DNA from: Escherichia phage LHE287
Sequence record: PP761450.1
Length of the DNA stretch: 64,000 nucleotides
Reading direction: 5' to 3' (one strand)
Shown: piece by piece, positions 1 to 64,000 of the stretch
Numbering within the stretch: the stretch's first letter is position 1
Layout of the letters: each line of letters opens with the position of its first letter
Translations under genes and position numbers: made by a program
Notes under the pieces: generated by a model
Told to the model about the DNA's origin: nothing
Database searches by the model: none
The model's input: only the letters and a program-made list of their open reading frames with translations

Positions 1-422
1 GAGACGTCCTTGAACTTGCAGGCGACATATGCTTCATCGGGGCTGAGGGGTTCATTCGCCTGATGCGCGAGGGTGCCAAGCGGAATATTGATGAGTTCAA
101 GCGCCGCCCGGTTCCCGATGACTGGCGACCGAACTTTATCATCAGGGTGGCGCAAGGCAACCATGACAGCTTCAAGATGTTGATGAAGCTGTATCAAGAG
201 GGATGGATTAGCTCCTTTGGTGCGATGTATGAGCGTGATACTCCGGTTGGTCGTGTGCTGACCACTCACGTTCCTTATCAATTAGACCGCTGGGCGTATA
301 ATATCCATGGTCATCTTCACGAAAATATTCGCGAAGAGCGCGAATACCTGAACTGTAGTTGGGAACAGTTCAAGCGCCCTGTAACCCTGTCTGAGTTGTT
401 ATACACCAATCTGGGGATTTGA
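1..422 (+). CDS. Calcineurin-like metallophosphoesterase, C-terminal fragment (5' end upstream of window)
   Basis: Frame is open from the window edge with no stop before the first ATG at 63; GNHD and HGHLH motifs match the late metal-binding motifs of calcineurin-like phosphoesterases. Confidence 0.5.
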
Positions 423-425
423 AAT

Positions 426-743
426 ATGAAAATTTATTTTCCTGGCCAAAAAGTGCCTTCTGAAGTGCAGAAGGTCACAATCACAGGCTACCGGAAAGGG
501 GATCCATATCTGCGCTTCTCCTCTCCATGTATCGTGAAGCAAACTAAAACGGGTTATTATATCAGGCCGATTGTGTTGATGGGCTGTGTAATGACATTCA
601 GAGCTTCCTGTGAACACGTTCTTATACAAGGAAGTCCGAACATCGAAGGTGGAGAAACCCACATGAACTGCAAGCCGATTATCCCGACATGGTTGATTAT
701 TGGTGTGCTTTCCGTTTTGGCTCTGAAAGGAGTATTGTCATGA
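426..743 (+). CDS. Hypothetical protein
   Basis: ORF whose stop overlaps the next start (ATGA at 740-743); no recognisable motifs; weak RBS. Confidence 0.35.
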   Translation: MKIYFPGQKVPSEVQKVTITGYRKGDPYLRFSSPCIVKQTKTGYYIRPIVLMGCVMTFRASCEHVLIQGSPNIEGGETHMNCKPIIPTWLIIGVLSVLALKGVLS

Positions 744-1078
744 AAAAGCCGCGTATTACAGGACACCAACTCTTGGTTCTCTACGGGATGGAGAACTTTG
801 AGAAAGGTCATTGCCGTTATGGTGAATGGTACTTGCATCCCAAATCCTGGACCAATGACAAGGGCAACACCGTCTGGACGTTCCAGGTATGCCCGAACAC
901 TGGTGGTTTCACCTCCGTCAAAGGTGACCCATGGGACACCCGCACTGGGGCTTCCCTGTTGTCCAAAGGGTTGATCGAACCAGCTGGCTCAATGGTTCAT
1001 GACGGTTCTTACGTGAACTGGCCGAACACTGAGGTGACGTTCTATCGCCTGACCGAACTCGGTAAATCTTATCTCTGA
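740..1078 (+). CDS. Hypothetical protein
   Basis: ATG at 740 preceded by GAAAGGAG; the longer track ORF from 689 starts inside the previous gene. Confidence 0.5.
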   Translation: MKKPRITGHQLLVLYGMENFEKGHCRYGEWYLHPKSWTNDKGNTVWTFQVCPNTGGFTSVKGDPWDTRTGASLLSKGLIEPAGSMVHDGSYVNWPNTEVTFYRLTELGKSYL

Positions 1079-1101
1079 ATAAAGATTCAGCGGTTATTGA
1101 A

Positions 1102-1130
1102 GAAGGGGGAGTATATACTTCCCTTCGTTT
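1102..1130 (+). terminator. Putative intrinsic terminator (GC stem around an AGTATATACT palindrome, then T-rich tail)
   Basis: Inverted repeat GAAGGG...CCCTTC followed by GTTTATT directly after the stop at 1078. Confidence 0.35.
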
Positions 1131-1147
1131 ATTAAGAGGAACCGGAA

Positions 1148-1462
1148 ATGACCCCATTAAAAGAAATGTATGAGCGTCTGGCTGAACTACAGGCGAAGGA
1201 AAAGCGCTTCTCAGAAGAAGAGACAGAGCTGTCCGAGCTGAACACTTTGATCGCCACTCGTGAGAAGTACCTGCAGCGCTACATTAATCACCCGCCGCGC
1301 ATGGTAGACCGCGTCAGCACTATCATGGACCTGGATGAAGTTACTCCTGGCAAAGAAATCATTGTCAGGGAAGTCCACCAGATGGTCGCCATGGGTCAGA
1401 TCTTTGGTCGTGCAGACCAAGACGACATGATCTTCCTCCTTGAAAAGAAACTGGTGATGTGA
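1148..1462 (+). CDS. Hypothetical protein
   Basis: ATG preceded by AAGAGGAA; ATGA overlap with the downstream deaminase gene. Confidence 0.5.
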   Translation: MTPLKEMYERLAELQAKEKRFSEEETELSELNTLIATREKYLQRYINHPPRMVDRVSTIMDLDEVTPGKEIIVREVHQMVAMGQIFGRADQDDMIFLLEKKLVM

Positions 1463-1968
1463 TGGCTATCAAACCCCGTATGTTATTTGCGCATATGCGC
1501 TCGGCTCATGCATACGCTCTGTCCAGCTATGCCCAGCGCCTGAAGGTTGGCTGTGTTATCGTTGACCCGCGTGTTGACCAACCCCTGTCTATCGGTTGGA
1601 ACGGGACTGCTCCTGGCGCTCCTAATGTCTGTGAGAAGGAAGTAGACGGTCAACTGGTATCGGTGGGTGTTATCCACGCCGAGGAGAATGCTCTGAGCAA
1701 ACTCCCCCAGCACACTGAAGACTGTTGTGGTCTGGTGATGTTTGTCACTCATAGTCCATGCCCAGAGTGCACCCGTCGTATTATCGACAGTGGCAAGATC
1801 GCTAAAGTGTTCTACGACCGACCATATCGTATCATAGACGGCATTATTGAAATGCTGGATGCTGGGATTGAAGTATATCGCATGGTCGATCAGATTGTTG
1901 TAGTCCAGCATTCTGTGAAGAACGGCGAACTGGTATCCACCCCTGTTTTAGTGAACCCTGACAAATAA
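1459..1968 (+). CDS. cd: dCMP deaminase (cytidine/deoxycytidylate deaminase family)
   Basis: Zinc-binding deaminase motifs HAEENAL and SPCPEC; size close to T4 Cd. Confidence 0.85.
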   Translation: MMAIKPRMLFAHMRSAHAYALSSYAQRLKVGCVIVDPRVDQPLSIGWNGTAPGAPNVCEKEVDGQLVSVGVIHAEENALSKLPQHTEDCCGLVMFVTHSPCPECTRRIIDSGKIAKVFYDRPYRIIDGIIEMLDAGIEVYRMVDQIVVVQHSVKNGELVSTPVLVNPDK

Positions 1969-1977
1969 GGAATTATC

Positions 1978-2385
1978 ATGCGTTATGTAGATCGTATGCT
2001 CGGCAAAGACGAGCACGTTATTGCCTTCACCCGCCCGACTTGGTGGAGCGGTTTTTGGATTTACGTTCTGGTTATTTTAACGTTTATCCCAACATTTGGA
2101 TTCAGCTTGTTATTTCTGATACCAACAATTTTAAATGTATTGACAACTGAATTCGCTGTGACTAACAAGCGCGTCATCGTCAAACGTGGTTTCATCCGTC
2201 GTGATGCTGATGAGTTGCGCATTGGTAAGGTGGAGACAGTGAAGGTTGATCAGTCCATCACAGGCCGCATCTTGGGCTTCTCAACAATCAGCGTGATCGG
2301 TACGGGCGGCACCCACCTGCTGGCCAAGGGTTGTGCTGGTGGTAATGCGTTCCGCCAGAAGATCTACGATCACCTAGAAGACTGA
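1978..2385 (+). CDS. Membrane protein with bacterial PH-like domain (YdbT/DUF304-like)
   Basis: Two N-terminal hydrophobic helices followed by the KRVIVKRGFIRRD...ETV pattern typical of bPH_2 domains. Confidence 0.5.
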   Translation: MRYVDRMLGKDEHVIAFTRPTWWSGFWIYVLVILTFIPTFGFSLLFLIPTILNVLTTEFAVTNKRVIVKRGFIRRDADELRIGKVETVKVDQSITGRILGFSTISVIGTGGTHLLAKGCAGGNAFRQKIYDHLED

Positions 2386-2387
2386 TC

Positions 2388-2600
2388 ATGATCATTTCAG
2401 GTTACACCATCGATCTTTATTGTGAATGCTCAGATTGCAAGGCATGCAGTTGGGCTTGGGAAGAGCATCACCCCAAGTGCGGGTTCAAACAATACACTGG
2501 TGAGACTTGGGGTGAGTGTGTCAAACAGGCGCGAGTAGACGGCTGGCAAATCGGGCGCGACAGGCATACCTGCTACGCCCCTGGCCACAAAAGAAGTTAA
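2388..2600 (+). CDS. Small Cys-rich protein
   Basis: 70-aa ORF with six Cys and one His spaced like a zinc-binding module. Confidence 0.4.
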   Translation: MIISGYTIDLYCECSDCKACSWAWEEHHPKCGFKQYTGETWGECVKQARVDGWQIGRDRHTCYAPGHKRS

Positions 2601-3211
2601 GGTAATAGAAGTCCATCATCCCGCTCCGTTGGGGCGGGTTTAATCTCCTTCCGCATCTGTTCCTTCAGCACCCTGACACGCTCAGCATGTCGGCGATCTT
2701 GCATCTCCATATCCCGTTTCTTTTTCGACTTCAGCTCAAACTGTTTACGAACATCCGGATCTTCACCTGGAACAAGATGCTCTTCGGTCCAGATAATGAA
2801 CTTCCAGTTCTTCTTGGCACACAGTTCGCGGGTGGCCTCCCACTTGGCAGAGTTGACCAACCAGGTTCGCATCGCATTGTTGAATGTCGACTCCTTCATG
2901 TTCGGAGTCTTCTTCGGCTGCTTGATCTGGTCTTTGGGCTTGATCTCAATGAGGGTGACCTGTAGTTCCTCTTGCCCTTCACGGCGCGTCCAGACCTTGA
3001 GGTCCATGAAGTAACGATGGGTGCGCCCGTCGACTGGGGAAATGTAAGGGATTACGGTCTCCTCACTAGACCACTTCACTATCGCGGAGTTCATATCACA
3101 GAACTTGAAAGCCACCAACTCCAGCGAAGAGCGGAAGATGATGTTATTCACATTCCCCTGATACTTCTTGGGATTAACTGGGGTGTACTTCCCCTGAAGA
3201 TAGTTGCTCAT
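2597..3211 (-). CDS. Hypothetical protein, possibly head completion nuclease-like (gp4 family)
   Basis: 204-aa ORF; N-terminal YxG..NIIFRSSLE and HRYFMDL motifs resemble phage head-completion nuclease proteins; function uncertain. Confidence 0.5.
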   Translation of the reverse strand: MSNYLQGKYTPVNPKKYQGNVNNIIFRSSLELVAFKFCDMNSAIVKWSSEETVIPYISPVDGRTHRYFMDLKVWTRREGQEELQVTLIEIKPKDQIKQPKKTPNMKESTFNNAMRTWLVNSAKWEATRELCAKKNWKFIIWTEEHLVPGEDPDVRKQFELKSKKKRDMEMQDRRHAERVRVLKEQMRKEIKPAPTERDDGLLLP

Positions 3212-3261
3212 AATCTAGTCCTAAATAGCCATAACACTCTATCTATTTAAGGGCTGAGACC

Positions 3262-4230
3262 ATGGCCGACTTCAAGAAGACAATCGATAAGATCAAGGTT
3301 CTGAACACGAAGGGATTGTCCCAGGCTCAGAAGCAATTGTCTTATCCCCTGGACGTCACTGGGGGTAAGACCTTGGGACACTATGTCCTATTCAACATCA
3401 ACCGTATCTCCGGTTCATCTTATGGCAACACGGCTACTCAGACTATCGAGAACCCAATACAGAACCCTCTGGGGAATACTCCTGTGGTCTATGGGTCCAA
3501 GTCTGGTTCCATCACCAAATATGCATGGGCGCGCCACGTTCGTTCAAACGAGTCTATCGTACTTTGTATGCCCGAGTCCATTACAACCAACTATGGTGTT
3601 GGCTGGAACGGTAGCGAGCTGGGGTTGGCTGGTATGGGGGCACAGTTCCTTTCCCGCGCCGCCCAAGACATGACTCAGTTTAAACTGGGTGATGCGCTCA
3701 ACGTCGGGAAGGAGATGGGGCGATTCGCTGCCACCAAGGCTATCCAATCTGCGTCGGAGGCTATTCCATTCCTGCCGAGCATTAACGCCCATGACACCCT
3801 TGAGTTGTTCACAGGCACCATGACCAACCCATATGTGGAGATGATCTTCCAGGGTGTTCGCAACCGTGAGATTCCATTTACATTCAAATTCACGCCGCGA
3901 TCTCAGAAGGAAGCCAAGATGGTCCGTGAGATCATCCGCATGTTCAAGATGCACATGTACCCAGAGTACAAGTACAACAAGAATTCCAGCGCGTTTTACT
4001 TGCATCCTTCAACATTCGACATTACGTTCATGGTCAATGGGGAGCGTAACCAGTGGCTGCACCGCATCTCCACTTGTGTGCTTTCCAACATGTTCGTCAA
4101 CGAGACGCCGGACAGTTCATATGCGGTTCACAAAGATGATGGTATCGTGTCCACGCAGGTTGACATGACCTTCATCGAACTGGAGCCTCTGCATAAAGGG
4201 CGCTTTGAAACCGAAGGCGATAGCTTCTAA
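3262..4230 (+). CDS. Virion structural protein, probably baseplate/tail-tube junction (gp48/gp54-like)
   Basis: 322-aa ORF heading a co-directional block that ends in a tape-measure-like gene; size matches T4 gp54; no enzymatic motifs. Confidence 0.5.
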   Translation: MADFKKTIDKIKVLNTKGLSQAQKQLSYPLDVTGGKTLGHYVLFNINRISGSSYGNTATQTIENPIQNPLGNTPVVYGSKSGSITKYAWARHVRSNESIVLCMPESITTNYGVGWNGSELGLAGMGAQFLSRAAQDMTQFKLGDALNVGKEMGRFAATKAIQSASEAIPFLPSINAHDTLELFTGTMTNPYVEMIFQGVRNREIPFTFKFTPRSQKEAKMVREIIRMFKMHMYPEYKYNKNSSAFYLHPSTFDITFMVNGERNQWLHRISTCVLSNMFVNETPDSSYAVHKDDGIVSTQVDMTFIELEPLHKGRFETEGDSF

Positions 4231-4241
4231 GAGAGGATGCC

Positions 4242-4796
4242 ATGAAATATTTTGAGAAGTTTCCACTTGTTTGGCATCAATTGCAAGATGTCCAAGAGAA
4301 TGATCAGGTGCTGTTACAGAATTTAACGCGCCGGGTGATGATCTTACAGAAAATTAAGGACATCGAAGGGCTTCTCCTGCCGTATACGATCCAAGATGGG
4401 GAAACCCCAAGGTCTTTCGCAGAACGCGTTTACGGATCCTTCGAGTTGTTTTGGATACCTTGTCTGATAAACGGCATCATGGACATCAATAAGGACTGGC
4501 CGAAACCGGAACGCCGTATTGTTGAAGAACTGACTGCAGATTACGGCATCGATGGTATGTGGGATACAGCCTATTATGTCGACCAGTTCAACAATGTGAC
4601 CGACGCCCGTGCTATCAAATTTGCATATAACCTAGACCTGGATGAACCGTCCATAATTGCTAACTATGGTCTGACGGCAGTTTCATATCATGATGATGCA
4701 ATCAGTAAGAATGAAGCCAAACGGAACATCCAAGTACTCGACCCAGATTATGTGTCTTCGTTTGTCAATCAGCTGGAGCAGGAGTTGGCGAAATGA
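4242..4796 (+). CDS. Baseplate-associated protein with LysM-like segment
   Basis: YTIQDGETPRSFAERVYGSFELFWI resembles the LysM-like motif of P2 gpX-type baseplate proteins; tightly packed with neighbours. Confidence 0.45.
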   Translation: MKYFEKFPLVWHQLQDVQENDQVLLQNLTRRVMILQKIKDIEGLLLPYTIQDGETPRSFAERVYGSFELFWIPCLINGIMDINKDWPKPERRIVEELTADYGIDGMWDTAYYVDQFNNVTDARAIKFAYNLDLDEPSIIANYGLTAVSYHDDAISKNEAKRNIQVLDPDYVSSFVNQLEQELAK

Positions 4797-6181
4797 TCGA
4801 AAACAGAGAGACCCAAGACGGTATTGTAACACCGTCAACAACATTTGACCTGAAGTATATGGCGATACTCCCTCATACACCCCAGGGTGGATCACCAACG
4901 CCATATGACCTGACGGCGTTGTTTGAGGAGTTCAATGTCTTCCAGGATCTGGGTCTTGAAGGGAAGTCATCTCCATCACTTACAGCCAATGTCTTGATAA
5001 AAGAGGGGTGGGACATTCTTGACACAATGCCTATCTTGGGTGGCGAAGAAGTTGTGGTGTCATTCAAGAGTCCGGCGGCCTCGGAATACACCACTCTCTC
5101 CCTGCGCGTAGCGCGTGTTGGGCGCGTAGCTGATGAGTCCAACAGCTCGTCCAAGAAAGCATTCTGGTTGCACATGGTGACCACCGATGCCTATAAGGAC
5201 AGCATGATCCGATGCTCCCTCGGTCTTGACGGTTCGTATTCTGACATGGCGAAGACAATCTTCAATCAGCTGGAGTCGCGCACCAAGTTCGAAGACATCG
5301 ACCCGTCATATGGAATTCAAGAGCGGTTCGCCACCCCTCTCTGGCCTGTGCTGCGATCTATTGATTATATGGCGAGCCGTTCTTATGACGAATTGTTCAT
5401 GCCATTCGTGTTCTATGAAGACTTCAATGGCTATCACTTCAAGAGCCTGACGACGTTGTTCAACCAGGGCAGCCAGTCATTGACAGCAGAAGAGAAGCAG
5501 GAACTAGCTCAGCAGAACAAGTTGTTCCGTGATCCTCAGGACGCGCCGCTCATGCAGGATAACAACTTCAACTCTGAGCGCTTTATGCGCACGATCATCA
5601 AGGCAGAGAAGAAGCTGGCGCGTGACCAGTTCATGGCAAACTACCGCGATGTCCTGGCGGTGAACGAGCGCGTCTACGACTTTGAGACCAAGACAGTCAC
5701 CCCAACACAGCGCATCTATACTGAGTGGTTTGCAGAGACGGCTCACCTTGATCCGTTCCCGATGTTCTCAGATGAATTCAATCGTCAGAACGTCCGTTAC
5801 ATTGAAGCCCAGCCGGATGGAGCGGAGCAGATTGATTATGCTCGTCGTGTTATCAACTTCAGTCTTGCCAGCACTGTGATGCGCGTGTTGCTCGTTGGTG
5901 ATAACCGCCTGAACGTCGGTCAGGTGTTCTACGTCGAAGACCAGTCCAACCGTCCTAAGAAGAACGAAAACTTGGCAGAGTTAAGTAAGCTATCGACAGG
6001 CCACTATATCGTGACCAAAGTGCGTCACAAGATTTCCCGCCTGACCAAAGATTATCAGTGCATCGCTGAGATTGCCAAGGACAGTTTGCTGGAGCAGGTG
6101 CTTCCACCTCAGACCAATCAGACAACTGCTTCCACCACTACTCCTCAGGCGATTGAGAAAGGCCAAGCACAGAAGGTTTAA
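4793..6181 (+). CDS. Baseplate hub protein candidate (gp27/gpD-like)
   Basis: 462-aa ORF overlapping the upstream gene stop; position between the LysM-like and tape-measure-like genes. Confidence 0.45.
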   Translation: MIENRETQDGIVTPSTTFDLKYMAILPHTPQGGSPTPYDLTALFEEFNVFQDLGLEGKSSPSLTANVLIKEGWDILDTMPILGGEEVVVSFKSPAASEYTTLSLRVARVGRVADESNSSSKKAFWLHMVTTDAYKDSMIRCSLGLDGSYSDMAKTIFNQLESRTKFEDIDPSYGIQERFATPLWPVLRSIDYMASRSYDELFMPFVFYEDFNGYHFKSLTTLFNQGSQSLTAEEKQELAQQNKLFRDPQDAPLMQDNNFNSERFMRTIIKAEKKLARDQFMANYRDVLAVNERVYDFETKTVTPTQRIYTEWFAETAHLDPFPMFSDEFNRQNVRYIEAQPDGAEQIDYARRVINFSLASTVMRVLLVGDNRLNVGQVFYVEDQSNRPKKNENLAELSKLSTGHYIVTKVRHKISRLTKDYQCIAEIAKDSLLEQVLPPQTNQTTASTTTPQAIEKGQAQKV

Positions 6182-6192
6182 CGAGGTGACCC

Positions 6193-8139
6193 ATGGCACA
6201 GGAAGCAACGAACAATGATGTTGTCAAAGTTCTAGACAAGATCAAGGCGGAGATGATGCAGCGCAAACAACTCCGCGCTCAGAATGAAACCAACAAACAG
6301 CTTGACCGGATGAACAAGAATCTGGCCAAGCTGGAATCTGCCACCAAACAGGGCACCAAGGCCGAGTCCAAGCCATTTGAAATCCGTATCCCGACAGTCA
6401 ATGAGATCGTCATGGGATTCGCTCGCATGTCTCCGATCTTCACCCGCGACTTCAGCGTATGGATGAAGGATACTGTCGATGTGGGTAACGAAGGCAATCG
6501 GGAACTGGAGAATATCGCAGGCAAGATTGACCGCCTCGGTGAGATCACCCGCATGCCAACAGATGACACGTCCCTAGAGTATCTTAACCTGATCTCAGAC
6601 CAGCTGAAGTCTGCCAATGATGACACCCTCAAGCGCATGGACGAGCAGAGTGTGTCTCTGGTCCGCGTGGGATCATTCTTGAACATGATCGACGGAGTGA
6701 TGATCGAGGTTCGTGACGATGTTGCTGAACTGAAAAAGAACTCCGATGCCACCCTTACTCGCTTGTCTAGCATTGAAAACAAGATTGGGCGCACGGGCGG
6801 TCATATCGTTGGAGTGCTGACACGCATCTTTGATGAAGACCAGAAGTGGCGTGAGAAGGACGAGATGCGCCGTGGGGAAACCGACAAAGAAACGGGTGGT
6901 CATCCTCAGGCGGGTTCTGTTATACCCAAAGACGATGACCAGAAAGACGATTCCTCCGGTATCGGGGCTGCTGTGGCGGCCATGCTTGGCCTGAATGCAC
7001 TGAAGGGCTTCTTGCTCAAGCCGTTCAAGATCATCGGTGGTGTTGTCGGGACTTTCCTCGGCATGTTCTCCAAGCTGGGAGAAGGTATCACCAAACTTCT
7101 GGGTCCATTTGGGAAGGTGTTCAAGTTCCTGAAAGTCGGCCCACTGGCTCTCCTGTCTATGATCTGGGACTTCGGTAAAGGCTTCATTGATGCGAAGGAG
7201 ATCCTGGGTAAAGGTGCTGTCACGATAGTTGACCGAGTACGGGCGGGGATATCAGAACTGGTTGGTGGATTTGGTGATCTATTTGACTGGGTGTCCAAGA
7301 TCTTTGGCTTTGATACCGAGGCGGGTGAAACCCTGCGCAAATACACCCTCATGATCACTGAGGCTCCCGCTCGTTGGCTGAATGGTATTATCGACTGGAT
7401 TAGCAACGACTTGTTTGCAGGGATCGGGAGAGACACGTCTCTTACGGATATCCCTGGCAAGTTAGCAGACAACCTACAGTCCGAGTTGATAAAGCTGGTA
7501 GACTGGATCACAGGGGGTATCAGTAGTGTGATCGACGAGGGCATGGGTGTGGCCAACAAGGTCATTGACGAAATCAAGAAGGGATTTGCCGAAAATGTGA
7601 AGAAACCTTTCTTCAACATGCTGAACACAATCACCAATGCGATGTTCGATATCGTTGACAAGTTCGTCAGCATCATCCCTGACGCTCTGGGTGGACAGGC
7701 TGCGAAGCAGAAGATGGATGAGGCTCGCCAGTCTATGCTGATTGACACTGATGAGAATCCGTCTCCTAATGTGACAGAGACCCAGCAGCCACAGACGCCA
7801 GCACAACCGAACATCGATCCACAAACGCTGACTCCAATACCTTCTGGTGCGTCTTCGGATGACAAGAATATGACTAATGACCGCACCTCTCAGCTGAAAG
7901 CTGCGTATGGTTCTATCGGGGGTGGTACTCTGGGTGGGGCCATGCCATCACAAGGGAGGGCGCTGTCTAATATTGAGCAAGTACAAGGCGGCTATTCACC
8001 GCCTCCGGCCAGCGTCGTGATGCCAGTACAGCAGAATGTGGATGCTTCTAAGAGGATCAACACGACCAATAACTTCAACAGCTCATATCTTGAGCCTGAG
8101 AACAAAACAGATAATTCCCGCATCCTGTGGGAATGGTAA
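6193..8139 (+). CDS. Tape-measure-like / baseplate hub protein (gp29-like)
   Basis: 648 aa; coiled-coil-rich N-terminus, Gly-rich hydrophobic core (GIGAAVAAMLGLNALKG...GGVVGTFLGMF), Pro/Gln-rich C-terminus. Confidence 0.5.
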   Translation: MAQEATNNDVVKVLDKIKAEMMQRKQLRAQNETNKQLDRMNKNLAKLESATKQGTKAESKPFEIRIPTVNEIVMGFARMSPIFTRDFSVWMKDTVDVGNEGNRELENIAGKIDRLGEITRMPTDDTSLEYLNLISDQLKSANDDTLKRMDEQSVSLVRVGSFLNMIDGVMIEVRDDVAELKKNSDATLTRLSSIENKIGRTGGHIVGVLTRIFDEDQKWREKDEMRRGETDKETGGHPQAGSVIPKDDDQKDDSSGIGAAVAAMLGLNALKGFLLKPFKIIGGVVGTFLGMFSKLGEGITKLLGPFGKVFKFLKVGPLALLSMIWDFGKGFIDAKEILGKGAVTIVDRVRAGISELVGGFGDLFDWVSKIFGFDTEAGETLRKYTLMITEAPARWLNGIIDWISNDLFAGIGRDTSLTDIPGKLADNLQSELIKLVDWITGGISSVIDEGMGVANKVIDEIKKGFAENVKKPFFNMLNTITNAMFDIVDKFVSIIPDALGGQAAKQKMDEARQSMLIDTDENPSPNVTETQQPQTPAQPNIDPQTLTPIPSGASSDDKNMTNDRTSQLKAAYGSIGGGTLGGAMPSQGRALSNIEQVQGGYSPPPASVVMPVQQNVDASKRINTTNNFNSSYLEPENKTDNSRILWEW

Positions 8140-8799
8140 TCAGACTCCGTGAGCTTGTATTAGCTCACGGAGTCTCTGTTTTGAATATGTGGTATCCTCA
8201 TCCGGAACCACAGCATTCGTCTTCCTGAGCAAGAACGCCTCTGAGTTCCAGTAGATGTCATCACGCAGAATCGTATCGTATAGATGAATGAAACCAACGA
8301 TCTTGTTCAGACCGACAAGGAACCAAATCGGGAACTTCTTGATGATGATGTCTGTCAGCAACGGTGGATGTCCTGTACCCGTCCCCTTGATGTACTCAAT
8401 GAAGGTGCAGTTGCGCTCCCTTATGGCAGGGATCATCTCCCGCTCGAACTCCTCAAGGAAGTTATATGTGAAGTTCTCGTACAGCTTACGGTATTCATCA
8501 TAATTGGCCTGAGCCTGGCGTGTAAGCAATGTCGTCACCCAGGTCTTGGGTGATTTGATGAAGTTGGCAATGATGTAGTTCTCTACCACTTCACCCTGTG
8601 ATGACTCGAACCGACGGGCAAGGCGAGCAAACTGTTTGCACACGGCCTCCTTCGCCAAGAACGTCTCGAACTTGTAATTCATCGGCCCATACAAGCTGTA
8701 ATCGAAGTCCTTAGTGGTGAAGTGCAGCTTGATCGCCATGAAGACACAGTAAACGTTGAACGCCCGCTCGAACTCCATCTTCTGCCACTCTGTTAGCAT
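8140..8799 (-). CDS. 59: Helicase loader gp59-like
   Basis: 219 aa versus 217 in T4 gp59; similar hydrophobic/aromatic pattern incl. the W-N-x-E...LR C-terminal block. Confidence 0.6.
   Translation of the reverse strand: MLTEWQKMEFERAFNVYCVFMAIKLHFTTKDFDYSLYGPMNYKFETFLAKEAVCKQFARLARRFESSQGEVVENYIIANFIKSPKTWVTTLLTRQAQANYDEYRKLYENFTYNFLEEFEREMIPAIRERNCTFIEYIKGTGTGHPPLLTDIIIKKFPIWFLVGLNKIVGFIHLYDTILRDDIYWNSEAFLLRKTNAVVPDEDTTYSKQRLRELIQAHGV
8141..8178 (+). terminator. Intrinsic terminator hairpin (13-bp stem) after the tape-measure-like gene, embedded in the 3' end of convergent gp59
   Basis: AGACTCCGTGAGC / GCTCACGGAGTCT stem, then TTTTG. Confidence 0.5.
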
Positions 8800-9047
8800 T
8801 TGCGTTCCTCTTCTTTAATAAACTGCAATAACTCTTCCATCAGCCCTTTCTTCTTGATGAACTGTAACACCAGGATGAAGCGACGGAAGGAGCGGGGGAC
8901 AACACGATAACCCTTCGCCCAGTAGTTCACAACATTAGAACAATCCAATAAACGAGCCAGCCCAGATTGTGACACCCCGAGGCTCAGCAGAACCTTGTAC
9001 ATGTACTTCTTGTCATTTACCGGAAGCTCTTTCATTCTTAAACTCAT
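8793..9047 (-). CDS. Small HTH DNA-binding protein
   Basis: SQSGLARLLDCSNVVNYWAKG helix-turn-helix-like segment. Confidence 0.4.
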   Translation of the reverse strand: MSLRMKELPVNDKKYMYKVLLSLGVSQSGLARLLDCSNVVNYWAKGYRVVPRSFRRFILVLQFIKKKGLMEELLQFIKEEERKC

Positions 9048-9270
9048 GATACTTGTCCGCTAATGTCTTGTAATATTTGTTAGGATTATACTCCTGTTTG
9101 GAATAGTGAAGAGTAAGGGAAGCACTCAGACCTAGGATAATCACGACAACGAGCGCCTTGTGGTTATTGATCTCGGGAATAGCTATCCACACCAGCAACA
9201 ACACAAGCGAGCTGATAATCAAGGACAGTAAGAACGTTAATGCAATCACCAATGCGAATAGCTCGTCCAT
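9013..9270 (-). CDS. Small membrane protein (two TM helices)
   Basis: ATG start; two long hydrophobic stretches; overlaps neighbour, so uncertain. Confidence 0.35.
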   Translation of the reverse strand: MDELFALVIALTFLLSLIISSLVLLLVWIAIPEINNHKALVVVIILGLSASLTLHYSKQEYNPNKYYKTLADKYHEFKNERASGK

Positions 9271-9274
9271 CAGA

Positions 9275-9508
9275 TCACACCTCTTTGTGATTCTTCATCT
9301 TGCGGACAGTGCCCACAAACCCAAGATCCTTCCCGCAATGGGTGCAGATAGCATGGCAAGCATGGTTCTCACGATAGGTGCTGTGTTTGCAGCGCCATTG
9401 CTTGAACGCCGAACGGGCAACTGGGATCAAGGCGATCAAGAAGACGATGCCGGATATCTGAAGTTCAACCAAGAACTTCGCCCACCAGAAACTCATATAC
9501 TCACCCAT
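9275..9508 (-). CDS. Small membrane protein with C-terminal Cys/His cluster
   Basis: ATG at 9508 with GGAGAAGGG RBS; TM helix then CxH..HxxC..CxxC-like cluster; track start (9598) would lie deep inside the ligase gene. Confidence 0.4.
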   Translation of the reverse strand: MGEYMSFWWAKFLVELQISGIVFLIALIPVARSAFKQWRCKHSTYRENHACHAICTHCGKDLGFVGTVRKMKNHKEV

Positions 9509-10931
9509 TACCCTTCTCCAACAGGAATGTGATGTTTTCGATGTACGCTTTCTGTATCGCATAGACTTCATCCAGTGTGTTGGCCACTTTCTTGTCAATG
9601 CGGACTTCTACAAGGCGAGGTAGGAACAAAGACTTCATCGCATCATCGGTCTTATCCTGTACGCCATTGGAGAGCACTGCGGCGATCTTGCCAATGTAGT
9701 CGCCCTGGTTCTCCCACATATGGCGTCTCAGCTCATCTGAGATCCCTGATACGCCAACAACAAGCAGGCTGTCGGAAGTTTTACAAATCAGTGAGCCAAA
9801 AGTCTTGGCGTGTTTGCCTTTCTTGTCGGCCTCGTTGAATCCCACGATTTCAAGGTCACACTCAACCTCCATCTTCAGCTTCAGACCTTCAGAAGAAGTA
9901 CCATCTTCCCAAGGCATGTCGGCGGCCTTACATATCGTGCCTTCTTCTTTGCGAGCCAGCGCGTCTTTGAAGTGGTCGACGGCTTCGGCAAATGAGTGAA
10001 CAACGCGGGTTTCTTGAACCTGAACCAGACCGTCGTCTTCATCAAACAGTTGCTGGATGATATCGAAGCGGCGCTCATACGGGGTGTCCACGCGCTGGGC
10101 GTTGAACCAGTTGTCGTACGGGATAACATCCCACACCCGGTAGATTACCCGATAACGATCTTCCAGGGGTTCTCCTGTCTGAATCACGCTGTTGAGTTTA
10201 CCGTTACCGACAGCACGAGGCAGGATGGTATTCGACTTGAGGTCAACAACGAGAAGTTCACCATGGAACACACTCTCACCAATCCCCGCATCGTAGATCA
10301 GGTCTTTGAACACCAGTGAAAGGTTATCAACCGAACCACCTGCGATAAGGGAACCGGAGCGAGAGCGAATCTCAGGTTCTTTATTGTACCGACATATGAT
10401 GTTGGCGAACATACCGTCTGACTTCAGCTGGCTGTAGACGCCGCGCTTGAAGTCCATCTTCTTCAGCAGGTCAATCGTCATGTTGTCATAACGATGATAT
10501 GGAAGGATGTTGATCAGGCGTCCAGTGCCTCCGGCGGCGTTGAATGCAGCGTTGATACCCTTCTCTGCGATACCCGCCTTGATATCACGGTCTAGGATCA
10601 TCTGAATGAGTTCGTGGTATTGGGGATCCATCTTCAGGGCGACAGAGGCCAACAGGGCATCAGCCTTTTGGCCACCGACAAGGCGCTGCGCCATCTGGTC
10701 GAGGACGTCATAGACTTCGCTGATGTCATCAGTCTTCTCACGGACGAGCATGCGAGGGTACGCGCTGAGCTTCAACTCAGTCCGATAGAACGACGTCATT
10801 GGGTCATAGACATATTGCAGGAAGTCTGCCAAGTCTGGGTTATTCTTGAATGCTTCGGTCAGCACAGCTTTCTTCGCATTGCTGCCTTTGGTTTCGCGAA
10901 GTCGGTGGACTGTTTCAAGGATAGGGATCAT
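9501..10931 (-). CDS. 30: ATP-dependent DNA ligase
   Basis: 476 aa; adenylation motif KSDG (K-x-D-G); T4 gp30-like length; GGAG RBS. Confidence 0.9.
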   Translation of the reverse strand: MIPILETVHRLRETKGSNAKKAVLTEAFKNNPDLADFLQYVYDPMTSFYRTELKLSAYPRMLVREKTDDISEVYDVLDQMAQRLVGGQKADALLASVALKMDPQYHELIQMILDRDIKAGIAEKGINAAFNAAGGTGRLINILPYHRYDNMTIDLLKKMDFKRGVYSQLKSDGMFANIICRYNKEPEIRSRSGSLIAGGSVDNLSLVFKDLIYDAGIGESVFHGELLVVDLKSNTILPRAVGNGKLNSVIQTGEPLEDRYRVIYRVWDVIPYDNWFNAQRVDTPYERRFDIIQQLFDEDDGLVQVQETRVVHSFAEAVDHFKDALARKEEGTICKAADMPWEDGTSSEGLKLKMEVECDLEIVGFNEADKKGKHAKTFGSLICKTSDSLLVVGVSGISDELRRHMWENQGDYIGKIAAVLSNGVQDKTDDAMKSLFLPRLVEVRIDKKVANTLDEVYAIQKAYIENITFLLEKGNG

Positions 10932-11044
10932 GTGGTGTCTCCAGGGTTATATGTGCTGCTATTATAACCCTGGGGACTTCAATAGATTATTGGCGGGTGT
11001 GAGATTTTGCCTGACCGATAATGAGGTCAGTGTGTAGTCCTCAG

Positions 11045-11386
11045 TTATTTCTTCGGAGGTTCAATTGAGGTGAAAGAATCCTTCCAACTCTTGAATTTTT
11101 CAACCAGAGCTTCTTTACCCAGCTCGTCATTTGACACGCTGTGAATATAGGCGAATGCTCCATAGCCGGATCCTGGCATAGCCTTGCAGATGCGCAGACT
11201 GACCAAAGAATCTCCTACGGAAACAAGATAGTGGTCACGACGATTGTTCAGGGCATAATGGTTGTCGTGAAACTTGTCAACAATAACACAGTTCTGAGGT
11301 TCGACGTCAATCGGTAGCCCGTTGGCTTCGGATCCGCCGCGCCCAAGCACGCAGCCTGGGAATAATGTTTCTACGAGTGTAGTCAT
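11045..11386 (-). CDS. Hypothetical small protein, possibly co-chaperonin gp31-like
   Basis: 113 aa; strong RBS AGAAGGAA; sits next to ligase as gene 31 does in T4; YIHSVSND resembles VVHSVGPD of gp31; weak. Confidence 0.4.
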   Translation of the reverse strand: MTTLVETLFPGCVLGRGGSEANGLPIDVEPQNCVIVDKFHDNHYALNNRRDHYLVSVGDSLVSLRICKAMPGSGYGAFAYIHSVSNDELGKEALVEKFKSWKDSFTSIEPPKK

Positions 11387-11640
11387 AGTCTGTTCCTTCT
11401 GTAAGTTCCCATGTATTATATGGGTGAATAGTTTATTGAATTATTTGTTATGAAACCCAGAGCCTTGCGGACTTCTTCACGATTTTTAATTTCGGTCTGA
11501 GCCTCTGTGCGATTAATCTAGCGCTTGTGATGTCGGGAGAGGGCTTTGTAAACAAGCCTTGGCGTCAATGGCATCGATTAGACAACGGATCTCAGCGCAT
11601 CAGAGGCTTGCCCAACAGCCAGTTGAAATACTTGCGCATG

Positions 11641-11853
11641 TCACTTCCTCATCAGTGAGAGTAGGTTGACCGTAGCCGGACGCGCATCAGGGGCGTAGAA
11701 GACGTCCTGAGAGTGCCTCTTACAGCACGGGCAATCCTTCGTGGCGATTACACAGGGAGCCTTGTCCACGGCAAATCCAGCGGCTTCGGCTTCCTTCACA
11801 GTGGTGAATGGCATGTAGGCACTTGTACCCTGCCCTCCGCATGAACATTCCAT
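11641..11853 (-). CDS. Small Cys-rich protein
   Basis: ATG at 11853 (track start is TTG); CxCGG...CPCC cysteine cluster. Confidence 0.35.
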   Translation of the reverse strand: MECSCGGQGTSAYMPFTTVKEAEAAGFAVDKAPCVIATKDCPCCKRHSQDVFYAPDARPATVNLLSLMRK

Positions 11854-11965
11854 CAACGTTTCCTCTTAAAGGGGATGACCAGGGCTATGATGAGAAGCAT
11901 AGCTGTAATCATCCCACATGCTATCAGACCAAAGGCGAACGACTTCAGAACAAACTCAATCAAAT

Positions 11966-13159
11966 TCATAATTTCCTCAATTTGGCTCTAGTGACCTGAG
12001 TTTGTTTAACGCCGTTGTACTCAGTCAGTTCTTTGACACGACCACGGATGATCATATCGCCCTGCAAGAACTCTGTATCCATATAAGAGGTCTTCCAGGT
12101 AATTGTATTGCCTTCTGCTGTTTTGAAAGTAAACAGGTAACTATCACCATATTCATTGGAGAAGAGAAAGGTGCGCTTGTCGAACCTGACTTGCACTTCC
12201 AGCATTTCACCGACTTCACCCACCCATTTGTTCTCCGCCTTGCGGTCAGTACGAGGACGATGGATGTAATCGTAATACTTCTTGGCACCCCAGCGGACTG
12301 TGTTGTTATCCTTGATGAGGTGATAGCCGGGTTCACACATGCGTTTCAGGCGGACATTGAACTCATTGGATTCGGACAGCGCACTGATGAAGAGCTTCAT
12401 ATGGTACATTTCCGACTCGGCATCTTCACGGTATTCGTGTGCCTTGTTTACGAAATACTCTTCATCGGAACCTGCTTTTGGTTTCTGGTGAGACCGGACA
12501 TAGCCCAGTACTTTGTCAAACAGTTCAGACTTGATATCCACGCCTGCCAGCAACACTTGGAAGCATGCGCGCAGGTAACTGTGGGTGTCGGTGAAGCGCT
12601 CATTTTGGACGCGATATATACCCTCTGGGTCGTCCTCGTCTGGCATGAAGAACTCTTGGATTTCCAGATAGTAAGACATAATCGCGTCAAGGGACTTCTG
12701 ATGAGGCACATAATGATGCATACAGGTGCTACCAATCAGCATCTGGGTATGCGTTTCCTCATTTTCAATCACATACGTGTTCTTGCGACGGATGGCTAGA
12801 TTGCAATGCTGACACCAAGAGACGTTCTCTGTCTCGAAGCGACGGATGAAGTCAGGATTGATGTTGTCGGACAGGCGGTTAAGAATAACCTTTGGATATT
12901 CGTGATTGAACTGACCGATGATCTTCCAGCCACCATAAGAGATGGGGCGGTCAATGCCTTCGCCTTCGAGAGTAACAGGTTTCCACCAGTGAGTAAGGAT
13001 CTCACCAGTGAAGTCGCGGGTGTGGGTTTTGAAGGGTTCACCATAAGTCACGGTCGGAAACGGAACACCCAACCTTTCGGCAGTGCGCTCGAGCTTCTTC
13101 AGTCGCTCAACTACCAACCCTTCATTGTCGATCGGAATATTGAATGTTTTGACGTTCAT
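11966..13159 (-). CDS. Hypothetical protein (397 aa)
   Basis: ATG at 13159 with GAGG RBS, downstream of an early-type promoter; no recognisable motifs. Confidence 0.6.
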   Translation of the reverse strand: MNVKTFNIPIDNEGLVVERLKKLERTAERLGVPFPTVTYGEPFKTHTRDFTGEILTHWWKPVTLEGEGIDRPISYGGWKIIGQFNHEYPKVILNRLSDNINPDFIRRFETENVSWCQHCNLAIRRKNTYVIENEETHTQMLIGSTCMHHYVPHQKSLDAIMSYYLEIQEFFMPDEDDPEGIYRVQNERFTDTHSYLRACFQVLLAGVDIKSELFDKVLGYVRSHQKPKAGSDEEYFVNKAHEYREDAESEMYHMKLFISALSESNEFNVRLKRMCEPGYHLIKDNNTVRWGAKKYYDYIHRPRTDRKAENKWVGEVGEMLEVQVRFDKRTFLFSNEYGDSYLFTFKTAEGNTITWKTSYMDTEFLQGDMIIRGRVKELTEYNGVKQTQVTRAKLRKL

Positions 13160-13202
13160 TTCCAGCCTCATGATGTAGTTGTAACTCTTCAATACAGATT
13201 AA

Positions 13203-13231
13203 ATATTAGGCGATTATTTCTTGAAAGTAAA
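13203..13231 (-). promoter_or_regulatory. Early sigma70-like promoter (TTTACT-N17-TAATAT)
   Basis: -35 TTTACT and -10 TAATAT on the minus strand with a 17-bp spacer, just downstream of a terminator hairpin and upstream of the gene starting at 13159. Confidence 0.45.
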
Positions 13232-13246
13232 GTTATTGAAGTAAAA

Positions 13247-13267
13247 AGCCCAGTACTTGACTGGGCT
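13247..13267 (-). terminator. Intrinsic terminator
   Basis: AGCCCAG / CTGGGCT stem, then TTTTT on the minus strand. Confidence 0.5.
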
Positions 13268-13285
13268 TCTTGGTGTTCGATTGAC

Positions 13286-13600
13286 TTATTCGCCACTGAC
13301 ATTCGGATCTCGATCGGGCTTGGCGTTCGGGAATAGAGACTCGTATAAGTCTTGATATTTCTCGCTCGTTTCGATCGTCTTATGGTAAGTTCCATTGGCG
13401 CGGTCGGATACAACCTTGCGCAAGTCGCTGGCCTTGATACCCGTGTCTTTCGCCAGCTCGGCCAGAGTCTCAGTGATGAAAGTCTGTTCCGACTTGATGC
13501 GGACCTGGGCAGCACGACAGTTTTCAATTGCACCTATCAGCTTGCGACGGGATTCAGGATCAGATGGTAGTACATAAAAGCCGATTTGTTCTACAGACAT
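13286..13600 (-). CDS. Hypothetical protein
   Basis: 104-aa ORF, ATG start, tightly packed. Confidence 0.5.
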   Translation of the reverse strand: MSVEQIGFYVLPSDPESRRKLIGAIENCRAAQVRIKSEQTFITETLAELAKDTGIKASDLRKVVSDRANGTYHKTIETSEKYQDLYESLFPNAKPDRDPNVSGE

Positions 13601-13615
13601 TTGGTGTTCCTCTTG

Positions 13616-13951
13616 TTAAGATCTCATGCCTTGTGGGATCAGATTAGTCCCGCAACGGCGTAAAAAGAAGTTTACGATTGAGTGATACTGGAACTTCGGG
13701 ATGATCTCTACACCATCTTCCGTCGTATACCATTCCACTGTGTTGGTGCGCACTGGAAGGGGAAATGACGGCAGATCCAGCTGTACGAGTTCACCCTCTT
13801 GGCATATCATACCAATTCCATATTCCTCCCAGATTTTACGATTGTTGAAGAACTCCAGAGTCTGCTCCGGACTCAGCTCAATCGCTTGTTTGGTGTGGCA
13901 CACCTGTTTGGCGGCCTGCACCAGGCCAGCCATAAAATCATTGTGTGACAT
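13616..13951 (-). CDS. Hypothetical protein
   Basis: 111-aa ORF, ATG start. Confidence 0.5.
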   Translation of the reverse strand: MSHNDFMAGLVQAAKQVCHTKQAIELSPEQTLEFFNNRKIWEEYGIGMICQEGELVQLDLPSFPLPVRTNTVEWYTTEDGVEIIPKFQYHSIVNFFLRRCGTNLIPQGMRS

Positions 13952-14015
13952 GATGTGCTCCTGGTTTACATTCAGATCATAGAATTATACCCTATGACCC
14001 GCTTTATTGAATTGC

Positions 14016-15440
14016 CTAGAATTTCCAATTATTGACTGTTTGGGCTTTCTGCTCATCGCTGGCAGTAGCCCCGGACTTGTTGAGGTCATGTTTGATGTGT
14101 ACGTTTTCGACATATTTGGCCTCAGCCTCGGTCAGGTCCTTCTTAACTTCATTCCAGTCCAGGTCAAACAGGATCTGTTTGTCTTGGTCCATACCAAACA
14201 GGAATGATTTCAGCTTCTGCTTGTTGGCATAACGGTTCTTGAGTATTGAGGCTCGGGCTTTCTTGACCGCCGCCAGTTCGTCAGGAGCATAGAATGCCAT
14301 GATGAAGTCGGCCACCTTCGGAATACCGATAGCATCTGCCAAATCACTGATTCCACCATCAGTGCTATTCTGATTCTCACGATTGAACTGCATACCAGTC
14401 CATACAGGGACATCAAACTCAAATCCCAGCGCACGAAACTCACGAGCCACAGACGTGTAATAGACGTTCGTGTTCTGCATCAGGTGGGCAGGCAGGCGCG
14501 AGGAAGCAGCTTCGCCAAGATAGTCAATAACGATAACATCAGGAGCACGACCAGTTGCCTGGATGTACTCAAGGATATCGCGGCGGAATAAACCTGTGTG
14601 TCCAGTACCAGAAGGATATTCCTTGATGACGATATCACCCTTGGGCGCACCATCTTGGCGACTGCGGAGCTTCTCTATCGTTGCAATATACTCGTGCCTT
14701 GTGAGTTTCTCTAAAGACTCAAAGTCGCGTCGCATGATACGGGCATCAAGACGGTGTCGCCAGACGTTCTCAGCCACTTCAAGGGTGAAGACAAAGACGT
14801 TCAGCCCCTGCTCAGAGTACCCTGCGGTCAGGTCAATCAGCGTTGTGGTCTTACCTGCGTTGATCGCACCTGTTACGATGTTCAGTGTCTTCTTACCAAC
14901 GCCACCACGTGTCGCCTTATTGAAGATCTCAACTGCGAACGGGATCTTGGCCTCGTTGGAGTTCATGTGGTCATACTGCTCTGCCGCCATCTCCCAATAG
15001 ATGTGACCGAGGTATGAATCAAACCGGATCGCCAGGGCTTCCTGCAACATGGTCGGGATGTTGTTCATCTCGTCCTTGCGCTTCTCGTCACCGTAGATGT
15101 TAACGGCGGTCTTGATTGCGTTGTGTACGGCCTTTTGCCGCGCCCAAGCCTCGGTTTCCTTCGCCAGCCACTCTTCATTGAAGGTGTTGTCGTTGATGTT
15201 CTCCAGGGCAGATACCGCCTGGTCAAACACATATTCGTTCAGCTTTGTCCGTTCAAGAATTATAGATAGTGCTTCGACAGACGGGCGGGCATTGTACTCT
15301 GAGGTATAACTGTCAATCAGACCAAAGATGACCTTTTCGCCTTCGTTGTCAAAATAATCGGCTTTCAGGTACGGCAGGATCTTTCTTTGGTAATCTTCAT
15401 TGTAAATCAACTGTGAAAGCACGACAGATTCGAGTAACAT
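14016..15440 (-). CDS. 41: Replicative DNA helicase (DnaB-like, gp41)
   Basis: 474 aa; Walker A GAINAGKTT; T4 gp41-like length. Confidence 0.9.
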   Translation of the reverse strand: MLLESVVLSQLIYNEDYQRKILPYLKADYFDNEGEKVIFGLIDSYTSEYNARPSVEALSIILERTKLNEYVFDQAVSALENINDNTFNEEWLAKETEAWARQKAVHNAIKTAVNIYGDEKRKDEMNNIPTMLQEALAIRFDSYLGHIYWEMAAEQYDHMNSNEAKIPFAVEIFNKATRGGVGKKTLNIVTGAINAGKTTTLIDLTAGYSEQGLNVFVFTLEVAENVWRHRLDARIMRRDFESLEKLTRHEYIATIEKLRSRQDGAPKGDIVIKEYPSGTGHTGLFRRDILEYIQATGRAPDVIVIDYLGEAASSRLPAHLMQNTNVYYTSVAREFRALGFEFDVPVWTGMQFNRENQNSTDGGISDLADAIGIPKVADFIMAFYAPDELAAVKKARASILKNRYANKQKLKSFLFGMDQDKQILFDLDWNEVKKDLTEAEAKYVENVHIKHDLNKSGATASDEQKAQTVNNWKF

Positions 15441-15446
15441 TGGCCA

Positions 15447-15776
15447 CTACCCCACCAAAAATTTATTATATTCCTGAGCATTACGCTGCATGAGGTCTAC
15501 AAGGATATCCCCTGACACCTCAGTGAACAAGTCATTTTCTTTCAAATTCACAAACATCAGACGCAATGGTTTCTTCAATATATCAGTCACGAAAGACAGG
15601 CGGGGTTCGCCGTCCACTTCGTTGATGGCCACCTTGCCGAACCGGAATTGAACACCACGGAATTTGCCAGAAGTGATCTTGATGATCGCCAGCTGATCAG
15701 CACCAGGGTCGATGATTGTGTAGTTATTGGGGGAGTCTCCTCCCCCTCCACTGTTATTCGCTTGTGTTAATAACAT
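15447..15776 (-). CDS. Hypothetical protein (same position as T4 gene 40)
   Basis: ATG at 15776; sits between uvsX and the helicase as gene 40 does in T4; Gly-run near N-terminus. Confidence 0.4.
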   Translation of the reverse strand: MLLTQANNSGGGGDSPNNYTIIDPGADQLAIIKITSGKFRGVQFRFGKVAINEVDGEPRLSFVTDILKKPLRLMFVNLKENDLFTEVSGDILVDLMQRNAQEYNKFLVG

Positions 15777-16839
15777 GGTCCATTTGCTCCAGCATGTTAG
15801 CAGGCATAACAGTACCGTTAGAAACACCGAACATTTTCTTCACGTCATCGGCGAAGTTGACATTCTCCAGCAGCGGATACCAGAAATCATCATCCATCTG
15901 ACGCTTCTGATATTTCTTTTCCTTCTCAGGATCGAAACCACCCTTGGCTGTACGCACATACCAACCGGAAGACGGCATATCAACATAACCCAGAGCACGA
16001 GCGATCTCAAGCAGGCCGCTCCAGCGATCAATACCACCGTTGTACAGTACCGTCACAGGGAGCTTGGCTTTCTCTTTGACATGGCGACCTTTCATGATGC
16101 TTATGTTGAAGTTCCAACCCAGCAGATCTTTGTCTTCCTTCACCTGAGAACGGGTGATAAACCAGATCAAGTTGGATGATAAGAAGCCCTGCTTGCCGCC
16201 TTTGATGTTGGGCTCGGCATACTGGTTGCCGATCTCATCGTAATAGGAGTTGATCCAAACACACACGAGATTTTTGCTGTTGATTTCGGGAGTCATGACA
16301 CGCCAGAAGCTGTTAAGGGCACGGGCGCGGGTCATGTCTTGAGTGTCGTTCCCTTTGATCGCATCTTCAACTTCCTTGGTGGAGGGAAGTTGGCTGATAG
16401 AGTCGATGAAGATTATAACATGGTCGCCTTTCTTGACTTCCTGTAGGATCTGCAGCAAGCGGATCTTGGTCTGTTCAACGTTGTCGATCGGTACGTACAG
16501 GACGCGGTCCATGTCAATGCCCATAGAGGTCCAGTAATCGGCGTTGGCACCCTTTTCTGAGTCCGCAAAGACGCAGATAGCATCAGGGAACTTGTCCATG
16601 TACGCCTTGACGTCTACCAGACCGAACATCGTTTTGAAGGTACGGGAATCACCCACCATCATCTTGATACCGGAGATCAGACCGCCGTCAATACGCCCAG
16701 ACCATGCGATATCGATCAGGGGAATACCAGTAGAACAGATGATAGACGGTTCCAGAGCGTCGGATTTGGACAGCACTGAAGCCTGGTCATCGTGTTTCTT
16801 AGCAACCTTCAGCATGCGGTCCATTAATGAACTGGCCAT
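15754..16839 (-). CDS. uvsX: RecA-like recombinase UvsX
   Basis: 361 aa; RecA-fold motifs incl. GDSRTFKT Walker-A-like; N-terminus resembles T4 UvsX. Confidence 0.9.
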   Translation of the reverse strand: MASSLMDRMLKVAKKHDDQASVLSKSDALEPSIICSTGIPLIDIAWSGRIDGGLISGIKMMVGDSRTFKTMFGLVDVKAYMDKFPDAICVFADSEKGANADYWTSMGIDMDRVLYVPIDNVEQTKIRLLQILQEVKKGDHVIIFIDSISQLPSTKEVEDAIKGNDTQDMTRARALNSFWRVMTPEINSKNLVCVWINSYYDEIGNQYAEPNIKGGKQGFLSSNLIWFITRSQVKEDKDLLGWNFNISIMKGRHVKEKAKLPVTVLYNGGIDRWSGLLEIARALGYVDMPSSGWYVRTAKGGFDPEKEKKYQKRQMDDDFWYPLLENVNFADDVKKMFGVSNGTVMPANMLEQMDHVINTSE

Positions 16840-17366
16840 TTCACTTCCTCTTTATTGTTGATCGTCGTTAATAATTCTACACCCATAACCTTCTGGGACA
16901 AAATGTTAACCGCCTCTTGGATGCTCTTCAGGGACATTGTCTCAACAAGTGACGATGCGTCATTATGCCGGTCGGTTAGGTACATATTGCGCAGATTGTT
17001 GTAGTTCGTGCGGTTGATGCACGCAGTGTTCAGTGCTATATTCAGGATATACATCATCTGTTCAATGGTTACATCCTTTGGCATAGCGTGGATGTAATAG
17101 ATCGAGCCTTCAAAATAGACGTCTACCAGTTCATCTGGTATCTTGATGCCACCACCGGCATACTCTTCGATCATCCTGAACAGAGACTCTGGTTGCTCGC
17201 TGGCGATCTTATGCGTAACAGTCGCCGAAAGACCGTCGCCCGGTTTAACAGGCCTGGTGTATTCGGTAAAGAATACATTATGACCGCCGCCGATGATGTG
17301 CTCGGCGAAATTAGCGGATGCGTTCGCCGCGTTGTCTGCATGATATGAAACGACGACTGTAAACAT
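16824..17366 (-). CDS. Hypothetical protein
   Basis: 180-aa ORF in the nucleotide-metabolism block. Confidence 0.5.
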   Translation of the reverse strand: MFTVVVSYHADNAANASANFAEHIIGGGHNVFFTEYTRPVKPGDGLSATVTHKIASEQPESLFRMIEEYAGGGIKIPDELVDVYFEGSIYYIHAMPKDVTIEQMMYILNIALNTACINRTNYNNLRNMYLTDRHNDASSLVETMSLKSIQEAVNILSQKVMGVELLTTINNKEEVKWPVH

Positions 17367-17920
17367 TAGAACTCCAGGGTCAGAGGGGTTTCTGCGGACT
17401 TATCGTAACCCGCACCGCCAGCAGCACGCAGACGGTTGCGATCGTTCTTGCGTTTGTGTGCCAGTATGTAAGTCTCAATGTCGATCTCCATATAAGAACA
17501 CGCAGACGACAGGAAGAACATGAGAGTCTCAACGCAAGGATCGTTCATGAATTGCCCAAGGCGGTACGTAACATTGCGATGCCCTACAACACCCAAAGCA
17601 GATGGGGTGAATTCGCGATTACTAAGGACTTCAAATTCTTCTTCGATCTCACCTTTGGTGCGGTCCACAAGGATGAAGCACAACATGAAGTGTACCACGT
17701 CTACCAGTTCATAAACTGCGTTCGTATGGTCAAACCCGATGTCGTTGCCATAGACCTTCCAGTCACGGGTGGTTTCATCAAGGAACTCTGCCCACTCACG
17801 ATAGATAGAGTTGATGACTGCGTTCTGACTCCATACATTCTTCCACTCTTCCCCAAAGTAGGCCACGTTAGTGGCCTTTTGGAGTTCGAGCAGGCTTTTG
17901 ATATGCCCTGCTGTGATCAT
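17366..17920 (-). CDS. All-alpha dNTP pyrophosphatase (gp56 dCTPase/dUTPase-like)
   Basis: YELVDVVHFMLCF and YILAHKRKNDRNR blocks resemble T4 gp56 (ELVDIFHFVLNMF, YYLKNKENFARQDRGY). Confidence 0.55.
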   Translation of the reverse strand: MITAGHIKSLLELQKATNVAYFGEEWKNVWSQNAVINSIYREWAEFLDETTRDWKVYGNDIGFDHTNAVYELVDVVHFMLCFILVDRTKGEIEEEFEVLSNREFTPSALGVVGHRNVTYRLGQFMNDPCVETLMFFLSSACSYMEIDIETYILAHKRKNDRNRLRAAGGAGYDKSAETPLTLEF

Positions 17921-18486
17921 TTACGTTCTCCGTAGAATTTAACGAACGGTGCCCAACCATCAAATGGATTGAGGAATTCGTAGTCCACTTTCATTTGGTC
18001 AATGAAAGCCTCTATATCGTCCTCTATGATACCAGCACGGTCGGCCTTTGAAATACGGGTGATAGGACATTTCGTACTCAGCGCCCATTCATATTCCTGA
18101 GGGGTACGCAGATCGCTCACGATATAATGGACGTGGGGGTTCTGCTCTACCAGAGGAAGCTGGAAGCGCTTGAAGAATGCCAGGAACAGATCGGGTTGTA
18201 CGTAACGCAAGCCCGTATCGCTGCCTAGATGAAGCCAGATCTGCCGTGGAGTTAAGCCCTTGGGGTTATCAGGGTGCACGTAAGGAACGTCCTTCACGGC
18301 ATCCTCTACCTCCGCTGGCAGCCATGGATAGATGTAGTTGGCCACACGGCGCAGTTCATCTGAGAACGAAAGGCGCTGGATGTCCATATCACCCTGTAGT
18401 TGGTGATAGCTGATGAGGGACTCCAAACAGAAGTCCTTACCGGAGCGCTTGCGCCCCGTAAAGAATTCAAGATTTGGATACATCAT
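17917..18486 (-). CDS. Deoxynucleoside monophosphate kinase (gp1-like)
   Basis: N-terminal FTGRKRSGKDF resembles the dNMP-kinase P-loop (GVKRSGKDT in T4 gp1). Confidence 0.5.
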   Translation of the reverse strand: MMYPNLEFFTGRKRSGKDFCLESLISYHQLQGDMDIQRLSFSDELRRVANYIYPWLPAEVEDAVKDVPYVHPDNPKGLTPRQIWLHLGSDTGLRYVQPDLFLAFFKRFQLPLVEQNPHVHYIVSDLRTPQEYEWALSTKCPITRISKADRAGIIEDDIEAFIDQMKVDYEFLNPFDGWAPFVKFYGERK

Positions 18487-19529
18487 ACTACACCTTCCAG
18501 GAACTTAGGATCAATGATCTTGCGGTCAACCGGGGAATGGGTGAGCGCGATGTTCAAGCCATGATCCTGAATCAGGTCCAGGTTAATGAGCTTTTCGTTC
18601 AGTTTGCAGTGCAGACAGTACGCCATCTGTACAATCAGGCCACGATCAGCATCATATTCCTTCAGGTGGGCGACCACAGTTTCCCACGGGCTGCCGATAT
18701 CACAGTGATGAAGCACACCAGTGAACAGATTGCGGATATGGTTCTGGTTGGTCACGTTCGTGAAGTGAATCATGGAGTTGATGAACCCAGCTTCTACTTT
18801 GGTGTCCTTCGTGATCTTGCCAAGCTGCTTCTGGCTGACTTCATTGTTGTAGTAATGAAGATTGTTAGAGAATAGCTTGTACTGACCGACATCAACATCT
18901 AACACCTGAGCAATCACTTCCTGAAGAATAGAGAACTCAATGAAGTTGATTGAACTCATCCCCCACAGAACATCCTGTGAGCGGTTGATGACCGTCAGGT
19001 TCAGACGACCTTCAACGATGGAGAACAACAGAGCCAGATTACACACCATGTCCTTGGTCTTCGCTTCGCCGCTCTCGCTGAACTTCGCCAGACCAGCATC
19101 CGAATCTAGAGCCGGGTCATAGATGGTGAGGTACGCCTGGCGAGTGTTTGGGTTCTTGCGCAGGCGGTTGATAACGCTATCCAGCTGGCCATGGGCGTAC
19201 AGACGCGGACCATAAGCAGCTCGCCATGTTACCCCATCATCCGAAAAGTTAGCAGCGCGAGGCAATACGCGTGACAGGAACTTTATGTCGTTGCGACCTG
19301 ACAACACCCAGAAGGTCTCGCCGATGGCAGCGATAGCCGATGAGTTGCGACCTTCAACGGAGAGCCAGCGGTCACGGATGTCGGCGACGGTTATGGTCAC
19401 GCCATCAAGGAAGCGGGTGCTATCAGTATTGATTTCAGCATTACCAGGATCAGATTCGATCCCGAATTCACGGATAGCCAAGACAGCCTGCTTCAGCATG
19501 TCATTGTTGTTAATTGCTTTGATTTCCAT
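18483..19529 (-). CDS. Thymidylate-synthase-fold pyrimidine hydroxymethylase-like enzyme (dUMP/dCMP hydroxymethyltransferase candidate)
   Basis: Aligns by eye to ThyA: NPNTRQAYLTIYDP (cf. DPDSRRIIVSAWN), catalytic-Cys region MVCNLALLF (cf. APCHAFFQF), NRSQDVLWG...INF (cf. QRSCDVFLGLPFN), LHYY; about 85 aa C-terminal extension. Confidence 0.7.
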   Translation of the reverse strand: MEIKAINNNDMLKQAVLAIREFGIESDPGNAEINTDSTRFLDGVTITVADIRDRWLSVEGRNSSAIAAIGETFWVLSGRNDIKFLSRVLPRAANFSDDGVTWRAAYGPRLYAHGQLDSVINRLRKNPNTRQAYLTIYDPALDSDAGLAKFSESGEAKTKDMVCNLALLFSIVEGRLNLTVINRSQDVLWGMSSINFIEFSILQEVIAQVLDVDVGQYKLFSNNLHYYNNEVSQKQLGKITKDTKVEAGFINSMIHFTNVTNQNHIRNLFTGVLHHCDIGSPWETVVAHLKEYDADRGLIVQMAYCLHCKLNEKLINLDLIQDHGLNIALTHSPVDRKIIDPKFLEGVV

Positions 19530-28768: not shown

Positions 28769-28916
28769 TGTTTGAAACTGATTTATTATCCTACTTCGTG
28801 ATGTGTGATGAATTGAAGTTACACGGCTATAGCATATTTGAAATCAACGAGTCGATGCCATGGCATCTTGACTTGTTAACCGAAGCCCTCAAGGTCAGGT
28901 TGTCTAAGAAACAGTA

Positions 28917-28939
28917 ATCCCGCTTCGGCGGGATTTTTA
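28917..28939 (+). terminator. Rho-independent terminator
   Basis: ATCCCGC-TTCG-GCGGGAT hairpin followed by TTTTT. Confidence 0.6.
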
Positions 28940-28987
28940 TTGGCTTAACTGTAAAATCGGTTAACACGAACTTTCTTTACCTGAAAT

Positions 28988-28996
28988 TGCTATAAT
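28988..28996 (+). promoter_or_regulatory. Possible extended -10 promoter (TGCTATAAT)
   Basis: TGnTATAAT element in the long intergenic region upstream of the gp5-like gene. Confidence 0.3.
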
Positions 28997-29238
28997 GGGC
29001 TTGTTCCCGAGTTATTTGTTGGTGTTTGTCTGTTTTGAATCAGATTGTCAGTAAAATACCATTTTTCAAGGAGTGTTCTGGGGTGTACAGTTATTGCCTC
29101 GCCCTTATGCCTCCATGGCATTGGAATGGTGCTGCCCGCATAGGGCGGTTTGATGAGCGAAGCGAATAGGATCGAATAAAACAAATAAAATGAACGGAAG
29201 CAGAGCTTCCTATAGTATATAAGGCAAAATCAGCTGCG

Positions 29239-29246
29239 CATAAATA
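29239..29246 (+). promoter_or_regulatory. Possible late promoter variant (CATAAATA)
   Basis: 7/8 match to TATAAATA about 35 bp upstream of the gp5-like start. Confidence 0.25.
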
Positions 29247-29280
29247 CCTTCAAATCCTTGTTTGACAACCGGAATTCAAT

Positions 29281-30891
29281 ATGTTAGACAATATGAGATG
29301 GTTTTACGGCACCGTTGAAGATGTCAACGATCCAGACCAAAATGGGCGAGTTGCTGTTCGCATATATGGCGTACACACCGACGATCCCGTCCTCCTGCCT
29401 ACGGACAAACTCCCATGGGCGAAGGTACTGATGCCTGCTTCTAACGCCTCCTCTGCTGGTTTAGGTTGGTCTCCAACGGGCATCATTCCTGGTACTGAGG
29501 TTATGGGGTTCGCCCTTGACGAAGCATACCAGAATTTACGCATCACCTGGACTTGGACTGGTTCAAGTCCTACTGATGGTGCCGACACAAACCCACTGGC
29601 TCTCGGGCAGGTCGTTCAATCTGTAGAACGTCAGGCGTACAACGCCGTCACTGACGTTCCTGTGAAACAAGAAGACGAACCACAACCAGATCCACAACCA
29701 CCTGTTGGTGGGTATGATCCAGAGAAGTGGATGACAATCGCTCGTGGCGAATTAGGTATCAAGGAGTATGCCGGAAAGTTCAACAACAACCCGCGCATTA
29801 TAGAATATCACAAGACAACCTCCCTTGGTGCTTCTGAAGATGAAGTGTCGTGGTGTGCGGCGTTCGTGGGTTGGGTTATGATACAGGCTGGATACACGTC
29901 TACACGCTCCGCTCTTGCCCGATCTTACCTTACATGGGGCACTCCACTGTCAGCACCACAATATGGCGCTATCGTAGTCTTCCGGCGTGGTAACAACCCT
30001 ACATTTGGACACGTAGCGTTTGTGCAGAAGTTCGATGCAAACTATGTCTGGTGTATTGGTGGCAACCAATCCGATTCAGTGAAGGTCAGTCGTTTCAGAC
30101 GTTCTTCGGTCTTGGGATATCGTTGGCCTGGTCCTGCTAACACAGCCACAGCCGCGCCTGCGCAGCAGAATGGTAAATGGTCAGAACCTATCCCAGATCG
30201 TACTCCAAAGGAACAACCGACTCCGGCTCCTACTGGGCGAGTACAGGATATTGACAACACTGGAGAAACCATGGTTCCGGCTGCGGGTGGCTCCAAATAC
30301 CCGTACAATAACGTCATGGTGTCCCGAGCTGGGCATATTATGGAAGTGGATGACACCCCTGGTGGTGAACGTCTTCACTGGATGCATAAGTCTGGGTCTT
30401 ACAAGCAAATGTTGCCGGATGGTGATGTGGTCAACAAGTCCGTCAAAGACCACTATGACCTGACGATGTTCAACAAGCGTTATTATGTCGGCGGGGACCA
30501 CAACCTGACGGTCAAAGGAACTGAAGTTCAGCGCAAGACAGGTGAGGTCTATCATTTGCATTCCAACAACTACTCAAATGTGGTTGCGGGCACAGCGCTG
30601 ATGAAATTCAGTGACCTAGCGGAAATGCAAGCGCAGAATATTCTGCGCATTATCTGCGAGACTCTGGAGGTCGGCGGGACATTGAAGGTTCCTAAGATTC
30701 TAACGACTGAGATCATCGCTGACAAACTGACTGTCGCTCAGACGATCAATGGTAACATCATATATGCCGAAGGTGCTGGTCGCGCTTCTTCTCTGTCAGG
30801 TGCAACCCCTGCATCCCCTACGGGTCCGGGTGAGATTGACATCAAGGCAGAATTAAAAGACAATGGTGGTAATTTCGGCACCAAAGAGTAA
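29281..30891 (+). CDS. Baseplate central spike (gp5-like) with CHAP-like peptidase domain and C-terminal beta-helix region
   Basis: N-terminus WFYGTVEDVNDPDQNGRVAVRIYGVHT resembles the gp5 OB-fold domain; central Cys/His region (VSWCAAFVGW...PTFGHVAFV) typical of CHAP-like peptidases. Confidence 0.75.
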   Translation: MLDNMRWFYGTVEDVNDPDQNGRVAVRIYGVHTDDPVLLPTDKLPWAKVLMPASNASSAGLGWSPTGIIPGTEVMGFALDEAYQNLRITWTWTGSSPTDGADTNPLALGQVVQSVERQAYNAVTDVPVKQEDEPQPDPQPPVGGYDPEKWMTIARGELGIKEYAGKFNNNPRIIEYHKTTSLGASEDEVSWCAAFVGWVMIQAGYTSTRSALARSYLTWGTPLSAPQYGAIVVFRRGNNPTFGHVAFVQKFDANYVWCIGGNQSDSVKVSRFRRSSVLGYRWPGPANTATAAPAQQNGKWSEPIPDRTPKEQPTPAPTGRVQDIDNTGETMVPAAGGSKYPYNNVMVSRAGHIMEVDDTPGGERLHWMHKSGSYKQMLPDGDVVNKSVKDHYDLTMFNKRYYVGGDHNLTVKGTEVQRKTGEVYHLHSNNYSNVVAGTALMKFSDLAEMQAQNILRIICETLEVGGTLKVPKILTTEIIADKLTVAQTINGNIIYAEGAGRASSLSGATPASPTGPGEIDIKAELKDNGGNFGTKE

Positions 30892-30964
30892 GTTGGTATA
30901 AGTTTAGTGGCAGAGGGACAGCACGTCTCTCTGCTCCTTATAGGCATCCTGAGAGGATCGCGAA

Positions 30965-31345
30965 ATGAAAGAGTATAAAGATGTCGATCTGAAGTTCGGC
31001 ATGCATCCAGTGACCAAAGATGTCACCATGAAATCAGGTGTGTATGCTGTCTTACAATCCGTGCGGAATATCGTCATGTCTTCAGTCGGGGACTGGCCCA
31101 CTTATCCTGGGATCGGCGCGGGGCTTTATGGGCTGCTGGGTGAAAACACGACACCGACTATCCAGGTAGATGTGAAGAACAAAGTAGAGGACGCCATCGC
31201 CCTGTATGAACCCAGAGCAGAGGTAGAAGGAGTCACGGTGAGTCTGTCAGAGGATTACCATTCTCTGGGTGTGACCATCACATTCTATGTGGTCAACAAT
31301 CCAGATCCAATAACAGACACCGTGTGGTTGAAAAGGACGAATTAG
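30965..31345 (+). CDS. Baseplate wedge protein gp25/gpW-like
   Basis: 126 aa; GPW/gp25-family pattern (VLQSVRNIVMSSVGDWPTYPGIGAGLYGLL); directly after the spike gene. Confidence 0.65.
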   Translation: MKEYKDVDLKFGMHPVTKDVTMKSGVYAVLQSVRNIVMSSVGDWPTYPGIGAGLYGLLGENTTPTIQVDVKNKVEDAIALYEPRAEVEGVTVSLSEDYHSLGVTITFYVVNNPDPITDTVWLKRTN

Positions 31346-31432
31346 AGTTTCGTCCTGAATGCCGGAGCCACGACTAACATGAAGTGGGGACTACCAGCTG
31401 CATTCTCAACTCTTTGTAATCTTGCATGAGGA

Positions 31433-31894
31433 CTACTCCGCCAGGGTGATCACAACCATATTTAAGACTGTGTCGATAGCTCGGCCTGTTTCCTCTTCAT
31501 GGAGGGTTTCGGCGCGGAGGTGCACGTCGGTGATGAAGTTGTCAATATGCATCGAAGTCAGGTACGGGCGGTGCTGGGATAATGGACGGTTGGTCATCAC
31601 ATAATTGCGCAGTGTGTTGAAGTCCTTCTGAGAGCACTCTGTGGTATCGATACGGAGGAAGCGTTCGTTGTGTCTTGTCTTCAACTCAGTTGCTTTCCCG
31701 AGGTAGACCAGAGGTCCATTGCGACCGATACGGAACATGACATCAACAACAGACTTGAAGATTTCGCGTTCAATCAGTGCGGTGGGTGACCAGCAGATCT
31801 CTTCTTTGTCGTCGGCGTACAGGGTGTCGATCACCAGAGGAAGCTGAATGTAACCGAAGTTGTGCAGTGGGTTGGTAAGTACCTTGTTTGTCAT
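31433..31894 (-). CDS. Hypothetical protein
   Basis: 153-aa ORF with ATG start; downstream of an early promoter. Confidence 0.55.
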   Translation of the reverse strand: MTNKVLTNPLHNFGYIQLPLVIDTLYADDKEEICWSPTALIEREIFKSVVDVMFRIGRNGPLVYLGKATELKTRHNERFLRIDTTECSQKDFNTLRNYVMTNRPLSQHRPYLTSMHIDNFITDVHLRAETLHEEETGRAIDTVLNMVVITLAE

Positions 31895-31944
31895 GATATA
31901 GTTCCTGCTTTCAATTTGTGGCGAATGCCAATGAATTACTGGGA

Positions 31945-31973
31945 AGTATAAGCGCAGGGATTATAGAAGTAAA
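31945..31973 (-). promoter_or_regulatory. Early sigma70-like promoter (TTTACT-N17-TATACT)
   Basis: -35 TTTACT and -10 TATACT on the minus strand, 17-bp spacer, directly downstream of the nrdH-side terminator hairpin. Confidence 0.5.
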
Positions 31974-31991
31974 GCCCCTCAATGAGGGGCT
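31973..31991 (-). terminator. Intrinsic terminator hairpin after the glutaredoxin gene
   Basis: AGCCCCTC-AAT-GAGGGGCT perfect 8-bp stem followed by T-rich sequence on the minus strand. Confidence 0.5.
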
Positions 31992-31999
31992 TTGGCTTG

Positions 32000-32224
32000 T
32001 CAGCGTTTAAGGCTGGCGGCGAGTCCATTAACGTCGGTCACGGTCTGGTCAGCGAGGACGATTACAGGCATCGACACGCGCGGCTTACCCGTCAACTGCT
32101 GAAGTTCTTCCAGCCGGTAATCTTTGTCCAGCTTGAGGATCTTGTGTTCCAGCCCTTTCATTTTGCACAGATTTTCGGCTGTTACACACTGAGCGCAACC
32201 TTGTTTGGAATAGATTGTAATCAT
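32000..32224 (-). CDS. Glutaredoxin/NrdH-like redoxin
   Basis: 74 aa; CAQC active-site motif at positions 10-13; adjacent to nrdB. Confidence 0.8.
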   Translation of the reverse strand: MITIYSKQGCAQCVTAENLCKMKGLEHKILKLDKDYRLEELQQLTGKPRVSMPVIVLADQTVTDVNGLAASLKR

Positions 32225-32233
32225 TTCTCACCT

Positions 32234-33337
32234 TTAAGCGAATTTGAGGCCATCGGATACCGAACCAGTCAGTACACCCATCAGATAATCAGGAGCTTCC
32301 GCTTCCTGCAACGCGTACTGCATTGCCTTATTATCTAGCCAGTCATTAATCCATGGGACTGGGTTCTCCTTGCGAGGTTCACCGGGATATGGATGCCCGA
32401 TAGCGCCCATCCGGTGGGTTGCCAGCCAGTCTACCATCTGATGAAGGATCTTGGCGTTCAGCCCCAGGATGGAACCGTCTTTGAATAGGTAGTTCGCCCA
32501 CTCCTTCTCTTGATGAACTACGTCCAGGAACATCTGGGTCATCTCACCACGCAGTTCCTCACGGATGATTGCAAAGTCGGGGTCCATGCCAGGCAGGCGG
32601 TTTAGCAGCGTCTGGGTCAGGATCAGGTGATCCTGCTCATCACGGGCGATCTGTCGAATGATTTTGGCATTGCCTTCCATCTTCTTCTGGAACTGTGTGA
32701 ATGCCCAAGAGCATGCAAAGGACACGTAGAAGCGGATGCCTTCCAGTGTGTTGGCAGCAAACAGAGCACGCCAGAATGCGCGTTTGGCATTCATCAGATC
32801 TTCTCGGGTGAAGATGCGTCCGGCCATACGCATGCCACTGTACTGTACCATGTCATCGTAGTACACACTGATCTGGTGAGCACAGTCCACGATCTCCACA
32901 ACATCCAGTACGTGGTCAAACACGATACCTGGATCGTTCACAGTATTGCGCAAAATGTGGGTGTACGATAAAGAGTGAATGGCTTCCTGGCGCGTCCATT
33001 CAAGGACAGCAAACTGCATTTCAGGGGTAGACGCCCATGGACCAAACGCCTCGAACGGAGCCGCACCCTGGATAGAGTCCAGCATGGTCTGGCGCTTCAG
33101 GTTGCTGAAGTAGACATGTTTCTCTGCTTCGTTCAGGGTAGCAAAGTCGGCCTTGTCCTTGGTGATGTCCACCTCTTCAGGACGCCAGAACTGGCTGAGA
33201 CCTTTCTCATACCACTTCTGTACGAATGGCCAGGCCACGACATCGTAACGCTGGATGCTCACTGGGTCACCGAAGAACGGTAGACCAGTGTTGTCCGAGC
33301 TTGGGTCGAATACGGAGAATTGTTTCTGTTCGCTCAT
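32234..33337 (-). CDS. nrdB: Ribonucleotide reductase small subunit (class Ia)
   Basis: 367 aa; di-iron/tyrosyl radical family features and size; immediately downstream of nrdA. Confidence 0.9.
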   Translation of the reverse strand: MSEQKQFSVFDPSSDNTGLPFFGDPVSIQRYDVVAWPFVQKWYEKGLSQFWRPEEVDITKDKADFATLNEAEKHVYFSNLKRQTMLDSIQGAAPFEAFGPWASTPEMQFAVLEWTRQEAIHSLSYTHILRNTVNDPGIVFDHVLDVVEIVDCAHQISVYYDDMVQYSGMRMAGRIFTREDLMNAKRAFWRALFAANTLEGIRFYVSFACSWAFTQFQKKMEGNAKIIRQIARDEQDHLILTQTLLNRLPGMDPDFAIIREELRGEMTQMFLDVVHQEKEWANYLFKDGSILGLNAKILHQMVDWLATHRMGAIGHPYPGEPRKENPVPWINDWLDNKAMQYALQEAEAPDYLMGVLTGSVSDGLKFA

Positions 33338-33407
33338 GTTTCTTTCCTGATTAATAAGGGGTGATCTCTCACCCCTGATGATATAACGGTAGTAGGTTTA
33401 GACCAAC

Positions 33408-35690
33408 TCAGACGATACAACTCTCACAATCAGGTTCCTCAGCCTGTTTCAGCTCTTCGTCTTCCTTGGCGTCTTTGTTTGTGTTGTAATACAGAGTCTT
33501 GCCACCCCACATATAGAACGACAGGATATCCTGCATCATCTTGGCGCGAGGGATCTTGCTGTCAGGGTACTTCTCTGGGTCATACCACGTGTTGGTACTG
33601 ATGGACTGGTCAACCCAGCGCTGGATGACAGCAGCGGTCTTCAGGTACTCAATACAGTCCAGGTCCCACTTGAGGTCATACATCGGCCCAAGGGTCTCAA
33701 CTTCCGGGACGACCTGCTTATAAGTGCCGTCCTTGCTACCCTTGATGCTCACCAAGCCCTTCGGTGGCTCAATGCCGTTCGTTGCGTTGAGGACCTGTGA
33801 GGAGCTTTCGGTAGGGGCTACTGCCAGCAGGGTGGCGTTGCGGATACCATAGGTCTTCAGATTATCCTTCAACTCATCCCAATCCAGCCCATATGCCATC
33901 CCTTCTGGCTTCTTGCCATTTGGTAGGATATCAAGTGGAAGCGGCTGAAGGTCGGCGGTGACCTGCCCATTATTGTGGATGGTTCCGCGTTTACACGCCC
34001 CGAACTTCATAGCCAGACGGTTGGACGCCTTGACCAGATAGAAGTGCAGGTGTGCCATCCACGCATCCAGCATTTCAAGACCAGCTGGTGAGCCATAGCC
34101 CGTGAAGTTCTTGGCCAGGAAGTGAGCCACGTTCACGATACCAACACCCAGAGGACGATAGTCTTCAACAGCTTTACGAGCCTGAATCGCTGGATAGTCC
34201 TGATATTCCAACAGCATGTCCAGCGCAGACACCAACACGAACGCCACGTCTTCCATTTCGGTCGGGTCTTCGAATGCTGTCAGGTTGAAGGAAGCCAGGG
34301 TGCACAGAGCCACGCGCCCGTTTTCATCGTTGTACTGCTCAAACTCACGGGTCGGCAGGGCGATTTCTAAACAAAGATTTGAAGAATAAATCGTGTCTAG
34401 GTTGAATGGACTGTATTCATTCATGTGATCGACAAATGCGATGTAGATGCGGCCTGTGTCCGAACGCTGGTCTAACAGCATCTGGAACACCTCTTCTGCC
34501 TGCAACTTCTTAGCACGAACCAAACCGGCATCGGCGGCCTTGATCATGTTCTCATACAGATTACGGAACTTGTCAACGTCAGCGAAGTATGCTTCATACA
34601 TTTCGCGGTTGTCTTTCGGGTCGAACAGATACAGAGGCTGCTTGGCAACAAGGCGCTCAAACATCACGCGGTTGATCTGAATGCCATAGTCGATACGGCG
34701 TTCGCGGTTTTCTTCAGTACCACGGTTGTTCTTCAGAACAACGACGTCATCGAACTGGTAATGCCACAGAGGGATGTACGCTGTTGCTGCACCACCACGA
34801 ATGCCGCCCTGAGAGCAAGATTTGAGTGCCCCAGTGAGATACTTGATGAATGGGATCAGGCCTGTGTGAACCATCTCTCCGCCGCGAATAGGACTACCAA
34901 TCCCACGGATTGCCCCGACATCGAAGCCGATACCCGCACGTTTGGACACATAGTCAACGATGGTCTTGGCTGTTGCGTTGATAGAGTTCAGGGTGTCATC
35001 AGTCTTGATTAACACACAGGAACTGAACTGACGGGTAGGAGTACGAACACCTGCCATAATCGGGGTGGGAAGACTGAACTTGCCTGTGCTGGCATATTCA
35101 TAGAACTTTTTCACCATCTCCAGGCGGCTGTCTTTGTCCCAGTTAGAGAACAACGCCATGGCGATGCCCATGTACATGACCTGAGGGGTTTCGTAGAAGA
35201 TCTTGCTGTCTTTCTTGGAACGGTCGCACAACAGGTACTTCTCAGTCAGCTGACCCATGGCCGCCCACGTGAAGTTCTTATCGCGTTTGTGATTGATGAC
35301 ATCGTTCAGCTCGTTGAACTCTTCGGTCGTGTAGAGATCAAGGAACTCACGATCATACACGCGCTGTTTGATGTTCTTGACGAAGATGTCCAGCAGGTGA
35401 GGCGGCTTGTACTGACCGTAGACAGCCTTGCGCAGATCATACGACTTCAGACGAGCAGCCACATACTGGTAATTGGGTTTGTCTACAGAGATCAGCGAAG
35501 CCGCAGCCTGGATGAGGATATCCTGAATGCGATCTGTTCTCATGTTGTCGGTGAACTGAATCTTAGATGCAGCGATCACCTCTGACATTGACACACCAGA
35601 CAGGCCATCACATGCGCGGTCTACGACTGCGTGTAGTTTCTCAATATCAAATGGGACAGAAGATCCGTCACGTTTTATAACGTTAATCAT
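33408..35690 (-). CDS. nrdA: Ribonucleotide reductase large subunit (class Ia)
   Basis: 760 aa; ATP-cone-like N-terminus, conserved catalytic regions and C-terminal CESC-type Cys pair. Confidence 0.95.
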   Translation of the reverse strand: MINVIKRDGSSVPFDIEKLHAVVDRACDGLSGVSMSEVIAASKIQFTDNMRTDRIQDILIQAAASLISVDKPNYQYVAARLKSYDLRKAVYGQYKPPHLLDIFVKNIKQRVYDREFLDLYTTEEFNELNDVINHKRDKNFTWAAMGQLTEKYLLCDRSKKDSKIFYETPQVMYMGIAMALFSNWDKDSRLEMVKKFYEYASTGKFSLPTPIMAGVRTPTRQFSSCVLIKTDDTLNSINATAKTIVDYVSKRAGIGFDVGAIRGIGSPIRGGEMVHTGLIPFIKYLTGALKSCSQGGIRGGAATAYIPLWHYQFDDVVVLKNNRGTEENRERRIDYGIQINRVMFERLVAKQPLYLFDPKDNREMYEAYFADVDKFRNLYENMIKAADAGLVRAKKLQAEEVFQMLLDQRSDTGRIYIAFVDHMNEYSPFNLDTIYSSNLCLEIALPTREFEQYNDENGRVALCTLASFNLTAFEDPTEMEDVAFVLVSALDMLLEYQDYPAIQARKAVEDYRPLGVGIVNVAHFLAKNFTGYGSPAGLEMLDAWMAHLHFYLVKASNRLAMKFGACKRGTIHNNGQVTADLQPLPLDILPNGKKPEGMAYGLDWDELKDNLKTYGIRNATLLAVAPTESSSQVLNATNGIEPPKGLVSIKGSKDGTYKQVVPEVETLGPMYDLKWDLDCIEYLKTAAVIQRWVDQSISTNTWYDPEKYPDSKIPRAKMMQDILSFYMWGGKTLYYNTNKDAKEDEELKQAEEPDCESCIV

Positions 35691-35773
35691 GGTGTTCCTC
35701 GGGTTTGTTTACGCAGGTTTTATTATACGCCGCCCTCGTAGATTGAAGGCGGCAGGGAGGGTTGGTGAGTTAC

Positions 35774-36616
35774 TTAAATGTCGTACAGATCGTTGACTTC
35801 CAGCATCAGGCGGGTGAAGTCGCCGCGCCCGTTGCGGTCAGACTTGTCGAACTCGATGATACTGAACGGCTGAACCCATTCAGGGTACTCATCACCGACG
35901 CCAACACCATCGATCTTCAGGGTTCCGGCCTCCAGCTTGGCGTTGAAGTCGCGGAAGGAACTGACGTACTTTTCAAGGGCGCTGTCGCGCAGGCGCTTGT
36001 TGGACTGTTTGATGTCACCGTTGACAAAGATGTAAGTCGAGTCAGATGCGCGGGTCAGTAGGTTCTTCAGCTGCTCCATATCACATTCCTGCGCTTCTTC
36101 AATGATCAGGAAGGTGTCGTCGAAGGTCATCCCCTTGATGGTCTCCAGATCCTGGATCTCAATAATCCGCTTCTCCCACAGATAGTTGAAGAAACCGTCG
36201 CTACCTGTGTCAGTCTTCAGCACCTTCTTCAGCGTCTGAATCAGGGGCATCAGATATGGCATCAGTTTTTCGTATGTGTCGCCAGGGCGGAAGCCTGCAG
36301 TCTGGCCTGTTGGCAGCGGAGAGCGCGTGATGACGATCTTGCTGACCACTTTATCGATCAGGAGCTTGGCGGCGGCTGAGGCACCACAATACGATTTACC
36401 TGTGCCTGCCGGACCGATTGCGATGGTGAGGTTTTCTTCAAGAGCAGATTGATACGCGAGGTTCTGATTTTCTGAGAGGCCATTGAACGGAGCGATTCTG
36501 AAGTCACCTTTAGAGAACTTCATCCAGTCATCTTCTTTCTGGATTGTCTCTTTCTTACGTGCTGACTTGGTCTTGCCCGCTGGCTTCTTACTTACAACTT
36601 TGGTGGCAGATTGCAT
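35774..36616 (-). CDS. phoH: PhoH-like ATPase
   Basis: Walker A GPAGTGKSY and PhoH-family length/pattern. Confidence 0.8.
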   Translation of the reverse strand: MQSATKVVSKKPAGKTKSARKKETIQKEDDWMKFSKGDFRIAPFNGLSENQNLAYQSALEENLTIAIGPAGTGKSYCGASAAAKLLIDKVVSKIVITRSPLPTGQTAGFRPGDTYEKLMPYLMPLIQTLKKVLKTDTGSDGFFNYLWEKRIIEIQDLETIKGMTFDDTFLIIEEAQECDMEQLKNLLTRASDSTYIFVNGDIKQSNKRLRDSALEKYVSSFRDFNAKLEAGTLKIDGVGVGDEYPEWVQPFSIIEFDKSDRNGRGDFTRLMLEVNDLYDI

Positions 36617-36696
36617 GGGAACCTTCCTATATCTCAGGGTGTCATCACCTCTAATTAAGGTGACAACCCCAGCATACCTGAGGATTGGATAAAGAA

Positions 36697-36714
36697 AAGG
36701 CCGTTTCCGGCCTT
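36697..36714 (-). terminator. Intrinsic terminator after the endolysin gene
   Basis: GGCCG-TTTC-CGGCC stem-loop followed by TTTTCTTT on the minus strand. Confidence 0.5.
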
Positions 36715-36718
36715 TGAG

Positions 36719-37531
36719 TTAACTGAAACTCTTGTATGCTGCTGCGAGCTTCTTGTCGTACTGGTTCTTGGCATACGCCGGACCATTATAGCGCCGTGCA
36801 AATTCAGACCAGTTCTTGTCCTTCAGAGCCTGCCAGAGCTTGGCGTCAGCCTTGATGAACTTCACGAATGCCATCAAATGAGCACGTTCTCCTGTCAGGA
36901 AGTCGTTGAACATCTCCTTGGCGTTGGCATATCCACAGACCTGGCAGTTGAATCCCATGATCTGGAAGAGACCGTAAGAGGCGCTCTCGTACGCACAATC
37001 CTCATCGATGTTGATGGCCGCATGAAGTCGATCCAACTCCGCGTCGCCTCCCGTGTACCCGCCTGCGGAAGGACTGACCAACGTCGGGTACATATGTCCC
37101 ATGGCATTCGCCCGAGCCTGTCCGAACTTCGCCATCAGCTTCTTATACATGATGTGGCGCTCAAATAATGTCTTGATCTTACCTGACTTGGTGAAGCCCG
37201 TACCGCGCGACTCAACCTGATTCACCGCCTTGACAGAGGCAAGGTCAACACCCAGATCATTAGCAGCATCAATCAGGTCTGACTCAGTTAGATGATCCTG
37301 ATGGGCGTCTCCGGCGTTGCGAATAGCATAGGAGGTCTTTGGACCTACGATACCATCAATGACAAGCCCCGCACCCGCCTGAACAGTCTTGACGGCGTTC
37401 TCTGTTGCCTTGCCAAAGATACCATCAGCGACGAGGGTGAAGCCGATTTTGTTGAGGCTATTCTGAAGTGCCTTCACTTCAGTGCCACGGTTGCCAAGTT
37501 TTAGAATGGCCATAAGAAAATACCTCCACAA
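36719..37531 (-). CDS. Endolysin: N-terminal peptidoglycan-binding domain plus C-terminal muramidase-type domain
   Basis: N-terminal PG_binding_1-like repeats (GTEVKALQNSLNKIGF...DGIFG); C-terminal block with GLFQIMGFN typical of phage N-acetylmuramidase endolysins. Confidence 0.75.
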   Translation of the reverse strand: MWRYFLMAILKLGNRGTEVKALQNSLNKIGFTLVADGIFGKATENAVKTVQAGAGLVIDGIVGPKTSYAIRNAGDAHQDHLTESDLIDAANDLGVDLASVKAVNQVESRGTGFTKSGKIKTLFERHIMYKKLMAKFGQARANAMGHMYPTLVSPSAGGYTGGDAELDRLHAAINIDEDCAYESASYGLFQIMGFNCQVCGYANAKEMFNDFLTGERAHLMAFVKFIKADAKLWQALKDKNWSEFARRYNGPAYAKNQYDKKLAAAYKSFS

Positions 37532-37696
37532 TGAATGCAGAGGTATTTAAAGTGAAAGTGAACTACTCGAGGAGCTGGGGGAAGACTTTGTTCGAATGTG
37601 TCGGCAACCCAGAGAGTGCCAAAGAGGATTGAATGACTGCGATCTCCTCCCAAGACCTGATAGGGGGAGTTGCCTCCCCTATGTTACACGTCTGGA

Positions 37697-38185
37697 TTAG
37701 GCCAGTTTGCTCACCAGAGCTTCAACTGCGTCGGCGCTCAGTTTACCCATTTTGACGTACTGAGCTTTTGCTTCGCCACCAACAGCTTTCACGATGTCGG
37801 TGTTGTCATACCCCTTCTTAGGGAAGACCATCACAGAGAAGGAACCGTTGTTCAGCGGGTTCAGCTGGATGCGACCTTTACCGACTACGATGGTGCCGTA
37901 AGTTTCGGTGTTGGCTTCGACAATGTGGATGTCGTGACCCAGGTTTTTCAGCATACCAACTTTGTCGGCAGTCTTAGCAACCACAGCTTTGTCAACCACA
38001 ACCTGCTCTACCAGGGTGAAGCCGTTTGTCGATTTCACTTTACCGTTCAGCAGGTTCATGAAGGAAGTTTTACCACCAGTGAATCCAGCTGCCTGAGCGA
38101 TGCGGAACATTTCAACTTTAGCAACTTCGGTGTTCAGTTCGAAAGAGATGGTGCCGTTGGTGATCAGAGTTTTGGTAGTAGCCAT
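37697..38185 (-). CDS. Hypothetical early protein (162 aa)
   Basis: ATG at 38185 with RBS; downstream of an early promoter; the track start at 38221 is GTG. Confidence 0.6.
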   Translation of the reverse strand: MATTKTLITNGTISFELNTEVAKVEMFRIAQAAGFTGGKTSFMNLLNGKVKSTNGFTLVEQVVVDKAVVAKTADKVGMLKNLGHDIHIVEANTETYGTIVVGKGRIQLNPLNNGSFSVMVFPKKGYDNTDIVKAVGGEAKAQYVKMGKLSADAVEALVSKLA

Positions 38186-38258
38186 GATGTAATTCCTCAT
38201 AATGTAGTTGGTGCGTTTCACTTTTCATTCGGCGGTGTGTTGTCGCCCTATGTGAACT

Positions 38259-38287
38259 ATAATAGTGCATCATTATTGAAGAGTAAA
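38259..38287 (-). promoter_or_regulatory. Early sigma70-like promoter (TTTACT-N17-TATTAT)
   Basis: -35 TTTACT, 17-bp spacer, -10 TATTAT on the minus strand. Confidence 0.5.
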
Positions 38288-38332
38288 GTCTTTTTCAATA
38301 ATTTTTAAAAATTATTTTTGAAGTATTTTAAA

Positions 38333-38353
38333 AGGCCTCGTCGAATGAGGCCT
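38333..38353 (-). terminator. Intrinsic terminator
   Basis: AGGCCTC / GAGGCCT stem with 7-nt loop, TTTT downstream on the minus strand. Confidence 0.5.
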
Positions 38354-38381
38354 GGAGGGAAGTAATGTGAAGTAAAAAGTT

Positions 38382-38588
38382 TTAGTTCGGGCGAAATCTT
38401 ACAAACTCGCGAGCCAATTCGGCCTGCTCATCACTGATGGGAACCCCATGGAAGTCCGCCTGACCATTCTTCCAGCCGTGGATGAAACTCAGAGACTCTT
38501 CCCCAGATAAGACATACCCCTCACGAGATTTCAAGTACCCCCGCACGATCTCTCCGTCGTCCAGTTTGTTCAGTTCTTCTAACGTCAT
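38382..38588 (-). CDS. Hypothetical protein
   Basis: 68-aa ORF whose start overlaps the primase stop. Confidence 0.45.
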   Translation of the reverse strand: MTLEELNKLDDGEIVRGYLKSREGYVLSGEESLSFIHGWKNGQADFHGVPISDEQAELAREFVRFRPN

Positions 38589-39721
38589 CGCACTTTCCTC
38601 AGTTCAGCAAATTGTAATGATGCGGCCATACCTTGGTAAACGTTCTTGGCGATTAGCTTCAGGAGGTCTTGTATGGACATGTTGCCCTTTGATGGCATAA
38701 CCATGTCGTTGATATCCTTCCAAGGAACGTCTGGTGGGAACAGTACAACCTTGACACCTTTATCTATCATCTTCTGAATACCGTCACACACCTGCGGGTT
38801 CCGGTACTGATTATCAGGGATATAAATGTCACCCTTCACGCTCAGTAGATCAGCGTCGGCCGATGCAAGACAGTTGGGTAGGAACAGGCTGTCAATCGGA
38901 CCTTCCACAACCAGCTTGGTCTTGTGAATGTTCACCCGGTCTTCACCATACACCTTAGTGTCTTCATCCTTGGGCTTGACTGTTGCGTAGCGCAGTGTCG
39001 CATTCTTGTCGAATGCACGCCCCTGAACGATCTTCATGCGACCATCCTGAGTCCAGAACGGAATCACCAGGCGCTCGTCATCGGGGATTTTCAGCTGCTT
39101 CTCAGGGTTCGTTTCGAACTGGAGTAGATCCTGGCGGAAGTGCTGTGTGTAATACAGGAGGGACAAAGTGCTCTCCGGCAGTCCACGCCACTGTACGTAC
39201 TGTCGAGCCTTATGGTCAGGCGGTAGCAGATCAAGCCGTAGCATATTGCCGAGGAGGCTCTCGTCGCGTTTCGCCGCCACCGAGCCAATACGGGCGGTCT
39301 GTGTCAGCTTTGGTAACGGCTTCAGGGAAGGAAGTGGTCTGCCCGACGTATCACCCAGCAGACGGAACTTCTCCATGTTGTATTCTGTTGAGAGGCGCTC
39401 ATCGAACTTCTTCAACCAGAACTCAAATGACCAGCCATTCATCTGGTTGCAGTTGTGGCACTTGAACCGGAAGCAGTCATGATCCCGATCATAGAAGAAG
39501 TATCCACGGCGCTTGTTAGCAGACTTCGTGGAGTCACCGCACAGAGGGCAACGGAAGTTCGCAACAGAACCCACGCGCTCCCACTTGAACTTGTCAAGGC
39601 GAGGTGACACGTTGTTGATAAATTGCTCGTCAAGAAATTTCATTAGATCTTCTGCCTCTGGAACACTTCGGTCACAGTATAGTCTACACCACGACTTTGA
39701 GCTATACACAGTTGTTGCCAA
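38585..39721 (-). CDS. 61: DNA primase (gp61-like)
   Basis: N-terminal zinc ribbon FRCPLCGDS...KCHNCN as in T4 gp61; central EGPIDSLF motif matches the T4 primase EGPIDSLF. Confidence 0.8.
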   Translation of the reverse strand: MATTVYSSKSWCRLYCDRSVPEAEDLMKFLDEQFINNVSPRLDKFKWERVGSVANFRCPLCGDSTKSANKRRGYFFYDRDHDCFRFKCHNCNQMNGWSFEFWLKKFDERLSTEYNMEKFRLLGDTSGRPLPSLKPLPKLTQTARIGSVAAKRDESLLGNMLRLDLLPPDHKARQYVQWRGLPESTLSLLYYTQHFRQDLLQFETNPEKQLKIPDDERLVIPFWTQDGRMKIVQGRAFDKNATLRYATVKPKDEDTKVYGEDRVNIHKTKLVVEGPIDSLFLPNCLASADADLLSVKGDIYIPDNQYRNPQVCDGIQKMIDKGVKVVLFPPDVPWKDINDMVMPSKGNMSIQDLLKLIAKNVYQGMAASLQFAELRKVR

Positions 39722-39885
39722 GCCCTATACAAAATATTTGTTTACCAGCCGTGTAGTGTTCGAAGTGGGCGAAGCTGTCCAAGAGATTCATGTAGCTTTG
39801 TATGTGTCGGGGTAAAGATTTTGCTCATTGTCCTTTCCTTTTGGTGAATAATGAGCAAAATTATATGCCTTTATTTCGTATTGAC

Positions 39886-40293
39886 TTACGACAGCTGTTT
39901 CAGTTTGTAGATCGTCTGGTAACACAGCGTCTTGATTTCATCAAGAGTGTTCTGAAGGTGGGAGTCACACTGCTTGTAGATGCCATCGACGTCTATCACC
40001 ACACTGTTAATATAGGAGATAGGGTCTGGGTTGTACAATTTGATATTCTCGAATGATGGAACATACTGACCACCCGCACCGATGTATGCTTCGGTAAACG
40101 TGTCCAGCAAGTCCTCTAGATCCCCGTAGAACTCCCCGAGTGCCTTGTGCTTGGCATAGGATGTTGTAACGAAGTGTAAGGCATGAGAGTGGGCTATAGC
40201 AAGCAGTCCACGGTTGATGAAAATACTCGCATTGACCATGATGTTGTCCTCAGAAAAAGAAATCCCCCTGTATTTAAGGGGGATTGTAATCAC
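39886..40293 (-). CDS. Hypothetical protein
   Basis: 135-aa ORF. Confidence 0.45.
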   Translation of the reverse strand: MITIPLKYRGISFSEDNIMVNASIFINRGLLAIAHSHALHFVTTSYAKHKALGEFYGDLEDLLDTFTEAYIGAGGQYVPSFENIKLYNPDPISYINSVVIDVDGIYKQCDSHLQNTLDEIKTLCYQTIYKLKQLS

Positions 40294-40324
40294 TGCTTGA
40301 CAAGAACCATCTTGATGGTTTCAC

Positions 40325-40630
40325 TTAGTCTTTGTCGGCAGACTTGCCAAAGAAGAATTCGAAGCCGTCATGGACAGCAACGACTTCCTGACCTTGGGAG
40401 ATACCGTGAGTCTGATCCGGAGTCAGCTTCACCTTGATGGTGTTGCCGTTGGTTAACTCCAGGTTGTAGACATCCGCCTGATTGTCAGGAGTGATCTGGG
40501 TCACGGTAGCGCCGGAACACCACTGGGTGCCGTCAGCTTGCTTGGTGATGGATACGGTCTTACCCTGAACACCAGCATGGGTCTGGGGTTGAGCGGCTTG
40601 TTCTTTAAAATATTCGATAAACGGTTTCAT
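40325..40630 (-). CDS. Hypothetical late protein (101 aa)
   Basis: ATG with GGAG RBS, 25 bp downstream of a minus-strand TATAAATA. Confidence 0.5.
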   Translation of the reverse strand: MKPFIEYFKEQAAQPQTHAGVQGKTVSITKQADGTQWCSGATVTQITPDNQADVYNLELTNGNTIKVKLTPDQTHGISQGQEVVAVHDGFEFFFGKSADKD

Positions 40631-40654
40631 CTTAATCTCCTCGGGGATTTAAGT

Positions 40655-40662
40655 TATTTATA
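40655..40662 (-). promoter_or_regulatory. T4-type late promoter TATAAATA
   Basis: Exact TATAAATA on the minus strand upstream of the ATG at 40630. Confidence 0.45.
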
Positions 40663-40678
40663 AGCCCCCGAAGGGGCT
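40663..40678 (-). terminator. Hairpin after the large 1124-aa gene
   Basis: AGCCCCCG-AAGGGGCT inverted repeat between the stop at 40687 and the late promoter. Confidence 0.4.
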
Positions 40679-40686
40679 TTTGATGA

Positions 40687-43600
40687 TCAGATCTTAATCT
40701 GCATGTTGCCACCCAGGGACTGCTCGTACTCGCTGTATGCGCCTTCCCCGTAGTCTCGTGCCCACTGGTCAGACTGCTGGGCGCTATCCAGAGTCATCAG
40801 GTTTGGTTCAGTCGGGTTGTAACCCTTGGACTTCGCATCCCGGTACAGAGTCTGCAGGTACTGGTTGGCGCGGTCAATCTGAGCTTTGAACTCGCGATAT
40901 GCCCCTTCAGTTGTGTTGCGGCGGAAGGTGATATCCCAGTCCACGTTCAGAGTCTGACCATCACGGCTTACATAGATCTGCCAATCCAGGTCGCGACCTT
41001 TTGGTGCGTTGTCGCGGATGGAGTCGGCGTATGCCGCAAGGTCGTCCTTCGGATTGTGCGACGTGCTTTTCAGAAGTAGTGCATGACCCATACCACCGTT
41101 TGGCTGAAGAGACCATTTTCCTGTTTCTCTTCCCAGGCGTTCTATGTTGTTGAGTTGGTTTATCGACAATTCAGAAGAGTCAAATAATACCACATCACGT
41201 TTTTTGGGGGTTCTCACATAATGGGTGAGATCAATGTCGATCATCCGGTTTATAAATTCTACCACTTCAGCTTGTTTCTTTGGCAATGTGGTATTGATAT
41301 CCGGCTTGTTTGCCACTTTCTCTAGGCGTTTGTTTTCTGCGCTTATCATGGACAGCATAATTTGTGTAACTTTGCCGTCAGACAAGTTGTAATCATTCCA
41401 AATCACTTCACCTTTATCCGTGATGGTTATATCGTTCAAGAACACCTGGTTTGGGTTGTATGACTGACTTTTCAACTGTTGGAGGTTTCTGGAAAGATAT
41501 TCCATTCTTGATGATATTTCATCAATCATACTCTGGACCACATCTTTGTTCAAAGTAAGTTCATATGTCTTCGGATTGTTCAGGGTACGCCCTTTCTGAG
41601 AGACAATTGGGGTGAATGCAACTTTACCTTTGTCGTAGTAATAGGTCACGTTGGTTATCATAGAAGTACCGGCGTATTTTCCCGTTTCGGGGAAATTGAC
41701 ATCCCACCGAATGGACATACCGTTGACAGTCTCACCAAACACCATGGCGTTGCGCGGTATCTTCAAATTATCCAAAACGGATTGTTCCCCAGAATCAGTG
41801 TTCGGTGGGGTGATATTTTTCTGTTTCCACCAGGCAGTCGCCGCCTTCGTAAACTCTTTAGCCACACCAGACGGAATCGGTGGGAGTTTCAAGGTTTTGG
41901 CCAGGACACCCAAGTCTGAGCCGGACACTTCTGCAAAGGATCTTAATTTTGAGGAAGCACCGTAATACACACCATATACTGGAGTGCCAGAACTTGGTAT
42001 CACATTGATACCACCACCATACATACCTGATTTCTCACGGAACTCCAATACTGGTTGTCCATCAGGTGCCGTTTTGTTATACCAACCAACGACGACGTTC
42101 TCCAAGTTCTTTTCAACGTAGTCCGTTGCTGTTTGAACAAAATCATCAATAATCTTGGGGAATCGTTTTGGATCGCTGATGTCAACATTTTCTAACACAC
42201 CCACAGATGGCGGGAATGCTACCCATTTTTCTGCTGTTGCGTTCCAGGCATTAACAGACATCTGGACTGATTGATTACGTCGCGCAATTGACAGAGTCAG
42301 TTTGTAACGGTCTTTCACAAAGTTCTTGATGTATTCATCATCACCAAATAATTTGCCGCCAGCTGCCTTACTGTAGCCAATGTAATTCAGTAAATTGAGC
42401 CACTTGGATTTGGTAAGTTCACCGCTGTTGTCATTGCCGGTGTCATTGCTGGTGTCAACGTCCACCACCAGAATTATTTGAGAACCTTTCTTGAAAGTGT
42501 ACTGATCGTACATGCCTTTCTTCTGTTTGGTCATGGACGCACCGACCAAGTCTTGGTTGGTGAAGCCGCGCTTCATATTCCAAGATACCTCAGTCCCGTC
42601 TGGATATTTGTCAAAATTATAACCATAGAATACGGCTACTTCTTTCGAACCGCTTATCAGGCGGACGTAGTTTCCACGAATCGGGTCGCGCCCGCTCTTC
42701 AACTCCAGACCAGTGTCCGAGCTGTTGTACCACTCGCGGTTGACTTCGATTTCAGAAGAACCAGCCCCGGTTCCCACACCCCGAGCACCAATAGTGGTGT
42801 TGGAGTCAGCTGGCGCGGACTTCTGCTGAGAACCTTTCCAAAATTTTGTGGACGCCATGGTGAAATCATTCAGGATACTGATAGGGACTTGCGGTAATTT
42901 CAACTGACGAGCAATGAAATCAGCACTTTGCCCACGCACAGGTTTCTCATTCATGTATGCGCCAACATACACGCCCGGCTCATTGTAGTGGGGAGCGATA
43001 TTTGCCGTGTTCATGCGGCCTCTCTCCTTACCAGCCCATAACAACATGGGCTGATCCCCGTTTGAAGTTAATTTCCATCCGTTGGAATTATCAACAGAAG
43101 ATGAAGAACCAGCCCCGGTTCCCAAGTTTGTTTTTCTGGAATCTTCTACGTTTAGATTGAACAATTGTTTCCCAGATGAGTCGGAAGCAATAAATTCATA
43201 TTTCTTGCCACTGCGGGTACTCGTGCTGTTAACTTTGATGTTTCCAGTGTATCTTCCTGGATTCGTTTTTTGCATGAAATTGGTAATTGCAGCAGAAGGG
43301 GTTTTCATCCCAGAAATGATCCTAGCTGTCTCGGGATCAGTGAAAGACACTACGAGTTTGCGCCCATCCATCACTGTGATATCATTTCCAGACACCGAAA
43401 TATCCAAGTCTTCCATTTCAGAACGGAAATCAACACCAACAACAATGGTTTGACCAGTTCCACCCACAACGCCATCAACGCTGTTCTGAACCGGAACGTC
43501 ACCGACCTTGTCTGGATCATCCCAGGTGATACCCTGCATCTTCGGACCGTCAAATACCTGAGCCGGATCTTTACCCTTGCGCACAAGCCACACATAACCA

Positions 43601-44061
43601 CGGTCAGGGACAGGCGCGTAGGTCAGGTCCATGACATTCAGTTTCTGTTTCAGGCCGGACTGGCGGATGATCTTAGGAATCAGGGTCATACCGCGATCCA
43701 GCGCTTTCTTAGAGAAGTTGACAGCAAAGCCATCGATGGTCTTGCCCAGAGGAGTCGCCATGAATTGTTTGGTCGCTTCGATCATGGAAGCGATAACGCG
43801 CATTGGGTTCTTGAAGCGAGCGATGGCGTCAGGATAGACGGAGCCGCGCTTCTGGCCGATGAAAACCTGACGAACGCTCTTACCCAGCCCCTGAGGAGTA
43901 TAGAACTGAATGCGGTATTCCTTATCATCTTCGTCGACGAAGGTAAAGAACACATCGCCTGCGTTCTTCTTACCCATGGTCAGCTCATACGGAGCGGAGT
44001 TGAACGCTTCGTCTAACTGATCTCTTTCCTGCATGAACTGGAGGAAACTTAGCTTTGACAT
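40687..44061 (-). CDS. Large repeat-containing protein of unknown function (1124 aa)
   Basis: Uninterrupted ORF, ATG with AGGAGA RBS; internal duplicated segments (ARQLKLPQVPISILNDFTMASTKFWKG vs AKTLKLPPIPSGVAKEFTKAATAWWKQ; TGAGSS motifs); no recognisable catalytic motif. Confidence 0.7.
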   Translation of the reverse strand: MSKLSFLQFMQERDQLDEAFNSAPYELTMGKKNAGDVFFTFVDEDDKEYRIQFYTPQGLGKSVRQVFIGQKRGSVYPDAIARFKNPMRVIASMIEATKQFMATPLGKTIDGFAVNFSKKALDRGMTLIPKIIRQSGLKQKLNVMDLTYAPVPDRGYVWLVRKGKDPAQVFDGPKMQGITWDDPDKVGDVPVQNSVDGVVGGTGQTIVVGVDFRSEMEDLDISVSGNDITVMDGRKLVVSFTDPETARIISGMKTPSAAITNFMQKTNPGRYTGNIKVNSTSTRSGKKYEFIASDSSGKQLFNLNVEDSRKTNLGTGAGSSSSVDNSNGWKLTSNGDQPMLLWAGKERGRMNTANIAPHYNEPGVYVGAYMNEKPVRGQSADFIARQLKLPQVPISILNDFTMASTKFWKGSQQKSAPADSNTTIGARGVGTGAGSSEIEVNREWYNSSDTGLELKSGRDPIRGNYVRLISGSKEVAVFYGYNFDKYPDGTEVSWNMKRGFTNQDLVGASMTKQKKGMYDQYTFKKGSQIILVVDVDTSNDTGNDNSGELTKSKWLNLLNYIGYSKAAGGKLFGDDEYIKNFVKDRYKLTLSIARRNQSVQMSVNAWNATAEKWVAFPPSVGVLENVDISDPKRFPKIIDDFVQTATDYVEKNLENVVVGWYNKTAPDGQPVLEFREKSGMYGGGINVIPSSGTPVYGVYYGASSKLRSFAEVSGSDLGVLAKTLKLPPIPSGVAKEFTKAATAWWKQKNITPPNTDSGEQSVLDNLKIPRNAMVFGETVNGMSIRWDVNFPETGKYAGTSMITNVTYYYDKGKVAFTPIVSQKGRTLNNPKTYELTLNKDVVQSMIDEISSRMEYLSRNLQQLKSQSYNPNQVFLNDITITDKGEVIWNDYNLSDGKVTQIMLSMISAENKRLEKVANKPDINTTLPKKQAEVVEFINRMIDIDLTHYVRTPKKRDVVLFDSSELSINQLNNIERLGRETGKWSLQPNGGMGHALLLKSTSHNPKDDLAAYADSIRDNAPKGRDLDWQIYVSRDGQTLNVDWDITFRRNTTEGAYREFKAQIDRANQYLQTLYRDAKSKGYNPTEPNLMTLDSAQQSDQWARDYGEGAYSEYEQSLGGNMQIKI

Positions 44062-44136
44062 TTTATATCTCCTGATTGAATTAATGGCGGTTTCTTCTAA
44101 TTAGCGAAACCAAAAGGGAGCGTCAGCCCCCTTATC

Positions 44137-44472
44137 TTATTTTTGAACTTGGGCTACAGACATCGCCCAGAGCGGGAGGGTGTGGGGGTCCAGGGCTTCC
44201 AGTAGATATTCGACGCGCTCTGACATGATACCTTCAGGGAAGTTTACTTCTTCTGGTTCGTTGTTGGCCGTCCAGCCCAGAGATAACCCTTCAGCGTGAT
44301 GAATGATATAAACGAAGTCGCCTGGTTCGTAGTCCTTTTCCATCAGGGCGAAGAAATCTTCCATTTCTTCGTCGGAGAAGTAGTAGATGCGAGGTACGGA
44401 GCCGTCAGCAAAGTGCTCAGCACCCTGGAAGGCAAACATGTCATCGGCGGTGAAGTTCTTGAGTTGTGTCAT
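44137..44472 (-). CDS. Hypothetical early protein (111 aa)
   Basis: ATG at 44472 in the conserved context AGGAACTATATCATG; track start at 44556 is TTG inside the promoter. Confidence 0.5.
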   Translation of the reverse strand: MTQLKNFTADDMFAFQGAEHFADGSVPRIYYFSDEEMEDFFALMEKDYEPGDFVYIIHHAEGLSLGWTANNEPEEVNFPEGIMSERVEYLLEALDPHTLPLWAMSVAQVQK

Positions 44473-44520
44473 GATATAGTTCCTGCTTTTCAAGTTGGTG
44501 TTGTACTGCTTATGGAATGA

Positions 44521-44549
44521 AGTATAGGGAAGGATATTGAAGAAGTAAA
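44521..44549 (-). promoter_or_regulatory. Early sigma70-like promoter (TTTACT-N17-TATACT)
   Basis: -35 TTTACT, 17-bp spacer, -10 TATACT on the minus strand, right after a terminator hairpin. Confidence 0.5.
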
Positions 44550-44563
44550 GGGGCAAAAGCCCC
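44550..44563 (-). terminator. Intrinsic terminator
   Basis: GGGGC-AAAA-GCCCC stem-loop with T-run on the minus strand. Confidence 0.45.
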
Positions 44564-44578
44564 TTTTATTGAATTATT

Positions 44579-45217
44579 TTACGGCGTCAGATTCACAACC
44601 GGAATGTGGGATCGAATACCTGCGATGATGTCCTTCAGCCGAGGATTCCATCCATCCACCAAACGGGGGAGAGCGATAGCGCCAGGCTGGACCAAAATGA
44701 TGTCGCTGCCTGTGATATTGTGCTGAGGGAACTGGGCAAGGTACTGCTCCATGGTGACACCCTCATCAATCAGAACTGCACCGACGTCAGACGATGCGTA
44801 GGTTGCACCCAGGCCGTCAACACCCCATGCCAAGATACCCCAGTCAGGGATGTTAGCTTCAGATGTGATGGTGAATCCAAACACGGTGTTCAGCGAAGTA
44901 AAGGAGTAGACATCGTGGGTGATGTCATACACCAGATACCCCTTGGCCAGCATATCGGCAAAGATCGCGTCCGTATCGCCAGCAGCCGGAGTCGGTACAG
45001 TAAACAACAGCTCGCCATCAGGAGGAGCAGGATACGTGCCGAGGGCATAGAGGCACCATGCGTCAATACACTTCTTGATAAATGCCTCTGGCGCGACATA
45101 ATCAGCAAGGCGAACCGTACCTGAGTACTCTGATACGATAATGCCTTCCTTCGCACCCTGTAGAGCAATGAAGACCAAGATATGTTCATATCCGGCCTGA
45201 GATGGAGTGATGTTCAT
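44579..45217 (-). CDS. Hypothetical protein
   Basis: ATG at 45217 overlapping the stop of the upstream SLT gene by 1 nt; track start (45313) would overlap that gene by about 100 nt. Confidence 0.5.
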   Translation of the reverse strand: MNITPSQAGYEHILVFIALQGAKEGIIVSEYSGTVRLADYVAPEAFIKKCIDAWCLYALGTYPAPPDGELLFTVPTPAAGDTDAIFADMLAKGYLVYDITHDVYSFTSLNTVFGFTITSEANIPDWGILAWGVDGLGATYASSDVGAVLIDEGVTMEQYLAQFPQHNITGSDIILVQPGAIALPRLVDGWNPRLKDIIAGIRSHIPVVNLTP

Positions 45218-45831
45218 TATCTTGTCCTCTTCAGTTTCTCTATTGTGTGCTTGTTCATGGCGATCACCTGAGGATCTACCTCGGAGATGGTCCGGCCTTC
45301 GAAAGACACACATTTCTGAAGATATTTAGCTTTCTTCACGACGTCGGCAGCATAAGCGTTCGATGCGGGATTACGGGCGAAGCCAGCATTGTAAGAGGAG
45401 AGGGATTTGCGGATATTCTGATTGTGATAGGTCAGCCAGAACTGCATCTCATCGAGGGCGGCTTGCGCGGCATATTCTTGGTCGGTCAGCAACTTTATGG
45501 CGACATTGGCATAACACTTGCGATTCTTACAACCTTCGCGATCACCAACTGTCTTCACCTTGTTCTGAAAGGCTCCCATGTTGGCCGCCTTGAGGCCGTA
45601 TCGCATTGACACTACATCTTCGCCAGCGCGGCTCTCTCGCCAAGATATGGCGGCCAGCGTGTAGCCAAGATCTTGTGTCTTGCCTACGTGATAGGCGGTT
45701 GCCATCGTATTAAGTTGTTGCTCGGAGAAATTATAAACACATTGACTTGTATTTTGGGAAGCGTGCACATTCCCGCTGGCAATGGTAAAGGTCACGGACA
45801 AGGCCATGGCCTTCAACGTTGTCATCGTCAT
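45217..45831 (-). CDS. Secreted lytic transglycosylase (SLT domain)
   Basis: N-terminal signal peptide (MTMTTLKAMALSVTFTIASGNVHA); SLT motifs AISWRESRAG, GAFQ, YNAG. Confidence 0.7.
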   Translation of the reverse strand: MTMTTLKAMALSVTFTIASGNVHASQNTSQCVYNFSEQQLNTMATAYHVGKTQDLGYTLAAISWRESRAGEDVVSMRYGLKAANMGAFQNKVKTVGDREGCKNRKCYANVAIKLLTDQEYAAQAALDEMQFWLTYHNQNIRKSLSSYNAGFARNPASNAYAADVVKKAKYLQKCVSFEGRTISEVDPQVIAMNKHTIEKLKRTR

Positions 45832-45897
45832 GATGGCGTTCCTTATGTTTTGTCGACTTGCAGCTCGCTTGAGCCTCCTGACAGGGGTTAAAAGATA

Positions 45898-45923
45898 AAG
45901 GGCACGTGGTATTTAGTGCCCTT
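45898..45923 (-). terminator. Intrinsic terminator
   Basis: AAGGGCAC / GTGCCCTT 8-bp stem with T-rich tail on the minus strand. Confidence 0.45.
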
Positions 45924-45928
45924 CAGCC

Positions 45929-46213
45929 TCATTCGTAGATGAGGTGGTAGGATTCCTCGATACACTCCAGCCAGCCATAGACGAACTGTAGAGGGTCATC
46001 CCATGCCGTCTTGGTCGCGACGGTAAAGTTGCCGTCCAGGATCTGCATATCTTGGTACTTGTTGAAAGCGAGTACAGCATCAACCACAATCAGGCCGCCC
46101 TGCTCAAGATAACGATTCGGAGTGACGGTCACTTGGTAATGAGGATTCCTGCGATTCCATATCTCCACAGCAATGTCACAGGATTCCTGAATTTCATCTT
46201 TGTTTTCTGACAT
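45929..46213 (-). CDS. Hypothetical protein
   Basis: 94-aa ORF. Confidence 0.45.
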   Translation of the reverse strand: MSENKDEIQESCDIAVEIWNRRNPHYQVTVTPNRYLEQGGLIVVDAVLAFNKYQDMQILDGNFTVATKTAWDDPLQFVYGWLECIEESYHLIYE

Positions 46214-46523
46214 ACGTTTGTCTCAGATGTTCAGTAAAGGATTTACCCAGCTTGCGGAATAGTTTAATACGCCCGACGACTTTGACGTAAACATCTCCGT
46301 GGCAGGGGCGCGGCTTACACCAGCACCCCAATACCTTCCCGTCAAGATCAAGGAGTTCATCCTCAGTGATATCCCCTTCAATCAGGCGCACATACAGGTC
46401 GTCCTCAAACAGTTCGATACAGACGCCTCGTCCATGGTCTTTGACCTCAAACGGGTTCCCCCATTTACCAGGCCGACCAATGTAGACGTCATATGGCTCC
46501 TTCTTGAAGTGGACGACTTTCAT
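46194..46523 (-). CDS. DUF4326-like small protein
   Basis: YDVYIGRPGKWGNPF ... GCWCKPRPCHGD pattern typical of the DUF4326 family. Confidence 0.45.
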   Translation of the reverse strand: MKVVHFKKEPYDVYIGRPGKWGNPFEVKDHGRGVCIELFEDDLYVRLIEGDITEDELLDLDGKVLGCWCKPRPCHGDVYVKVVGRIKLFRKLGKSFTEHLRQTYVRKQR

Positions 46524-46686
46524 TTCAGGATTTGACCTGCAAGTAGATAACAGAACCAGACAGAGAACCCGAGATACCCCAGTGATTTCAGGTAGTTTTT
46601 CCTTTCGACTTCACGAGAAAATGCAACGATGTCAATGATGCATGCAAAGATCAGTATTGCGAGTTTAATTTGTTCGTAGTTCATGA

Positions 46687-49032
46687 TCAATCCTTCTTGA
46701 TAACTTCAGTCAGGCCGTTTCGCAGGCCGTAGCGAATATTGTGTTGGAAGTATTCCTGGAACTCCTGCTCACGCTGGCTGATGACAAACAGGTTGTTCCC
46801 ACCGAACTTATGCTTCAACATCTCAACCGATTCCTGCACCCCGCGCTCGCTCATGTTCTCAAGGATCTCGTCCAGAACGAACAGGTTACATTGTACAGAC
46901 GCCTTGAGGTTAGCCACATCGCGCAGAGCTAATGTCACCGCCAGATTCAGGCGGCTCCGCTGGCCAGTAGACAGGGAGAAGATACTCTGTCCTTTGCGGC
47001 CTGCTGCGCTCATGGTGATCTCAAAGGTATCGTCAACAACGATGTCCAAGAACATGTTGAGGGCTTCAAGATACTCGTTGATCTTGCTATTGAGGAATGG
47101 CAGATACAGGGCGATGATACGCGCCTTGGTCTGGTCATCTTTCAAGAAGAACAGCAGGTGCTGTAAGTCCTGGAGTTCCTCATCTGCATCTTCACGGAGT
47201 TCATACAGAGACTCCAGTTCACCTTCCAACGCAGCGATAGAGTTCTCTAGGTCGGTGGTAGGTGTTGGCTGTACAGCCAGTTTACGCTCCAGATCGGCAA
47301 TAGACGCCACGAGAGGAGCACGACGGGCTTTCAGCTCGGCGATCTTATCATCGACGGCTTTAATCCCGCTGACGGCGTTCTCTCGCGTCTGTTGCAGCGA
47401 CGCAGTGATGTCTTCAAAACGAACGTTCAGTGCCTTACGGATGTCAAGGATCTTCTGTTGGCATTCACGGTTCAGCGAATTACACTCAATCGTGGCGGCA
47501 TCATGAAAACCTTGAATATCACGGCGCAGCTGCTTGATGTTGTCAACGATTTCGTCGGCCTGCTTGCGCATTGCATCCAGTTCAGCATCTAACACAGCAA
47601 TGTCAGCAACCAACTTATCGTCCTGAGCCTTGTGATCATCGATCAGCACAGTGACTTCAGCGGTGACTTTGTCCAGTTGATCTAACTTCGACTGTAGTTC
47701 CTGGATCTGAGGATTGTACTCGCTTTCAATACGCGCCTTGGTATCGTCGGACACCAGTTGGGTACATGTTGGGCAAGTCCCCATATCGTGGAAGCGCTTG
47801 ATGGCCGACTGGTGGCCATCCATTTCGGTCTGGAACTTGATGCGGAAGTTCTCACCCTGTTGGCGACGCTGGATAGCAGCGTTCAGGGCGTCCAGATTTG
47901 TGTTGCGCTCGGTGAGCAGGGTGTTCTTGCGTTCGGCCACTGTAAAGGCGCGGTCACGCAAGACCTGAAGATCATGCTCCGCAGTAGACACTTCGATGCG
48001 CTCATAATCGTCAGCCTTGTCCTGCGCGGCGTCCTTCACCGCCTGGATCTTGGTATCAAAGTCTTTCTTGACAGCCTCGATCTCTACCATGGATTCATCA
48101 TGCAGGCGGCTTTCCACCGTCTTCATTTCCTGGGTGGCTTCAAACTCCACAGCCGTGAGGCGGGTGCGCTCTTCATTCTGGGCGGCGATGTCAGCGTCTA
48201 GGGAAGTCAGGGCTTCCTGTTGCTGTAGAAGGATATCGGCCGATTGCTGTCGGATCAGGGCGTTGGATTGCTCGATCTGCTGAAGCTGCGTCTTCTTGTT
48301 GGTGTGGTCAACAACCTTCAGTGCGCATTCGTTAGATATAGAGTCCAGAGTTGCATTTGTCCTTTTGATGGCGACCTTGACATCTTCGTTCATCAGGCTG
48401 AAGAAGCCCAAGTCCCAGATAGTCTCCACCATCGCGCGGCGGTCGGCTGTGTACATCTCCGTGAACGGAATGAACTTCTCTTTACCTAACACCAGAGAGT
48501 TCTCAAACATCTTCTGGTCCACGCCGATGAGGTTCACGATGTACTTGTTCATGTCGGCTTTGGCTGCTTCGTTATCGATCTGCAACCACTTGCCGTCCAC
48601 CATCTGGTAGACTTCAACAAAGTCGGGCTTGATACCCCGGCGAACCTTCCATTCGCTACCACGGCAGGCAAACTCCACCTCACCCACACATTCCTTGCGG
48701 CTCTGTGAGTTAACCAGGCCTGCCTTCTTCTCCTTCTTGCTGTATGTGTCGTTGTACAGTACGAAAAACAGCAGCCATACCAGCATCGTGGATTTACCCG
48801 CGCCGTTGTCATCAGACGTGACAAGGGTGGCCGGGTTGCGCTGATAATCAATCTCCATGAACTGATTGCCGATGGAGCGGAAGTTCTTGGCGCGGCCTTT
48901 GCGGAAGGTTAGTTTGTGTGTAACAACGTTACGCACTTCAAATGGGACTTCAACCTCGACCGGGGCGTCGGCTTCCTTCAAAAGATTACCAAATTTGGTC
49001 AAGATATCTGTGCTCTGAGTCATGTTATGCAT
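46687..49032 (-). CDS. 46: Rad50/SbcC-like recombination ATPase (gp46)
   Basis: 781 aa; Walker A DDNGAGKST; long central coiled-coil region with a CxxC zinc hook (GTCPTC); ABC-type C-terminus. Confidence 0.85.
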   Translation of the reverse strand: MHNMTQSTDILTKFGNLLKEADAPVEVEVPFEVRNVVTHKLTFRKGRAKNFRSIGNQFMEIDYQRNPATLVTSDDNGAGKSTMLVWLLFFVLYNDTYSKKEKKAGLVNSQSRKECVGEVEFACRGSEWKVRRGIKPDFVEVYQMVDGKWLQIDNEAAKADMNKYIVNLIGVDQKMFENSLVLGKEKFIPFTEMYTADRRAMVETIWDLGFFSLMNEDVKVAIKRTNATLDSISNECALKVVDHTNKKTQLQQIEQSNALIRQQSADILLQQQEALTSLDADIAAQNEERTRLTAVEFEATQEMKTVESRLHDESMVEIEAVKKDFDTKIQAVKDAAQDKADDYERIEVSTAEHDLQVLRDRAFTVAERKNTLLTERNTNLDALNAAIQRRQQGENFRIKFQTEMDGHQSAIKRFHDMGTCPTCTQLVSDDTKARIESEYNPQIQELQSKLDQLDKVTAEVTVLIDDHKAQDDKLVADIAVLDAELDAMRKQADEIVDNIKQLRRDIQGFHDAATIECNSLNRECQQKILDIRKALNVRFEDITASLQQTRENAVSGIKAVDDKIAELKARRAPLVASIADLERKLAVQPTPTTDLENSIAALEGELESLYELREDADEELQDLQHLLFFLKDDQTKARIIALYLPFLNSKINEYLEALNMFLDIVVDDTFEITMSAAGRKGQSIFSLSTGQRSRLNLAVTLALRDVANLKASVQCNLFVLDEILENMSERGVQESVEMLKHKFGGNNLFVISQREQEFQEYFQHNIRYGLRNGLTEVIKKD

Positions 49033-50140
49033 CCAGTTTGTTCAGGCGTTGTTGGGCAGCATTATAGAAGTGCTCTGCCAGTTTACAGACATTGTCGGGG
49101 CGCTGAATGTTGTTCCCGGCGCGGATATCCTTCTTCAGGACTTCCACCGCATCGGTCGCCACCATCTCTTCTGTGACCTCAACCTTCTCGGCAGCAACAG
49201 TAATCGTCCGGTCGATGAAGTTGTAGTCAATACACTTGCATCGCTTCATGGCATCACAGAACTTTTCATAATGCTTAGCATTGTCACGGTTCTGTACAAT
49301 AACCTTAACGATTTGCCCTTCAATACCCAAGCCTGTGTTCAACCATTCCGGGTCGATCCAATTACCTTCTTCATCAGAGGACAACTTGGTGTAATCATAT
49401 TCCACATAGCGGAACAGCGTCTGGTGCTCGGCGTTCGGGATAAAGATCTCACCACCACGCATGTCGTCCACATAGAAGCCACGGTTAGTGCCGTCTTTGT
49501 AGTCTTCCCAGTTCAGGTGATATGGAGTCCCAATATATTGAATGTTACCTTCCATCGAACGGGTATGGAAATGACCCGTGTCGACTCTGGTAAACTTGGA
49601 AAGCAGAGCAACGTCGATCTGACCGTGATCACAAGTAGAAGACTGGTACATTTTGAACCCCGCCAGCTCCAGATGCGCAAAACAGTACTCGGCGTCTGTA
49701 TCTTGTATCGCTTTAATAGACGCATCATAGTTCTCCTTGTTGATCCAAGGCAGCAGTAGAGTCTTGACACCCTCGATCATCACTTCGGTCGGTTCGCTGT
49801 AATAGCAGTACACATCCGGGTCGAGTTCGTTCAGGTAGGATGGCCAGTTGATGCGGTTGGACTCTTCCAGGGTGATGTCATGGTTGCCCACGATACCATT
49901 CCACTTGATACCAGCCGCTTTCAACGCAGGGGTGAGTTCATCCTTCAGCCAGTCTTTGTCACGACCGTACATGAATTTGCGGACATCAAACGTATCACCG
50001 AACTGCCAGACCTCTTTGATATCAGAGTCGGCAAGTTCAGGAATGAAATAATTGATGAGATAGTTCTTGATGAAGTCGCGAACGTATCGAGAACCATTAC
50101 GGCTCCCGATATGCAGATCACCAATTTTAGCAATCGCCAT
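49025..50140 (-). CDS. 47: Mre11/SbcD-like nuclease (gp47)
   Basis: Phosphoesterase motifs GDLH, GDTFD, GNHD; 8-nt overlap with the gp46 start. Confidence 0.85.
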   Translation of the reverse strand: MAIAKIGDLHIGSRNGSRYVRDFIKNYLINYFIPELADSDIKEVWQFGDTFDVRKFMYGRDKDWLKDELTPALKAAGIKWNGIVGNHDITLEESNRINWPSYLNELDPDVYCYYSEPTEVMIEGVKTLLLPWINKENYDASIKAIQDTDAEYCFAHLELAGFKMYQSSTCDHGQIDVALLSKFTRVDTGHFHTRSMEGNIQYIGTPYHLNWEDYKDGTNRGFYVDDMRGGEIFIPNAEHQTLFRYVEYDYTKLSSDEEGNWIDPEWLNTGLGIEGQIVKVIVQNRDNAKHYEKFCDAMKRCKCIDYNFIDRTITVAAEKVEVTEEMVATDAVEVLKKDIRAGNNIQRPDNVCKLAEHFYNAAQQRLNKLDA

Positions 50141-50868
50141 TATTCTGTTTCTCCTTCGGTTTCGTCTAGGCCGAATTGGGTATTGCCGAAGTCCTGATCT
50201 AAATTTTCTTCGACCTGCGCTGGTGTCGTATTCTTAGCCTGCGCCATGTATTGAAGTATGCCTTTCGCAATCTTTTTATTCGATTCTGCGAGACGAGCTG
50301 CTTCCACCTTCTCTCGTTCCTTCTGCCTTTGAGCGTCCTTTTTGTTCTCAAAGTTACCGATACGTTCACGGAAGTCCATGCCAATTCCTGTAGCATCAAC
50401 AAAGATCTCTTGTTGGAAGTCGGGATCGTCTGCCAGGCCTGAGAACCCACCCGCCTCTTCAAATGAGCGCAATTTAATGTACGTGTGCTCTTCTTCGATG
50501 TTCAGTTTACGGGCAAATGAGCGATCAGCACACATGGTCACCCAAGAGAAGAAGTTGATCTTCCCTTTCTTTCCAATGTGTTCGACGTCAAATGTGTGGA
50601 GGTAGCGCAGGATGTTGACTATTGCTTCAGAGACCATGTCTTCACGGAAGGGATAGTCGCGATAGTTGTAGCGGGTACTCATCTTGGTGATGATGCGCTG
50701 GACCTGCAGAGCAACATAGTTGGGGATCTTTGGAAGCCTGGTGCCTTCAGCCAGAGCCTTCTTACGAGCAGGGATCCAATCACGAAGGATACTGATGACA
50801 CGCTCGTTATCTTCGTCTGTGAAATATTTGACGACATTCTCCCCTCTGTCCACGAAGTTCATTCCCAT
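50140..50868 (-). CDS. 55: Late-transcription sigma factor gp55-like
   Basis: Central region (EAIVNILRYLHTFD...FFSWVTMCADRSFARK) resembles T4 gp55 (IEASIKGLHNFD...YITQACFNAFVQRIKK); occurrence of TATAAATA late promoters supports this. Confidence 0.55.
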   Translation of the reverse strand: MGMNFVDRGENVVKYFTDEDNERVISILRDWIPARKKALAEGTRLPKIPNYVALQVQRIITKMSTRYNYRDYPFREDMVSEAIVNILRYLHTFDVEHIGKKGKINFFSWVTMCADRSFARKLNIEEEHTYIKLRSFEEAGGFSGLADDPDFQQEIFVDATGIGMDFRERIGNFENKKDAQRQKEREKVEAARLAESNKKIAKGILQYMAQAKNTTPAQVEENLDQDFGNTQFGLDETEGETE

Positions 50869-50879
50869 TGTGATAGCCC

Positions 50880-51407
50880 TCAGATACCGATAAATTCATC
50901 AAAAGATCCAACAACCTTCTTCACCGAGATCTTGTCATTCTCAATCAGGAAGTTGCTGTCGTTTTTGGCTGCTGTAGCCCAGTCATCGGCAAGTTCGTTG
51001 CCTTCGTGTCCCGCATGACCCTTAACCCATTTTAGTTCAACATCACAAATTGAACAAACGAGATCATAGATTCTGAACAGATCTTTGATGAGTTCAACGT
51101 TCTTTTCTGGGAAACCCTGATACTCCCACTTCGTTCGCCATTCGGTGACACTCTTGATGGCATATTGGCTGTCAGACCAAATTGTTGCCTTTGGTATTCT
51201 GCGCTCACCCTTTCCTGAGAATGCCCACAGTAGCTTCAATGCGTTGGTCACACCCAACAACTCGGCGATATTGTTAGTGGAAGGGGGAGGTAGATGGCCG
51301 AAGAACACCTTCCATTGCATACCAGTTATTGGCCTGATGACAAATGCCCAGCCTGCGGCCTGGTTGGTCTTCGGGTTAGAACCCCCGTCAGAATAAATTT
51401 CTATCAT
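50880..51407 (-). CDS. rnh: Ribonuclease H (RNase HI type)
   Basis: MIEIYSDGGS N-terminus as in RNase HI (VEIFTDGSC); conserved DEDD-type carboxylates; ATG at 51407. Confidence 0.75.
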   Translation of the reverse strand: MIEIYSDGGSNPKTNQAAGWAFVIRPITGMQWKVFFGHLPPPSTNNIAELLGVTNALKLLWAFSGKGERRIPKATIWSDSQYAIKSVTEWRTKWEYQGFPEKNVELIKDLFRIYDLVCSICDVELKWVKGHAGHEGNELADDWATAAKNDSNFLIENDKISVKKVVGSFDEFIGI

Positions 51408-51409
51408 GA

Positions 51410-51417
51410 TATAAATA
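51410..51417 (+). promoter_or_regulatory. T4-type late promoter TATAAATA
   Basis: Exact TATAAATA 36 bp upstream of the ATG at 51453, followed by AGAGGAA RBS. Confidence 0.5.
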
Positions 51418-51452
51418 TCCCAAACTGGTTTTATAGAAAGAGGAATGAAACT

Positions 51453-52220
51453 ATGGCACCCCGCGCATATCGTTTCAGTCTCACCGCCCCGCAGATTGAG
51501 CAATTGCTCCTCTCTATCTATGATGCTATCAAGTCAGAAGATATCATCTATGATTATGCTGCAGGTGGGACTGCTGGACAAGTCGCAGCAGCGTCTGCTG
51601 TCAAGAACATGTGGTTGAAGCTCAACGAGATGGTGACAGGCCAAGGTCTCAAAGATGCCATCAACGATGCAGAAGACAGCAACGTGTTCACCGACTATTA
51701 TAAGTCTTTACTGGATCGCGAAGGTTGGAAATTTATTGGATCTCCAGCAGATGAACTTCAGCGAGGCGACATCGATACCTCGAACTTCACAGGTGGTGAG
51801 GTCATTCTACTTCAGAAGAACGCTTCAGGCAACCCGGAATTCCAATACTGGAAGCGAACCCCTGTTGCTGGGGGTGATCCTACCTTTGCATGGGCTTCGG
51901 TCTATGAAGGGAACTCCAATGATTCCAGCATAGAGATTCCCGTGGTTGGTACCAGCGTACTCAAGGACATCCCCAAGGCACTCTTCCATATGATCGAGTT
52001 CAGAGTGCATGTCTACGACGAGACACTGGGTCATTGGCAAGACACAGACGGGAAGGTAGGGTATCGTGGCGAGGATTTGATCTACAGTGTCTACAACCAT
52101 ATTCAGACCAAACCTCTCGCCACCATTGACTTCAGCCAAGATACGGACAATATGACGGTTTCTGTGACGTCGTTGGAACCGAATGTCAAGTGCCATCTGT
52201 CCTTCGTTGCGGGTTACTAA
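51453..52220 (+). CDS. Late protein of unknown function (255 aa), probably structural
   Basis: ATG at 51453 with RBS directly downstream of a late promoter; the track ORF from 51294 overlaps rnh. Confidence 0.55.
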   Translation: MAPRAYRFSLTAPQIEQLLLSIYDAIKSEDIIYDYAAGGTAGQVAAASAVKNMWLKLNEMVTGQGLKDAINDAEDSNVFTDYYKSLLDREGWKFIGSPADELQRGDIDTSNFTGGEVILLQKNASGNPEFQYWKRTPVAGGDPTFAWASVYEGNSNDSSIEIPVVGTSVLKDIPKALFHMIEFRVHVYDETLGHWQDTDGKVGYRGEDLIYSVYNHIQTKPLATIDFSQDTDNMTVSVTSLEPNVKCHLSFVAGY

Positions 52221-53935
52221 ACCTCAAACACGGCATCAGTGAACCAAGCGGGGAAGAACTCTGGGTTGCGCATCATCAGTGATTCAAAAGAAGAATCAAG
52301 GATGTACGTCGCAGCCCAGTCATTCACGCCCCTGACCGAACGCCCACACATCTGAACGATACGCAGTACCGCCATCCTGAAGTACGCCGATGGGTCCACA
52401 CTGTTGACGTGGGCCACCAGAGGATCACCAAGGTAATCGTATGGCACCTTGATCAAGATCTGAAATCGACTATAATCGCCTTTGAAGTCATACCCCTCTT
52501 CCATGGCCGGACTGGCGATGACACAAGGCGTCTTCGTCCTGAACGCGTGTTCCATGATGTCCATCAGAGCCTTACGAGTACGAGGAACGTGAATCATATT
52601 CCGGTACTTACTGAACTTTTGTAGAGCCAGGGCGCGGTCATAACTGACTGTGTGAATGATGCCAGACTGCCCAGGGTGGAACGCGATAATTTCATCCACG
52701 TATTCAGCCAGCTTCTTCATCTCGTAGTCGCCCATGTTCGCTGTCATCTTCATGATGGGCATGTAGTTGACTTTCCGGTTCTCAATCGGGATAGGGTTGC
52801 CGATCTGTATCTTGTGGTACTCACCCTCGCGGATACCCAGTGACCGGGCGTACGAGTCAATCCCACAAATGGTAGCCGACATGTGGACGTGGTAGTCACC
52901 CTTGCGGAACAGGCCGAACTGGGATACATCAGAGGCGATGACAGGCTTGAACTGAATCATACCCTTGTCCTTCTCCTGTACGATGAAAGTGCTGGCGTTG
53001 GTCTGCCCCATGATACCACAGTAGTCGCTGAGGTTGTGAAGATTATCAATAATATCAGACAGCTTCATCACCTGGGCTTCAGTCAGGCGCTCATCCTCTA
53101 CCAGTTCCTCAAGAGTTTCCAACAGGGCTTCAACCTTGCCGTGTAGTTCATCAAATATCGCATGCATCTCACCAGACAGGGAATACAGCTTGCCCAATTC
53201 ATAGTTCTCTGTGCGGGTGATGATATCCTTGATGGTCTCCACGATAGGCACTCCCTCGGGGATCGTAAGCAACCCTTCCACAGCCTTTATGTTGTATTCC
53301 ATGATCGTGTGCTCTAGGAGCGTAGAGGGCATTTTATGACACTCGTCAAGGATCAGCATATCGGCACGGTTTTCCGGCTTCATACAAATCGTCGTACACA
53401 TCTCCACCATCATGGCGGCGTTGGTGCAGCGCAGGGAGGAGACGTCGGTCCACTGTCGACGCGCCTGAACATATGGGCAACGATTCTTACTACAGTGGCC
53501 ATCACGGCATGCCATACGGCACTGAATGGCGTTGTAGTATAGGTCGGGACTGATGTGGCAACGGTAGTTCTTCTTGCCCTTCAGGATGTCTATCGCCACG
53601 GCTTTCTCTGCTGCATACTGATCCTGTAAACCTTTGGTCGGCGTCGTGATAGACGTGCGGAACTGACCATACGGGTTGTGCTCAAGAACCAAATGGCGAA
53701 GCACGTTATGGATGGTAGTGCCGATGAGGGATTTACCTACACCAGTCGGAGCCTCGATGATCACGTGTTTGAATTTCTTATTCACAAGGGCATCAATGGC
53801 TTCAACGATGCATTCCATCTGGCCGGGGTTGGCGGTGTCATACGGGAAGAACTCAGTGGCAAGAGACTTGATGCGGTCTATGCTGACTGGTCCGACGCCG
53901 TCAAGCGCCTTGGTATATTGGTTGAATGCTGTCAC
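52217..53935 (-). CDS. DinG/XPD (Rad3)-family Fe-S helicase
   Basis: Walker A APTGVGKS, DEAH-like LILDECHK, four-Cys cluster between helicase motifs (CHISPD...CRMACRDGHC...CPYVQ), C-terminal MCGRSVRG; strong RBS AGGAGGAAG before GTG start. Confidence 0.75.
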   Translation of the reverse strand: MTAFNQYTKALDGVGPVSIDRIKSLATEFFPYDTANPGQMECIVEAIDALVNKKFKHVIIEAPTGVGKSLIGTTIHNVLRHLVLEHNPYGQFRTSITTPTKGLQDQYAAEKAVAIDILKGKKNYRCHISPDLYYNAIQCRMACRDGHCSKNRCPYVQARRQWTDVSSLRCTNAAMMVEMCTTICMKPENRADMLILDECHKMPSTLLEHTIMEYNIKAVEGLLTIPEGVPIVETIKDIITRTENYELGKLYSLSGEMHAIFDELHGKVEALLETLEELVEDERLTEAQVMKLSDIIDNLHNLSDYCGIMGQTNASTFIVQEKDKGMIQFKPVIASDVSQFGLFRKGDYHVHMSATICGIDSYARSLGIREGEYHKIQIGNPIPIENRKVNYMPIMKMTANMGDYEMKKLAEYVDEIIAFHPGQSGIIHTVSYDRALALQKFSKYRNMIHVPRTRKALMDIMEHAFRTKTPCVIASPAMEEGYDFKGDYSRFQILIKVPYDYLGDPLVAHVNSVDPSAYFRMAVLRIVQMCGRSVRGVNDWAATYILDSSFESLMMRNPEFFPAWFTDAVFEV

Positions 53936-53990
53936 TTTCTTCCTCCTATGGGATTCGCCTATAGTTTACCCGATCCCCAAGAACGAAAAA

Positions 53991-54014
53991 GCCGGAGTAC
54001 AATGCTCCGGCTTT
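53991..54014. terminator. Bidirectional terminator hairpin
   Basis: GCCGGAG-TACAATG-CTCCGGC flanked by A-run and T-run. Confidence 0.55.
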
Positions 54015-54063
54015 CTCTTTGCCATGCCCTGTAATGCAGAGCCTGGCCGCGCGTCAGATAGAA

Positions 54064-54342
54064 TTACTTGCCGTTGGCAGCGTTCTTCAGACCTTCGCCC
54101 ACTTTGAATTTCACAACGTTTTTCGCCGCGATCTGAATGGTCTGGCCGTTCAGAGGGTTGCGACCTTCACGCGCTTCTTGGTGTTTAACTTCGAACGCAC
54201 CGAAGCCAACCAGCTGTACAGATGCGCCTGCAGCAACTGCAGTTTTAACACCGTCGATAAAGGATGCCACTACTTTCTCCGCTTCGCCTTTGGTGATATT
54301 CTGGGTCGAAGCAATGTGGGCAACAAATTCAGTACGATTCAT
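54064..54342 (-). CDS. HU/IHF-family DNA-binding protein
   Basis: 92 aa; HU fold signature (GFGAFEV...REGRNPLNGQTIQIAAKNVVKFKVG). Confidence 0.85.
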   Translation of the reverse strand: MNRTEFVAHIASTQNITKGEAEKVVASFIDGVKTAVAAGASVQLVGFGAFEVKHQEAREGRNPLNGQTIQIAAKNVVKFKVGEGLKNAANGK

Positions 54343-54432
54343 CTGGATTTCTCCGTTGGATTAATGTTTACTTTCATGTTCACTACAAGAGGACTACATC
54401 TTACCTAACAAAACATATTGAATAAAGCGAAA

Positions 54433-54717
54433 TTATTGGGTGTTTCCTTTAGAGATGAATGATTCCATGTCTGTCCGGGAAATAATCGTTTCTACACGAT
54501 CTTCATCGATCAACATTTCGTTCAGAAGATCGTACCCCAGGACTTGTACATCACGCACACCACAAGATCGTTTGTTCAGTTCTGCCTCAACATTGAGAAC
54601 CCGCTGAACCGTCAGGCCACCAGAGGAGAACGGTACTGGATAGAAAGCAGAACACACTTGCGTGCTCCCATTTACGCTGTAACGAACCAGCAAGACATCA
54701 CACCATACACCAGCCAT
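54433..54717 (-). CDS. Hypothetical protein
   Basis: 94-aa ORF. Confidence 0.4.
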   Translation of the reverse strand: MAGVWCDVLLVRYSVNGSTQVCSAFYPVPFSSGGLTVQRVLNVEAELNKRSCGVRDVQVLGYDLLNEMLIDEDRVETIISRTDMESFISKGNTQ

Positions 54718-54718
54718 A

Positions 54719-55381
54719 TTACACCTCCACCGCGTGAGACTTCAGGAGTTCATCAATCTCTTTCTGTCCCATGTATGAGAACGGGGTGCGCTGGTAGAAC
54801 GCCCAGAGTACTAACTGGACAACAGCACGGGAACGGGTTTCGGCCGTCATCACCAGGCCACTGAAATGAGGAGACTCAGCTGTCCATTGTATCTCTTCGC
54901 CCAGGTCTTGATTACAGGTCACCGAGATGCGGAACTTGTTGCACAGATTGTCGACTTCTTTGTACGCATCGGTAGACACACGAAGTTGTTCCGCATGCGC
55001 CCACGGAGTTGTGACGATTCTTTCACCCATCACTTTATCAGAGATAAACCAATCAATACATTCGGTAAACTCACTAAAATGGTCGATACGATAAATGCAG
55101 TCTCCCCCTTCCATAGAACGCATGGCATGATAGCGAGCGTCGATTTCGTTGTTGTGCATCGCGTTGAAGTCGATGAACACGCGACGCGCCAGCACAACAT
55201 CTTCTGGTTGAAGTGCCAAGAAATCGTTCAGGCGGCTATAATGGAGGATATTGGAACCGTCGTGGCCACGTGTGCAATATGCGTAATAGCTACCGATACG
55301 GGCGTGGGCAATATAAGACAACGGGGCGAAGAATAATCCGTCAGGATCAGGACCGACGATAATAGAATAAAGTTTTTCCAT
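54719..55381 (-). CDS. Hypothetical protein (220 aa)
   Basis: ATG at 55381 in the recurring CTATATCATG context; track start (55396) is TTG. Confidence 0.5.
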   Translation of the reverse strand: MEKLYSIIVGPDPDGLFFAPLSYIAHARIGSYYAYCTRGHDGSNILHYSRLNDFLALQPEDVVLARRVFIDFNAMHNNEIDARYHAMRSMEGGDCIYRIDHFSEFTECIDWFISDKVMGERIVTTPWAHAEQLRVSTDAYKEVDNLCNKFRISVTCNQDLGEEIQWTAESPHFSGLVMTAETRSRAVVQLVLWAFYQRTPFSYMGQKEIDELLKSHAVEV

Positions 55382-55437
55382 GATATAGTCACTCAAATGA
55401 AAGGGCAGCTTTATGATAAGCCGCCCGAGGTTATTGA

Positions 55438-56292
55438 TTATTGGAAATCGCCAACATACATGTTCAGCTTGTCGTCCCAGTTCAGAACGACACGGATCGT
55501 TCCGGTATCTTCTGGGAAGGTCAGTCTGTCACACATGGCGCGATTAACATAAGTCCCGCTCTGGTTGACGTTGTAGTCCTTGCCTTGCATGATACCAAAA
55601 CGCTTGAAGTCGCGAGTGACCATCATGTTCAGAGTTGTCCAAGGGATTGCATCGCGCAGGGCTTTGCACAGGATGATCTTACCATCCGACCTGAACGACA
55701 CAAACAGCTCGTTGGCGATACGACGGCGAGTAGGCGGTTCAAGTTCACGCAGGGAAATGAATTGTGAATTCTTTACCTTTTCTGCCAGCGTCTGTACTTC
55801 TGCTGGATCCGGCTTGAACGACTCCACTGAAGAGTCAGACTTCATCACAACGTCACCCTTGCGCTTCTCAACCAATTGCTCCACAGCCTTTTGACTGTAT
55901 TTGGACTTAGGAACAACCGCTGGCTTGATGACAGGGCTTGCATCTGGTTTCGCCTTTGGGGTACTCCGAGCCGCACGCAGCTTTTCCTGGGCTTCCAGAA
56001 TGCGCTCTTGACGAGAAAGCGGAGCCTTTGGGGTGATCTTCGTACTGAAGTCAGAAACGCCGACCCAGTCACCCTGGTCATTACGCTTGGCGACCAGAGT
56101 CAGTTTGTGGATGATACCCTGAAGTTTGCTCTCACGTAAGTTGTCGGCATACCAGAACTTCGCGCCCATCTCGAACTTCTCGGCGAAGATCACGCGAGCG
56201 TCTTCGTGTACCAACATAACTTTGGCTGCGTTGGGGGCAAAAGCCTTATTCTTTTCGATAATCGCCGCAGCGATTGTTTTGGTCAGGAGCAT
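55438..56292 (-). CDS. Hypothetical protein (284 aa) with Lys/Pro-rich linker
   Basis: ATG at 56292; track start (56376) is TTG and overlaps the upstream lipoprotein gene. Confidence 0.5.
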   Translation of the reverse strand: MLLTKTIAAAIIEKNKAFAPNAAKVMLVHEDARVIFAEKFEMGAKFWYADNLRESKLQGIIHKLTLVAKRNDQGDWVGVSDFSTKITPKAPLSRQERILEAQEKLRAARSTPKAKPDASPVIKPAVVPKSKYSQKAVEQLVEKRKGDVVMKSDSSVESFKPDPAEVQTLAEKVKNSQFISLRELEPPTRRRIANELFVSFRSDGKIILCKALRDAIPWTTLNMMVTRDFKRFGIMQGKDYNVNQSGTYVNRAMCDRLTFPEDTGTIRVVLNWDDKLNMYVGDFQ

Positions 56293-56332
56293 CACAGTGT
56301 ATTCCTTCAGTTCACAATGTAGGGCTAAAATT

Positions 56333-56659
56333 TTAACCCGAAACTTTATTTTGAAATCCGACAAAGTCCTGGGCAATCCCCCGGCAATACATCAGGTCTT
56401 TCTTCGTTTGTGGACTGTTATCAGCCGCAGTCAGCATCATGGGAAGATCCAGCGCATTCTCTATCTGATCAACACTGAACAGATCAAGGCGCTTCAGCTC
56501 TCCCTCGAAGTCAGACAGTAGGATAGATGTGTCTTTGTCATCTGGGTGGAACTGCTGATACGTCTCCATCCATGCCACACATGTGTTCAGTTTGGACGGT
56601 GGTGCGGCGTTTACACACCCGGCTATCAGTACCAACAAGAGCAGGATTTTACATTTCAT
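56333..56659 (-). CDS. Predicted lipoprotein
   Basis: Signal peptide with lipobox LIAGC (MKCKILLLLVLIAGC). Confidence 0.55.
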   Translation of the reverse strand: MKCKILLLLVLIAGCVNAAPPSKLNTCVAWMETYQQFHPDDKDTSILLSDFEGELKRLDLFSVDQIENALDLPMMLTAADNSPQTKKDLMYCRGIAQDFVGFQNKVSG

Positions 56660-57345
56660 CACTCGTTCTCCTTCATCATATTGTCACAGTCAACACGAGT
56701 CTGCTGGAGTTCGCGCGACATGCGAGGATCATCAAGGTTCACGCTCAGATTCGTGGCCAGGTCTTTCAGACCGTTCTGAACCCTGTCTTCAAAGTAATAA
56801 TCGTTCTCAACCAGCCAGGCTCTGAGACCAAGAGCGCGGGTGCGCCATTCCTTCTTCAGGATGCGATCAGAGGTCTGCGTGGCGCTGTATTCGAATACTT
56901 TGACGCACTGGTTGCCATCGTTGATGAGGTTCAGGTGACGGCGGCCTATCTGCACACCCTTCTGTAATGCCGGAGAAGGGAGCGAACGGCACTGTCTTAC
57001 GGTCATTCGGCCTTGGGTGCCCATACGCCCAGTCATGATCAAATCGCCAGCCTCCATGCCTCCACGGTTAAATTCGTCGTCATTGAGGTAGCCTTTGAGG
57101 TTATAGGCTCCCTGTTTGTAACGGTTGAACTCAATTCCGGCATTGACGACAGCGGTGGAGACGTTGCCTGTGTTCCAGAGTTCAGCGAAGTTCTCTATGG
57201 AACCAGACTTGTCGATGGCAACCGCCTGGGAGAACCCAGCACAATAGGAAAGGTCGGACCACAGTTTATCACCTGTGGAGTTCAGCTTGGCAGCGGCGGG
57301 TAATGCCAGACCAGCCAGCACAACCCCGAGGATTAAACGTTTCAT
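56659..57345 (-). CDS. Secreted protein of unknown function
   Basis: ATG at 57345 with AAGGAG RBS; signal peptide MKRLILGVVLAGLALPAAA; track start (57510) overlaps the ParB-like gene. Confidence 0.55.
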   Translation of the reverse strand: MKRLILGVVLAGLALPAAAKLNSTGDKLWSDLSYCAGFSQAVAIDKSGSIENFAELWNTGNVSTAVVNAGIEFNRYKQGAYNLKGYLNDDEFNRGGMEAGDLIMTGRMGTQGRMTVRQCRSLPSPALQKGVQIGRRHLNLINDGNQCVKVFEYSATQTSDRILKKEWRTRALGLRAWLVENDYYFEDRVQNGLKDLATNLSVNLDDPRMSRELQQTRVDCDNMMKENE

Positions 57346-57424
57346 GGCGATTCTCCTTATTTCATTGGATGAAATGATAGGCGGCTCACCATGATGAGTA
57401 AAGGGATTCAATAAACTATCGTAT

Positions 57425-57874
57425 TCAGAAACGGGTATCGCTGACCGTTCTGTATCGCACACCCTGAAACTGTTTAGCGAGTTTAACAAATTCCATCGCT
57501 GGCAAATCAACTTTGTAGACCTTCATGCGCTGTTTGCCGTCCATGTTCAACGCAGCGACAAATCGGTGAGAACCGTCAACAACGTAATTGTCAGAAGATA
57601 CCCAAACTCGACCCATAGGTTTCTTATTTCTGATCTGCTTCATAATCTTCCAGACCTTCATTTTATTGATTTCGTTCTGGGTAAGACGAAGCGTTTTGAT
57701 GGGCACTTGCGCAGCATCTATGGACACGCCGTTGTCTTCAAGATATTTGTGAAAATCTTCTTGTTTGTCGGCATCGATTTGCGGCATAGAAGAACGAGAA
57801 AGCCCGAGGTTCCCAACAGGAATCCTCAGGCCGTTAATGATGTTCAACCAGTCAATAAAAGATGTAAGGAACAT
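57425..57874 (-). CDS. ParB N-terminal-domain (ParB/Srx-like nuclease) protein
   Basis: VVDGSHRFVAA resembles the DGxHR motif of ParB-like nuclease domains; GAGGTG RBS. Confidence 0.5.
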   Translation of the reverse strand: MFLTSFIDWLNIINGLRIPVGNLGLSRSSMPQIDADKQEDFHKYLEDNGVSIDAAQVPIKTLRLTQNEINKMKVWKIMKQIRNKKPMGRVWVSSDNYVVDGSHRFVAALNMDGKQRMKVYKVDLPAMEFVKLAKQFQGVRYRTVSDTRF

Positions 57875-57906
57875 GACACACCTCGGGATATAGGGTTATC
57901 CCTTAG

Positions 57907-58107
57907 TTAGCGCATCCATCGATCCTTTCTCTCTTTCTCCTTGCGTTCGCGACGTTTCTGGTCGGATCGGAATAACCAATAGAAGAAGTTCCCACCCAAG
58001 ATGAAAACCACCGCGATTATTACTAGGACACCCTTCACAATTTCCCAAACCAATTCTTTATCCAAATTATACCTCTTCTTCTTCTTCTTCTTCAGGTCCA
58101 CCGTCAA
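57907..58107 (-). CDS. Possible small membrane protein
   Basis: ORF with one TM helix; non-ATG start; N-terminal Lys run comes from the (GAA)n repeat in another frame. Confidence 0.25.
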   Translation of the reverse strand: MTVDLKKKKKKRYNLDKELVWEIVKGVLVIIAVVFILGGNFFYWLFRSDQKRRERKEKERKDRWMR

Positions 58108-58363
58108 TCAGGATACGAGCGGCGTCGAAAGTTTCCCCGCCCGTGTTCAGCAGCTTGGTCAGATCGTCAAGATATCGGACCGTGCCAAGATCAGATGACC
58201 GCGATATGAACTCCAGCATACCATACAACGCTGTTTGGAATCGGCTGTTATCGATATCGTTCTTTATTACCATCAGGCGCAAGATGTTCTCTGACTGAGT
58301 ATGGCCAACACACGCCTTGTCTCTGATCATCTCCTTGATAGAACTTCTCTCTGATGGTGTCAT
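58067..58363 (-). CDS. Hypothetical protein with C-terminal poly-Glu tail
   Basis: ATG start overlapping the upstream gene stop (ATGA); ends in seven Glu from a (GAA)n repeat. Confidence 0.5.
   Translation of the reverse strand: MTPSERSSIKEMIRDKACVGHTQSENILRLMVIKNDIDNSRFQTALYGMLEFISRSSDLGTVRYLDDLTKLLNTGGETFDAARILIDGGPEEEEEEEV
58073..58093. repeat. Trinucleotide repeat (CTC + (TTC)x6 on plus strand; seven Glu codons on minus strand)
   Basis: ctcttcttcttcttcttcttc read directly. Confidence 0.8.
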
Positions 58364-58734
58364 AACGTACCCCCGACAGAGATCAAGAACTCTTCTTGCA
58401 TGGTCTTGACCGGGTGGTGGTTGCGGGTTTCGAACATGAAGCCCCAGCCACCGTCGGCGACGTTGCCAAAGGTCTTGACGCCAAAGGACTTCGTCCCGTT
58501 GGAGCAGGAATAGATGTCCAGGACGTATGGGCTACCCTGATTGTCGATCCCACGATTCACGTCGTCTGATACGCAGCGCTCAATCATCTTCCCGTTCTTA
58601 TACAGAACGAGGTCTTGGCCATACGCCTTGAAAGCATAAACACCGTTGGTAGACACTCCGGTGATGACAGGAGGGGCGGAAACAGCAGCAAAGGAAGCGC
58701 CCAGCAGGGCAACAGCGAGGATTAACTTTTTCAT
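58360..58734 (-). CDS. Secreted protein of unknown function
   Basis: ATG at 58734 in CTATATCATG context; signal peptide MKKLILAVALLGASFAAVSA. Confidence 0.55.
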   Translation of the reverse strand: MKKLILAVALLGASFAAVSAPPVITGVSTNGVYAFKAYGQDLVLYKNGKMIERCVSDDVNRGIDNQGSPYVLDIYSCSNGTKSFGVKTFGNVADGGWGFMFETRNHHPVKTMQEEFLISVGGTL

Positions 58735-58793
58735 GATATAGTCTCTTGGTTTCAAATAGACGGGGTAATCATACCCCGCCCAAAGTTATAGAA

Positions 58794-59033
58794 TTAACTG
58801 ATGTGCTTCAGAAGAGCGAAGAGGATCGCGGCCTTGGCCTTTACCTTTCCTACGATGCCTGTTTCGACATCAACTTCTTCAGCAACCCACTCTTTTCCCT
58901 TCTTGCTGATGATAACGTCACGACGCTGTGCGTAGACTTCTTTGGTCGCATACACACGGCGGAACCCTTTAGCGCGGAGCAATCCCCAATTGCGATCAAT
59001 TTCTACTGAGGTTTCTACCATTTTGTTCTTCAT
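58794..59033 (-). CDS. Hypothetical small early protein
   Basis: 79-aa ORF downstream of copy 1 of the duplicated promoter cassette. Confidence 0.5.
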   Translation of the reverse strand: MKNKMVETSVEIDRNWGLLRAKGFRRVYATKEVYAQRRDVIISKKGKEWVAEEVDVETGIVGKVKAKAAILFALLKHIS

Positions 59034-59083
59034 GATATAATCTTACCTTTCAACCCGGTGAACCCATCGTTCGCCAGTTATTG

Positions 59084-59137
59084 AATAATACGCATTTACC
59101 TTATAGAAGTAAACCCCTAAAAGTAAAAATCCCCAAC
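59084..59137. repeat. Copy 1 of a 54-bp direct repeat (early promoter plus start of terminator hairpin)
   Basis: Identical 54-mer aataatacgcatttaccttatagaagtaaacccctaaaagtaaaaatccccaac also at 59440-59493. Confidence 0.85.
59085..59113 (-). promoter_or_regulatory. Early sigma70-like promoter (TTTACT-N17-TATTAT), copy 1
   Basis: -35 TTTACT, 17-bp spacer, -10 TATTAT on the minus strand. Confidence 0.5.
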
Positions 59138-59148
59138 AAACGTTGGGG
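59131..59148 (-). terminator. Intrinsic terminator (copy 1)
   Basis: CCCCAAC / GTTGGGG stem followed by ATTTTTAC on the minus strand. Confidence 0.5.
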
Positions 59149-59166
59149 ATTTAATAAAAGTTATGC

Positions 59167-59391
59167 CTATTTAATTTCTCGGCTTGAATTTTCTAGTTCT
59201 AATTTTCTTATAGCGGAAATTCTGCCTTCATCAGTTGCGGGAAACTCCCAAACAGCACGACGCCCATTGTTGGTATCACAACTTGCCAGCCAGCAGAAAT
59301 TAGAGGGGTCCTTAAACAAGACCAACTTCGGATTTCCTAAATTGATGAGGTTAAACGGGGTGAGGTCAACAACACATGATATAGCAGACAT
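59167..59391 (-). CDS. Hypothetical small protein bracketed by duplicated promoter-terminator cassettes
   Basis: 74-aa ORF with ATG start and GAAGG RBS, promoter copy 2 upstream, terminator copy 1 downstream. Confidence 0.5.
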   Translation of the reverse strand: MSAISCVVDLTPFNLINLGNPKLVLFKDPSNFCWLASCDTNNGRRAVWEFPATDEGRISAIRKLELENSSREIK

Positions 59392-59439
59392 AACATATAC
59401 CTTCTTTCAATGAACGGGAACGCCCCGATCTATGAATTC

Positions 59440-59493
59440 AATAATACGCATTTACCTTATAGAAGTAAACCCCTAAAAGTAAAAATCCCCAAC
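59440..59493. repeat. Copy 2 of the 54-bp direct repeat
   Basis: Identical to 59084-59137. Confidence 0.85.
59441..59469 (-). promoter_or_regulatory. Early sigma70-like promoter, copy 2
   Basis: Same -35/-10 elements as copy 1. Confidence 0.5.
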
Positions 59494-59504
59494 GTTTGTT
59501 GGGG
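59487..59504 (-). terminator. Intrinsic terminator (copy 2) after the ACP-like gene
   Basis: CCCCAAC-GTTT-GTTGGGG hairpin then T-run on the minus strand. Confidence 0.5.
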
Positions 59505-59511
59505 ACTTCTG

Positions 59512-59835
59512 TTATTTGCGCAGGGCAACCACGAGTTCAGCGAGTTCACCCATGGTCGGGTCGTCGCCTTTACTACCTAGCCACCCGTCGTCGATTTCGA
59601 CCTGAAACTCTTCTTCGAGGTCCATTACAATTTCGATAGCGTCCAGTTCATCACCGCCGAGGTCTTTCTTGGTACGGAGGCCAGCCAGCTTGTCCAGGGC
59701 GTCCTCGTTCTGAGATGCCACGTCGTCCAGCAATTTGCGCTTGTCATCGTCACGCCACAGATCCATATTCAGATTGTCAGTGGCGTACTGAGCCAGATGA
59801 CGCATGACTTCAACATATGTTGGCTTACTGCTCAT
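59512..59835 (-). CDS. Acyl-carrier-protein-like protein lacking the phosphopantetheine-attachment serine
   Basis: DLGGDELDAIEIVMDLEEEFQVEIDD aligns to the ACP core [26 protein letters not shown] with Ser replaced by Glu; about 45-aa N-terminal extension. Confidence 0.6.
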   Translation of the reverse strand: MSSKPTYVEVMRHLAQYATDNLNMDLWRDDDKRKLLDDVASQNEDALDKLAGLRTKKDLGGDELDAIEIVMDLEEEFQVEIDDGWLGSKGDDPTMGELAELVVALRK

Positions 59836-59854
59836 GCTACTTCTCCCAAAGAAA

Positions 59855-59870
59855 GGCGGGTTGCCCCGCC
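59855..59870 (-). terminator. Hairpin between the vWA gene and the ACP-like gene
   Basis: GGCGGG-TTGC-CCCGCC followed by TTTCTTT on the minus strand. Confidence 0.4.
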
Positions 59871-59877
59871 CGTTGGA

Positions 59878-62121
59878 TTAGATTTTGATTTCTTTCTCTG
59901 TCAGTTCGGCAGTGACCTTGTACTTCACGCCATCCACTTCAACTTCCATGGTGGACTCTTCCAGGTCGAGGTCGGTGAACCAGCCGTGGCCAGCAACGAT
60001 ACCATACACCACTTTAGACAGTGTCTTGTTCAGGGCACGGACTTCGGTGATGGCCGCCTTGGCAGCAGCGTCGATCCAGTTTTCGATCAGCTGTTTCTGT
60101 AAGGCTTCAGGCACGGCAGTGATCATAGGAGACTTCACGAATGCTTCGTACTCTTTCAGAGCATTGGCGATGAACAAGTCACCAGCATTGAGTTTCTTGT
60201 TCTCTGCGATCTTCTTCTGTACTGCCGCGATGCTCGGTAGTGAAGACGCCCCGGCGATCTTCACGTTCAGCTCACGGCTCATGTAGAAGTCGGTAGACTC
60301 TTTGGTCTCAGTCTTCGGTGAGAAGCCGTAATCGCGGATGCCGTAGGAGGACAGGAACTCGGCCGCCTCAGCGCCGTACTGTACTGCCAGGCCTTTGGCG
60401 TTACCCTTACCAACCAGGGCGTCTCGATAGAACTTCAGCACCTTCTGCTTGCCTTTCAGGGCTTCCAGACGGACATTATCCGCAAAGAACTGAGCAGCAC
60501 TGATGTTCTTGACCATGGCGCGGTTGACCAGCGGTACGCTTTCCAGGTTCAGGACAAACACTTCCGGGCCACCAAACACGTGGACGCCCATTTCGATCAG
60601 CTTCTGTACAACTTCGATATCAGCCTTGAACGGCAGAGTCTTCACGTTAATGATACCGTCTTTGACGATGGTGTAGTTGCGCCACTGGAAAGTATCCAGT
60701 TCTTCAGGCAGGCCAAACTTCTTCTGTGCGAATTCAGGCACAGCCACAGTACCGTGTTGAATTGTACGCACACTGATGTTCGGGCGCTCGGAGTTATAGA
60801 CCAAATCACTGATTGGCACAACACCCAGATCGTTGGTAGGTTCGAACGTCGGGTTCCACTCTTCGTGTTCTGCCAGCTTGAGAGCCAGGGCTTTACGCTC
60901 TTCTTTGGACTGAGCATTCGCGATCTGTTCTGCCAGCTTGTCTTCGGTGTCGTCGGTTTTCTGCACAGTACCGCGCCCGATACTCTTATAGGAGAACATC
61001 GGATGCTTGGTAGCAACAGGTACACCAGCTTCAGCCAGGTACGTCAGCACATCAACGACGGTGGTCGCATCTTCAGCCGGAACCAGGTCATAGTCAATAC
61101 CGTCAACGCCGCGCAGCTGGTCGTCAACAATCGCCTGAACCAGATCGTTCTTGATGTTGGAGTAGTCCTGCTTGGTGAAGCAGTTGCTGTACTGTTTGAT
61201 GAAGCGAACGTCGCCCGTCTTCTTCAGCGCAGCCCAAACCAGATCTGCGTCCATAGTGTGTACACCGTAGAACGCCAGCACGTATGCCGCCTGGATGTCC
61301 GTCAGGCTATCCATCTGGTCGATCATGTTAGGGTTTACAACCCACAGCTTGGTGACGCTCTCAGGGATGCTCACATAGCCGACCGGGTGAGAGTCATCGT
61401 CCTGCACCGCCAGTACTGTTGCCACACCGTTTTCGACGTAGATGGCATGGGTGTAGATGACTGGGACATCAACTTTCACCTTCGGCACTGATGACTTCAG
61501 CACGTTTTCCAGTTCGGTCTGGTATTCGGTCTGACCTTCGGCAAACACATGAGTCGCGCCAGAGCGCTCGGACATCAGAGCCAGCAGTTCGCGGTTACAG
61601 TGCCAGCCGTATTCGATGAAAGTAATGTTATCGAACGCAGAAGGCAAGGTTTCGGCGACGGCCAGGATTTCGTTTGAGCGCCAGCAGTTGTCATAACCAT
61701 CGGTCATGAATGCCAGGTTGTTGACGTAACCAGGTTTCTTCAGGTCACGCGCAGTATCCATCGCCAGTTTCAACGGCTCAACGAAGCCAGTACATCCGGA
61801 CGGTTGCAGGAAGCGATCGATCAGTTTGTTCAGCTCGCTCAGGTCAGACGCAGCACTAACCTGGCGGCCAGCGAACACAGTACCAAAGTCGCCTTTGGAG
61901 GAGAAATACAGAACGCTCACAGTGTCTTCCGGTTTCACCAGGGAAGGCAGGTTCTCCTTCAGATGCTTACGGACTTCAGGGAGCGCACGGTACATAGAGC
62001 CGGAAATGTCTACAACGATTACATGGTTGGACGGGGTAGCAGTCGCAACCGCATTCTTAAATTCTAATGATTCAATCATTGTTCTCTTCGCCTTGTGCGT
62101 AAGGGTTAAGTTCAGACTCAT
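59878..62121 (-). CDS. von Willebrand factor A (vWA/MIDAS) domain protein, large
   Basis: N-terminal HVIVVDISGSM (DxSxS MIDAS motif); about 600 aa of C-terminal sequence without recognisable motifs; the true start may be the internal ATG at 62079 (better RBS). Confidence 0.7.
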   Translation of the reverse strand: MSLNLTLTHKAKRTMIESLEFKNAVATATPSNHVIVVDISGSMYRALPEVRKHLKENLPSLVKPEDTVSVLYFSSKGDFGTVFAGRQVSAASDLSELNKLIDRFLQPSGCTGFVEPLKLAMDTARDLKKPGYVNNLAFMTDGYDNCWRSNEILAVAETLPSAFDNITFIEYGWHCNRELLALMSERSGATHVFAEGQTEYQTELENVLKSSVPKVKVDVPVIYTHAIYVENGVATVLAVQDDDSHPVGYVSIPESVTKLWVVNPNMIDQMDSLTDIQAAYVLAFYGVHTMDADLVWAALKKTGDVRFIKQYSNCFTKQDYSNIKNDLVQAIVDDQLRGVDGIDYDLVPAEDATTVVDVLTYLAEAGVPVATKHPMFSYKSIGRGTVQKTDDTEDKLAEQIANAQSKEERKALALKLAEHEEWNPTFEPTNDLGVVPISDLVYNSERPNISVRTIQHGTVAVPEFAQKKFGLPEELDTFQWRNYTIVKDGIINVKTLPFKADIEVVQKLIEMGVHVFGGPEVFVLNLESVPLVNRAMVKNISAAQFFADNVRLEALKGKQKVLKFYRDALVGKGNAKGLAVQYGAEAAEFLSSYGIRDYGFSPKTETKESTDFYMSRELNVKIAGASSLPSIAAVQKKIAENKKLNAGDLFIANALKEYEAFVKSPMITAVPEALQKQLIENWIDAAAKAAITEVRALNKTLSKVVYGIVAGHGWFTDLDLEESTMEVEVDGVKYKVTAELTEKEIKI

Positions 62122-62287
62122 CAGCGGCTTCGATGCGCGTCTTTACAGAGTCCAGCATATTGTTGATAAATTCACGAGACTGCTCCAGCTGAGCCAAGAG
62201 CACATCCTTTGGAGCATAGTTCTGAATGCAAGCCGGAATACTTTCAGACGTCGCCTTCAGGTCGGTAAAACATTCTTTCAGTATCAT
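62072..62287 (-). CDS. Hypothetical small acidic protein
   Basis: 71-aa ORF between NadV and the vWA gene. Confidence 0.4.
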   Translation of the reverse strand: MILKECFTDLKATSESIPACIQNYAPKDVLLAQLEQSREFINNMLDSVKTRIEAADESELNPYAQGEENND

Positions 62288-62389
62288 TTGATCTCACTTA
62301 ACAGAGACGACGCCCTGTTGGGATTTAATAGCGGTCTTCACAGGCATCAGGTTTCCCTCAAAACAGGGGAGTTGCCTCCCCTTCGGTTA

Positions 62390-64000
62390 TCAGATTTGTG
62401 AGGCCAGTTCTGTCACCAGAGGAGCGGCACGAACACGCGCATCTTCCAGTGTTTGAGTATTGAAGAACTCGCCATCACGATACACCAGCTGGTGCTGGTT
62501 GTCGGCGTCTTGCACCTGATCAAAGGTGATACCGTCAACCAACACTAGTTTACCCTGAGAGTCTTTAATGACTTTAAGGAAACCACGCGCAGACTTTTTA
62601 GTCCCGCCTTTATCGGTCTTCGGCTCTTTGAAGATCTCACGGAATTCACCGTTCACTTTACCAGCCGTGGCTTTCACTGCTGTGCCAGTACTGTCACGGG
62701 TGTTCATCTGGTAGGTGTAGGAACCGATACCGAACACCACGTTGATGGAAGCGAAGTTCCGGTCAGCCAGACGGCTAAAGATCTGGTCTTCACGCGCCAG
62801 GGTGATAGAATCACCGTAGATCAGGCCGATGTGCTCATCCAACAGGAAGTGCCCAGTTTCAGTCTGGGTGCCACCAAAGATCTCCCACAGGCGCTGGATA
62901 GAGCCGACCGCTTCTGAACGGCTGATGATATTACGGTCATCTACCATCAGAGAGTTGATCGTGCCTTCGCCTGTGATCAGGTGATAGGTGTTCGTCTCTT
63001 CGATGTGGATAACTTCGGTGCTGCTAGACACGCCGCTGATGTTCAGCGTAGCGCGGTCTTTGAACCCCTCGATGCGGTAGCCGCCAACGATGTGTACAGG
63101 GTCGCCCGAGTCGGGGCGAATCACGACTTTACCATTGCGCGCCATGATAATGTCTTTCAGGCGAGGCAGATAGTCGTCGATGACCTGCCAGTAATCCCAC
63201 GCATCAGACACGATGCTGACGATGCCATCAGGATACACGTCCTGCACCAGGCGGCGGAAGGTTTCGAATTCGCCATCCTTCGTGCCCATACACATCACCG
63301 CATGTTCCGTTGCGGCAACCGACCCAGCAACGACATAGTCTTCGTCGATGTCTGCGCCATAATACTCTTCTACGAAGTCCAGGGCAGGGTTGGTATCGGT
63401 GCCTTTGAAGAACACCAGATGACCGGAACCGGAAGACGCGGCATCATGCCACCCGCTCATACCACGAAAGGAGAAGTCGTGGCCTTGGTAGTCGATGAAC
63501 CAATGGTCCGGTGATACTCCCGTAGCGAGGGCAGCTTTCACCATCAGTGCCTTGTAATGCAAAGCTATGGTGGCGTTCGTCATCGGCTTCCAGATCTCAG
63601 AGCTGAACACAGTCTCCAGATAGTTGGTCAGCCAGTAGAACTCCGGCAGGGTATTGAACATCACATACACCGGAACGCCATACGGGCACATGGTACCTTC
63701 AGGCAGCGCGCGGACTTCGATAGGCAGGTAGCCGAGGTCATGCAGGGCTTCAATATGCTCTGTGCCGACGCGGCCTGGACCCAGGACTTTGTTCATGCGA
63801 CGGGCATACTTCTTCAGCACCTTGGCCTTCGGGCGCTGGAAGAATGCTTCGTCAAACAGTTCGTGGAACCAGGTCATGAAGCCCTGGATGCCCCAGACCA
63901 CCACGCCGTTCTTCGGCAGGTGAGAGTTGAACAGTTTGTTAGAGCGCGGAGTTCCGTTGGAGAACACCAGCTCACTGCCTTCAGGGAACTGATAGATGTG
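62390..64000 (-). CDS. nadV: Nicotinamide phosphoribosyltransferase family protein (NadV/NAMPT-like), N-terminus beyond window end
   Basis: NAMPT-like blocks (EGTMCPYGVPVYVMFNTLPEFYWLTNYLET; GHDFSFRGMSG; RPDSGDP); the frame stays open upstream of the GTG at 63967 to the window edge, so the 5' end is truncated. Confidence 0.8.
   Translation of the reverse strand, partial: HIYQFPEGSELVFSNGTPRSNKLFNSHLPKNGVVVWGIQGFMTWFHELFDEAFFQRPKAKVLKKYARRMNKVLGPGRVGTEHIEALHDLGYLPIEVRALPEGTMCPYGVPVYVMFNTLPEFYWLTNYLETVFSSEIWKPMTNATIALHYKALMVKAALATGVSPDHWFIDYQGHDFSFRGMSGWHDAASSGSGHLVFFKGTDTNPALDFVEEYYGADIDEDYVVAGSVAATEHAVMCMGTKDGEFETFRRLVQDVYPDGIVSIVSDAWDYWQVIDDYLPRLKDIIMARNGKVVIRPDSGDPVHIVGGYRIEGFKDRATLNISGVSSSTEVIHIEETNTYHLITGEGTINSLMVDDRNIISRSEAVGSIQRLWEIFGGTQTETGHFLLDEHIGLIYGDSITLAREDQIFSRLADRNFASINVVFGIGSYTYQMNTRDSTGTAVKATAGKVNGEFREIFKEPKTDKGGTKKSARGFLKVIKDSQGKLVLVDGITFDQVQDADNQHQLVYRDGEFFNTQTLEDARVRAAPLVTELASQI

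Follow-up and report, generated by a model that had tools for sequence, protein, structure and literature searches.

A thymidylate synthase-like gene of an AG3-like Ackermannviridae phage probably encodes a folate-dependent dUMP 5-hydroxymethyltransferase

The stretch of DNA analysed here, referred to as the window, comprises 64,000 nucleotides of Escherichia phage LHE287 (sequence record PP761450.1). On its minus strand, an open reading frame with an ATG start, preceded by GGGAG as ribosome-binding site, encodes a protein of 348 aa related to thymidylate synthase (TS). The gene is part of a same-strand run of overlapping genes which code, in order, for a 5-hydroxymethyluracil DNA kinase (5-HMUDK), the TS-like protein, a dNMP kinase, a dUTPase_2-type pyrophosphohydrolase and an ACT_phage protein, and which is followed by uvsX. 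The features of the locus are:

20207..20235, minus strand: terminator-like hairpin with a 13-bp stem, shortly before the 5-HMUDK gene (consensus match only)
19529..20188, minus strand: 5-HMUDK (Pfam PF18748, E 3.6e-109; 88% identity to ViI gp67)
18483..19529, minus strand: gene of the probable dUMP hydroxymethylase, a TS-superfamily enzyme, 348 aa plus stop (ORF; PF00303; PHROG 3676 over the full length)
18822..19529, minus strand: TS-fold catalytic core, residues 1-236
18486..18821, minus strand: linker and MilA-like five-helix C-terminal domain, residues 237-348
17917..18486, minus strand: dNMP kinase, presumed 5-hmdUMP kinase (PHROG 139, E 4.9e-47; ViI counterpart annotated "dnk")
17366..17920, minus strand: dUTPase_2/MazG-type NTP pyrophosphohydrolase, presumed dUTPase/dTTPase (PF08761, E 6.2e-09; PHROG 173, E 2.3e-40)
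16824..17366, minus strand: ACT_phage-domain protein, closing the run of overlapping genes (PF24021, E 9.8e-79)

The TS-like gene overlaps its neighbours at both ends: its ATG with the TGA of the upstream 5-HMUDK gene, and its TGA with the ATG of the dNMP kinase gene downstream (ATGA). It is translationally coupled to the genes for 5-HMUDK, the dNMP kinase and the dUTPase-like protein. A dTTPase role was predicted for the latter (PMC3184105) and has been demonstrated for an analogous phage enzyme (PMC13458397). The ACT_phage-domain gene (16824-17366, minus strand) shares a 1-nt overlap with the dUTPase-like gene and is translationally coupled to it. ACT domains are usually small-ligand binding modules. 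The hairpin at 20207-20235 separates the 5-HMUDK gene from the 278-aa gene upstream and, judged by its sequence, possibly marks the boundary or start of a transcription unit. As sigma-70-like sites were no more frequent in a promoter scan than in shuffled sequence, no promoter is claimed.

Over 4 kb, the region matches Escherichia phages YX22, RPN242 and A221 at 98% DNA identity; for Shigella phage AG3 and Salmonella phage SKML-39 the value is ~91%. The gene order is the same in Shigella phage ChubbyThor, an AG3 relative of the genus Agtrevirus. Based on these identities and the Agtrevirus relative, the window is attributed to an AG3-like Ackermannviridae genome. Elsewhere it carries T4-like replication and nucleotide-metabolism genes (DNA ligase, gp41-type helicase, UvsX, gp32, ribonucleotide reductase, RNase H and NAMPT). 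The NAPRTase/NAMPT-family gene is found at 62390-63967 (minus strand), and its presence varies among Agtrevirus phages (PMC11721090). A protein with a TnsA-like endonuclease N-terminal domain is encoded at 2597-3211 (minus strand), and two long reading frames, 40687-44061 (minus strand, 1124 aa) and 6193-8139 (plus strand, 648 aa), are without a Pfam match.

Membership of the TS/pyrimidine hydroxymethylase superfamily is apparent from a profile score above threshold in combination with the TS fold, a catalytic Cys, an Arg-Ser-x-Asp motif and a His/Tyr pair. The Pfam profile Thymidylat_synt (PF00303) matched with 59.9 bits at a cut-off of 24.3 (E 2.9e-16), albeit over residues 67-235 only, i.e. 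profile positions 54-219 of 266. PHROG 3676 matched over the whole protein (E 4.6e-183), and an AlphaFold2 model derived from an alignment of 34 sequences reached a mean pLDDT of 93.1 and a pTM of 0.93. The PF00303 match, the retained catalytic Cys, Arg, Asp, Asn, His and Tyr residues, and the annotation "thymidylate synthase" in most related phage records would all be in agreement with a canonical TS making dTMP. Conversely, the NCBIfam TS equivalog models yielded 59 bits at best, where a cut-off of 327 applies. As the scores are this far under the cut-offs, which range from 108 to 427 bits, the protein does not qualify as a bona fide TS.

Residue equivalences were derived from a 9-sequence alignment, including E. 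coli ThyA, T4 gp42, YuA gp17 and CP-51 gp100, and from HMMER pairwise alignments. These were preferred for all cross-family equivalences because, near Tyr106 and Asn195, a 125-sequence MAFFT alignment put E. coli and T4 residues out of register by one to a few columns. Residue conservation was counted across 120 retrieved homologs. The key residues map to the following positions:

19050..19052, minus strand: Asp160 codon (alignment; codon checked)
19038..19046, minus strand: V162-C163-N164, catalytic nucleophile motif (alignments; codons checked)
18972..18983, minus strand: R183-S184-Q185-D186, phosphate-/folate-binding motif, equivalent to E. coli R166, S167 and D169 (alignments)
18945..18947, minus strand: Asn195 codon, pyrimidine-selecting residue, equivalent to E. 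coli N177 and T4 D179 (alignments)

A first-pass annotation made from the sequence had noted a VCN motif instead of PCH, an RSxD motif, an Asn-containing loop and a His-Tyr pair in 18483-19529, and all of these are present as described. Cys163 corresponds to E. coli C146, embedded in V-C-N rather than the P-C-H of TS; position 163 is Cys in 120/120 homologs and position 164 Asn in 112/120. The alignment further equates H225/Y227 with E. coli H207/Y209, E71 with E58, and Y106 with Y94. Asp160, three residues before Cys163, takes the place of E. coli L143 and T4 Asp145. Together with Cys163, Asp186 and Asn195, it is invariant (each 120/120).

At the N177-equivalent position, Asn selects uracil and Asp selects cytosine (PMC13326640, PMC6400193). 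As this position is held by Asn195, the substrate base is assigned to uracil, and the proposal of dUMP that had been based on the retained Asn withstood proper alignment. The L143-equivalent position is hydrophobic in methyl-forming enzymes and Asp or Glu in hydroxymethylases, where the acidic residue activates the water molecule that is added to the exocyclic methylene; accordingly, T4 D145N is inactive (PMC6400193, PMC13326640). The presence of Asp160 at this site therefore argues for hydroxymethylation, and its strict conservation in place of Leu143 is difficult to reconcile with a canonical TS. Regarding the sugar, Lys and Ala at the MilA positions K133 and A176 favour ribose whereas Arg and Ser favour deoxyribose (PMC5175136). 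HMMER pairwise alignment places Arg130 and Ser184 at these positions, indicative of a deoxyribose substrate. The Ser/Thr found two residues before the conserved Tyr in the T4 dCH hydroxymethylase signature has no equivalent in the protein, where Ala104 precedes Tyr106; among the homologs, this position is Ala or Gly in 110/120 and Ser in 2/120. Since the Ser-x-Tyr signature was derived for dCMP hydroxymethylases, and since the T4 S94A mutant retains ~25% activity (PMC6400193), it may not define the dUMP branch.

The same residues bear on two other assignments. A cytosine-nucleotide hydroxymethylase, acting on dCMP like T4 gp42 or on CMP like MilA, is suggested by MilA, which is nearest to the protein among solved structures and also by sequence among PDB entries, and which shares the D-x-x-C motif and a helical C-terminal domain. 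However, the specificity residue is Asn195 rather than Asp in every homolog, the ribose determinants are Arg130/Ser184 rather than the Lys/Ala of MilA (PMC5175136), the target of the neighbouring kinase is hydroxymethyl-uracil, and no hmdC substitution for cytosine is found in CBA120 (PMC3184105), which renders this assignment highly improbable. The second candidate is a flavin-dependent TS-fold pyrimidine C5-hydroxylase resembling the 5-hydroxy-dCMP synthases of RB69 and DLP3 (RB69 gp48, DLP3 gp80, PDB 9iqc). Such enzymes are marked by Asn at the position of E. coli D169 (PMC13326640). This diagnostic exchange is absent from the LHE287 protein and from all 120 homologs, and the retention of Asp186 points to folate chemistry instead. 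As the specificity residue is moreover Asn, not Asp, and the scanned window ORFs of at least 130 aa include no arabinosyl- or glycosyl-transferase, the probability of a flavin-dependent hydroxylase is considered negligible.

Relative to E. coli ThyA, the protein has 84 additional aa. The stretch after its H-x-Y motif comprises 121 residues; the corresponding stretches of E. coli TS (55 residues) and of the T4 dCMP hydroxymethylase gp42 (28 residues) are shorter, by ~66 aa and ~93 aa, respectively. The additional length is real and not an alignment artefact. The ~85-aa C-terminal extension described in the first-pass annotation is correct in this regard, but the additional residues are not appended past the end of a TS. 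In the AlphaFold2 model, the TS C-terminal segment has no counterpart; its place is taken by a linker (~237-261) leading into a domain of helices (262-277, 282-291, 298-310, 323-331 and 335-338). As the PF00303 match ends at profile position 219 of 266 and the C-terminus aligns with MilA rather than TS, the tail that seals the active site of TS is absent. What the model shows instead is a five-helix C-terminal domain of the MilA type. The same full-length architecture is observed in predicted viral structures from Aeromonas phage phiA8-29 and Maribacter phage Colly_1. With at least 93 residues after H-x-Y in 120/120 homologs (median 137), the long C-terminus is a family hallmark and not specific to this phage. 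A comparison of the C-terminal domain of the Ackermannviridae group with those of other long homologs by hhalign reached a P of only 0.057, and the equivalence of the domains is therefore based on structure and common length. A subgroup of homologs (P0046, P0051, P0065, P0078 and P0084) is longer still, at 470-590 aa with 250-380 residues after H-x-Y; a Pfam search of these for a fused known domain returned nothing outside the TS core.

In MilA, the five extra C-terminal helices are located away from the active site, and truncation resulted in insoluble protein (PMC5175136). By analogy, the five-helix domain of the LHE287 protein is most likely the same accessory domain, serving folding or stability and possibly protein-protein contacts. 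If placed as reported for MilA, it would add nothing to the active site. The earlier argument that an extended C-terminus speaks for a hydroxymethylase therefore holds in its direction, as the sealing TS tail is indeed lost, but not for the extension itself, whose equivalent in MilA is remote from the active site (PMC5175136). More speculative roles can be envisaged. The MilA-like domain could be a docking module for the dNMP kinase, the dUTPase-like protein, 5-HMUDK or the replisome, in a T4-style dNTP-synthesising complex, or a surface recognised by a host sensor. The latter is proposed because the SP10/SBSphiC dUMP hydroxymethylase, which is structurally MilA-like, reportedly triggers Avs type I (preprint 10.1101/2025.06.06.658234). 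Alternatively, the enzyme could partition between hydration and reduction and thereby also supply the ~60% of ordinary T present in ViI-type DNA. Even taken jointly, these proposals are unlikely.

Comparison with characterised enzymes helps to place the protein. In fold and in most catalytic residues (C146, R166, S167, D169, N177, H207, Y209, E58 and Y94), it agrees with E. coli ThyA. The two differ in Leu143 versus Asp160, in P-C-H versus V-C-N, and in a 55-residue C-terminus with sealing tail versus 121 residues of linker and helical domain. Where ThyA forms dTMP and dihydrofolate, the LHE287 enzyme is expected to form 5-hmdUMP and tetrahydrofolate. The chemistry proposed here is that of T4 gp42 (PDB 1b5e, 6l18), in which Asp145 corresponds to Asp160 and which likewise lacks the TS C-terminal tail (PMC6400193). 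MilA, the CMP 5-hydroxymethylase of Streptomyces rimofaciens (PDB 5jnh, 5b6d), is only ~20% identical. It combines an Asp base selector (cytosine) with Lys133/Ala176 (ribose), as opposed to Asn195 (uracil) with Arg130/Ser184 (deoxyribose), and functions in antibiotic biosynthesis, not DNA modification. A further group is formed by phage enzymes from hmdU or hypermodified-T phages that are annotated as dUMP hydroxymethylases or grouped with them: the SPO1 gp29 type (compared via CP-51 gp100), YuA gp17, and those of SP10 and phiW-14. The CP-51 gp100/YuA gp17 group resembles the LHE287 protein in its D-x-x-C-N motif, in Asn at the N177 position and in the length of the C-terminus, with 134-162 residues after H-x-Y. 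Identity amounts to 27-32% and is confined to the core, and P-C-N is found where LHE287 has V-C-N.

The closest known system is that of phage ViI, whose Vi01_060c (YP_004327431) is an orthologue with 77% identity over 341 residues; CBA120 orf073 and AG3 orf00066 are orthologues as well. The ViI gene order (uvsX, ACT-like gene, dUTPase, dnk, TS-like gene, 5-HMUDK) is identical. No substantive difference to the ViI-like phages was noted, the window carrying an Agtrevirus-type allele, and tblastn revealed one TS-like gene per Ackermannviridae genome. The kinase next to the TS-like gene is 88% identical to ViI gp67 (YP_004327432), an assayed 5-hmdU DNA kinase (PMC8989533). The family of this validated enzyme (19529-20188, minus strand, in the window; Vi01_061c, 8204-8866 of the retrieved stretch L006, in ViI) is labelled "terminase small subunit" by PHROG 800 and RefSeq, which looks like a propagated misannotation. 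A kinase-like protein in the YuA gp17 neighbourhood, gp13, carries the same kind of label in RefSeq ("terminase small subunit / putative kinase") as the validated ViI 5-HMUDK.

Taken together, the combination of Asn at the N177 position, an acidic residue three positions ahead of Cys163 and the missing TS tail is that of a dUMP hydroxymethylase. The genomic context agrees, with genes for a 5-hmdU DNA kinase, a dNMP kinase and a dUTPase/dTTPase nearby, an association reported previously (PMC5889632). The gene is accordingly assigned to a folate-dependent dUMP 5-hydroxymethyltransferase of an AG3-like Ackermannviridae phage, with an estimated probability of about 0.9 that includes the activity and product we infer for it. 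The analysis itself establishes the fold, residue code, synteny and orthology of the protein. The first-pass annotation had arrived at a hydroxymethylase-type reaction without considering Asp160. This conclusion is now supported by the discriminating residue itself, by the genomic context, and by the literature on ViI and CBA120.

In the proposed mechanism, Cys163 would attack C6 of dUMP, upon which the methylene group of 5,10-methylene-tetrahydrofolate would be transferred to C5. Elimination of tetrahydrofolate would then leave an exocyclic methylene. In a true TS, this intermediate is reduced by hydride transfer, a step that requires a sealed hydrophobic site, built from Leu143 and the C-terminal tail. 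In the LHE287 enzyme, a water molecule activated by Asp160 would add instead, giving 5-hmdUMP and tetrahydrofolate. The phage polymerase would incorporate 5-hmdU into DNA, where the adjacent 5-HMUDK would phosphorylate it for conversion into 5-(2-aminoethoxy)methyl-dU by enzymes encoded outside the window. A scan of all window ORFs of at least 130 aa for such later enzymes (aGPT-Pplase serine transferase, PLP decarboxylase and a second 5-HMUDK) found none; in ViI, the later-pathway genes are gp226, gp243 and gp247, distant from gp67.

The assignment of the orthologous gene as a dUMP hydroxymethyltransferase is already published. Kutter et al. 2011 reported that 3H-thymidine is not incorporated by CBA120 and that the CBA120 "TS" clusters with the enzymes of hmdU phages (PMC3184105). 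Lee et al. 2018 labelled the gene, located beside 5-HMUDK, "dU hmt" (PMC5889632). In the DNA of ViI and CBA120, ~40% of T is replaced by 5-(2-aminoethoxy)methyl-dU (5-NeOmdU), which is built on 5-hmdU (PMC5889632, PMC11721090). The later steps of the pathway were reconstituted in 2021; this in vitro work on ViI began from DNA already containing 5-hmdU (PMC8989533), and a search of the literature revealed no Ackermannviridae orthologue that had been assayed directly. The unmodified fraction of thymine in ViI-type DNA (PMC5889632) is in line with a canonical TS, and as ~60% of the thymines in ViI are ordinary T, some dTMP-forming activity is possible on sequence grounds. Still, the tail by which a TS closes its site for hydride transfer is missing from the protein (PMC6400193), and a canonical TS would leave unexplained the failure of CBA120 to incorporate labelled thymidine (PMC3184105) and would not provide the 5-hmdU in DNA that the adjoining kinase requires. 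A canonical TS is hence regarded as improbable.

The dUMP hydroxymethyltransferase opens the thymidine-hypermodification pathway. This pathway renders Ackermannviridae DNA resistant to many restriction enzymes and is of relevance for phage therapy and for the enzymatic synthesis of modified DNA. The "thymidylate synthase" label nevertheless persists in most database records of the gene; at least one relative (P0023) is already annotated "deoxyuridylate hydroxymethyltransferase". The gain of the present analysis is the confirmation of a reading made from sequence and the residue-level criteria supplied for it.

Among the bacterial homologs, two are found in different contexts. On a Paenarthrobacter chromosome (L007/L008, 7582-12932), the long-form homolog P0064 (8001-9086) keeps the residue code for uracil and hydroxymethylation. 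It directly follows a Nuc_deoxyrib_tr gene of the MilB-like N-glycosidase family and is followed by genes for an MFS transporter and two ATP-grasp proteins. By gene content, this locus looks like a MilA/MilB-type natural-product cluster acting on a uracil nucleotide. The homolog P0082 (8001-9011 in L009, 1-11617) is located in a defence island, in the order JetABCD (Wadjet), Metallophos phosphoesterase, TS-like gene, thymidylate-kinase-like gene and a small ORF, then genes for an N6 methyltransferase, an ORC/CDC6-like protein and PRTase-CE. Judged by this arrangement, the locus could encode a host system that makes a modified nucleotide.

Follow-up and report, generated by a model that had tools for sequence, protein, structure and literature searches.

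We found a conserved RNA element with a predicted fold upstream of the gp5-like gene of Escherichia phage LHE287. The window, i.e., the whole stretch of DNA that we analysed, comprises 64,000 nucleotides of this Ackermannviridae phage (PP761450.1) and is 99.8% identical to Escherichia phage RPN242. The element lies in a gap that contains, in order, an intrinsic terminator, a promoter with the sequence TGnTATAAT, the folded element itself and a T4-type late promoter, after which gp5 begins. We give about an even chance to the reading that this gap is a regulatory cassette, and that the element is a cis-acting leader RNA of pre-late transcription by the host polymerase toward gp5. Coordinates of all features are listed in Table 1.

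The gap upstream of gp5

The first-pass annotation had reported a 510-bp intergenic region upstream of a “spike gene”, and had considered this region the longest non-coding stretch in the window. The spike gene is gp5, which carries annotation in relatives, as does the gp26-like gene in RPN242 and LIMEstone1. The length needs correction, given that positions 28768-28917 are a gene, which leaves a true non-coding gap of 363 bp (28918-29280). Going by the annotated genes of RPN242, the gap is nonetheless the longest in the window, and the runner-up is about 240 bp. The gap can be aligned over about 270 Ackermannviridae records, and the element is conserved across the enterobacterial Ackermannviridae. 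ARAGORN found no tRNA or tmRNA genes in the whole window.

Table 1 Features in and around the gap, with positions in the window
Feature	Position	Strand	Details
gp26-like baseplate hub gene (upstream operon)	27962..28768	+	Pfam T4_baseplate, E = 4.9e-46, full profile length
orf49, 49-codon gene	28768..28917	+	ATG start and gp26 stop overlap as TAATG
Intrinsic terminator of the gp26-orf49 operon	28916..28939	+	Hairpin, then TTTTTATT
Extended -10 promoter element TGcTATAAT, TGCTATAAT	28988..28996	+	Motif and conservation in orthologous gaps
Structured non-coding RNA element, copy A	about 29003..29215	+	Predicted ends
Hairpin P4 (tentative)	29029..29044	+	Stem UCUG/CAGA, loop UUUUGAAU
Hairpin P5	29074..29089	+	UGU.C / G.ACA
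28-codon ORF, judged not to be a gene	29083..29169	+	GTG to TAG; AAGGAG at 29068-29073, 9 nt upstream
Hairpin P1 and pseudoknot	29107..29129	+	P1 at 29107-29121, AUGCC-UCCAU-GGCAU
Hairpin P2	29131..29149	+	GCUGCCC-GCAUA-GGGCGGU
Hairpin P3	29153..29167	+	AU-GA-GC-GAA-GC-GA-AU, tandem G.A pairs in the stem
Terminal hairpin	29196..29210	+	GGAAGC-AGA-GCUUCC, -8.1 kcal/mol; TATAGT/TATAAT directly 3′
T4-type late promoter CATAAATA for gp5	29239..29246	+	34 nt upstream of gp5
gp5-like baseplate hub / cell-puncturing protein with CHAP domain	29281..30891	+	Pfam Gp5_OB, E = 1.9e-12; CHAP, E = 5.7e-11

The gene that shortens the gap, orf49, is translationally coupled to gp26 through the overlap of its start with the gp26 stop. 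Its protein was found by tblastn in 282 phage records, with the lowest identity (39%) in a Vibrio phage. The protein matches a PHROG family of its own, phrog_9633 (E = 2.9e-39), and has a second, weak match to phrog_634, which is described as “baseplate hub assembly catalyst”. In comparisons with Det7 and May, codon positions 1 and 2 are 82-92% identical and position 3 only 57-61%, which, judging from these alignments, is the pattern of a coding region. In Kuttervirus, translation of orf49 may begin at AUU, or ribosomes may bypass the stop codon and yield a gp26-orf49 fusion. An unannotated 38-codon ORF ending at the terminator had been noticed here. The ORF exists, as the last 38 codons of orf49, but it is not unannotated, since the records of RPN242 and LIMEstone1 already contain orf49.

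A strong terminator had been placed at 28917-28939, and our analysis agrees. The terminator begins within the stop codon of orf49. Its stem, AATCCCGC-TTCG-GCGGGATT (28916-28935), has 8 bp, including five G-C pairs, and the U run TTTTTATT is directly 3′ of it. These are the features of an intrinsic (rho-independent) terminator, and the folding energy is -13.4 kcal/mol (z = -4.8). Relatives keep the site with other complementary stems, e.g., CCCCGC/GCGGGG in Taipeivirus and CCCCAC/GTGGGG in Kuttervirus, and the records of LIMEstone1, May and KWBSE43-6 annotate it. We rejected a 10-nt perfect inverted repeat around the terminator (28874-28883 / 28957-28966), as other genera do not keep it.

The extended -10 element proposed at 28988-28996 is also present, and Aglimvirinae, Kuttervirus and part of Taipeivirus share it in the form TGYTATAAY. 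In the window, TGnTATAAT occurs five times, versus 1.3 occurrences expected. A sigma-70 extended -10 promoter is defined by TGnTATAAT oriented to the downstream transcript, the -35 hexamer being dispensable, and this arrangement is found at 28988-28996. A -35 hexamer is absent upstream of the element, which explains why the sigma-70 scan did not list it. Based on the motif and its conservation, we infer that this promoter fires, with a predicted transcription start near 29003. Literature searches for transcriptomes of Ackermannviridae or Kuttervirus gave nothing relevant.

The last component of the gap is the late promoter. Its sequence, CATAAATA, is invariant in all 25 of the 25 distinct orthologous gaps, and the LIMEstone1 record labels the site as a late promoter. 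Late promoters were also predicted for gp5 and gp6 of phage AG3 (PMC3121705). A T4-type late promoter is recognized as an octamer resembling TATAAATA that lies ~6-7 nt upstream of the late mRNA start, in a phage that encodes gp55, gp33 and gp45. The site at 29239-29246 has such an octamer, which differs from that of T4 in that C replaces T as the first base. The late 5′ UTR of gp5 is 25-28 nt in seven phages, and a late sigma factor, a late co-activator and a sliding clamp are annotated in the phage, as in T4. We therefore regard the site as a predicted promoter of this type. However, the motif accounts for the last component of the gap alone, and not for the structured element.

Conservation and fold of the element

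The core of the element is 70-97% identical between genera, versus about 44-61% at the synonymous or third codon positions of the flanking genes. Specifically, identity over 29063-29167 is 95-97% with LIMEstone1 and 70-80% with Det7 and May, while the third codon positions of gp26 and gp5 are 60% identical to LIMEstone1, 44-47% to Det7 and 45-47% to May. From these comparisons, the non-coding core is under strong purifying selection. Miltonvirus and Nezavisimistyvirus retain the core in parts only.

The fold belongs to the + strand. There, the element has a folding energy of -69.8 kcal/mol (z = -4.1), versus -47.7 kcal/mol (z = -1.6) for the - strand. The core by itself has ordinary stability (z = -0.7). 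Its 3′ module (29103-29171) folds into a hairpin (P1), a pseudoknot and two further hairpins (P2 and P3). In the pseudoknot, CCAU in the P1 loop (29113-29116) pairs with AUGG (29126-29129).

Outside the window, the module recurs in a second copy, called copy B, and we evaluated the fold on 20 distinct A and B copies. Under the proposed pairing, 99.0% of cells are paired, versus 28-46% with slid partners. Six pairs change on both sides in this set. At 0.233, the covariation score exceeds that of shuffles (0.104), and none of 500 shuffles reaches it, although this control overstates significance for related sequences. The compensatory evidence spans five genera and comprises few independent events, and copies A and B of the same genome seem to undergo concerted evolution.

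The changes are distributed over the individual parts of the fold. In P1, A copies carry AU/UA and B copies CG/AU, and all cells are paired. An A:U pair of the pseudoknot has become C:G in Taipeivirus, in copies A and B alike. In P2, two pairs are altered on both sides (CG to UA and UA to CG). In P3, 15 sequences have CG and 4 have UA at pair 55:82. The apex of P3 has a 7-bp extension in B copies, and this long version is fully paired. RNAalifold found two-sided changes in P5 as well, at pair 80:95 (UA in 9 sequences, CG in 6) and pair 81:94 (GC in 8, AU in 5, GU in 1). The conserved U:G and G:U wobbles of P2 and the tandem G.A pairs of P3 work on the + strand only. P4 is more tentative. Nearly all clades have a hairpin at the corresponding position whose loop contains UGAA, but the stems differ, and P4 is thermodynamically weak.

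Downstream of the core is an A-rich, purine-rich stretch (29168-29195) with an AT skew of +0.23 to +0.37. With 48-60% identity, no other part of the element is as weakly conserved. The terminal hairpin that follows has four complementary stem versions, with GGAUGC/GCAUCC, GGCGGC/GCCGCC and UUAAUUC/GAAUUAA in relatives. On the + strand, this hairpin has no proper U tract, and in the scan only the - strand reads as terminator-like here. The hairpin may mark the 3′ end of the element or a pause site.

The earlier suggestion that the region could encode an RNA or a regulatory leader gains support from the purifying selection, the fold on the + strand, the compensatory changes and the conserved promoter upstream. 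An analysis of structure and covariation across related phages had been proposed as a check, and it revealed a conserved fold with compensatory changes.

Two other structures were rejected. A long-range closing helix (29003-29020 / 29180-29196) appeared in the single-sequence fold, with a duplex z-score of -1.9 in the window’s own sequence. In other genera, its duplex energies are no better than shuffled (z = -1.0 to +1.0), and therefore we dropped it as clade-specific or due to chance. A hammerhead ribozyme at 29151-29167 was considered because UUGAUGAGC-GAA-GCGAAU resembles the hammerhead core, which comprises CUGAUGA ... GAAA and three helices. However, this resemblance is found in A and C copies of Aglimvirinae only, other genera have ACGAGC...GCGAGU at the site, and Rfam gave no hammerhead match.

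Related copies and the reach of the family

Copy B contains the same 3′ module and is located upstream of a baseplate-wedge gene. A further copy, copy C, contains a part of the module, shares P3 and a hairpin P0, and is located upstream of the sliding-clamp gene. Both are outside the window. Copy A scores 87.1 bits with the covariance model and copy B 82.6 bits. Copy B is 93-95% identical between subfamilies, and its -10 sequence varies at its two tolerant positions only (TATCCT, TATCTT, TATCGT and TATGCT). Hairpin P0 of copies B and C contains two occurrences of the C-GA-G ... C-GA-G motif that P3 also has.

There is no second copy of the element within the window, and the second places in the BLAST results are outside it, in the rest of the RPN242 genome. 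Covariance-model searches found no further full copies in 57 environmental contigs recovered via the gp5 N-terminus, in divergent loci of Vibrio, Serratia and Erwinia phages or in the whole RPN242 genome. They did detect P3-like hairpins alone in Erwinia phage Ea2809. An nhmmer search of the recovered loci detected the element in enterobacterial genera only.

We found no match to the element in complete E. coli genomes. In degenerate motif scans of bacterial-genome and metagenome collections, none of the 240 loci listed is like the element. The matches listed are chance ones in G+C-rich genomes.

The best Rfam matches score 18-22 bits, versus gathering thresholds of 35-56. The top look-alikes are isrB, rsmX and istR, and these matches rest on the terminator hairpin alone. 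With E-values up to 10, Rfam gave nothing relevant for 28940-29290 or for copy B. We found no description of the element in the genome papers and other literature searched. The RNA motif may be suitable for submission as a new family.

Possible functions of the element

If the element is a cis-acting leader, the gp26-orf49 operon would stop at the strong intrinsic terminator, and ~50 bp further on, the sigma-70-type extended -10 promoter would start a + strand transcript near 29003. The first ~200 nt of this transcript would fold into P4 and P5, then P1 locked by the loop-to-linker pseudoknot, P2 and the tandem-G.A hairpin P3. After this core would come the A-rich stretch and the terminal hairpin, and then the late promoter, which would make the late gp5 mRNA. 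The pseudoknot and hairpins of the core would form a platform that binds a protein or the polymerase, and the platform would set how much transcription or RNA persists beyond the terminal hairpin. Given that the same core occurs in the same position and orientation before the baseplate-wedge operon, both baseplate operons would share one control. The transcript ends, the cis action and any binding partner are predictions.

The position of the late promoter counts against this reading. The late promoter follows the element and precedes gp5, so that the main late gp5 mRNA should lack the element, and what the phage would gain from a pre-late leader ahead of a structural gene is not obvious. In T4, hairpins that sequester a ribosome-binding site and include the late promoter keep early read-through transcripts from being translated. 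We rejected such a hairpin for gp5, as the mean unpaired probability of the initiation region is about equal in the long and the late transcript in six of seven phages.

Several known systems resemble parts of the cassette. The PeSLs of T4-like myoviruses are terminator-promoter cassettes (Arbiol et al. 2010, PMC2839356; Comeau et al. 2014, PMC4122927). As in PeSLs, a terminator-like stem-loop and a sigma-70-type promoter occur together between genes of a T4-related phage (28916-28996). However, PeSLs are short, are repeated many times, and are associated with hyperplastic regions and gene shuffling, whereas our window has a single such pair, located in a conserved core region. PeSLs also lack the 200-nt conserved folded element that follows here.

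The put RNAs of phage HK022 are cis-acting, promoter-proximal antitermination RNAs with two stem-loops, and occur as two paralogous copies with covariation between them. Our element is likewise a folded RNA just past a promoter, with paralogous copies that covary and an orientation that fits cis action. It does not resemble put in sequence or fold, since it consists of a pseudoknot and tandem-G.A hairpins. Strong downstream terminators for the element to override were not identified, and the put family is absent from the Rfam matches at E-values up to 10.

The leader of T4 gene 32 contains a pseudoknot that nucleates binding of the gene 32 product beside its ribosome-binding site. Our element would likewise give a transcript of a T4-related phage a 5′ leader with an H-type pseudoknot. 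By contrast, ~150 nt and a late promoter separate our pseudoknot from the start codon, and the sequences are not similar.

Ackermannviridae, the group of ViI-like phages to which CBA120, Det7 and LIMEstone belong, are in wide use as candidates for biocontrol and therapy, and knowledge of their gene regulation so far consists of motif predictions only. The presence of the element before both baseplate operons points to a shared control step between host-polymerase and T4-type late transcription.

We considered other explanations for the conserved element. It could be a stand-alone, trans-acting small RNA of the phage, extending from ~29003 to the hairpin at 29196-29210, with its position before gp5 being incidental. 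We regard this as unlikely. Such an RNA would have its own promoter, a conserved structure and a 3′ hairpin with four covarying stem versions, and the downstream late promoter would free gp5 expression from the element. However, the 3′ hairpin is followed by UAUAGUAU and not by a U tail, unlike an efficient terminator or an Hfq-type end, and in copy B, the stretch before the gene lacks a conserved 3′ hairpin. Moreover, all three copies are oriented like the gene that follows, which is unexpected for trans-acting RNAs, and no target was identified. We rejected an Hfq-type trans-acting sRNA specifically, given that UAUAGUAUAU follows the 29196-29210 hairpin without a U tail and the scan of the + strand was negative.

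A replication origin of the T4 oriF/oriG type appears rather improbable. In such an origin, a transcript from the promoter would form a persistent R-loop in the A+T-rich stretch and prime the leading strand, and the fold would help the RNA-DNA hybrid to form, as in ColE1 RNA II. The order of promoter, structure and A-rich, purine-rich stretch (29168-29195) is compatible with this model, and T4 origins are similarly intergenic, oriF/oriG having a promoter plus an A+T-rich unwinding element, with an R-loop as primer. Copies B and C are found at divergent-transcription points, and copy C has two 19-nt tandem repeats. The T4 sequence repEA is presumably near gene 5, the counterpart of the downstream gene here. 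In T4, oriE was mapped near repEA and requires an early promoter, but R-loop formation requires no specific sequence (PMC3016281), which would leave the conservation of the pseudoknot and hairpins at the level of base pairs unexplained. The T4 origins share no conserved RNA structure, whereas the folded RNA is the conserved part here and the A-rich stretch is the least conserved. Copy A is also away from points of divergent transcription, and direct repeats or iterons are absent from its gap.

The conserved sequence might instead act as DNA, with binding sites or extruded hairpins that aid the late baseplate promoters, e.g., as a clamp-loading or enhancer site. We are quite doubtful of this proposal. 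GCGAAGC (29157-29163), which as DNA forms a very stable mini-hairpin, favors it, as does the fact that the element is always 60-250 bp upstream of a T4-type late promoter. The authors of the AG3 study pointed out that similarity extends upstream of the late promoters of gp5 and gp6 (PMC3121705), and the late promoters of T4 (TATAAATA) are activated by the DNA-loaded sliding clamp (PMC2988020). However, only one strand retains the G:U (G:T in DNA) wobbles and the tandem G.A pairs, and the compensatory changes preserve intramolecular pairing, including that of the pseudoknot, which is hard to explain by recognition of duplex DNA. The conserved promoter directly upstream, in the correct orientation, also argues against a function as DNA.

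A more speculative scenario, which we consider very improbable, combines several of these ideas. In it, the element and copy B would represent an undescribed class of phage RNA, whose pseudoknot-containing transcript, synthesized by the host polymerase immediately before a T4-type late promoter, would, as an RNA-DNA hybrid or by recruiting phage factors, provide a local clamp entry site or a replication primer and thereby switch on the adjacent late baseplate promoters. If true, such a mechanism would link pre-late transcription physically to replication and to the activation of late genes.

Finally, it is scarcely credible that the gap contains a gene for a micro-protein or a leader peptide. 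The first-pass annotation had pointed to a possible 28-codon ORF with an AAGGAG ribosome-binding site (29083-29169), which overlaps P5 and P1-P3. Both the ORF and the AAGGAG, 9 nt before the GTG, are indeed present, and although two 1-nt indels occur, all Aglimvirinae and Kuttervirus retain 28 open codons and identical start and stop positions, but there is no coding signature. Between Aglimvirinae and Kuttervirus, amino-acid identity (62%) is below nucleotide identity (72%), the differences are spread over the three codon positions (10/6/8), the frame differs between the two indels and the ribosome-binding site is lost in Kuttervirus. The AAGGAG, start and frame are lost in Taipeivirus, Miltonvirus and Nezavisimistyvirus, with the loss of start codon and frame seen in Taipeivirus, 3M and Ea2809. 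None of the ORFs of at least 15 codons on either strand of the gap is conserved as a protein. Copy B conserves the same nucleotides though its downstream frame varies between genera. For annotation, the 28-codon ORF should not be called, and orf49 should stay as a gene.

The gap upstream of gp5 and the gene within it

Across 28700-29350 the window matches Escherichia phage vB_EcoM-RPN242 (Ackermannviridae, Aglimvirinae) at 99.8% identity, and most of this region can be aligned to 265 records from Agtrevirus, Limestonevirus, Kuttervirus, Taipeivirus and related genera. Subtracting 15980 from an RPN242 position gives the window position. The gp5-like hub protein encoded downstream differs from T4 gp5 in having a CHAP peptidase domain (residues 187-262) in place of the T4 lysozyme domain.

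The first-pass annotation described a 510-bp intergenic region, the longest non-coding stretch in the window. Part of it is the 49-codon gene orf49, whose ATG lies within TAATG and overlaps the gp26 stop; the 38-codon ORF previously noted here exists, as the last 38 codons of this gene. Since orf49 is coding, the non-coding gap comprises 28918-29280 (363 bp), which is still the longest in the window according to the annotation of the near-identical relative. orf49 is already annotated in RPN242 and LIMEstone1, matches 282 phage records by tblastn (the most distant being a Vibrio phage, at 39% identity), and belongs to a PHROG family of its own (E = 2.9e-39), with a weak match to 'baseplate hub assembly catalyst'. 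Its identity to Det7 and May is 82-92% at codon positions 1 and 2 and 57-61% at position 3, which, from sequence comparison, is the substitution pattern of a gene.

The orf49 'start' codon is ATG in Aglimvirinae (window 28766-28770) and a Vibrio phage; at the homologous position, Kuttervirus and Taipeivirus carry ATT, Serratia phage 3M ATC and Erwinia phage Ea2809 ATA. The overlap with the gp26 stop is one base in every case (gp26/orf49 junctions of fetched loci L003-L010), and the amino-acid residues ahead of the first internal Met are conserved. Kuttervirus, Taipeivirus and 3M end gp26 with a codon identical to the 'start' (ATT or ATC). This fits either re-initiation at AUN or a hop of +5 across the stop that would yield a gp26-orf49 fusion.

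orf49 and the entire gap (28768-29250) show 88-100% identity to Dickeya phage LIMEstone1, the exceptions being the A-rich stretch 29168-29192 (56%) and the -10 region 28981-29002 (77%). Third positions of orf49 are 98% identical to this phage, those of the flanking gp26 and gp5 only ~60%. The high identity suggests that the segment was recently exchanged between genera, or that its nucleotides are under unusually strong constraint.

Features of the gap, its neighbours and the related copies
Feature	Coordinates	Strand	Description
gp26-type baseplate hub protein gene	27962-28768		upstream of gap; Pfam T4_baseplate E = 4.9e-46
orf49	28768-28917		49 codons
Terminator stem	28916-28935		AATCCCGC/GCGGGATT, TTCG loop, then T run
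Extended -10	28988-28996		TGCTATAAT
Copy A (candidate RNA element)	~29003-29215	+	before gp5
P4	29029-29044		weak hairpin; UGAA in loop; stems differ among relatives
P5	29074-29089	+	two pairs with two-sided changes (RNAalifold)
28-codon ORF	29083-29169		AAGGAG 9 nt upstream
Terminal hairpin of copy A	29196-29210		four different complementary stems among relatives
Late-promoter motif	29239-29246		CATAAATA
gp5-type hub/puncturing protein gene	29281-30891		downstream of gap; OB domain and CHAP domain
P1			5 bp, UCCAU loop
Pseudoknot			4 bp, loop CCAU with downstream AUGG
P2			7 bp
P3			A-Y, tandem G.A, then G-C; GAA loop or 7-bp extension
Copy B	L013 2985-3200 = RPN242 132784-132999 (outside window)	-	366-bp gap before baseplate wedge (gp6-like) gene, same orientation as that gene; 29109-29160 core at 88% identity
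Copy C	L012 8990-9045 (outside window)	-	before sliding-clamp gene; shares GAGCGAAGCGAATAGGAT

Transcription signals, selection and coding potential

The strong terminator reported earlier is real (-13.4 kcal/mol, z = -4.8), and other genera also have a hairpin at this position, with different complementary stems. A perfect 10-nt inverted repeat, TGTTAACCGA/TCGGTTAACA (28874-28883/28957-28966), flanks it; one arm falls within orf49, and the repeat is weaker or missing in other genera. The extended -10 was likewise confirmed, with its motif kept in orthologous gaps, and TGNTATAAT occurs five times in the window versus 1.3 expected. The late-promoter motif is unchanged in all 25 distinct orthologous gaps, leaves a late 5′ UTR of 25-28 nt before gp5 in the seven phages examined, and carries a late-promoter annotation by LIMEstone1's authors. 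In phage AG3, exactly gp5 and gp6 have published late-promoter predictions (PMC3121705). No transcriptome for Ackermannviridae was found in the literature searched.

In an alignment of the window to LIMEstone1, Det7 (Kuttervirus) and May (Taipeivirus), identities at third codon positions of gp26 and gp5 are 60-61%, 44-47% and 45-47%, respectively; those of gap segments are 95%, 80% and 70% (29063-29102), 97%, 71% and 79% (29103-29167), and 100%, 96% and 57% (29193-29220, with the hairpin misaligned in May). By this comparison, the gap is under selection.

A survey of all ORFs of at least 15 codons on both strands in ten phages revealed no conserved peptide in the gap, save where nucleotides are nearly invariant. 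The 28-codon ORF proposed previously is present, and open throughout Aglimvirinae and Kuttervirus, but has no support as coding. Its amino-acid identity (62%) is below its nucleotide identity (72%), differences by codon position are 10/6/8, and two 1-nt indels shift its middle to another frame. The AAGGAG is replaced by TACGCA or TACGGA and the GTG by CTG, the reading frame in Taipeivirus is lost to a 1-nt deletion, and nothing corresponding occurs in the Serratia and Erwinia phages. The substitution pattern, indels and lost RBS, start and frame speak against a tiny-ORF coding reading.

A folded element with related copies

As + strand RNA, 29003-29215 has a predicted energy of -69.8 kcal/mol (z = -4.1), versus -47.7 (z = -1.6) for the - strand. 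RNAalifold, applied to 15 sequences (five genera), recovered P5, P1 and P2. P2 alternates between UA, CG and UG and retains U:G and G:U wobbles, which would read as C-A mismatches on the opposite strand. As modelled, the gap element folds as RNA of the + strand. The core by itself is not unusually stable (z = -0.7), and a long-range closing helix in the single-sequence fold was rejected as not conserved.

BLAST revealed a second location in the closest genomes, and the rest of the RPN242 genome contains two further copies, B and C. In IMG/VR motif scans, single genomes of Kuttervirus, Taipeivirus and Aglimvirinae contain both A and B copies, and C-type copies were seen in Aglimvirinae only. 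Copy B is 93-95% identical across 216 nt between RPN242 and Kuttervirus (e.g. CBA120, Det7), far above coding regions, and its first 143 nt are at least 85% identical in all other genera listed. Some records annotate this sequence as a hypothetical protein or as the wedge gene. Copy C has two 19-nt tandem repeats (RTTATTATCTTTAATAAAG), followed by the hairpin AUAAAUGCC-GAA-GGCAUUUAU; an Agtrevirus locus (L138) has a single repeat.

With 20 distinct A and B copies aligned, 99.0% of cells are paired in the core structure, versus 28-46% with 3′ partners slid by 1-3 columns, and six pairs have two-sided changes. The covariation score is 0.233 versus 0.104 in shuffles (0/500 reach 0.233), in a sample of only five genera with few independent compensatory events, because A and B copies of one genome tend toward the same variants. 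P1 pairs are AU/UA in A copies versus CG/AU in B copies, a pseudoknot A:U becomes C:G in both Taipeivirus copies, P2 changes from C:G to U:A and from U:A to C:G, and P3 from C:G to U:A. With a loop 1 of 1 nt and a loop 3 of 4 nt, the modelled pseudoknot appears sterically ordinary for an H-type knot.

Copies B and C open with an extra hairpin, P0: [4 bp]-GA-GUUGU-GA-[GY-GUYA-RC]-GA-ACAAC-GA-[4 bp]. It has compensatory variants (CUUC/GAAG, CUUU/AAAG, AUAC/GUAU; inner GU/AC versus GC/GC). Given the composition of P0 and P3, the element family uses a C-GA-G ... C-GA-G motif (tandem G.A pairs) three times.

For copy A, the extended -10 is the predicted promoter. In copy B the predicted -10 (TATCCT, TATCTT, TATCGT or TATGCT) varies only at the two tolerant positions and lies 17 bp downstream of an invariant CTACTTTTCT, and copy C has TGgTATTAT downstream of CTGCTTTCTT. 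All three copies are therefore predicted to be promoter-proximal, pointing toward the next gene.

Possible functions and known counterparts

The best fit, to which we give an even chance, is a leader RNA acting in cis on pre-late transcription, in which the core of pseudoknot and hairpins would form a binding platform. This reading is based on the layout (from terminator through promoter, conserved fold and late promoter to gene), the additional core before a second baseplate operon and the orientation of each copy with its following gene. That the element is at least a functional + strand RNA is considerably more likely than this specific role. The first-pass observation thus holds in part. 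Of the functions first proposed, an RNA or regulatory leader is supported by the conserved + strand fold and covariation, and the tiny-ORF readings are not supported.

It is unlikely that the product is an independent small RNA with its 3′ end at the 29210 hairpin. Slightly less probable is an origin whose transcript would prime replication, by analogy to the anatomy of T4 oriF/oriG (PMC3016281). We also doubt, a little more strongly, that the conserved DNA itself aids the adjacent late promoters. A micro-protein is highly improbable.

In T4, early read-through is silenced through hairpin sequestration. Predicted burial of the gp5 ribosome-binding site is not greater in long transcripts than in late ones, so this arrangement does not apply. 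The PeSL cassettes of T4-like phages (PMC4122927) resemble only the terminator-plus-promoter part of the gap. Every Rfam family scored below half its threshold, with top matches resting on the terminator hairpin alone. There was no tRNA, no match to the element in 5,426 E. coli genomes, and nothing by covariance model or nhmmer in environmental contigs recovered via the gp5 N-terminus. The searches made turned up no described counterpart of the folded element, which is a candidate new RNA family.

On the - strand, GUUCAUUUUAUUUGUUUU follows the 29196-29210 hairpin, and a scan classed this hairpin as terminator-like there but not on the + strand. Antisense transcription that runs through gp5 from leftward early genes beyond 31340 could be stopped by it. 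The hammerhead ribozyme core consists of CUGAUGA, stem II and GAAA; UUGAUGAGC-GAA-GCGAAU (29151-29167) resembles it in Aglimvirinae A and C copies only, and the Rfam search gave no hammerhead match. The same stretch contains GCGAAGC, which forms a very stable DNA mini-hairpin.

What the first reader, a model, noticed from the sequence alone, without database searches (positions are those of the whole stretch)
29281..30891. Baseplate central spike carries a CHAP-like cysteine peptidase domain
The gp5-like spike has the N-terminal OB-fold region and a C-terminal region suited to a beta-helix, but the central enzymatic domain has the Cys...His pattern of CHAP/NlpC-P60-type peptidases (VSWCAAFVGW...PTFGHVAFV). 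T4 gp5 carries a lysozyme domain here, so this spike would cut peptide cross-links rather than glycan strands during penetration.
Basis: partly seen in the sequence, partly recalled or inferred. Interest (0 to 1): 0.45.

Follow-up and report, generated by a model that had tools for sequence, protein, structure and literature searches.

The report
Phage tail spike with peptidase domain
This is the tail-tip spike gene of a Vi01-like (Ackermannviridae) phage, in which a cysteine peptidase module that cuts cell walls replaces the lysozyme of the T4 spike; the reading is correct, but it was published for this phage family in 2011.

Summary

It is not new. The window is a Vi01-like phage, and the protein is 100% identical to Escherichia phage vB_EcoM-RPN242 gp068. 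Kutter et al. 2011 described the same architecture for CBA120 with the same boundaries (CHAP/TIGR02594 at aa 150-282), and Hooton et al. 2011 listed it for PhiSH19.

Two qualifications apply. The bond cleaved (stem peptide, cross-link or MurNAc-L-Ala amide) is undetermined. Only aa ~337-443 are demonstrably gp5C-like; the last ~95 aa match nothing known.

The same OB+CHAP unit, without a needle, occurs in Sinorhizobium phage phiM9 and in metagenomic T4-like contigs. I found no enzymology for this spike. Verdict: real, correctly interpreted, already known, low interest.

The parts
29281..30891 (+). Whole gene for the gp5-type baseplate central spike (536 aa plus stop)
   Evidence: ORF listing and translation. 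[quoted passage not shown] 100% amino-acid identity to RPN242 gp068.
29281..29559 (+). aa 1-93: N-terminal OB-fold domain (gp5N-like; in T4 this domain docks on the gp27 hub)
   Evidence: Pfam Gp5_OB 1.9e-12 and a weak Phage_base_V hit. Aligns to T4 gp5 residues 6-101 and to 9f4a residues 4-93.
29560..29727 (+). aa 94-149: linker 1, Pro-rich (9 Pro in 56 aa) with conserved islands (NPL, GQ, VK)
   Evidence: Orthologue alignment and composition. Low pLDDT in the full-length model.
29728..30129 (+). aa 150-283: TIGR02594 / CHAP / NlpC-P60-clan cysteine peptidoglycan hydrolase domain
29854..29856 (+). Codon for Cys192, the predicted nucleophile (at the N-terminus of a helix in the model)
   Evidence: Invariant in 15 orthologues and in 79 TIGR02594 proteins (C53 in domain numbering). 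Helix 53-63 in the model.
30010..30012 (+). Codon for His244, the predicted general base (at the start of a beta-strand)
   Evidence: Invariant. Strand 104-112 in the domain model.
30064..30066 (+). Codon for Asn262 (GGNQS motif), the predicted third member of the triad
   Evidence: N and the following Q are invariant in both alignments. Its role as the third triad residue is inferred from its position after the next strand.
30130..30288 (+). aa 284-336: linker 2, Pro/Ala/Thr-rich (9 Pro in 53 aa), with the nearly invariant motif NGKWSEPIPDRTP. It occupies the position of the T4 linker between the enzyme domain and gp5C.
   Evidence: Any role in maturation cleavage or auto-inhibition is inference only.
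30289..30609 (+). aa 337-443: gp5C-like segment, covering the start of the trimeric beta-helix. About five VxGxxxxx-type octads lie at aa 403-442.
   Evidence: phmmer alignment of aa 338-432 to T4 gp5 385-477 (2.6e-13) and of aa 337-416 to 9f4a 385-464. Octad layout.
30610..30888 (+). aa 444-536: C-terminal tail of unknown fold, ending in the invariant motif L-x-D-(N/T)-G-G-N-F (aa 525-532)
   Evidence: No Pfam or PDB match, even with a profile. Found only inside this orthologue family. Invariant motif, with a ~80-aa extension after it in some lineages.
27848..28768 (+). Context: upstream baseplate hub gene (T4_baseplate PF12322, gp26-like). The annotated start in RPN242 corresponds to window 27962.
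   Evidence: Pfam 6.4e-46. PHROG 150 'baseplate hub'. Annotation.
30965..31345 (+). Context: downstream gp25-like baseplate wedge gene
   Evidence: Pfam GPW_gp25 9.4e-08. PHROG 261/43.
36719..37531 (-). Context: the phage's exit endolysin, PG_binding_1 + N-acetylmuramidase (a glycan cutter). The entry and exit enzymes are therefore unrelated, unlike in T4.
   Evidence: Pfam PF11860 6.4e-59 and PF01471 8.8e-15. Annotated 'N-acetylmuramidase' in RPN242.

Best explanation
The gene encodes the trimeric central spike of the contractile-tail baseplate of a Vi01-like (Ackermannviridae) phage. It is built on the T4 gp5 plan. The N-terminal OB domain seats the spike on the hub under the tail tube, and the C-terminal gp5C-like intertwined needle pierces the outer membrane when the sheath contracts. 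In between sits a papain-fold cysteine hydrolase of the NlpC/P60-CHAP clan (TIGR02594 subfamily) in place of the T4 lysozyme. Its predicted triad is Cys192/His244/Asn262. Once carried into the periplasm, this domain is expected to open the peptidoglycan locally by cutting the peptide part of the murein. The most likely target is the stem peptide (gamma-D-Glu-mDAP). The mDAP-D-Ala cross-link or the MurNAc-L-Ala amide are alternatives. Cutting there would let the tail tube reach the inner membrane. Shown here: domain identities, their order and boundaries, catalytic-residue conservation, the fold, the baseplate gene context and the family distribution. Inferred: trimer formation, delivery to the periplasm, enzymatic activity, bond specificity, and any T4-like masking or activation by the linker and needle.
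Against: The searchable literature holds no enzymology or structure for this spike or any orthologue. No characterised TIGR02594 member defines the bond cleaved. The full-length model is unusable (pLDDT 42), so trimer geometry and active-site accessibility are unknown. The last ~95 aa have no known homologue, so the needle tip may differ from T4. A PAAR/gp5.4-type cap and a gp27 homologue were not positively identified; only a PHROG 350 'tail protein' at 4793..6181 is a candidate.
Confidence: 0.88

Rival explanations
1. The domain is an N-acetylmuramoyl-L-alanine amidase that strips stem peptides from the glycan, rather than an endopeptidase acting within or between peptides.
For: The Pfam match is to CHAP (cysteine, histidine-dependent amidohydrolase/peptidase), a family that contains both amidases and endopeptidases. 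The His-to-Asn spacing of 18 residues resembles CHAP more than classical NlpC/P60 (sequence). One related 43-kb phage gene is annotated as a putative amidase (H56).
Confidence: 0.2
2. The domain specifically cleaves mDAP-D-Ala cross-links (a DD-endopeptidase like MepS or Tae2/Tae3).
Against: Equal or better matches go to gamma-D-Glu-mDAP endopeptidases (LytE, CwlO, Acd24020). Fold similarity within this clan does not predict bond specificity.
Confidence: 0.25
3. The module is a structural or vestigial passenger that is enzymatically irrelevant to infection, and penetration is purely mechanical.
For: Some Gp5_OB spikes carry no enzyme domain at all (P0030, P0031, P0032, P0055). A published S-layer-penetrating myophage lacks enzymatic domains, according to the abstract of PMC11948020.
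Against: The catalytic Cys/His/Asn and many surrounding residues are strictly conserved across orthologues whose linkers and C-termini diverge. This indicates selection on catalysis.
Confidence: 0.04
4. The middle domain is a cryptic lysozyme or lytic transglycosylase, as the database label 'tail lysozyme' implies.
For: [quoted passage not shown]
Confidence: 0.01

Closest known systems
Ackermannviridae gp5 orthologues: Escherichia phage vB_EcoM-RPN242 gp068 (UHS65547.1), CBA120 gp5 homologue (537 aa), Salmonella phage Vi01 and PhiSH19 'tail-associated lysozyme'
   Same: The same protein family. The window protein is 100% identical in amino acids to RPN242 gp068 and about 84% identical to Vi01. 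It has the same OB / CHAP-TIGR02594 / gp5C architecture with the same boundaries as published in 2011.
   Different: Nothing of substance differs. The Dickeya, Erwinia and Serratia phage orthologues carry an extra ~75-85 aa after the DNGGNF motif, which this protein lacks.
Bacteriophage T4 gp5 (PDB 1k28), the tail-associated lysozyme and central spike
   Same: Homologous N-terminal OB domain (aa 3-93 vs T4 6-101) and first half of the C-terminal needle (aa 338-432 vs T4 385-477). Both carry an enzyme module between long linkers at the same position and sit in a baseplate gene context.
   Different: T4 has a T4L-like lysozyme (residues 174-339; PMC4576200), whereas this protein has a cysteine peptidase fold. 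The distal ~95 aa are not recognisably T4-like, and Pfam Gp5_C repeats are not detected. In T4 the entry and exit enzymes are paralogous lysozymes, whereas here the exit endolysin is an unrelated muramidase. The T4 Spackle-type inhibitor targets the gp5 lysozyme surface (PMC7650644), so it would not be expected to act on this domain (inference).
Short OB+CHAP spike proteins: Sinorhizobium phage phiM9 gp124 (290 aa, Pootjesviridae) and metagenomic P0024 (319 aa)
   Same: A continuous alignment from the OB domain through the linker into CHAP (39% identity, E=9e-56 and 5e-52). Pfam gives Gp5_OB + CHAP. P0024 lies directly upstream of a gp25 gene, as this gene does.
   Different: Both proteins end right after the CHAP domain, with no linker 2 and no gp5C needle.
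Contractile-tail hub or spike hydrolases with NlpC/P60 or CHAP domains: diffocin CD1368 (8v3w_H), Staphylococcus phage phi812/K ORF56 hub CHAP (9euf_E), phage Andhra gp10 tail-tip lysin
   Different: These act on Gram-positive walls and are not built on the gp5 OB-plus-beta-helix scaffold. Sequence identity is only 13-18%.
TIGR02594 family proteins of bacteria and phages (T6SS VgrG-linked effectors, PG_binding_1 or GH108 fusions, small endolysins)
   Same: The catalytic module itself is up to 57% identical to a protein from a Blastocatellia MAG. The invariant C, H and GGNQ are shared. These proteins are used as T6SS effectors and as putative endolysins.
   Different: They are free-standing or fused to cell-wall-binding domains, not inserted into a spike.

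Membership tests
T4 gp5-type baseplate central spike | N-terminal gp5 OB-fold domain | tested here: met
   Pfam PF06714 E=1.9e-12, 48.1 bits vs cut-off 25. Aligns to T4 gp5 residues 6-101.
T4 gp5-type baseplate central spike | C-terminal triple-stranded beta-helix (gp5C) with VxG octapeptide repeats | tested here: inconclusive
   aa 338-432 align to T4 385-477 (2.6e-13), and about five VxG-type octads lie at aa 403-442. However, Pfam Gp5_C and Gp5_trimer_C are not detected, aa 444-536 are unmatched, and the monomer model is unusable.
T4 gp5-type baseplate central spike | T4L-like lysozyme as the middle domain | tested here: not met
   No lysozyme homology in any search. The label 'tail lysozyme' is a misnomer for this protein.
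T4 gp5-type baseplate central spike | Encoded in a baseplate module and present in virions | tested here: met
   Flanked by gp26-like and gp25-like genes. Virion presence is known only for the ViI orthologue, from the literature (PMC3184105).
T4 gp5-type baseplate central spike | Homotrimer bound to a gp27-type hub, capped by a PAAR protein | not tested
   No multimer modelling was available. A gp27 candidate (PHROG 350, 4793..6181) was not verified, and a PAAR gene was not searched for.
CHAP / NlpC-P60 clan, TIGR02594 subfamily | Profile match above the curated threshold | tested here: met
   TIGR02594 129.6 bits vs 70.55, covering profile positions 2-132 of 132. CHAP 43.2 bits vs 26.
CHAP / NlpC-P60 clan, TIGR02594 subfamily | Conserved catalytic Cys and His, plus a polar third residue | tested here: met
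   C192, H244 and N262/Q263 are invariant in 15 orthologues and 79 family members. The assignment of N262 as the third residue is inferred.
CHAP / NlpC-P60 clan, TIGR02594 subfamily | Papain-like alpha+beta fold, with Cys at a helix N-terminus and His on a strand | tested here: met
CHAP / NlpC-P60 clan, TIGR02594 subfamily | Peptidoglycan amidase or endopeptidase activity and a defined scissile bond | not testable with these tools
   This needs a muralytic assay and muropeptide mass spectrometry. No characterised TIGR02594 enzyme was found in the literature searched.

The most novel reading that the evidence does not exclude
The last ~95 residues (aa 444-536) have no detectable relative outside this orthologue family. 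They end in an invariant LxD(N/T)GGNF motif, and Dickeya, Erwinia and Serratia phages carry an extra ~80-aa module after it. These residues may form a spike tip structurally unlike the T4 beta-helix end with its PAAR cap. That would be a new membrane-attacking or receptor-sensing apex on a gp5 scaffold. In addition, the TIGR02594 module may have a bond specificity not yet documented for a virion enzyme of a Gram-negative-infecting tailed phage.
Probability: 0.25. Interest if true: 0.35.

Novelty: already known. Interest (0 to 1): 0.15.

Why it matters
It shows that the enzymatic 'warhead' of the gp5 spike is an exchangeable cassette: lysozyme in T4, a CHAP/NlpC-P60 module here and in phiM9-like phages, VgrG3-like or no enzyme in others. 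It also shows that the routine annotation 'tail lysozyme' is wrong for a large, therapeutically used phage family. A virion peptidase active on Gram-negative murein could be useful as an enzybiotic, and it would not be expected to be blocked by lysozyme-directed exclusion proteins such as T4 Spackle (inference). However, the architecture has been in the literature since 2011, so the only open value lies in biochemistry and structure, not in the discovery.

Tried and rejected
(1) The full-length AF2 monomer model from 15 orthologues reached only pLDDT 42 and pTM 0.30. It is unusable for the needle, the linkers or active-site masking.

(2) A profile of the domain alignment A2 searched against PDB sequences matched only the accessory GH108 and PG-binding domains present in other rows, not the catalytic domain. 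The fold search was needed instead.

(3) A profile of the C-terminal 102 aa gave only noise against PDB (E>=1) and nothing against Pfam. Against the 5.8-billion-protein set it found only two fragments of the same family.

(4) An Rfam scan of the 340-nt upstream gap gave only sub-threshold hits overlapping the terminator hairpin. The sigma-70 promoter scan was not enriched over shuffles.

[quoted passage not shown] It is in fact PG_binding_1 + CHAP with no OB domain, i.e. endolysin-type, so I rejected it as a spike analogue.

(6) Literature searches for enzymology or cryo-EM of an Ackermannviridae central spike found none. The first search's 'CHAP' hits were 'chaperone' and 'CHAPS'.

(7) Lysozyme or transglycosylase identity was considered and rejected.

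(8) A PAAR/gp5.4 cap gene was not searched for, because no suitable profile was available in the sandbox.

Full report
**1. What is at the coordinates**

An ATG-initiated ORF runs from 29281 to 30891 on the + strand and encodes 536 aa.

The window comes from a Vi01-like myovirus. The gene is 99.4% identical in DNA to Escherichia phage vB_EcoM-RPN242 (Ackermannviridae, Aglimvirinae), and 121 phage records hold an orthologue detectable by megablast. The protein is 100% identical to RPN242 gp068 and about 84% identical to Salmonella phage Vi01 gp5.

**2. Domain anatomy**

- **N-terminus.** Pfam finds Gp5_OB (E=1.9e-12).
- **Middle.** Pfam finds CHAP (aa 187-262, E=5.7e-11), both above gathering thresholds. 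NCBIfam TIGR02594 matches aa 150-282 across the entire profile (E=8.7e-38, 129.6 bits against a cut-off of 70.55).
- **Flanks versus T4.** Against solved structures, T4 gp5 (1k28, 1pdl) and another T4-type spike (9f4a) align only to aa 1-93 and aa 337-432. The published T4 map is OB 1-129, lysozyme 174-339 and beta-helix 389-575 (PMC4576200). So the two flanks bracket the lysozyme position, and a ~134-aa cysteine-peptidase module sits where T4 has its ~165-aa lysozyme.
- **Linkers.** The two linkers (aa 94-149 and 284-336) are Pro-rich but contain strongly conserved islands, for example NGKWSEPIPDRTP.

**3. Whether the enzyme looks live, and what fold it has**

Cys192, His244 and Asn262-Gln263 (GGNQS) are invariant in 15 orthologues down to 59% identity. 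They are also invariant in 79 diverse TIGR02594 proteins from bacteria and phages.

An AF2 model of aa 140-300, built on that deep alignment, is confident (pLDDT 87.2, pTM 0.84). It places Cys at the N-terminus of a helix and His at the start of a strand, which is the papain-like arrangement.

- **Foldseek against PDB.** The top hits are MepS, the C. difficile autolysins Acd33800 and Acd24020, and then the LysGH15 and LysK CHAP domains.

Structurally the domain sits between classical NlpC/P60 and CHAP, so 'CHAP-like/NlpC-P60-type' is an accurate description.

**4. The C-terminal third**

Residues 338-432 are clearly homologous to T4 gp5 385-477. In T4 this is the antiparallel start and first half of the helix, the part that contacts the enzyme domain. 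About five VxGxxxxx-type octads can be laid out at aa 403-442.

Beyond about aa 443 the repeat pattern dissolves. Pfam Gp5_C and Gp5_trimer_C are not detected, and a profile of the last 102 aa finds nothing in PDB or Pfam. In the large protein database it finds only fragments of the same family.

An L-x-D-(N/T)-G-G-N-F motif near the end is invariant. Dickeya, Erwinia and Serratia phage orthologues carry a further 75-85 aa after it. The full-length monomer model is unusable (pLDDT 42). 'Suited to a beta-helix' is therefore only half verified.

**5. Genomic context**

Upstream lie a gp26-like hub gene (PF12322, 27848..28768), a 49-aa ORF, a strong hairpin-plus-T-run terminator (28916-28942) and a ~340-nt gap. 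Downstream is a gp25-like wedge gene at 30965..31345.

Other baseplate and tail genes are elsewhere in the window: gp48-like, gp53-like, a PHROG 350 tail protein and a tape-measure-like protein at 3262-8139.

The exit endolysin at 36719..37531 (-) is PG_binding_1 + N-acetylmuramidase. This phage therefore uses unrelated enzymes for entry (peptide-directed) and exit (glycan-directed), whereas T4's two enzymes are related lysozymes (PMC7650644).

**6. Distribution and modularity**

All full-length homologues (P0001-P0023) carry Gp5_OB + CHAP. A tblastn search with the domain finds it in 538 phage records. About 280 of these are Ackermannviridae orthologues at 60% identity or more. The rest are more distant copies in phiM9-like and Rhizobium phages, PhiW-14, ICP1 and various endolysins.

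- **Short OB+CHAP proteins.** Sinorhizobium phage phiM9 gp124 (290 aa) and the metagenomic P0024 (319 aa) are OB+CHAP proteins. P0024 lies directly upstream of a gp25 gene. Both align continuously with this spike from the OB domain through the linker into CHAP (39% identity, E=9e-56 and 5e-52) and then stop, with no needle.
- **ICP1.** Its 'gp5' (gp207) is actually PG_binding_1 + CHAP, an endolysin-type protein that is mis-annotated.
- **Other middle modules.** Other Gp5_OB proteins carry NlpC_P60, a VgrG3-like C-terminal domain, or no enzyme at all.
- **Closest catalytic relative.** The catalytic module alone is 57% identical to a protein from a bacterial MAG. This is consistent with the 'bacterial origin' remark in Kutter et al.

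**7. Mechanism**

*Best-supported model.* A trimeric spike sits on the tail axis. Sheath contraction drives the needle through the outer membrane. The CHAP/NlpC-P60 domains then cleave the peptide moiety of the murein locally so that the tube can pass.

*Shown here.* Domain identity, domain order, conserved catalytic residues, fold and gene context.

*Taken from the literature.* Virion incorporation of the ViI orthologue.

*Inferred.* Trimerisation, periplasmic delivery, activity, bond specificity and any T4-like masking.

*Bond specificity.* It cannot be read from fold similarity. The neighbours include gamma-D-Glu-mDAP endopeptidases (LytE, CwlO), a DD-endopeptidase (MepS) and CHAP enzymes that may be amidases. 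I rank stem-peptide endopeptidase first, then cross-link DD-endopeptidase, then amidase.

**8. Comparison with what is known, and novelty**

Kutter et al. 2011 (Virol J 8:430; PMC3184105), in the section 'Baseplate Lysozyme', state the following about the 537-aa CBA120 gp5 homologue. It lacks the usual lysozyme. It has a putative CHAP domain of the TIGR02594 family (NlpC/P60 superfamily) at aa 150-282. That domain is flanked by regions aa 3-109 and 334-437 shared with T4 gp5. These are the same boundaries found here.

Hooton et al. 2011 (PMC3220722) list the PhiSH19 orthologue as 'Gp5 OB family & CHAP domain'. Precomputed Pfam annotations on the public sequences say the same.

I found no enzymology or structure for the protein in the searchable literature. 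[quoted passage not shown]

**9. Verdict**

The finding is already known at the bioinformatic level. Interest is low (0.15). The modest residual novelty lies in the uncharacterised C-terminal ~95 aa and in the undetermined specificity of the TIGR02594 module.

Noticed in passing
window 28916-28942 and 28943-29280: A strong intrinsic-terminator-like hairpin (AATCCCGC-TTCG-GCGGGATT followed by TTTATT) lies right after the 49-aa ORF at 28768..28917. About 340 nt with no convincing ORF then precede the spike ATG. Rfam gave only sub-threshold hits overlapping the hairpin.
   Followed up: partly
window 30610-30888 (aa 444-536): The spike's C-terminal ~95 aa have no Pfam or PDB relative and occur only in this family. 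An L-x-D-(N/T)-G-G-N-F motif is invariant. Dickeya, Erwinia and Serratia phage orthologues (P0014, P0017, P0019, P0020, P0022, P0023) add 75-85 aa after it, ending in a conserved ...S(N/D)G..WE.. segment.
   Followed up: partly
window ~31387 and ~33341 (vs L001 11108-11369 and 13326-13624): Relative to phage RPN242, the window lacks two short segments of about 262 bp and 299 bp. They correspond to the small hypothetical genes RPN242_gp070 (partly) and gp074. These are small-gene indels between otherwise 97-99% identical genomes.
   Followed up: partly
window 36719-37531 (-): The exit endolysin is PG_binding_1 + N-acetylmuramidase (PF11860). It is unrelated to the spike enzyme, so the entry and exit murein hydrolases attack different bonds, unlike T4's paralogous lysozymes.
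   Followed up: partly
L003 2279-2995 (Vibrio phage ICP1 gp207): [quoted passage not shown] It is an endolysin-type protein and is probably mis-annotated.
   Followed up: yes
L004 2072-2944 (phiM9 gp124); L002 6001-6960 (P0024): Gp5_OB + CHAP proteins of 290-319 aa end right after the enzyme and have no beta-helix needle. In L002 the gene is directly followed by gp25 and then by an 806-aa protein with a weak Glyco_hydro_19 hit. Where the needle function resides in these phages is unknown.
   Followed up: partly
proteins P0027, P0029, P0030-P0032, P0055, P0061: Other Gp5_OB spikes from metagenomes carry different middle modules (NlpC_P60; T6SS VgrG3-like_C) or none. P0061, in which no Gp5_OB was detected, has VgrG3-like_C with Glyco_hydro_46. 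This shows cassette-like exchange of the spike's enzymatic module.
   Followed up: partly
window 4793-6181 (+): A 462-aa PHROG 350 'tail protein' with no Pfam hit lies between the gp53-like gene and a tape-measure-like gene. It is a candidate gp27-type hub partner of the spike but was not verified.
   Followed up: no

What the first reader, a model, noticed from the sequence alone, without database searches (positions are those of the whole stretch)
31945..31991. Recurrent early-promoter plus terminator-hairpin modules upstream of minus-strand genes
At least seven sites share the same layout on the minus strand: a GC-rich hairpin, then TTTAC(T/A), a 17-bp spacer and TAT(A/T)(A/C)T (13203-13267, 21169-21197, 31945-31991, 38259-38353, 44521-44563, 59085-59148, 59441-59504). 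The -35 element matches the T4 early-promoter GTTTAC box. Genes downstream of these modules (13159, 21100, 31894, 38185, 44472, 59033, 59391) are therefore predicted early genes, and most are of unknown function.
Basis: seen in the sequence. Interest (0 to 1): 0.45.

Follow-up and report, generated by a model that had tools for sequence, protein, structure and literature searches.

The report
Phage early promoter–terminator cassettes
These are compact "stop the last transcript, start a new one" signals read by the host RNA polymerase, sitting between genes of a Vi-like (Ackermannviridae) Escherichia phage; they are the same kind of cassette already known from phage T4 and its relatives, so the finding is real but ordinary.

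Summary
All seven sites are on the minus strand at the stated coordinates. An eighth site was missed (57374-57402). One site (21169) has no hairpin, and one (13203) has TAATAT as its -10.

The window is an Agtrevirus-like Ackermannviridae phage, 98.7% identical to Escherichia phage vB_EcoM-ZQ1. A weight matrix separates exactly eight sites (21-34 bits) from noise (12 bits or less). All eight are intergenic, co-oriented with the genes, and 28-73 nt upstream of a start codon.

Across four genera the -35 is 100% conserved, the -10 is 91% and the spacer only 68%. Six hairpins are stable (z -3.4 to -5.5), with varying loops and compensated stems.

The best reading is host sigma-70 (early-type) promoters fused to terminator hairpins, that is, PeSL-like cassettes as in T4-type phages (T4/PST consensus TTTACW-N17-TAYWAT). 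As with PeSLs, the cassettes mark points of gene gain, loss and replacement between relatives.

Early timing and terminator activity are inferred, not shown. The Ag3 genome paper already annotated several of these elements individually. Novelty: new member of a known kind. Interest is low to moderate.

The parts
31974..31990 (-). Focal module s3: terminator-like hairpin GCCCCTC-ATT-GAGGGGC. With its flanking A3 and T3 the stem reaches 10 bp. The TTT tail is also the first three bases of the -35.
   Evidence: It folds at -19.1 kcal/mol in a 41-nt window, z -4.24. It begins 9 nt after the glutaredoxin stop codon. Klebsiella phage Zahir has GCCCCC/GGGGGC, a compensated stem. Its orthologue is listed as terminator Torf088 in the Ag3 paper.
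31968..31973 (-). s3 -35 hexamer TTTACT
   Evidence: It is invariant in all orthologues.
31945..31950 (-). s3 -10 hexamer TATACT, with a 17-nt spacer. The inferred start site is about 7 nt downstream, near 31938.
   Evidence: TATACT is kept in Ag3, Ds9CZ, Zahir and Det7, while the spacer is largely replaced: TCTATAATCCCTGCGCT here against TTTGAAACACCCTCCCC.
31892..31914 (-). s3 conserved leader and translation-initiation region TTGAAAGCAGGAACTATATCATG, with ATG at 31894. It heads a 153-aa gene (31433-31894).
   Evidence: A 23-nt stretch is identical to that of module s5 (family D7). The gene falls in phrog_3902, unknown function.
13159..13266 (-). Module s1. Hairpin at 13248-13266, then a degenerate TTTTTACTT. 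The -35 TTTACT is at 13226-13231 and the -10 TAATAT at 13203-13208. ATG is at 13159, with an alternative in-frame ATG at 13171. It heads a 397-aa gene.
   Evidence: -16.8 kcal/mol, z -5.46. The hairpin sequence is replaced but still pairs in Zahir and Det7. The orthologous hairpin is Ag3 Torf057.
21100..21197 (-). Module s2, promoter only. The -35 TTTACA is at 21192-21197 and the -10 TATTAT at 21169-21174. ATG is at 21100. It heads a 278-aa gene at the front of the thymidylate synthase / UvsX / gp41 block.
   Evidence: No hairpin upstream (z -0.93). Conserved in four genera. The orthologue is Ag3 Porf069.
38185..38352 (-). Module s4. Hairpin at 38334-38352, followed by an AT-rich stretch. An inverted repeat TTATTGAA-N13-TTCAATAA (38273-38301) brackets the -35 TTTACT at 38282-38287. 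The -10 TATTAT is at 38259-38264. ATG is at 38185 (alternative 38200). It heads a 162-aa gene.
   Evidence: (-12.2 kcal/mol, z -4.0). It is near-identical in five phages. The orthologous hairpin is Ag3 Torf101.
44470..44563 (-). Module s5. The hairpin GGGGC-TTTT-GCCCC at 44550-44563 abuts the -35 TTTACT at 44544-44549. The -10 TATACT is at 44521-44526. The leader and TTGAAAAGCAGGAACTATATCATG region follow, with ATG at 44472. It heads a 111-aa gene.
   Evidence: -14.2 kcal/mol, z -3.44. The stem is conserved and the loop varies (TTTT, TTTC, AAAC, TTCG, AAAA). Across relatives the same cassette is followed by five unrelated first genes.
57345..57402 (-). The -35 TTTACT is at 57397-57402 and the -10 TATCAT at 57374-57379. 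ATG is at 57345. It heads a 228-aa gene beginning MKRLILGVV.
   Evidence: (23.0 bits). Conserved in Ag3, Det7 and Zahir. No hairpin (z -0.35).
59033..59149 (-). Module s6. Hairpin at 59130-59149, then a degenerate TTTTTACTTTTAGGGG. The -35 TTTACT is at 59108-59113 and the -10 TATTAT at 59085-59090. ATG is at 59033. It heads a 79-aa gene.
   Evidence: -16.3 kcal/mol, z -4.04. A 73-nt direct repeat is 92% identical to s7 (family D2). The orthologue is Ag3 Porf138.
59391..59505 (-). Module s7. Hairpin at 59486-59505. The -35 TTTACT is at 59464-59469 and the -10 TATTAT at 59441-59446. ATG is at 59391. It heads a 74-aa gene.
   Evidence: -18.5 kcal/mol, z -4.95. The downstream gene is replaced by unrelated genes in Ag3 and Zahir.
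58732..58781 (-). A hairpin-and-leader cassette without a promoter: GGGCGGGGTATGATTACCCCGTC-TATTTGAAA-CCAAGAGACTATATCATG. It is a chimera of two direct-repeat cassettes. In ZQ1 and Det7 those two cassettes flank a 168-aa ModA-like gene that is absent here.

Best explanation
The window comes from an Agtrevirus-like Ackermannviridae phage. Its eight TTTAC(T/A)-N17-TAnnnT sites are promoters read by unmodified host RNA polymerase carrying sigma-70.

Proposed mechanism:
- Sigma region 4 contacts the TTTACT box. This box has T where the E. coli consensus has G at -33, as in T4 early promoters. Sigma region 2 contacts the -10.
- Transcription starts about 7 nt after the -10. The leaders are roughly 20-65 nt long. 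Most end in a shared translation-initiation region, TTGAAAG-(A)GGA-ACTATATC-ATG.
- At six of the eight sites a GC-rich hairpin with a U-rich tail lies just after the stop codon of the preceding gene. It terminates or attenuates incoming transcripts, so each unit is driven by its own promoter.
- At s3 and s5 the terminator's U-tract and the -35 are the same TTT.

Together, hairpin, promoter, leader and ribosome-binding site form a portable cassette equivalent to the PeSLs (promoter-early stem-loops) of T4-type phages. Like PeSLs, the cassettes are sites where small genes are gained, lost or swapped by recombination between cassette copies.

Shown here: existence of the motif, enrichment, strand and position, cross-genus conservation, hairpin stability with compensated stems, and gene-content breakpoints at the cassettes.

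Inferred: recognition by sigma-70 holoenzyme, early timing, termination efficiency, and the recombination mechanism.
For: Identity of the window: 98.7% identical to Escherichia phage vB_EcoM-ZQ1 and about 92% to Shigella phage Ag3.

Enrichment:
The relaxed pattern gives 8 against 0.16.

Discreteness:
- The weight matrix gives eight hits of 21.4-33.5 bits, and the next best is 12.4 bits.
- Shuffles give 0.38 hits per window at 12 bits or more, and 0.03 at 18 bits or more.

Position:
- All eight are intergenic and on the gene strand, with a 17-nt spacer. The -10 ends 28-73 nt before the ATG.

Conservation across Agtrevirus, Limestonevirus, Taipeivirus and Kuttervirus orthologues:
- The -35 is 282/282 identical, the -10 is 90.8% and the spacer 67.7%.
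- T1, A2 and T6 of the -10 are invariant.
- Spacing stays at 16-18 nt.

Independent members: the whole ZQ1 genome has 11 sites of 21 bits or more, all on one strand. Three of them were not in the training set and score 29-31 bits.

Hairpins:
- z scores run from -3.4 to -5.5.
- Loops vary while stems are kept or compensated.
- Orthologues of four of them were listed as rho-independent terminators in the Ag3 paper.

Parallel with T4:
- T4 has GTTTAC at -36 to -31 (PMC1524935).
- TTTAC[AT]-N17-TA[CT][AT]AT occurs 10 times on the early-gene strand and 0 on the other in T4 1-50 kb.
- The published T4/PST PeSL consensus is TTTACW-N17-TAYWAT, with the stem-loop just upstream of the promoter.

Cassette behaviour:
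- A 73-nt repeat is 92% identical between s6 and s7.
- s5 is 90-94% identical over 47-61 nt to two ZQ1 cassettes at other loci.
- First-gene replacements or insertions occur at s3, s5 and s7.
- In IMG/VR the same cassette is followed by 5 or by 4 unrelated gene families, and one gene family sits behind two cassette types.
- A chimeric cassette lies exactly where a gene present in ZQ1 and Det7 is missing.

A different motif marks the late genes: TATAAATA at 23114 (+), 51410 (+) and 40662 (-).
Against: - No transcript 5' or 3' ends, reporter assays or in vitro transcription exist for this phage or its family in the searched literature.
- The eight window sites were part of the matrix training set, so their scores are circular. 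The independent support comes from orthologues, the three extra ZQ1 sites and the regex statistics.
- The U-tracts at s3 and s5 (UUUACUUCU) and at s4 (UUUUAAAA) are short for efficient intrinsic termination. The scan tool did not list s3, s4 or s5 as minus-strand terminators.
- The sites lack the TGn extended -10 of T4 early promoters. At five of the eight the hairpin or the degenerate box after it occupies the position of an AT-rich UP element. Their strength is therefore unknown.
- About 11 such promoters per genome, all on one strand, cannot account for all early transcription. The plus-strand early block of ZQ1 has none.
- Two of the eight have no hairpin, so the composite layout is not universal.
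Confidence: 0.8

Rival explanations
1. The sites are promoters that need a phage-made activator or a modified RNA polymerase (middle class). The invariant TTTACT and the partly conserved TCTTCAATAA spacer would then be a factor-binding site rather than a plain sigma-70 -35 box.
For: TTTAC is 100% invariant even though TTGACA would bind sigma-70 better. The spacer proximal to the -35 carries some information. An 8-bp inverted repeat TTATTGAA/TTCAATAA brackets the -35 at s4 and at two ZQ1 cassettes. Several units lead into replication and nucleotide-metabolism genes, which are middle genes in T4.
Against: - All eight have a complete -35/-10 pair at 17 nt, which is sufficient for sigma-70.
- No MotA box (TGCTT near -30) is present in any of them.
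- The CBA120 paper reports no MotA or AsiA homologues in this family.
- The same core motif is the T4 early class, not the middle class.
- A ModA-like ADP-ribosylase gene is present in ZQ1 and Det7 but absent from this window and from the Ag3 region examined. The box is identical in all four.
Confidence: 0.1
2. The hairpins are not terminators. They would be 3'-end stabilisers or processing sites for the upstream mRNA, or DNA-level targets for recombination, and transcription would read through them.
For: The U-tracts at s3, s4 and s5 are short or interrupted. Similar hairpins followed by TTTGAAA and a ribosome-binding site occur without any promoter, for example at 58732-58781. Such hairpins also lie inside the leaders of some orthologous modules. 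Cassette copies mark recombination joints.
Against: - s1, s6 and s7 have five consecutive U directly after a stem of 11-13 bp.
- All six sit just after a co-oriented stop codon.
- RB49/phi1 PeSL stem-loops of the same design were shown experimentally to terminate (PMC2839356).
- The two roles are not mutually exclusive.
Confidence: 0.2
3. The repeats are conserved only as recombination linkers or binding sites and have no promoter activity. Their likeness to -35 and -10 boxes would be incidental.
For: Cassette-associated gene shuffling is evident.
Against: Conservation falls on exactly the two hexamers and their spacing, while the sequence between them drifts or is swapped. Modules that share nothing else (s2, s8) keep the same hexamers, spacing, strand and distance to a start codon.
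Confidence: 0.04
4. The matches are chance hits in AT-rich intergenic DNA.
For: Generic sigma-70 scans give as many hits in shuffled sequence as in the real one.
Against: The specific pattern occurs 6-8 times against 0.0-0.16 expected and is entirely strand-specific. It is conserved at orthologous positions in four genera.
Confidence: 0.01

Closest known systems
PeSLs (promoter-early stem-loops) of T4-type phages: RB49/phi1, T4/PST and KVP40/nt-1 (Arbiol et al. 2010, PMC2839356; Comeau et al. 2014, PMC4122927)
   Same: - Intergenic composite of a GC-rich stem-loop placed just upstream of, or overlapping, a sigma-70-like promoter with an N17 spacer.
- A ribosome-binding site and start codon at the 3' end of the cassette.
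- Copies repeated around the genome.
- Copies flank small genes of unknown function that are inserted, deleted or replaced between close relatives.
- The T4/PST consensus TTTACW-N17-TAYWAT is essentially the motif found here.
- Half cassettes with duplicated -35 boxes, as at s1, s6 and s7, are also described for PeSLs.
   Different: - The host family is Ackermannviridae, not the T4-like myoviruses (Straboviridae) where PeSLs were described.
- There are only about 11 per genome, spread through conserved replication and nucleotide-metabolism blocks rather than packed into hyperplastic regions.
- Similarity between copies is high only within subfamilies: s6/s7, and s5 with two ZQ1 copies. Elsewhere it is limited to the hexamers and the translation-initiation region.
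- Two members have no stem-loop.
- Mini-circle formation and promoter or terminator activity are untested here.
T4 early promoters (Pe)
   Same: Both have TTTAC at -35 to -31 with T rather than G at -33, a 17-nt spacer and a TAnnnT -10. Both lie on the early-gene strand in front of small unknown genes.
   Different: - The T4 sites seen in T4 1-50 kb have G at -36 in all ten, against 3 of 8 here.
- The T4 sites usually have a TGG extended -10, which none has here.
- The T4 sites have an AT-rich UP region. Here it is mostly replaced by the hairpin or by the degenerate box that follows it.
- The weight matrix built here recovers only 2 of the 10 T4 sites.
Putative promoters and terminators annotated one by one in Shigella phage Ag3 (Anany et al. 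2011, PMC3121705, Table S2)
   Same: These are orthologous elements. Porf069 corresponds to s2 and Porf138 to s6. Torf057, Torf088, Torf101 and Torf141 correspond to the hairpins of s1, s3, s4 and s7.
   Different: - Ag3 was searched with TTGACA-N15-18-TATAAT, so nine promoters are tabulated genome-wide.
- s1, s3, s5, s7 and s8 were not called, and s4 was called in a different register.
- The promoters were not recognised as one TTTACT class or as composite cassettes.
- The CBA120 paper states that early promoters could not be identified by informatics.
Intrinsic (rho-independent) terminators
   Same: A GC-rich stem of 7-13 bp followed by a U-rich tail, placed just after a stop codon.
   Different: At s3 and s5 the tail is only UUU before it becomes the -35 box, and s4 has UUUU followed by A's. 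Efficiency is unknown.

Membership tests
Sigma-70 (-35/-10 class) promoter | -35 hexamer matching TTGACA in at least 4 of 6 positions | tested here: met
   TTTACT (4/6) at seven sites and TTTACA (5/6) at one.
Sigma-70 (-35/-10 class) promoter | -10 hexamer with T1, A2 and T6 (TAnnnT) | tested here: met
   TATTAT four times, TATACT twice, TATCAT once and TAATAT once. T1, A2 and T6 are invariant in all 36 orthologous sites.
Sigma-70 (-35/-10 class) promoter | Spacer of 17 +/- 1 nt | tested here: met
   17 nt at 8 of 8 sites, and 16-18 nt in orthologues.
Sigma-70 (-35/-10 class) promoter | Upstream of, and co-oriented with, a gene | tested here: met
   All are intergenic. The -10 ends 28-73 nt before the ATG.
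Sigma-70 (-35/-10 class) promoter | Initiation by sigma-70 holoenzyme | not testable with these tools
   This needs in vitro transcription or 5'-end mapping.
T4-type early promoter | GTTTAC at -36 to -31 | tested here: inconclusive
   TTTAC is present at 8 of 8 sites. G at -36 is present at 3 of 8, with C in the other five.
T4-type early promoter | Extended -10 (TGn, or GT-rich just upstream of -12) | tested here: not met
   No site has TG at -15/-14. Seven of ten T4 sites have TGG there.
T4-type early promoter | A/T-rich UP region upstream of the -35 | tested here: inconclusive
   It is AT-rich at s2, s4 and s8. At s1, s3, s5, s6 and s7 the GC hairpin, or the degenerate TTTACT box that follows it, sits directly upstream of the -35.
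T4-type early promoter | Active immediately after infection without phage protein synthesis | not testable with these tools
   No transcriptome for this family was found in the library.
PeSL (promoter-early stem-loop) cassette | Sigma-70-like promoter combined with a stable stem-loop in the same intergenic element | tested here: met
   Six of eight modules, z -3.4 to -5.5. Two modules have only the promoter.
PeSL (promoter-early stem-loop) cassette | Ribosome-binding site and start codon at the 3' end of a conserved unit of about 100 bp, repeated in the genome | tested here: met
   A shared TTGAA(A/G)...A(T/C)A(T/C)(C/T)ATG region is found at s1, s3, s5, s6 and s7. s6 and s7 are 92% identical over 73 nt. 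s5 is 90-94% identical over 47-61 nt to ZQ1 cassettes at 125118 and 135847. Other pairs share only the hexamers.
PeSL (promoter-early stem-loop) cassette | Associated with insertion, deletion or replacement of small genes between related genomes | tested here: met
   - s5: a 111-aa first gene here, a 91-aa one in other phages.
- s7: three unrelated genes in different phages.
- s3: an extra gene in Det7 and in L004.
- In IMG/VR, 5 and 4 unrelated families follow the same cassette.
- A chimeric cassette lies at a gene deletion.
PeSL (promoter-early stem-loop) cassette | Concentrated in hyperplastic regions | tested here: inconclusive
   s6, s7 and s8 lie in a block of small unknown genes. s1-s5 lie within conserved replication and nucleotide-metabolism blocks.
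PeSL (promoter-early stem-loop) cassette | Recombination between copies produces mini-circles; promoter and terminator activities demonstrated | not testable with these tools
   This needs inverse PCR and reporter assays as in PMC2839356.
Intrinsic terminator | GC-rich hairpin followed at once by a U-tract, downstream of a co-oriented gene | tested here: met
   s1, s6 and s7 have stems of 11-13 bp followed by UUUUU. s3, s5 and s4 have weaker tails (UUUACUU, UUUUAAAA).
T4 middle promoter (MotA-dependent) | MotA box (a/t)(a/t)(a/t)TGCTTtA centred at -30 in place of the -35 | tested here: not met
   No TGCTT occurs in any module.
T4-type late promoter (gp55) | TATAAATA at -13 to -6 with no -35 | tested here: not met
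   None of the eight has it. The motif occurs elsewhere, at 23114 (+), 51410 (+) and 40662 (-).

The most novel reading that the evidence does not exclude
The cassettes may be active mobile regulatory elements of Ackermannviridae rather than passive signals. Recombination between copies, possibly through excised mini-circles as in RB49/phi1, would move small early genes between loci and between genera.

Two features could also reflect a phage-specific way of favouring or timing these promoters: the strictly invariant T at -33, and the TTATTGAA/TTCAATAA inverted repeat around some -35 boxes. The mechanism could be a DNA-binding regulator or a polymerase modification.

The near-identical (95% amino-acid identity) ModA-like gene shared by a Kuttervirus and ZQ1, bounded by cassette repeats, would be one such transfer.
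Probability: 0.2. Interest if true: 0.5.

Novelty: new member of a known kind. Interest (0 to 1): 0.3.

Why it matters
It gives a usable definition of one early-promoter class for Ag3/ViI-like phages: TTTAC(T/A)-N16-18-TA(T/A/C)nnT, about 11 per genome, often fused to a terminator hairpin and a shared leader. The early genome papers on this family found few such promoters or none (PMC3121705, PMC3184105). These phages are widely used as biocontrol and therapy candidates.

It predicts which unknown genes are expressed first. It also extends the PeSL idea of regulatory cassettes as recombination joints beyond the T4-like myoviruses. Finally, it flags specific hot spots where relatives carry different small genes.

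The concept itself is not new. Several of these elements were already annotated individually in Ag3.

Tried and rejected
- Generic sigma-70 and terminator scans of the window showed no enrichment over shuffles, so they are not informative for this class.
- Strand-specific k-mer over-representation did not bring out the motif. It only flagged TATATCAT, the start-codon context.
- An Rfam search at gathering thresholds found no known RNA family in the window.
- Vibrio phage D503, a more distant nrdA/nrdB-containing relative, had no match to the pattern in 42.8 kb. The class is not universal among relatives.
- The weight matrix trained here recovers only 2 of the 10 T4 sites that match the core regex. 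The flanks therefore differ between the two phage groups.
- PHROG and Pfam searches gave no function for the eight first downstream genes and two neighbours.
- I searched for a link between T at -33 and RNA polymerase ADP-ribosylation:
  - The ModA-like gene (phrog_832) is absent from the window and from the Ag3 region examined, yet the box is unchanged.
  - T4 ModA and ModB find nothing significant in the window or in ZQ1.
- Literature searches found no transcriptome or start-site data for Ackermannviridae and no description of PeSLs in this family.
- I considered the TTGAAA leader motif as a general feature of genes in the window. It is essentially confined to the cassettes.
Full report
**What the window is.** A 6-kb stretch around the finding is 98.7% identical to Escherichia phage vB_EcoM-ZQ1. 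It is about 92% identical to Shigella phage Ag3 and to Salmonella phage SKML-39, and it has weaker matches across Ackermannviridae. The annotated relatives show that the minus strand carries replication, recombination and nucleotide-metabolism genes: gp41, UvsX, thymidylate synthase, gp32, NrdAB, primase, gp46/47, gp55 and gp33. A few plus-strand islands hold baseplate genes. GC content is about 49%.

In 300 dinucleotide-preserving shuffles the means are 0.00 and 0.02.
- The relaxed form with TAnnnT occurs 8 times against 0.16 expected.
- A generic TTGACA/TATAAT scan shows no excess at all, so the signal belongs to this particular class.
- Corrections:
  - The -10 at 13203 is TAATAT.
  - 21169 has no hairpin.
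  - At 13203, 59085 and 59441 the TTTACT next to the hairpin is an extra, degenerate copy, and the working -35 lies 11-13 nt downstream.
- An eighth site at 57374-57402 was missed.

**A discrete class.** I built a weight matrix from 36 sites: the window's eight plus their orthologues.
- It gives exactly eight hits of 21.4-33.5 bits in the window, all on the minus strand. The next best hit is 12.4 bits, which is noise level. Locally shuffled sequence gives 0.38 hits per window at 12 bits or more and 0.03 at 18 bits or more.
- The eight window sites were in the training set, so the independent support comes from elsewhere:
  - The whole ZQ1 genome (149 kb) has 11 sites of 21 bits or more, all on one strand.
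  - Three of them (16276, 125118, 135847) are not orthologues of any training site and score 29-31 bits.

**Anatomy.** All eight sites are intergenic and co-oriented with the genes. All have a 17-nt spacer, and the -10 ends 28-73 nt before the ATG.

Six have a GC-rich hairpin that starts 5-30 nt after the stop codon of the previous gene. In 41-51-nt windows these fold at -12.2 to -19.1 kcal/mol, with z from -3.4 to -5.5. The two modules without hairpins give z -0.9 and -0.4. There are three layouts:
- At s3 and s5 the hairpin abuts the -35, so its TTT tail is the start of TTTACT.
- At s1, s6 and s7 the hairpin is followed by TTTTTACTT, then 11-13 nt, then the real -35.
- At s4 the hairpin is 45 nt upstream, with an AT-rich stretch in between.

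Downstream, five modules share a leader end, TTGAA(A/G)-N-(A)GGA-ACTATATC-ATG. The s3 and s5 copies are identical over 23 nt.

**Comparative evidence.** I fetched the syntenic regions of four phages: Ag3 (Agtrevirus), Dickeya phage Ds9CZ (Limestonevirus), Klebsiella phage Zahir (Taipeivirus) and Salmonella phage Det7 (Kuttervirus).
- Each site has an orthologue in at least three of the four phages.
- Between orthologues the -35 is identical in 282 of 282 compared positions. The -10 is 90.8% identical, with T1, A2 and T6 invariant. The spacer is only 67.7% identical, and spacing stays at 16-18 nt. This is the footprint expected of a promoter read through two hexamers.
- Hairpin stems are kept or compensated while loops change.
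  - The s5 loop is TTTT, TTTC, AAAC, TTCG or AAAA on a constant GGGGC/GCCCC stem.
  - The s3 stem is GCCCCTC/GAGGGGC here and GCCCCC/GGGGGC in Zahir.
  - The s1 stem is wholly different in Zahir and Det7 but still pairs.
  - The s7-type stem has a U-A to G-C change in Ag3.

**Relation to known signals.**
- The literature gives GTTTAC at -36 to -31 for T4 early promoters (PMC1524935).
- In T4 1-50 kb the pattern TTTAC[AT]-N17-TA[CT][AT]AT matches 10 times on the early-gene strand and never on the other.
- The T4 sites differ in two ways. They always have G at -36, against 3 of 8 here. They usually have TGG before the -10, which none has here.
- The closest described entity is the PeSL of T4-type phages.
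  - It is a stem-loop with a sigma-70-like early promoter, an AT-rich region, a ribosome-binding site and a start codon.
  - It is repeated about the genome, has experimentally shown promoter and terminator activity, and is implicated in modular gene shuffling (PMC2839356).
  - The T4/PST consensus is TTTACW-N17-TAYWAT (PMC4122927).
- There is no MotA box in any module.
- The T4-type late motif TATAAATA occurs at other places in the window.

**Cassette behaviour.**
- Repeats:
  - s6 and s7 are a 73-nt direct repeat, 92% identical, flanking one small gene.
  - s5 is 90-94% identical over 47-61 nt to two ZQ1 cassettes at distant loci.
- Variable first genes:
  - s5 is followed here and in Ds9CZ by a 111-aa gene, but in Ag3, Zahir and Det7 by an unrelated 91-aa gene.
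  - s7 is followed by three unrelated genes in different phages.
  - Det7 and one IMG/VR genome have an extra gene joined at the s3 leader.
  - Ds9CZ and Det7 have a homing-endonuclease gene in place of the s3 hairpin but keep the promoter.
- IMG/VR scan:
  - A scan for one cassette form found 68 stretches. Most are on 152-161-kb contigs, typically with three to five per genome.
  - Within them one cassette type is followed by five unrelated first-gene families and another by four. One gene family sits behind two different cassette types.
- A deletion joint:
  - ZQ1 and Det7 carry a 168-aa ModA-like gene (phrog_832, E = 4e-16) that this window lacks.
  - In ZQ1 it is flanked by two direct-repeat hairpin-and-leader cassettes.
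  - The window has one chimeric copy at 58732-58781. That is the signature of recombination between cassette copies.
- Mosaic spacer: the s3 spacer differs almost completely from that of Ag3, although the flanks are the same. This suggests exchange inside the module.

**What was already known.** The Ag3 genome paper tabulated nine putative early promoters and 40 terminators.
- Three of its promoters (Porf069, Porf100 in a different register, Porf138) and four of its terminators (Torf057, Torf088, Torf101, Torf141) are orthologues of elements here.
- The CBA120 paper states that early promoters could not be identified informatically and that MotA, AsiA, Alt and ModA homologues were not found.
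- The LIMEstone1 paper reports five T4-like early promoters without listing them in the text.
- I found no transcriptome for the family and no report of PeSLs in it.

**Mechanism and confidence.** The most likely mechanism (0.8) has four parts:
- Unmodified host sigma-70 holoenzyme starts transcription at these sites from the moment of infection.
- The hairpins terminate or attenuate the preceding unit.
- The shared leader provides the translation start.
- The whole cassette doubles as a patch of homology for recombination.

The existence, conservation, structure and breakpoints are shown. Sigma-70 use, timing, termination efficiency and the recombination route are inferred.

Weak points:
- The U-tracts at s3, s4 and s5 are short.
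- The sites lack the TGn and mostly the UP elements that make T4 early promoters strong.
- The class cannot cover all early genes, because the plus-strand early block of ZQ1 has none.

**Verdict.** This is a new member of a known kind, partly annotated already in a relative, and of low-to-moderate interest.

Noticed in passing
window 58732-58781 (-); ZQ1 record 106449-106952; L013 (Det7) 10977-11483: A 168-aa gene annotated as RNA polymerase ADP-ribosylase (phrog_832, E = 4e-16) is present in ZQ1, where it is unannotated and 95% identical at the amino-acid level to Det7 gene 48. It is absent from this window and from Ag3. The window keeps one chimeric copy of the two hairpin-and-leader repeats that flank the gene in ZQ1.
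   Followed up: yes
window 38273-38301 (-): A perfect 8-bp inverted repeat TTATTGAA-N13-TTCAATAA brackets the -35 box of module s4. It is unchanged in five phages of four genera, and the same arrangement occurs at ZQ1 cassettes 16276 and 135847. TTCAATAA or its complement also recurs next to other modules. It could be an operator or just AT-rich promoter context; this is unexplained.
   Followed up: partly
window 27749-27776 (+): A perfect sigma-70 consensus TTGACA-16-TATAAT lies on the plus strand inside the minus-strand ORF 27388-27918, about 190 nt upstream of the gp26 baseplate-hub ATG at 27962. It is conserved in ZQ1, Ag3 and Ds9CZ but was not found in Det7 or Zahir.
   Followed up: partly
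window 40655-40678 (-); also 23114 (+) and 51410 (+): The T4-type late-promoter motif TATAAATA occurs three times. At 40662 it directly follows a hairpin (AGCCCCTTCGGGGGCT), giving a hairpin-plus-late-promoter module that parallels the early ones. At 23114 it precedes gp54.
   Followed up: partly
window 20210-20232 (-): The terminator-like hairpin GGGGCTGCTATAATAGCAGCTCC carries a TATAAT inside its stem. In Ag3 this was annotated both as promoter Porf067 and as terminator Torf069.
   Followed up: no
window 13159-13171 and 38185-38200 (-): Modules s1 and s4 each have two in-frame ATGs, 4-5 codons apart (ACTACAT(C/T)ATGAGG...ATG). The first ATG plus AGG forms the Shine-Dalgarno sequence for the second, so the true start codon is ambiguous.
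   Followed up: no
window, minus strand generally (for example 31892, 44470, 55381, 58732, 59031): The start-codon context TATATCAT(G) occurs 9 times on the minus strand and never on the plus strand. This is an unusually uniform translation-initiation region for a subset of early genes.
   Followed up: partly
L008 (Ds9CZ) 20554-21369; L010 (Det7) 20723-21538: A homing-endonuclease gene sits between the glutaredoxin gene and the s3 promoter in Ds9CZ and Det7. The hairpin is gone, but the promoter starts within a few bases of the endonuclease stop codon.
   Followed up: partly
ZQ1 record 10-48 kb (+), outside the window: The plus-strand early block (DNA polymerase, rIIA/B, topoisomerase) has no TTTACT-class promoter. 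The only candidate is a weak hairpin-plus-TTTTCA-N17-TATTAT site at 30553, upstream of rIIA. Another promoter class must drive this block.
   Followed up: no
window 31951-31967 (-) against L007 (Ag3) 22216-22232: The s3 spacer here and in ZQ1 (TCTATAATCCCTGCGCT) is almost entirely different from that of Ag3 and Ds9CZ (TTTGAAACACCCTCCCC), although both flanks are the same. It resembles the s6/s7 spacer, which suggests exchange between cassettes within the promoter.
   Followed up: partly
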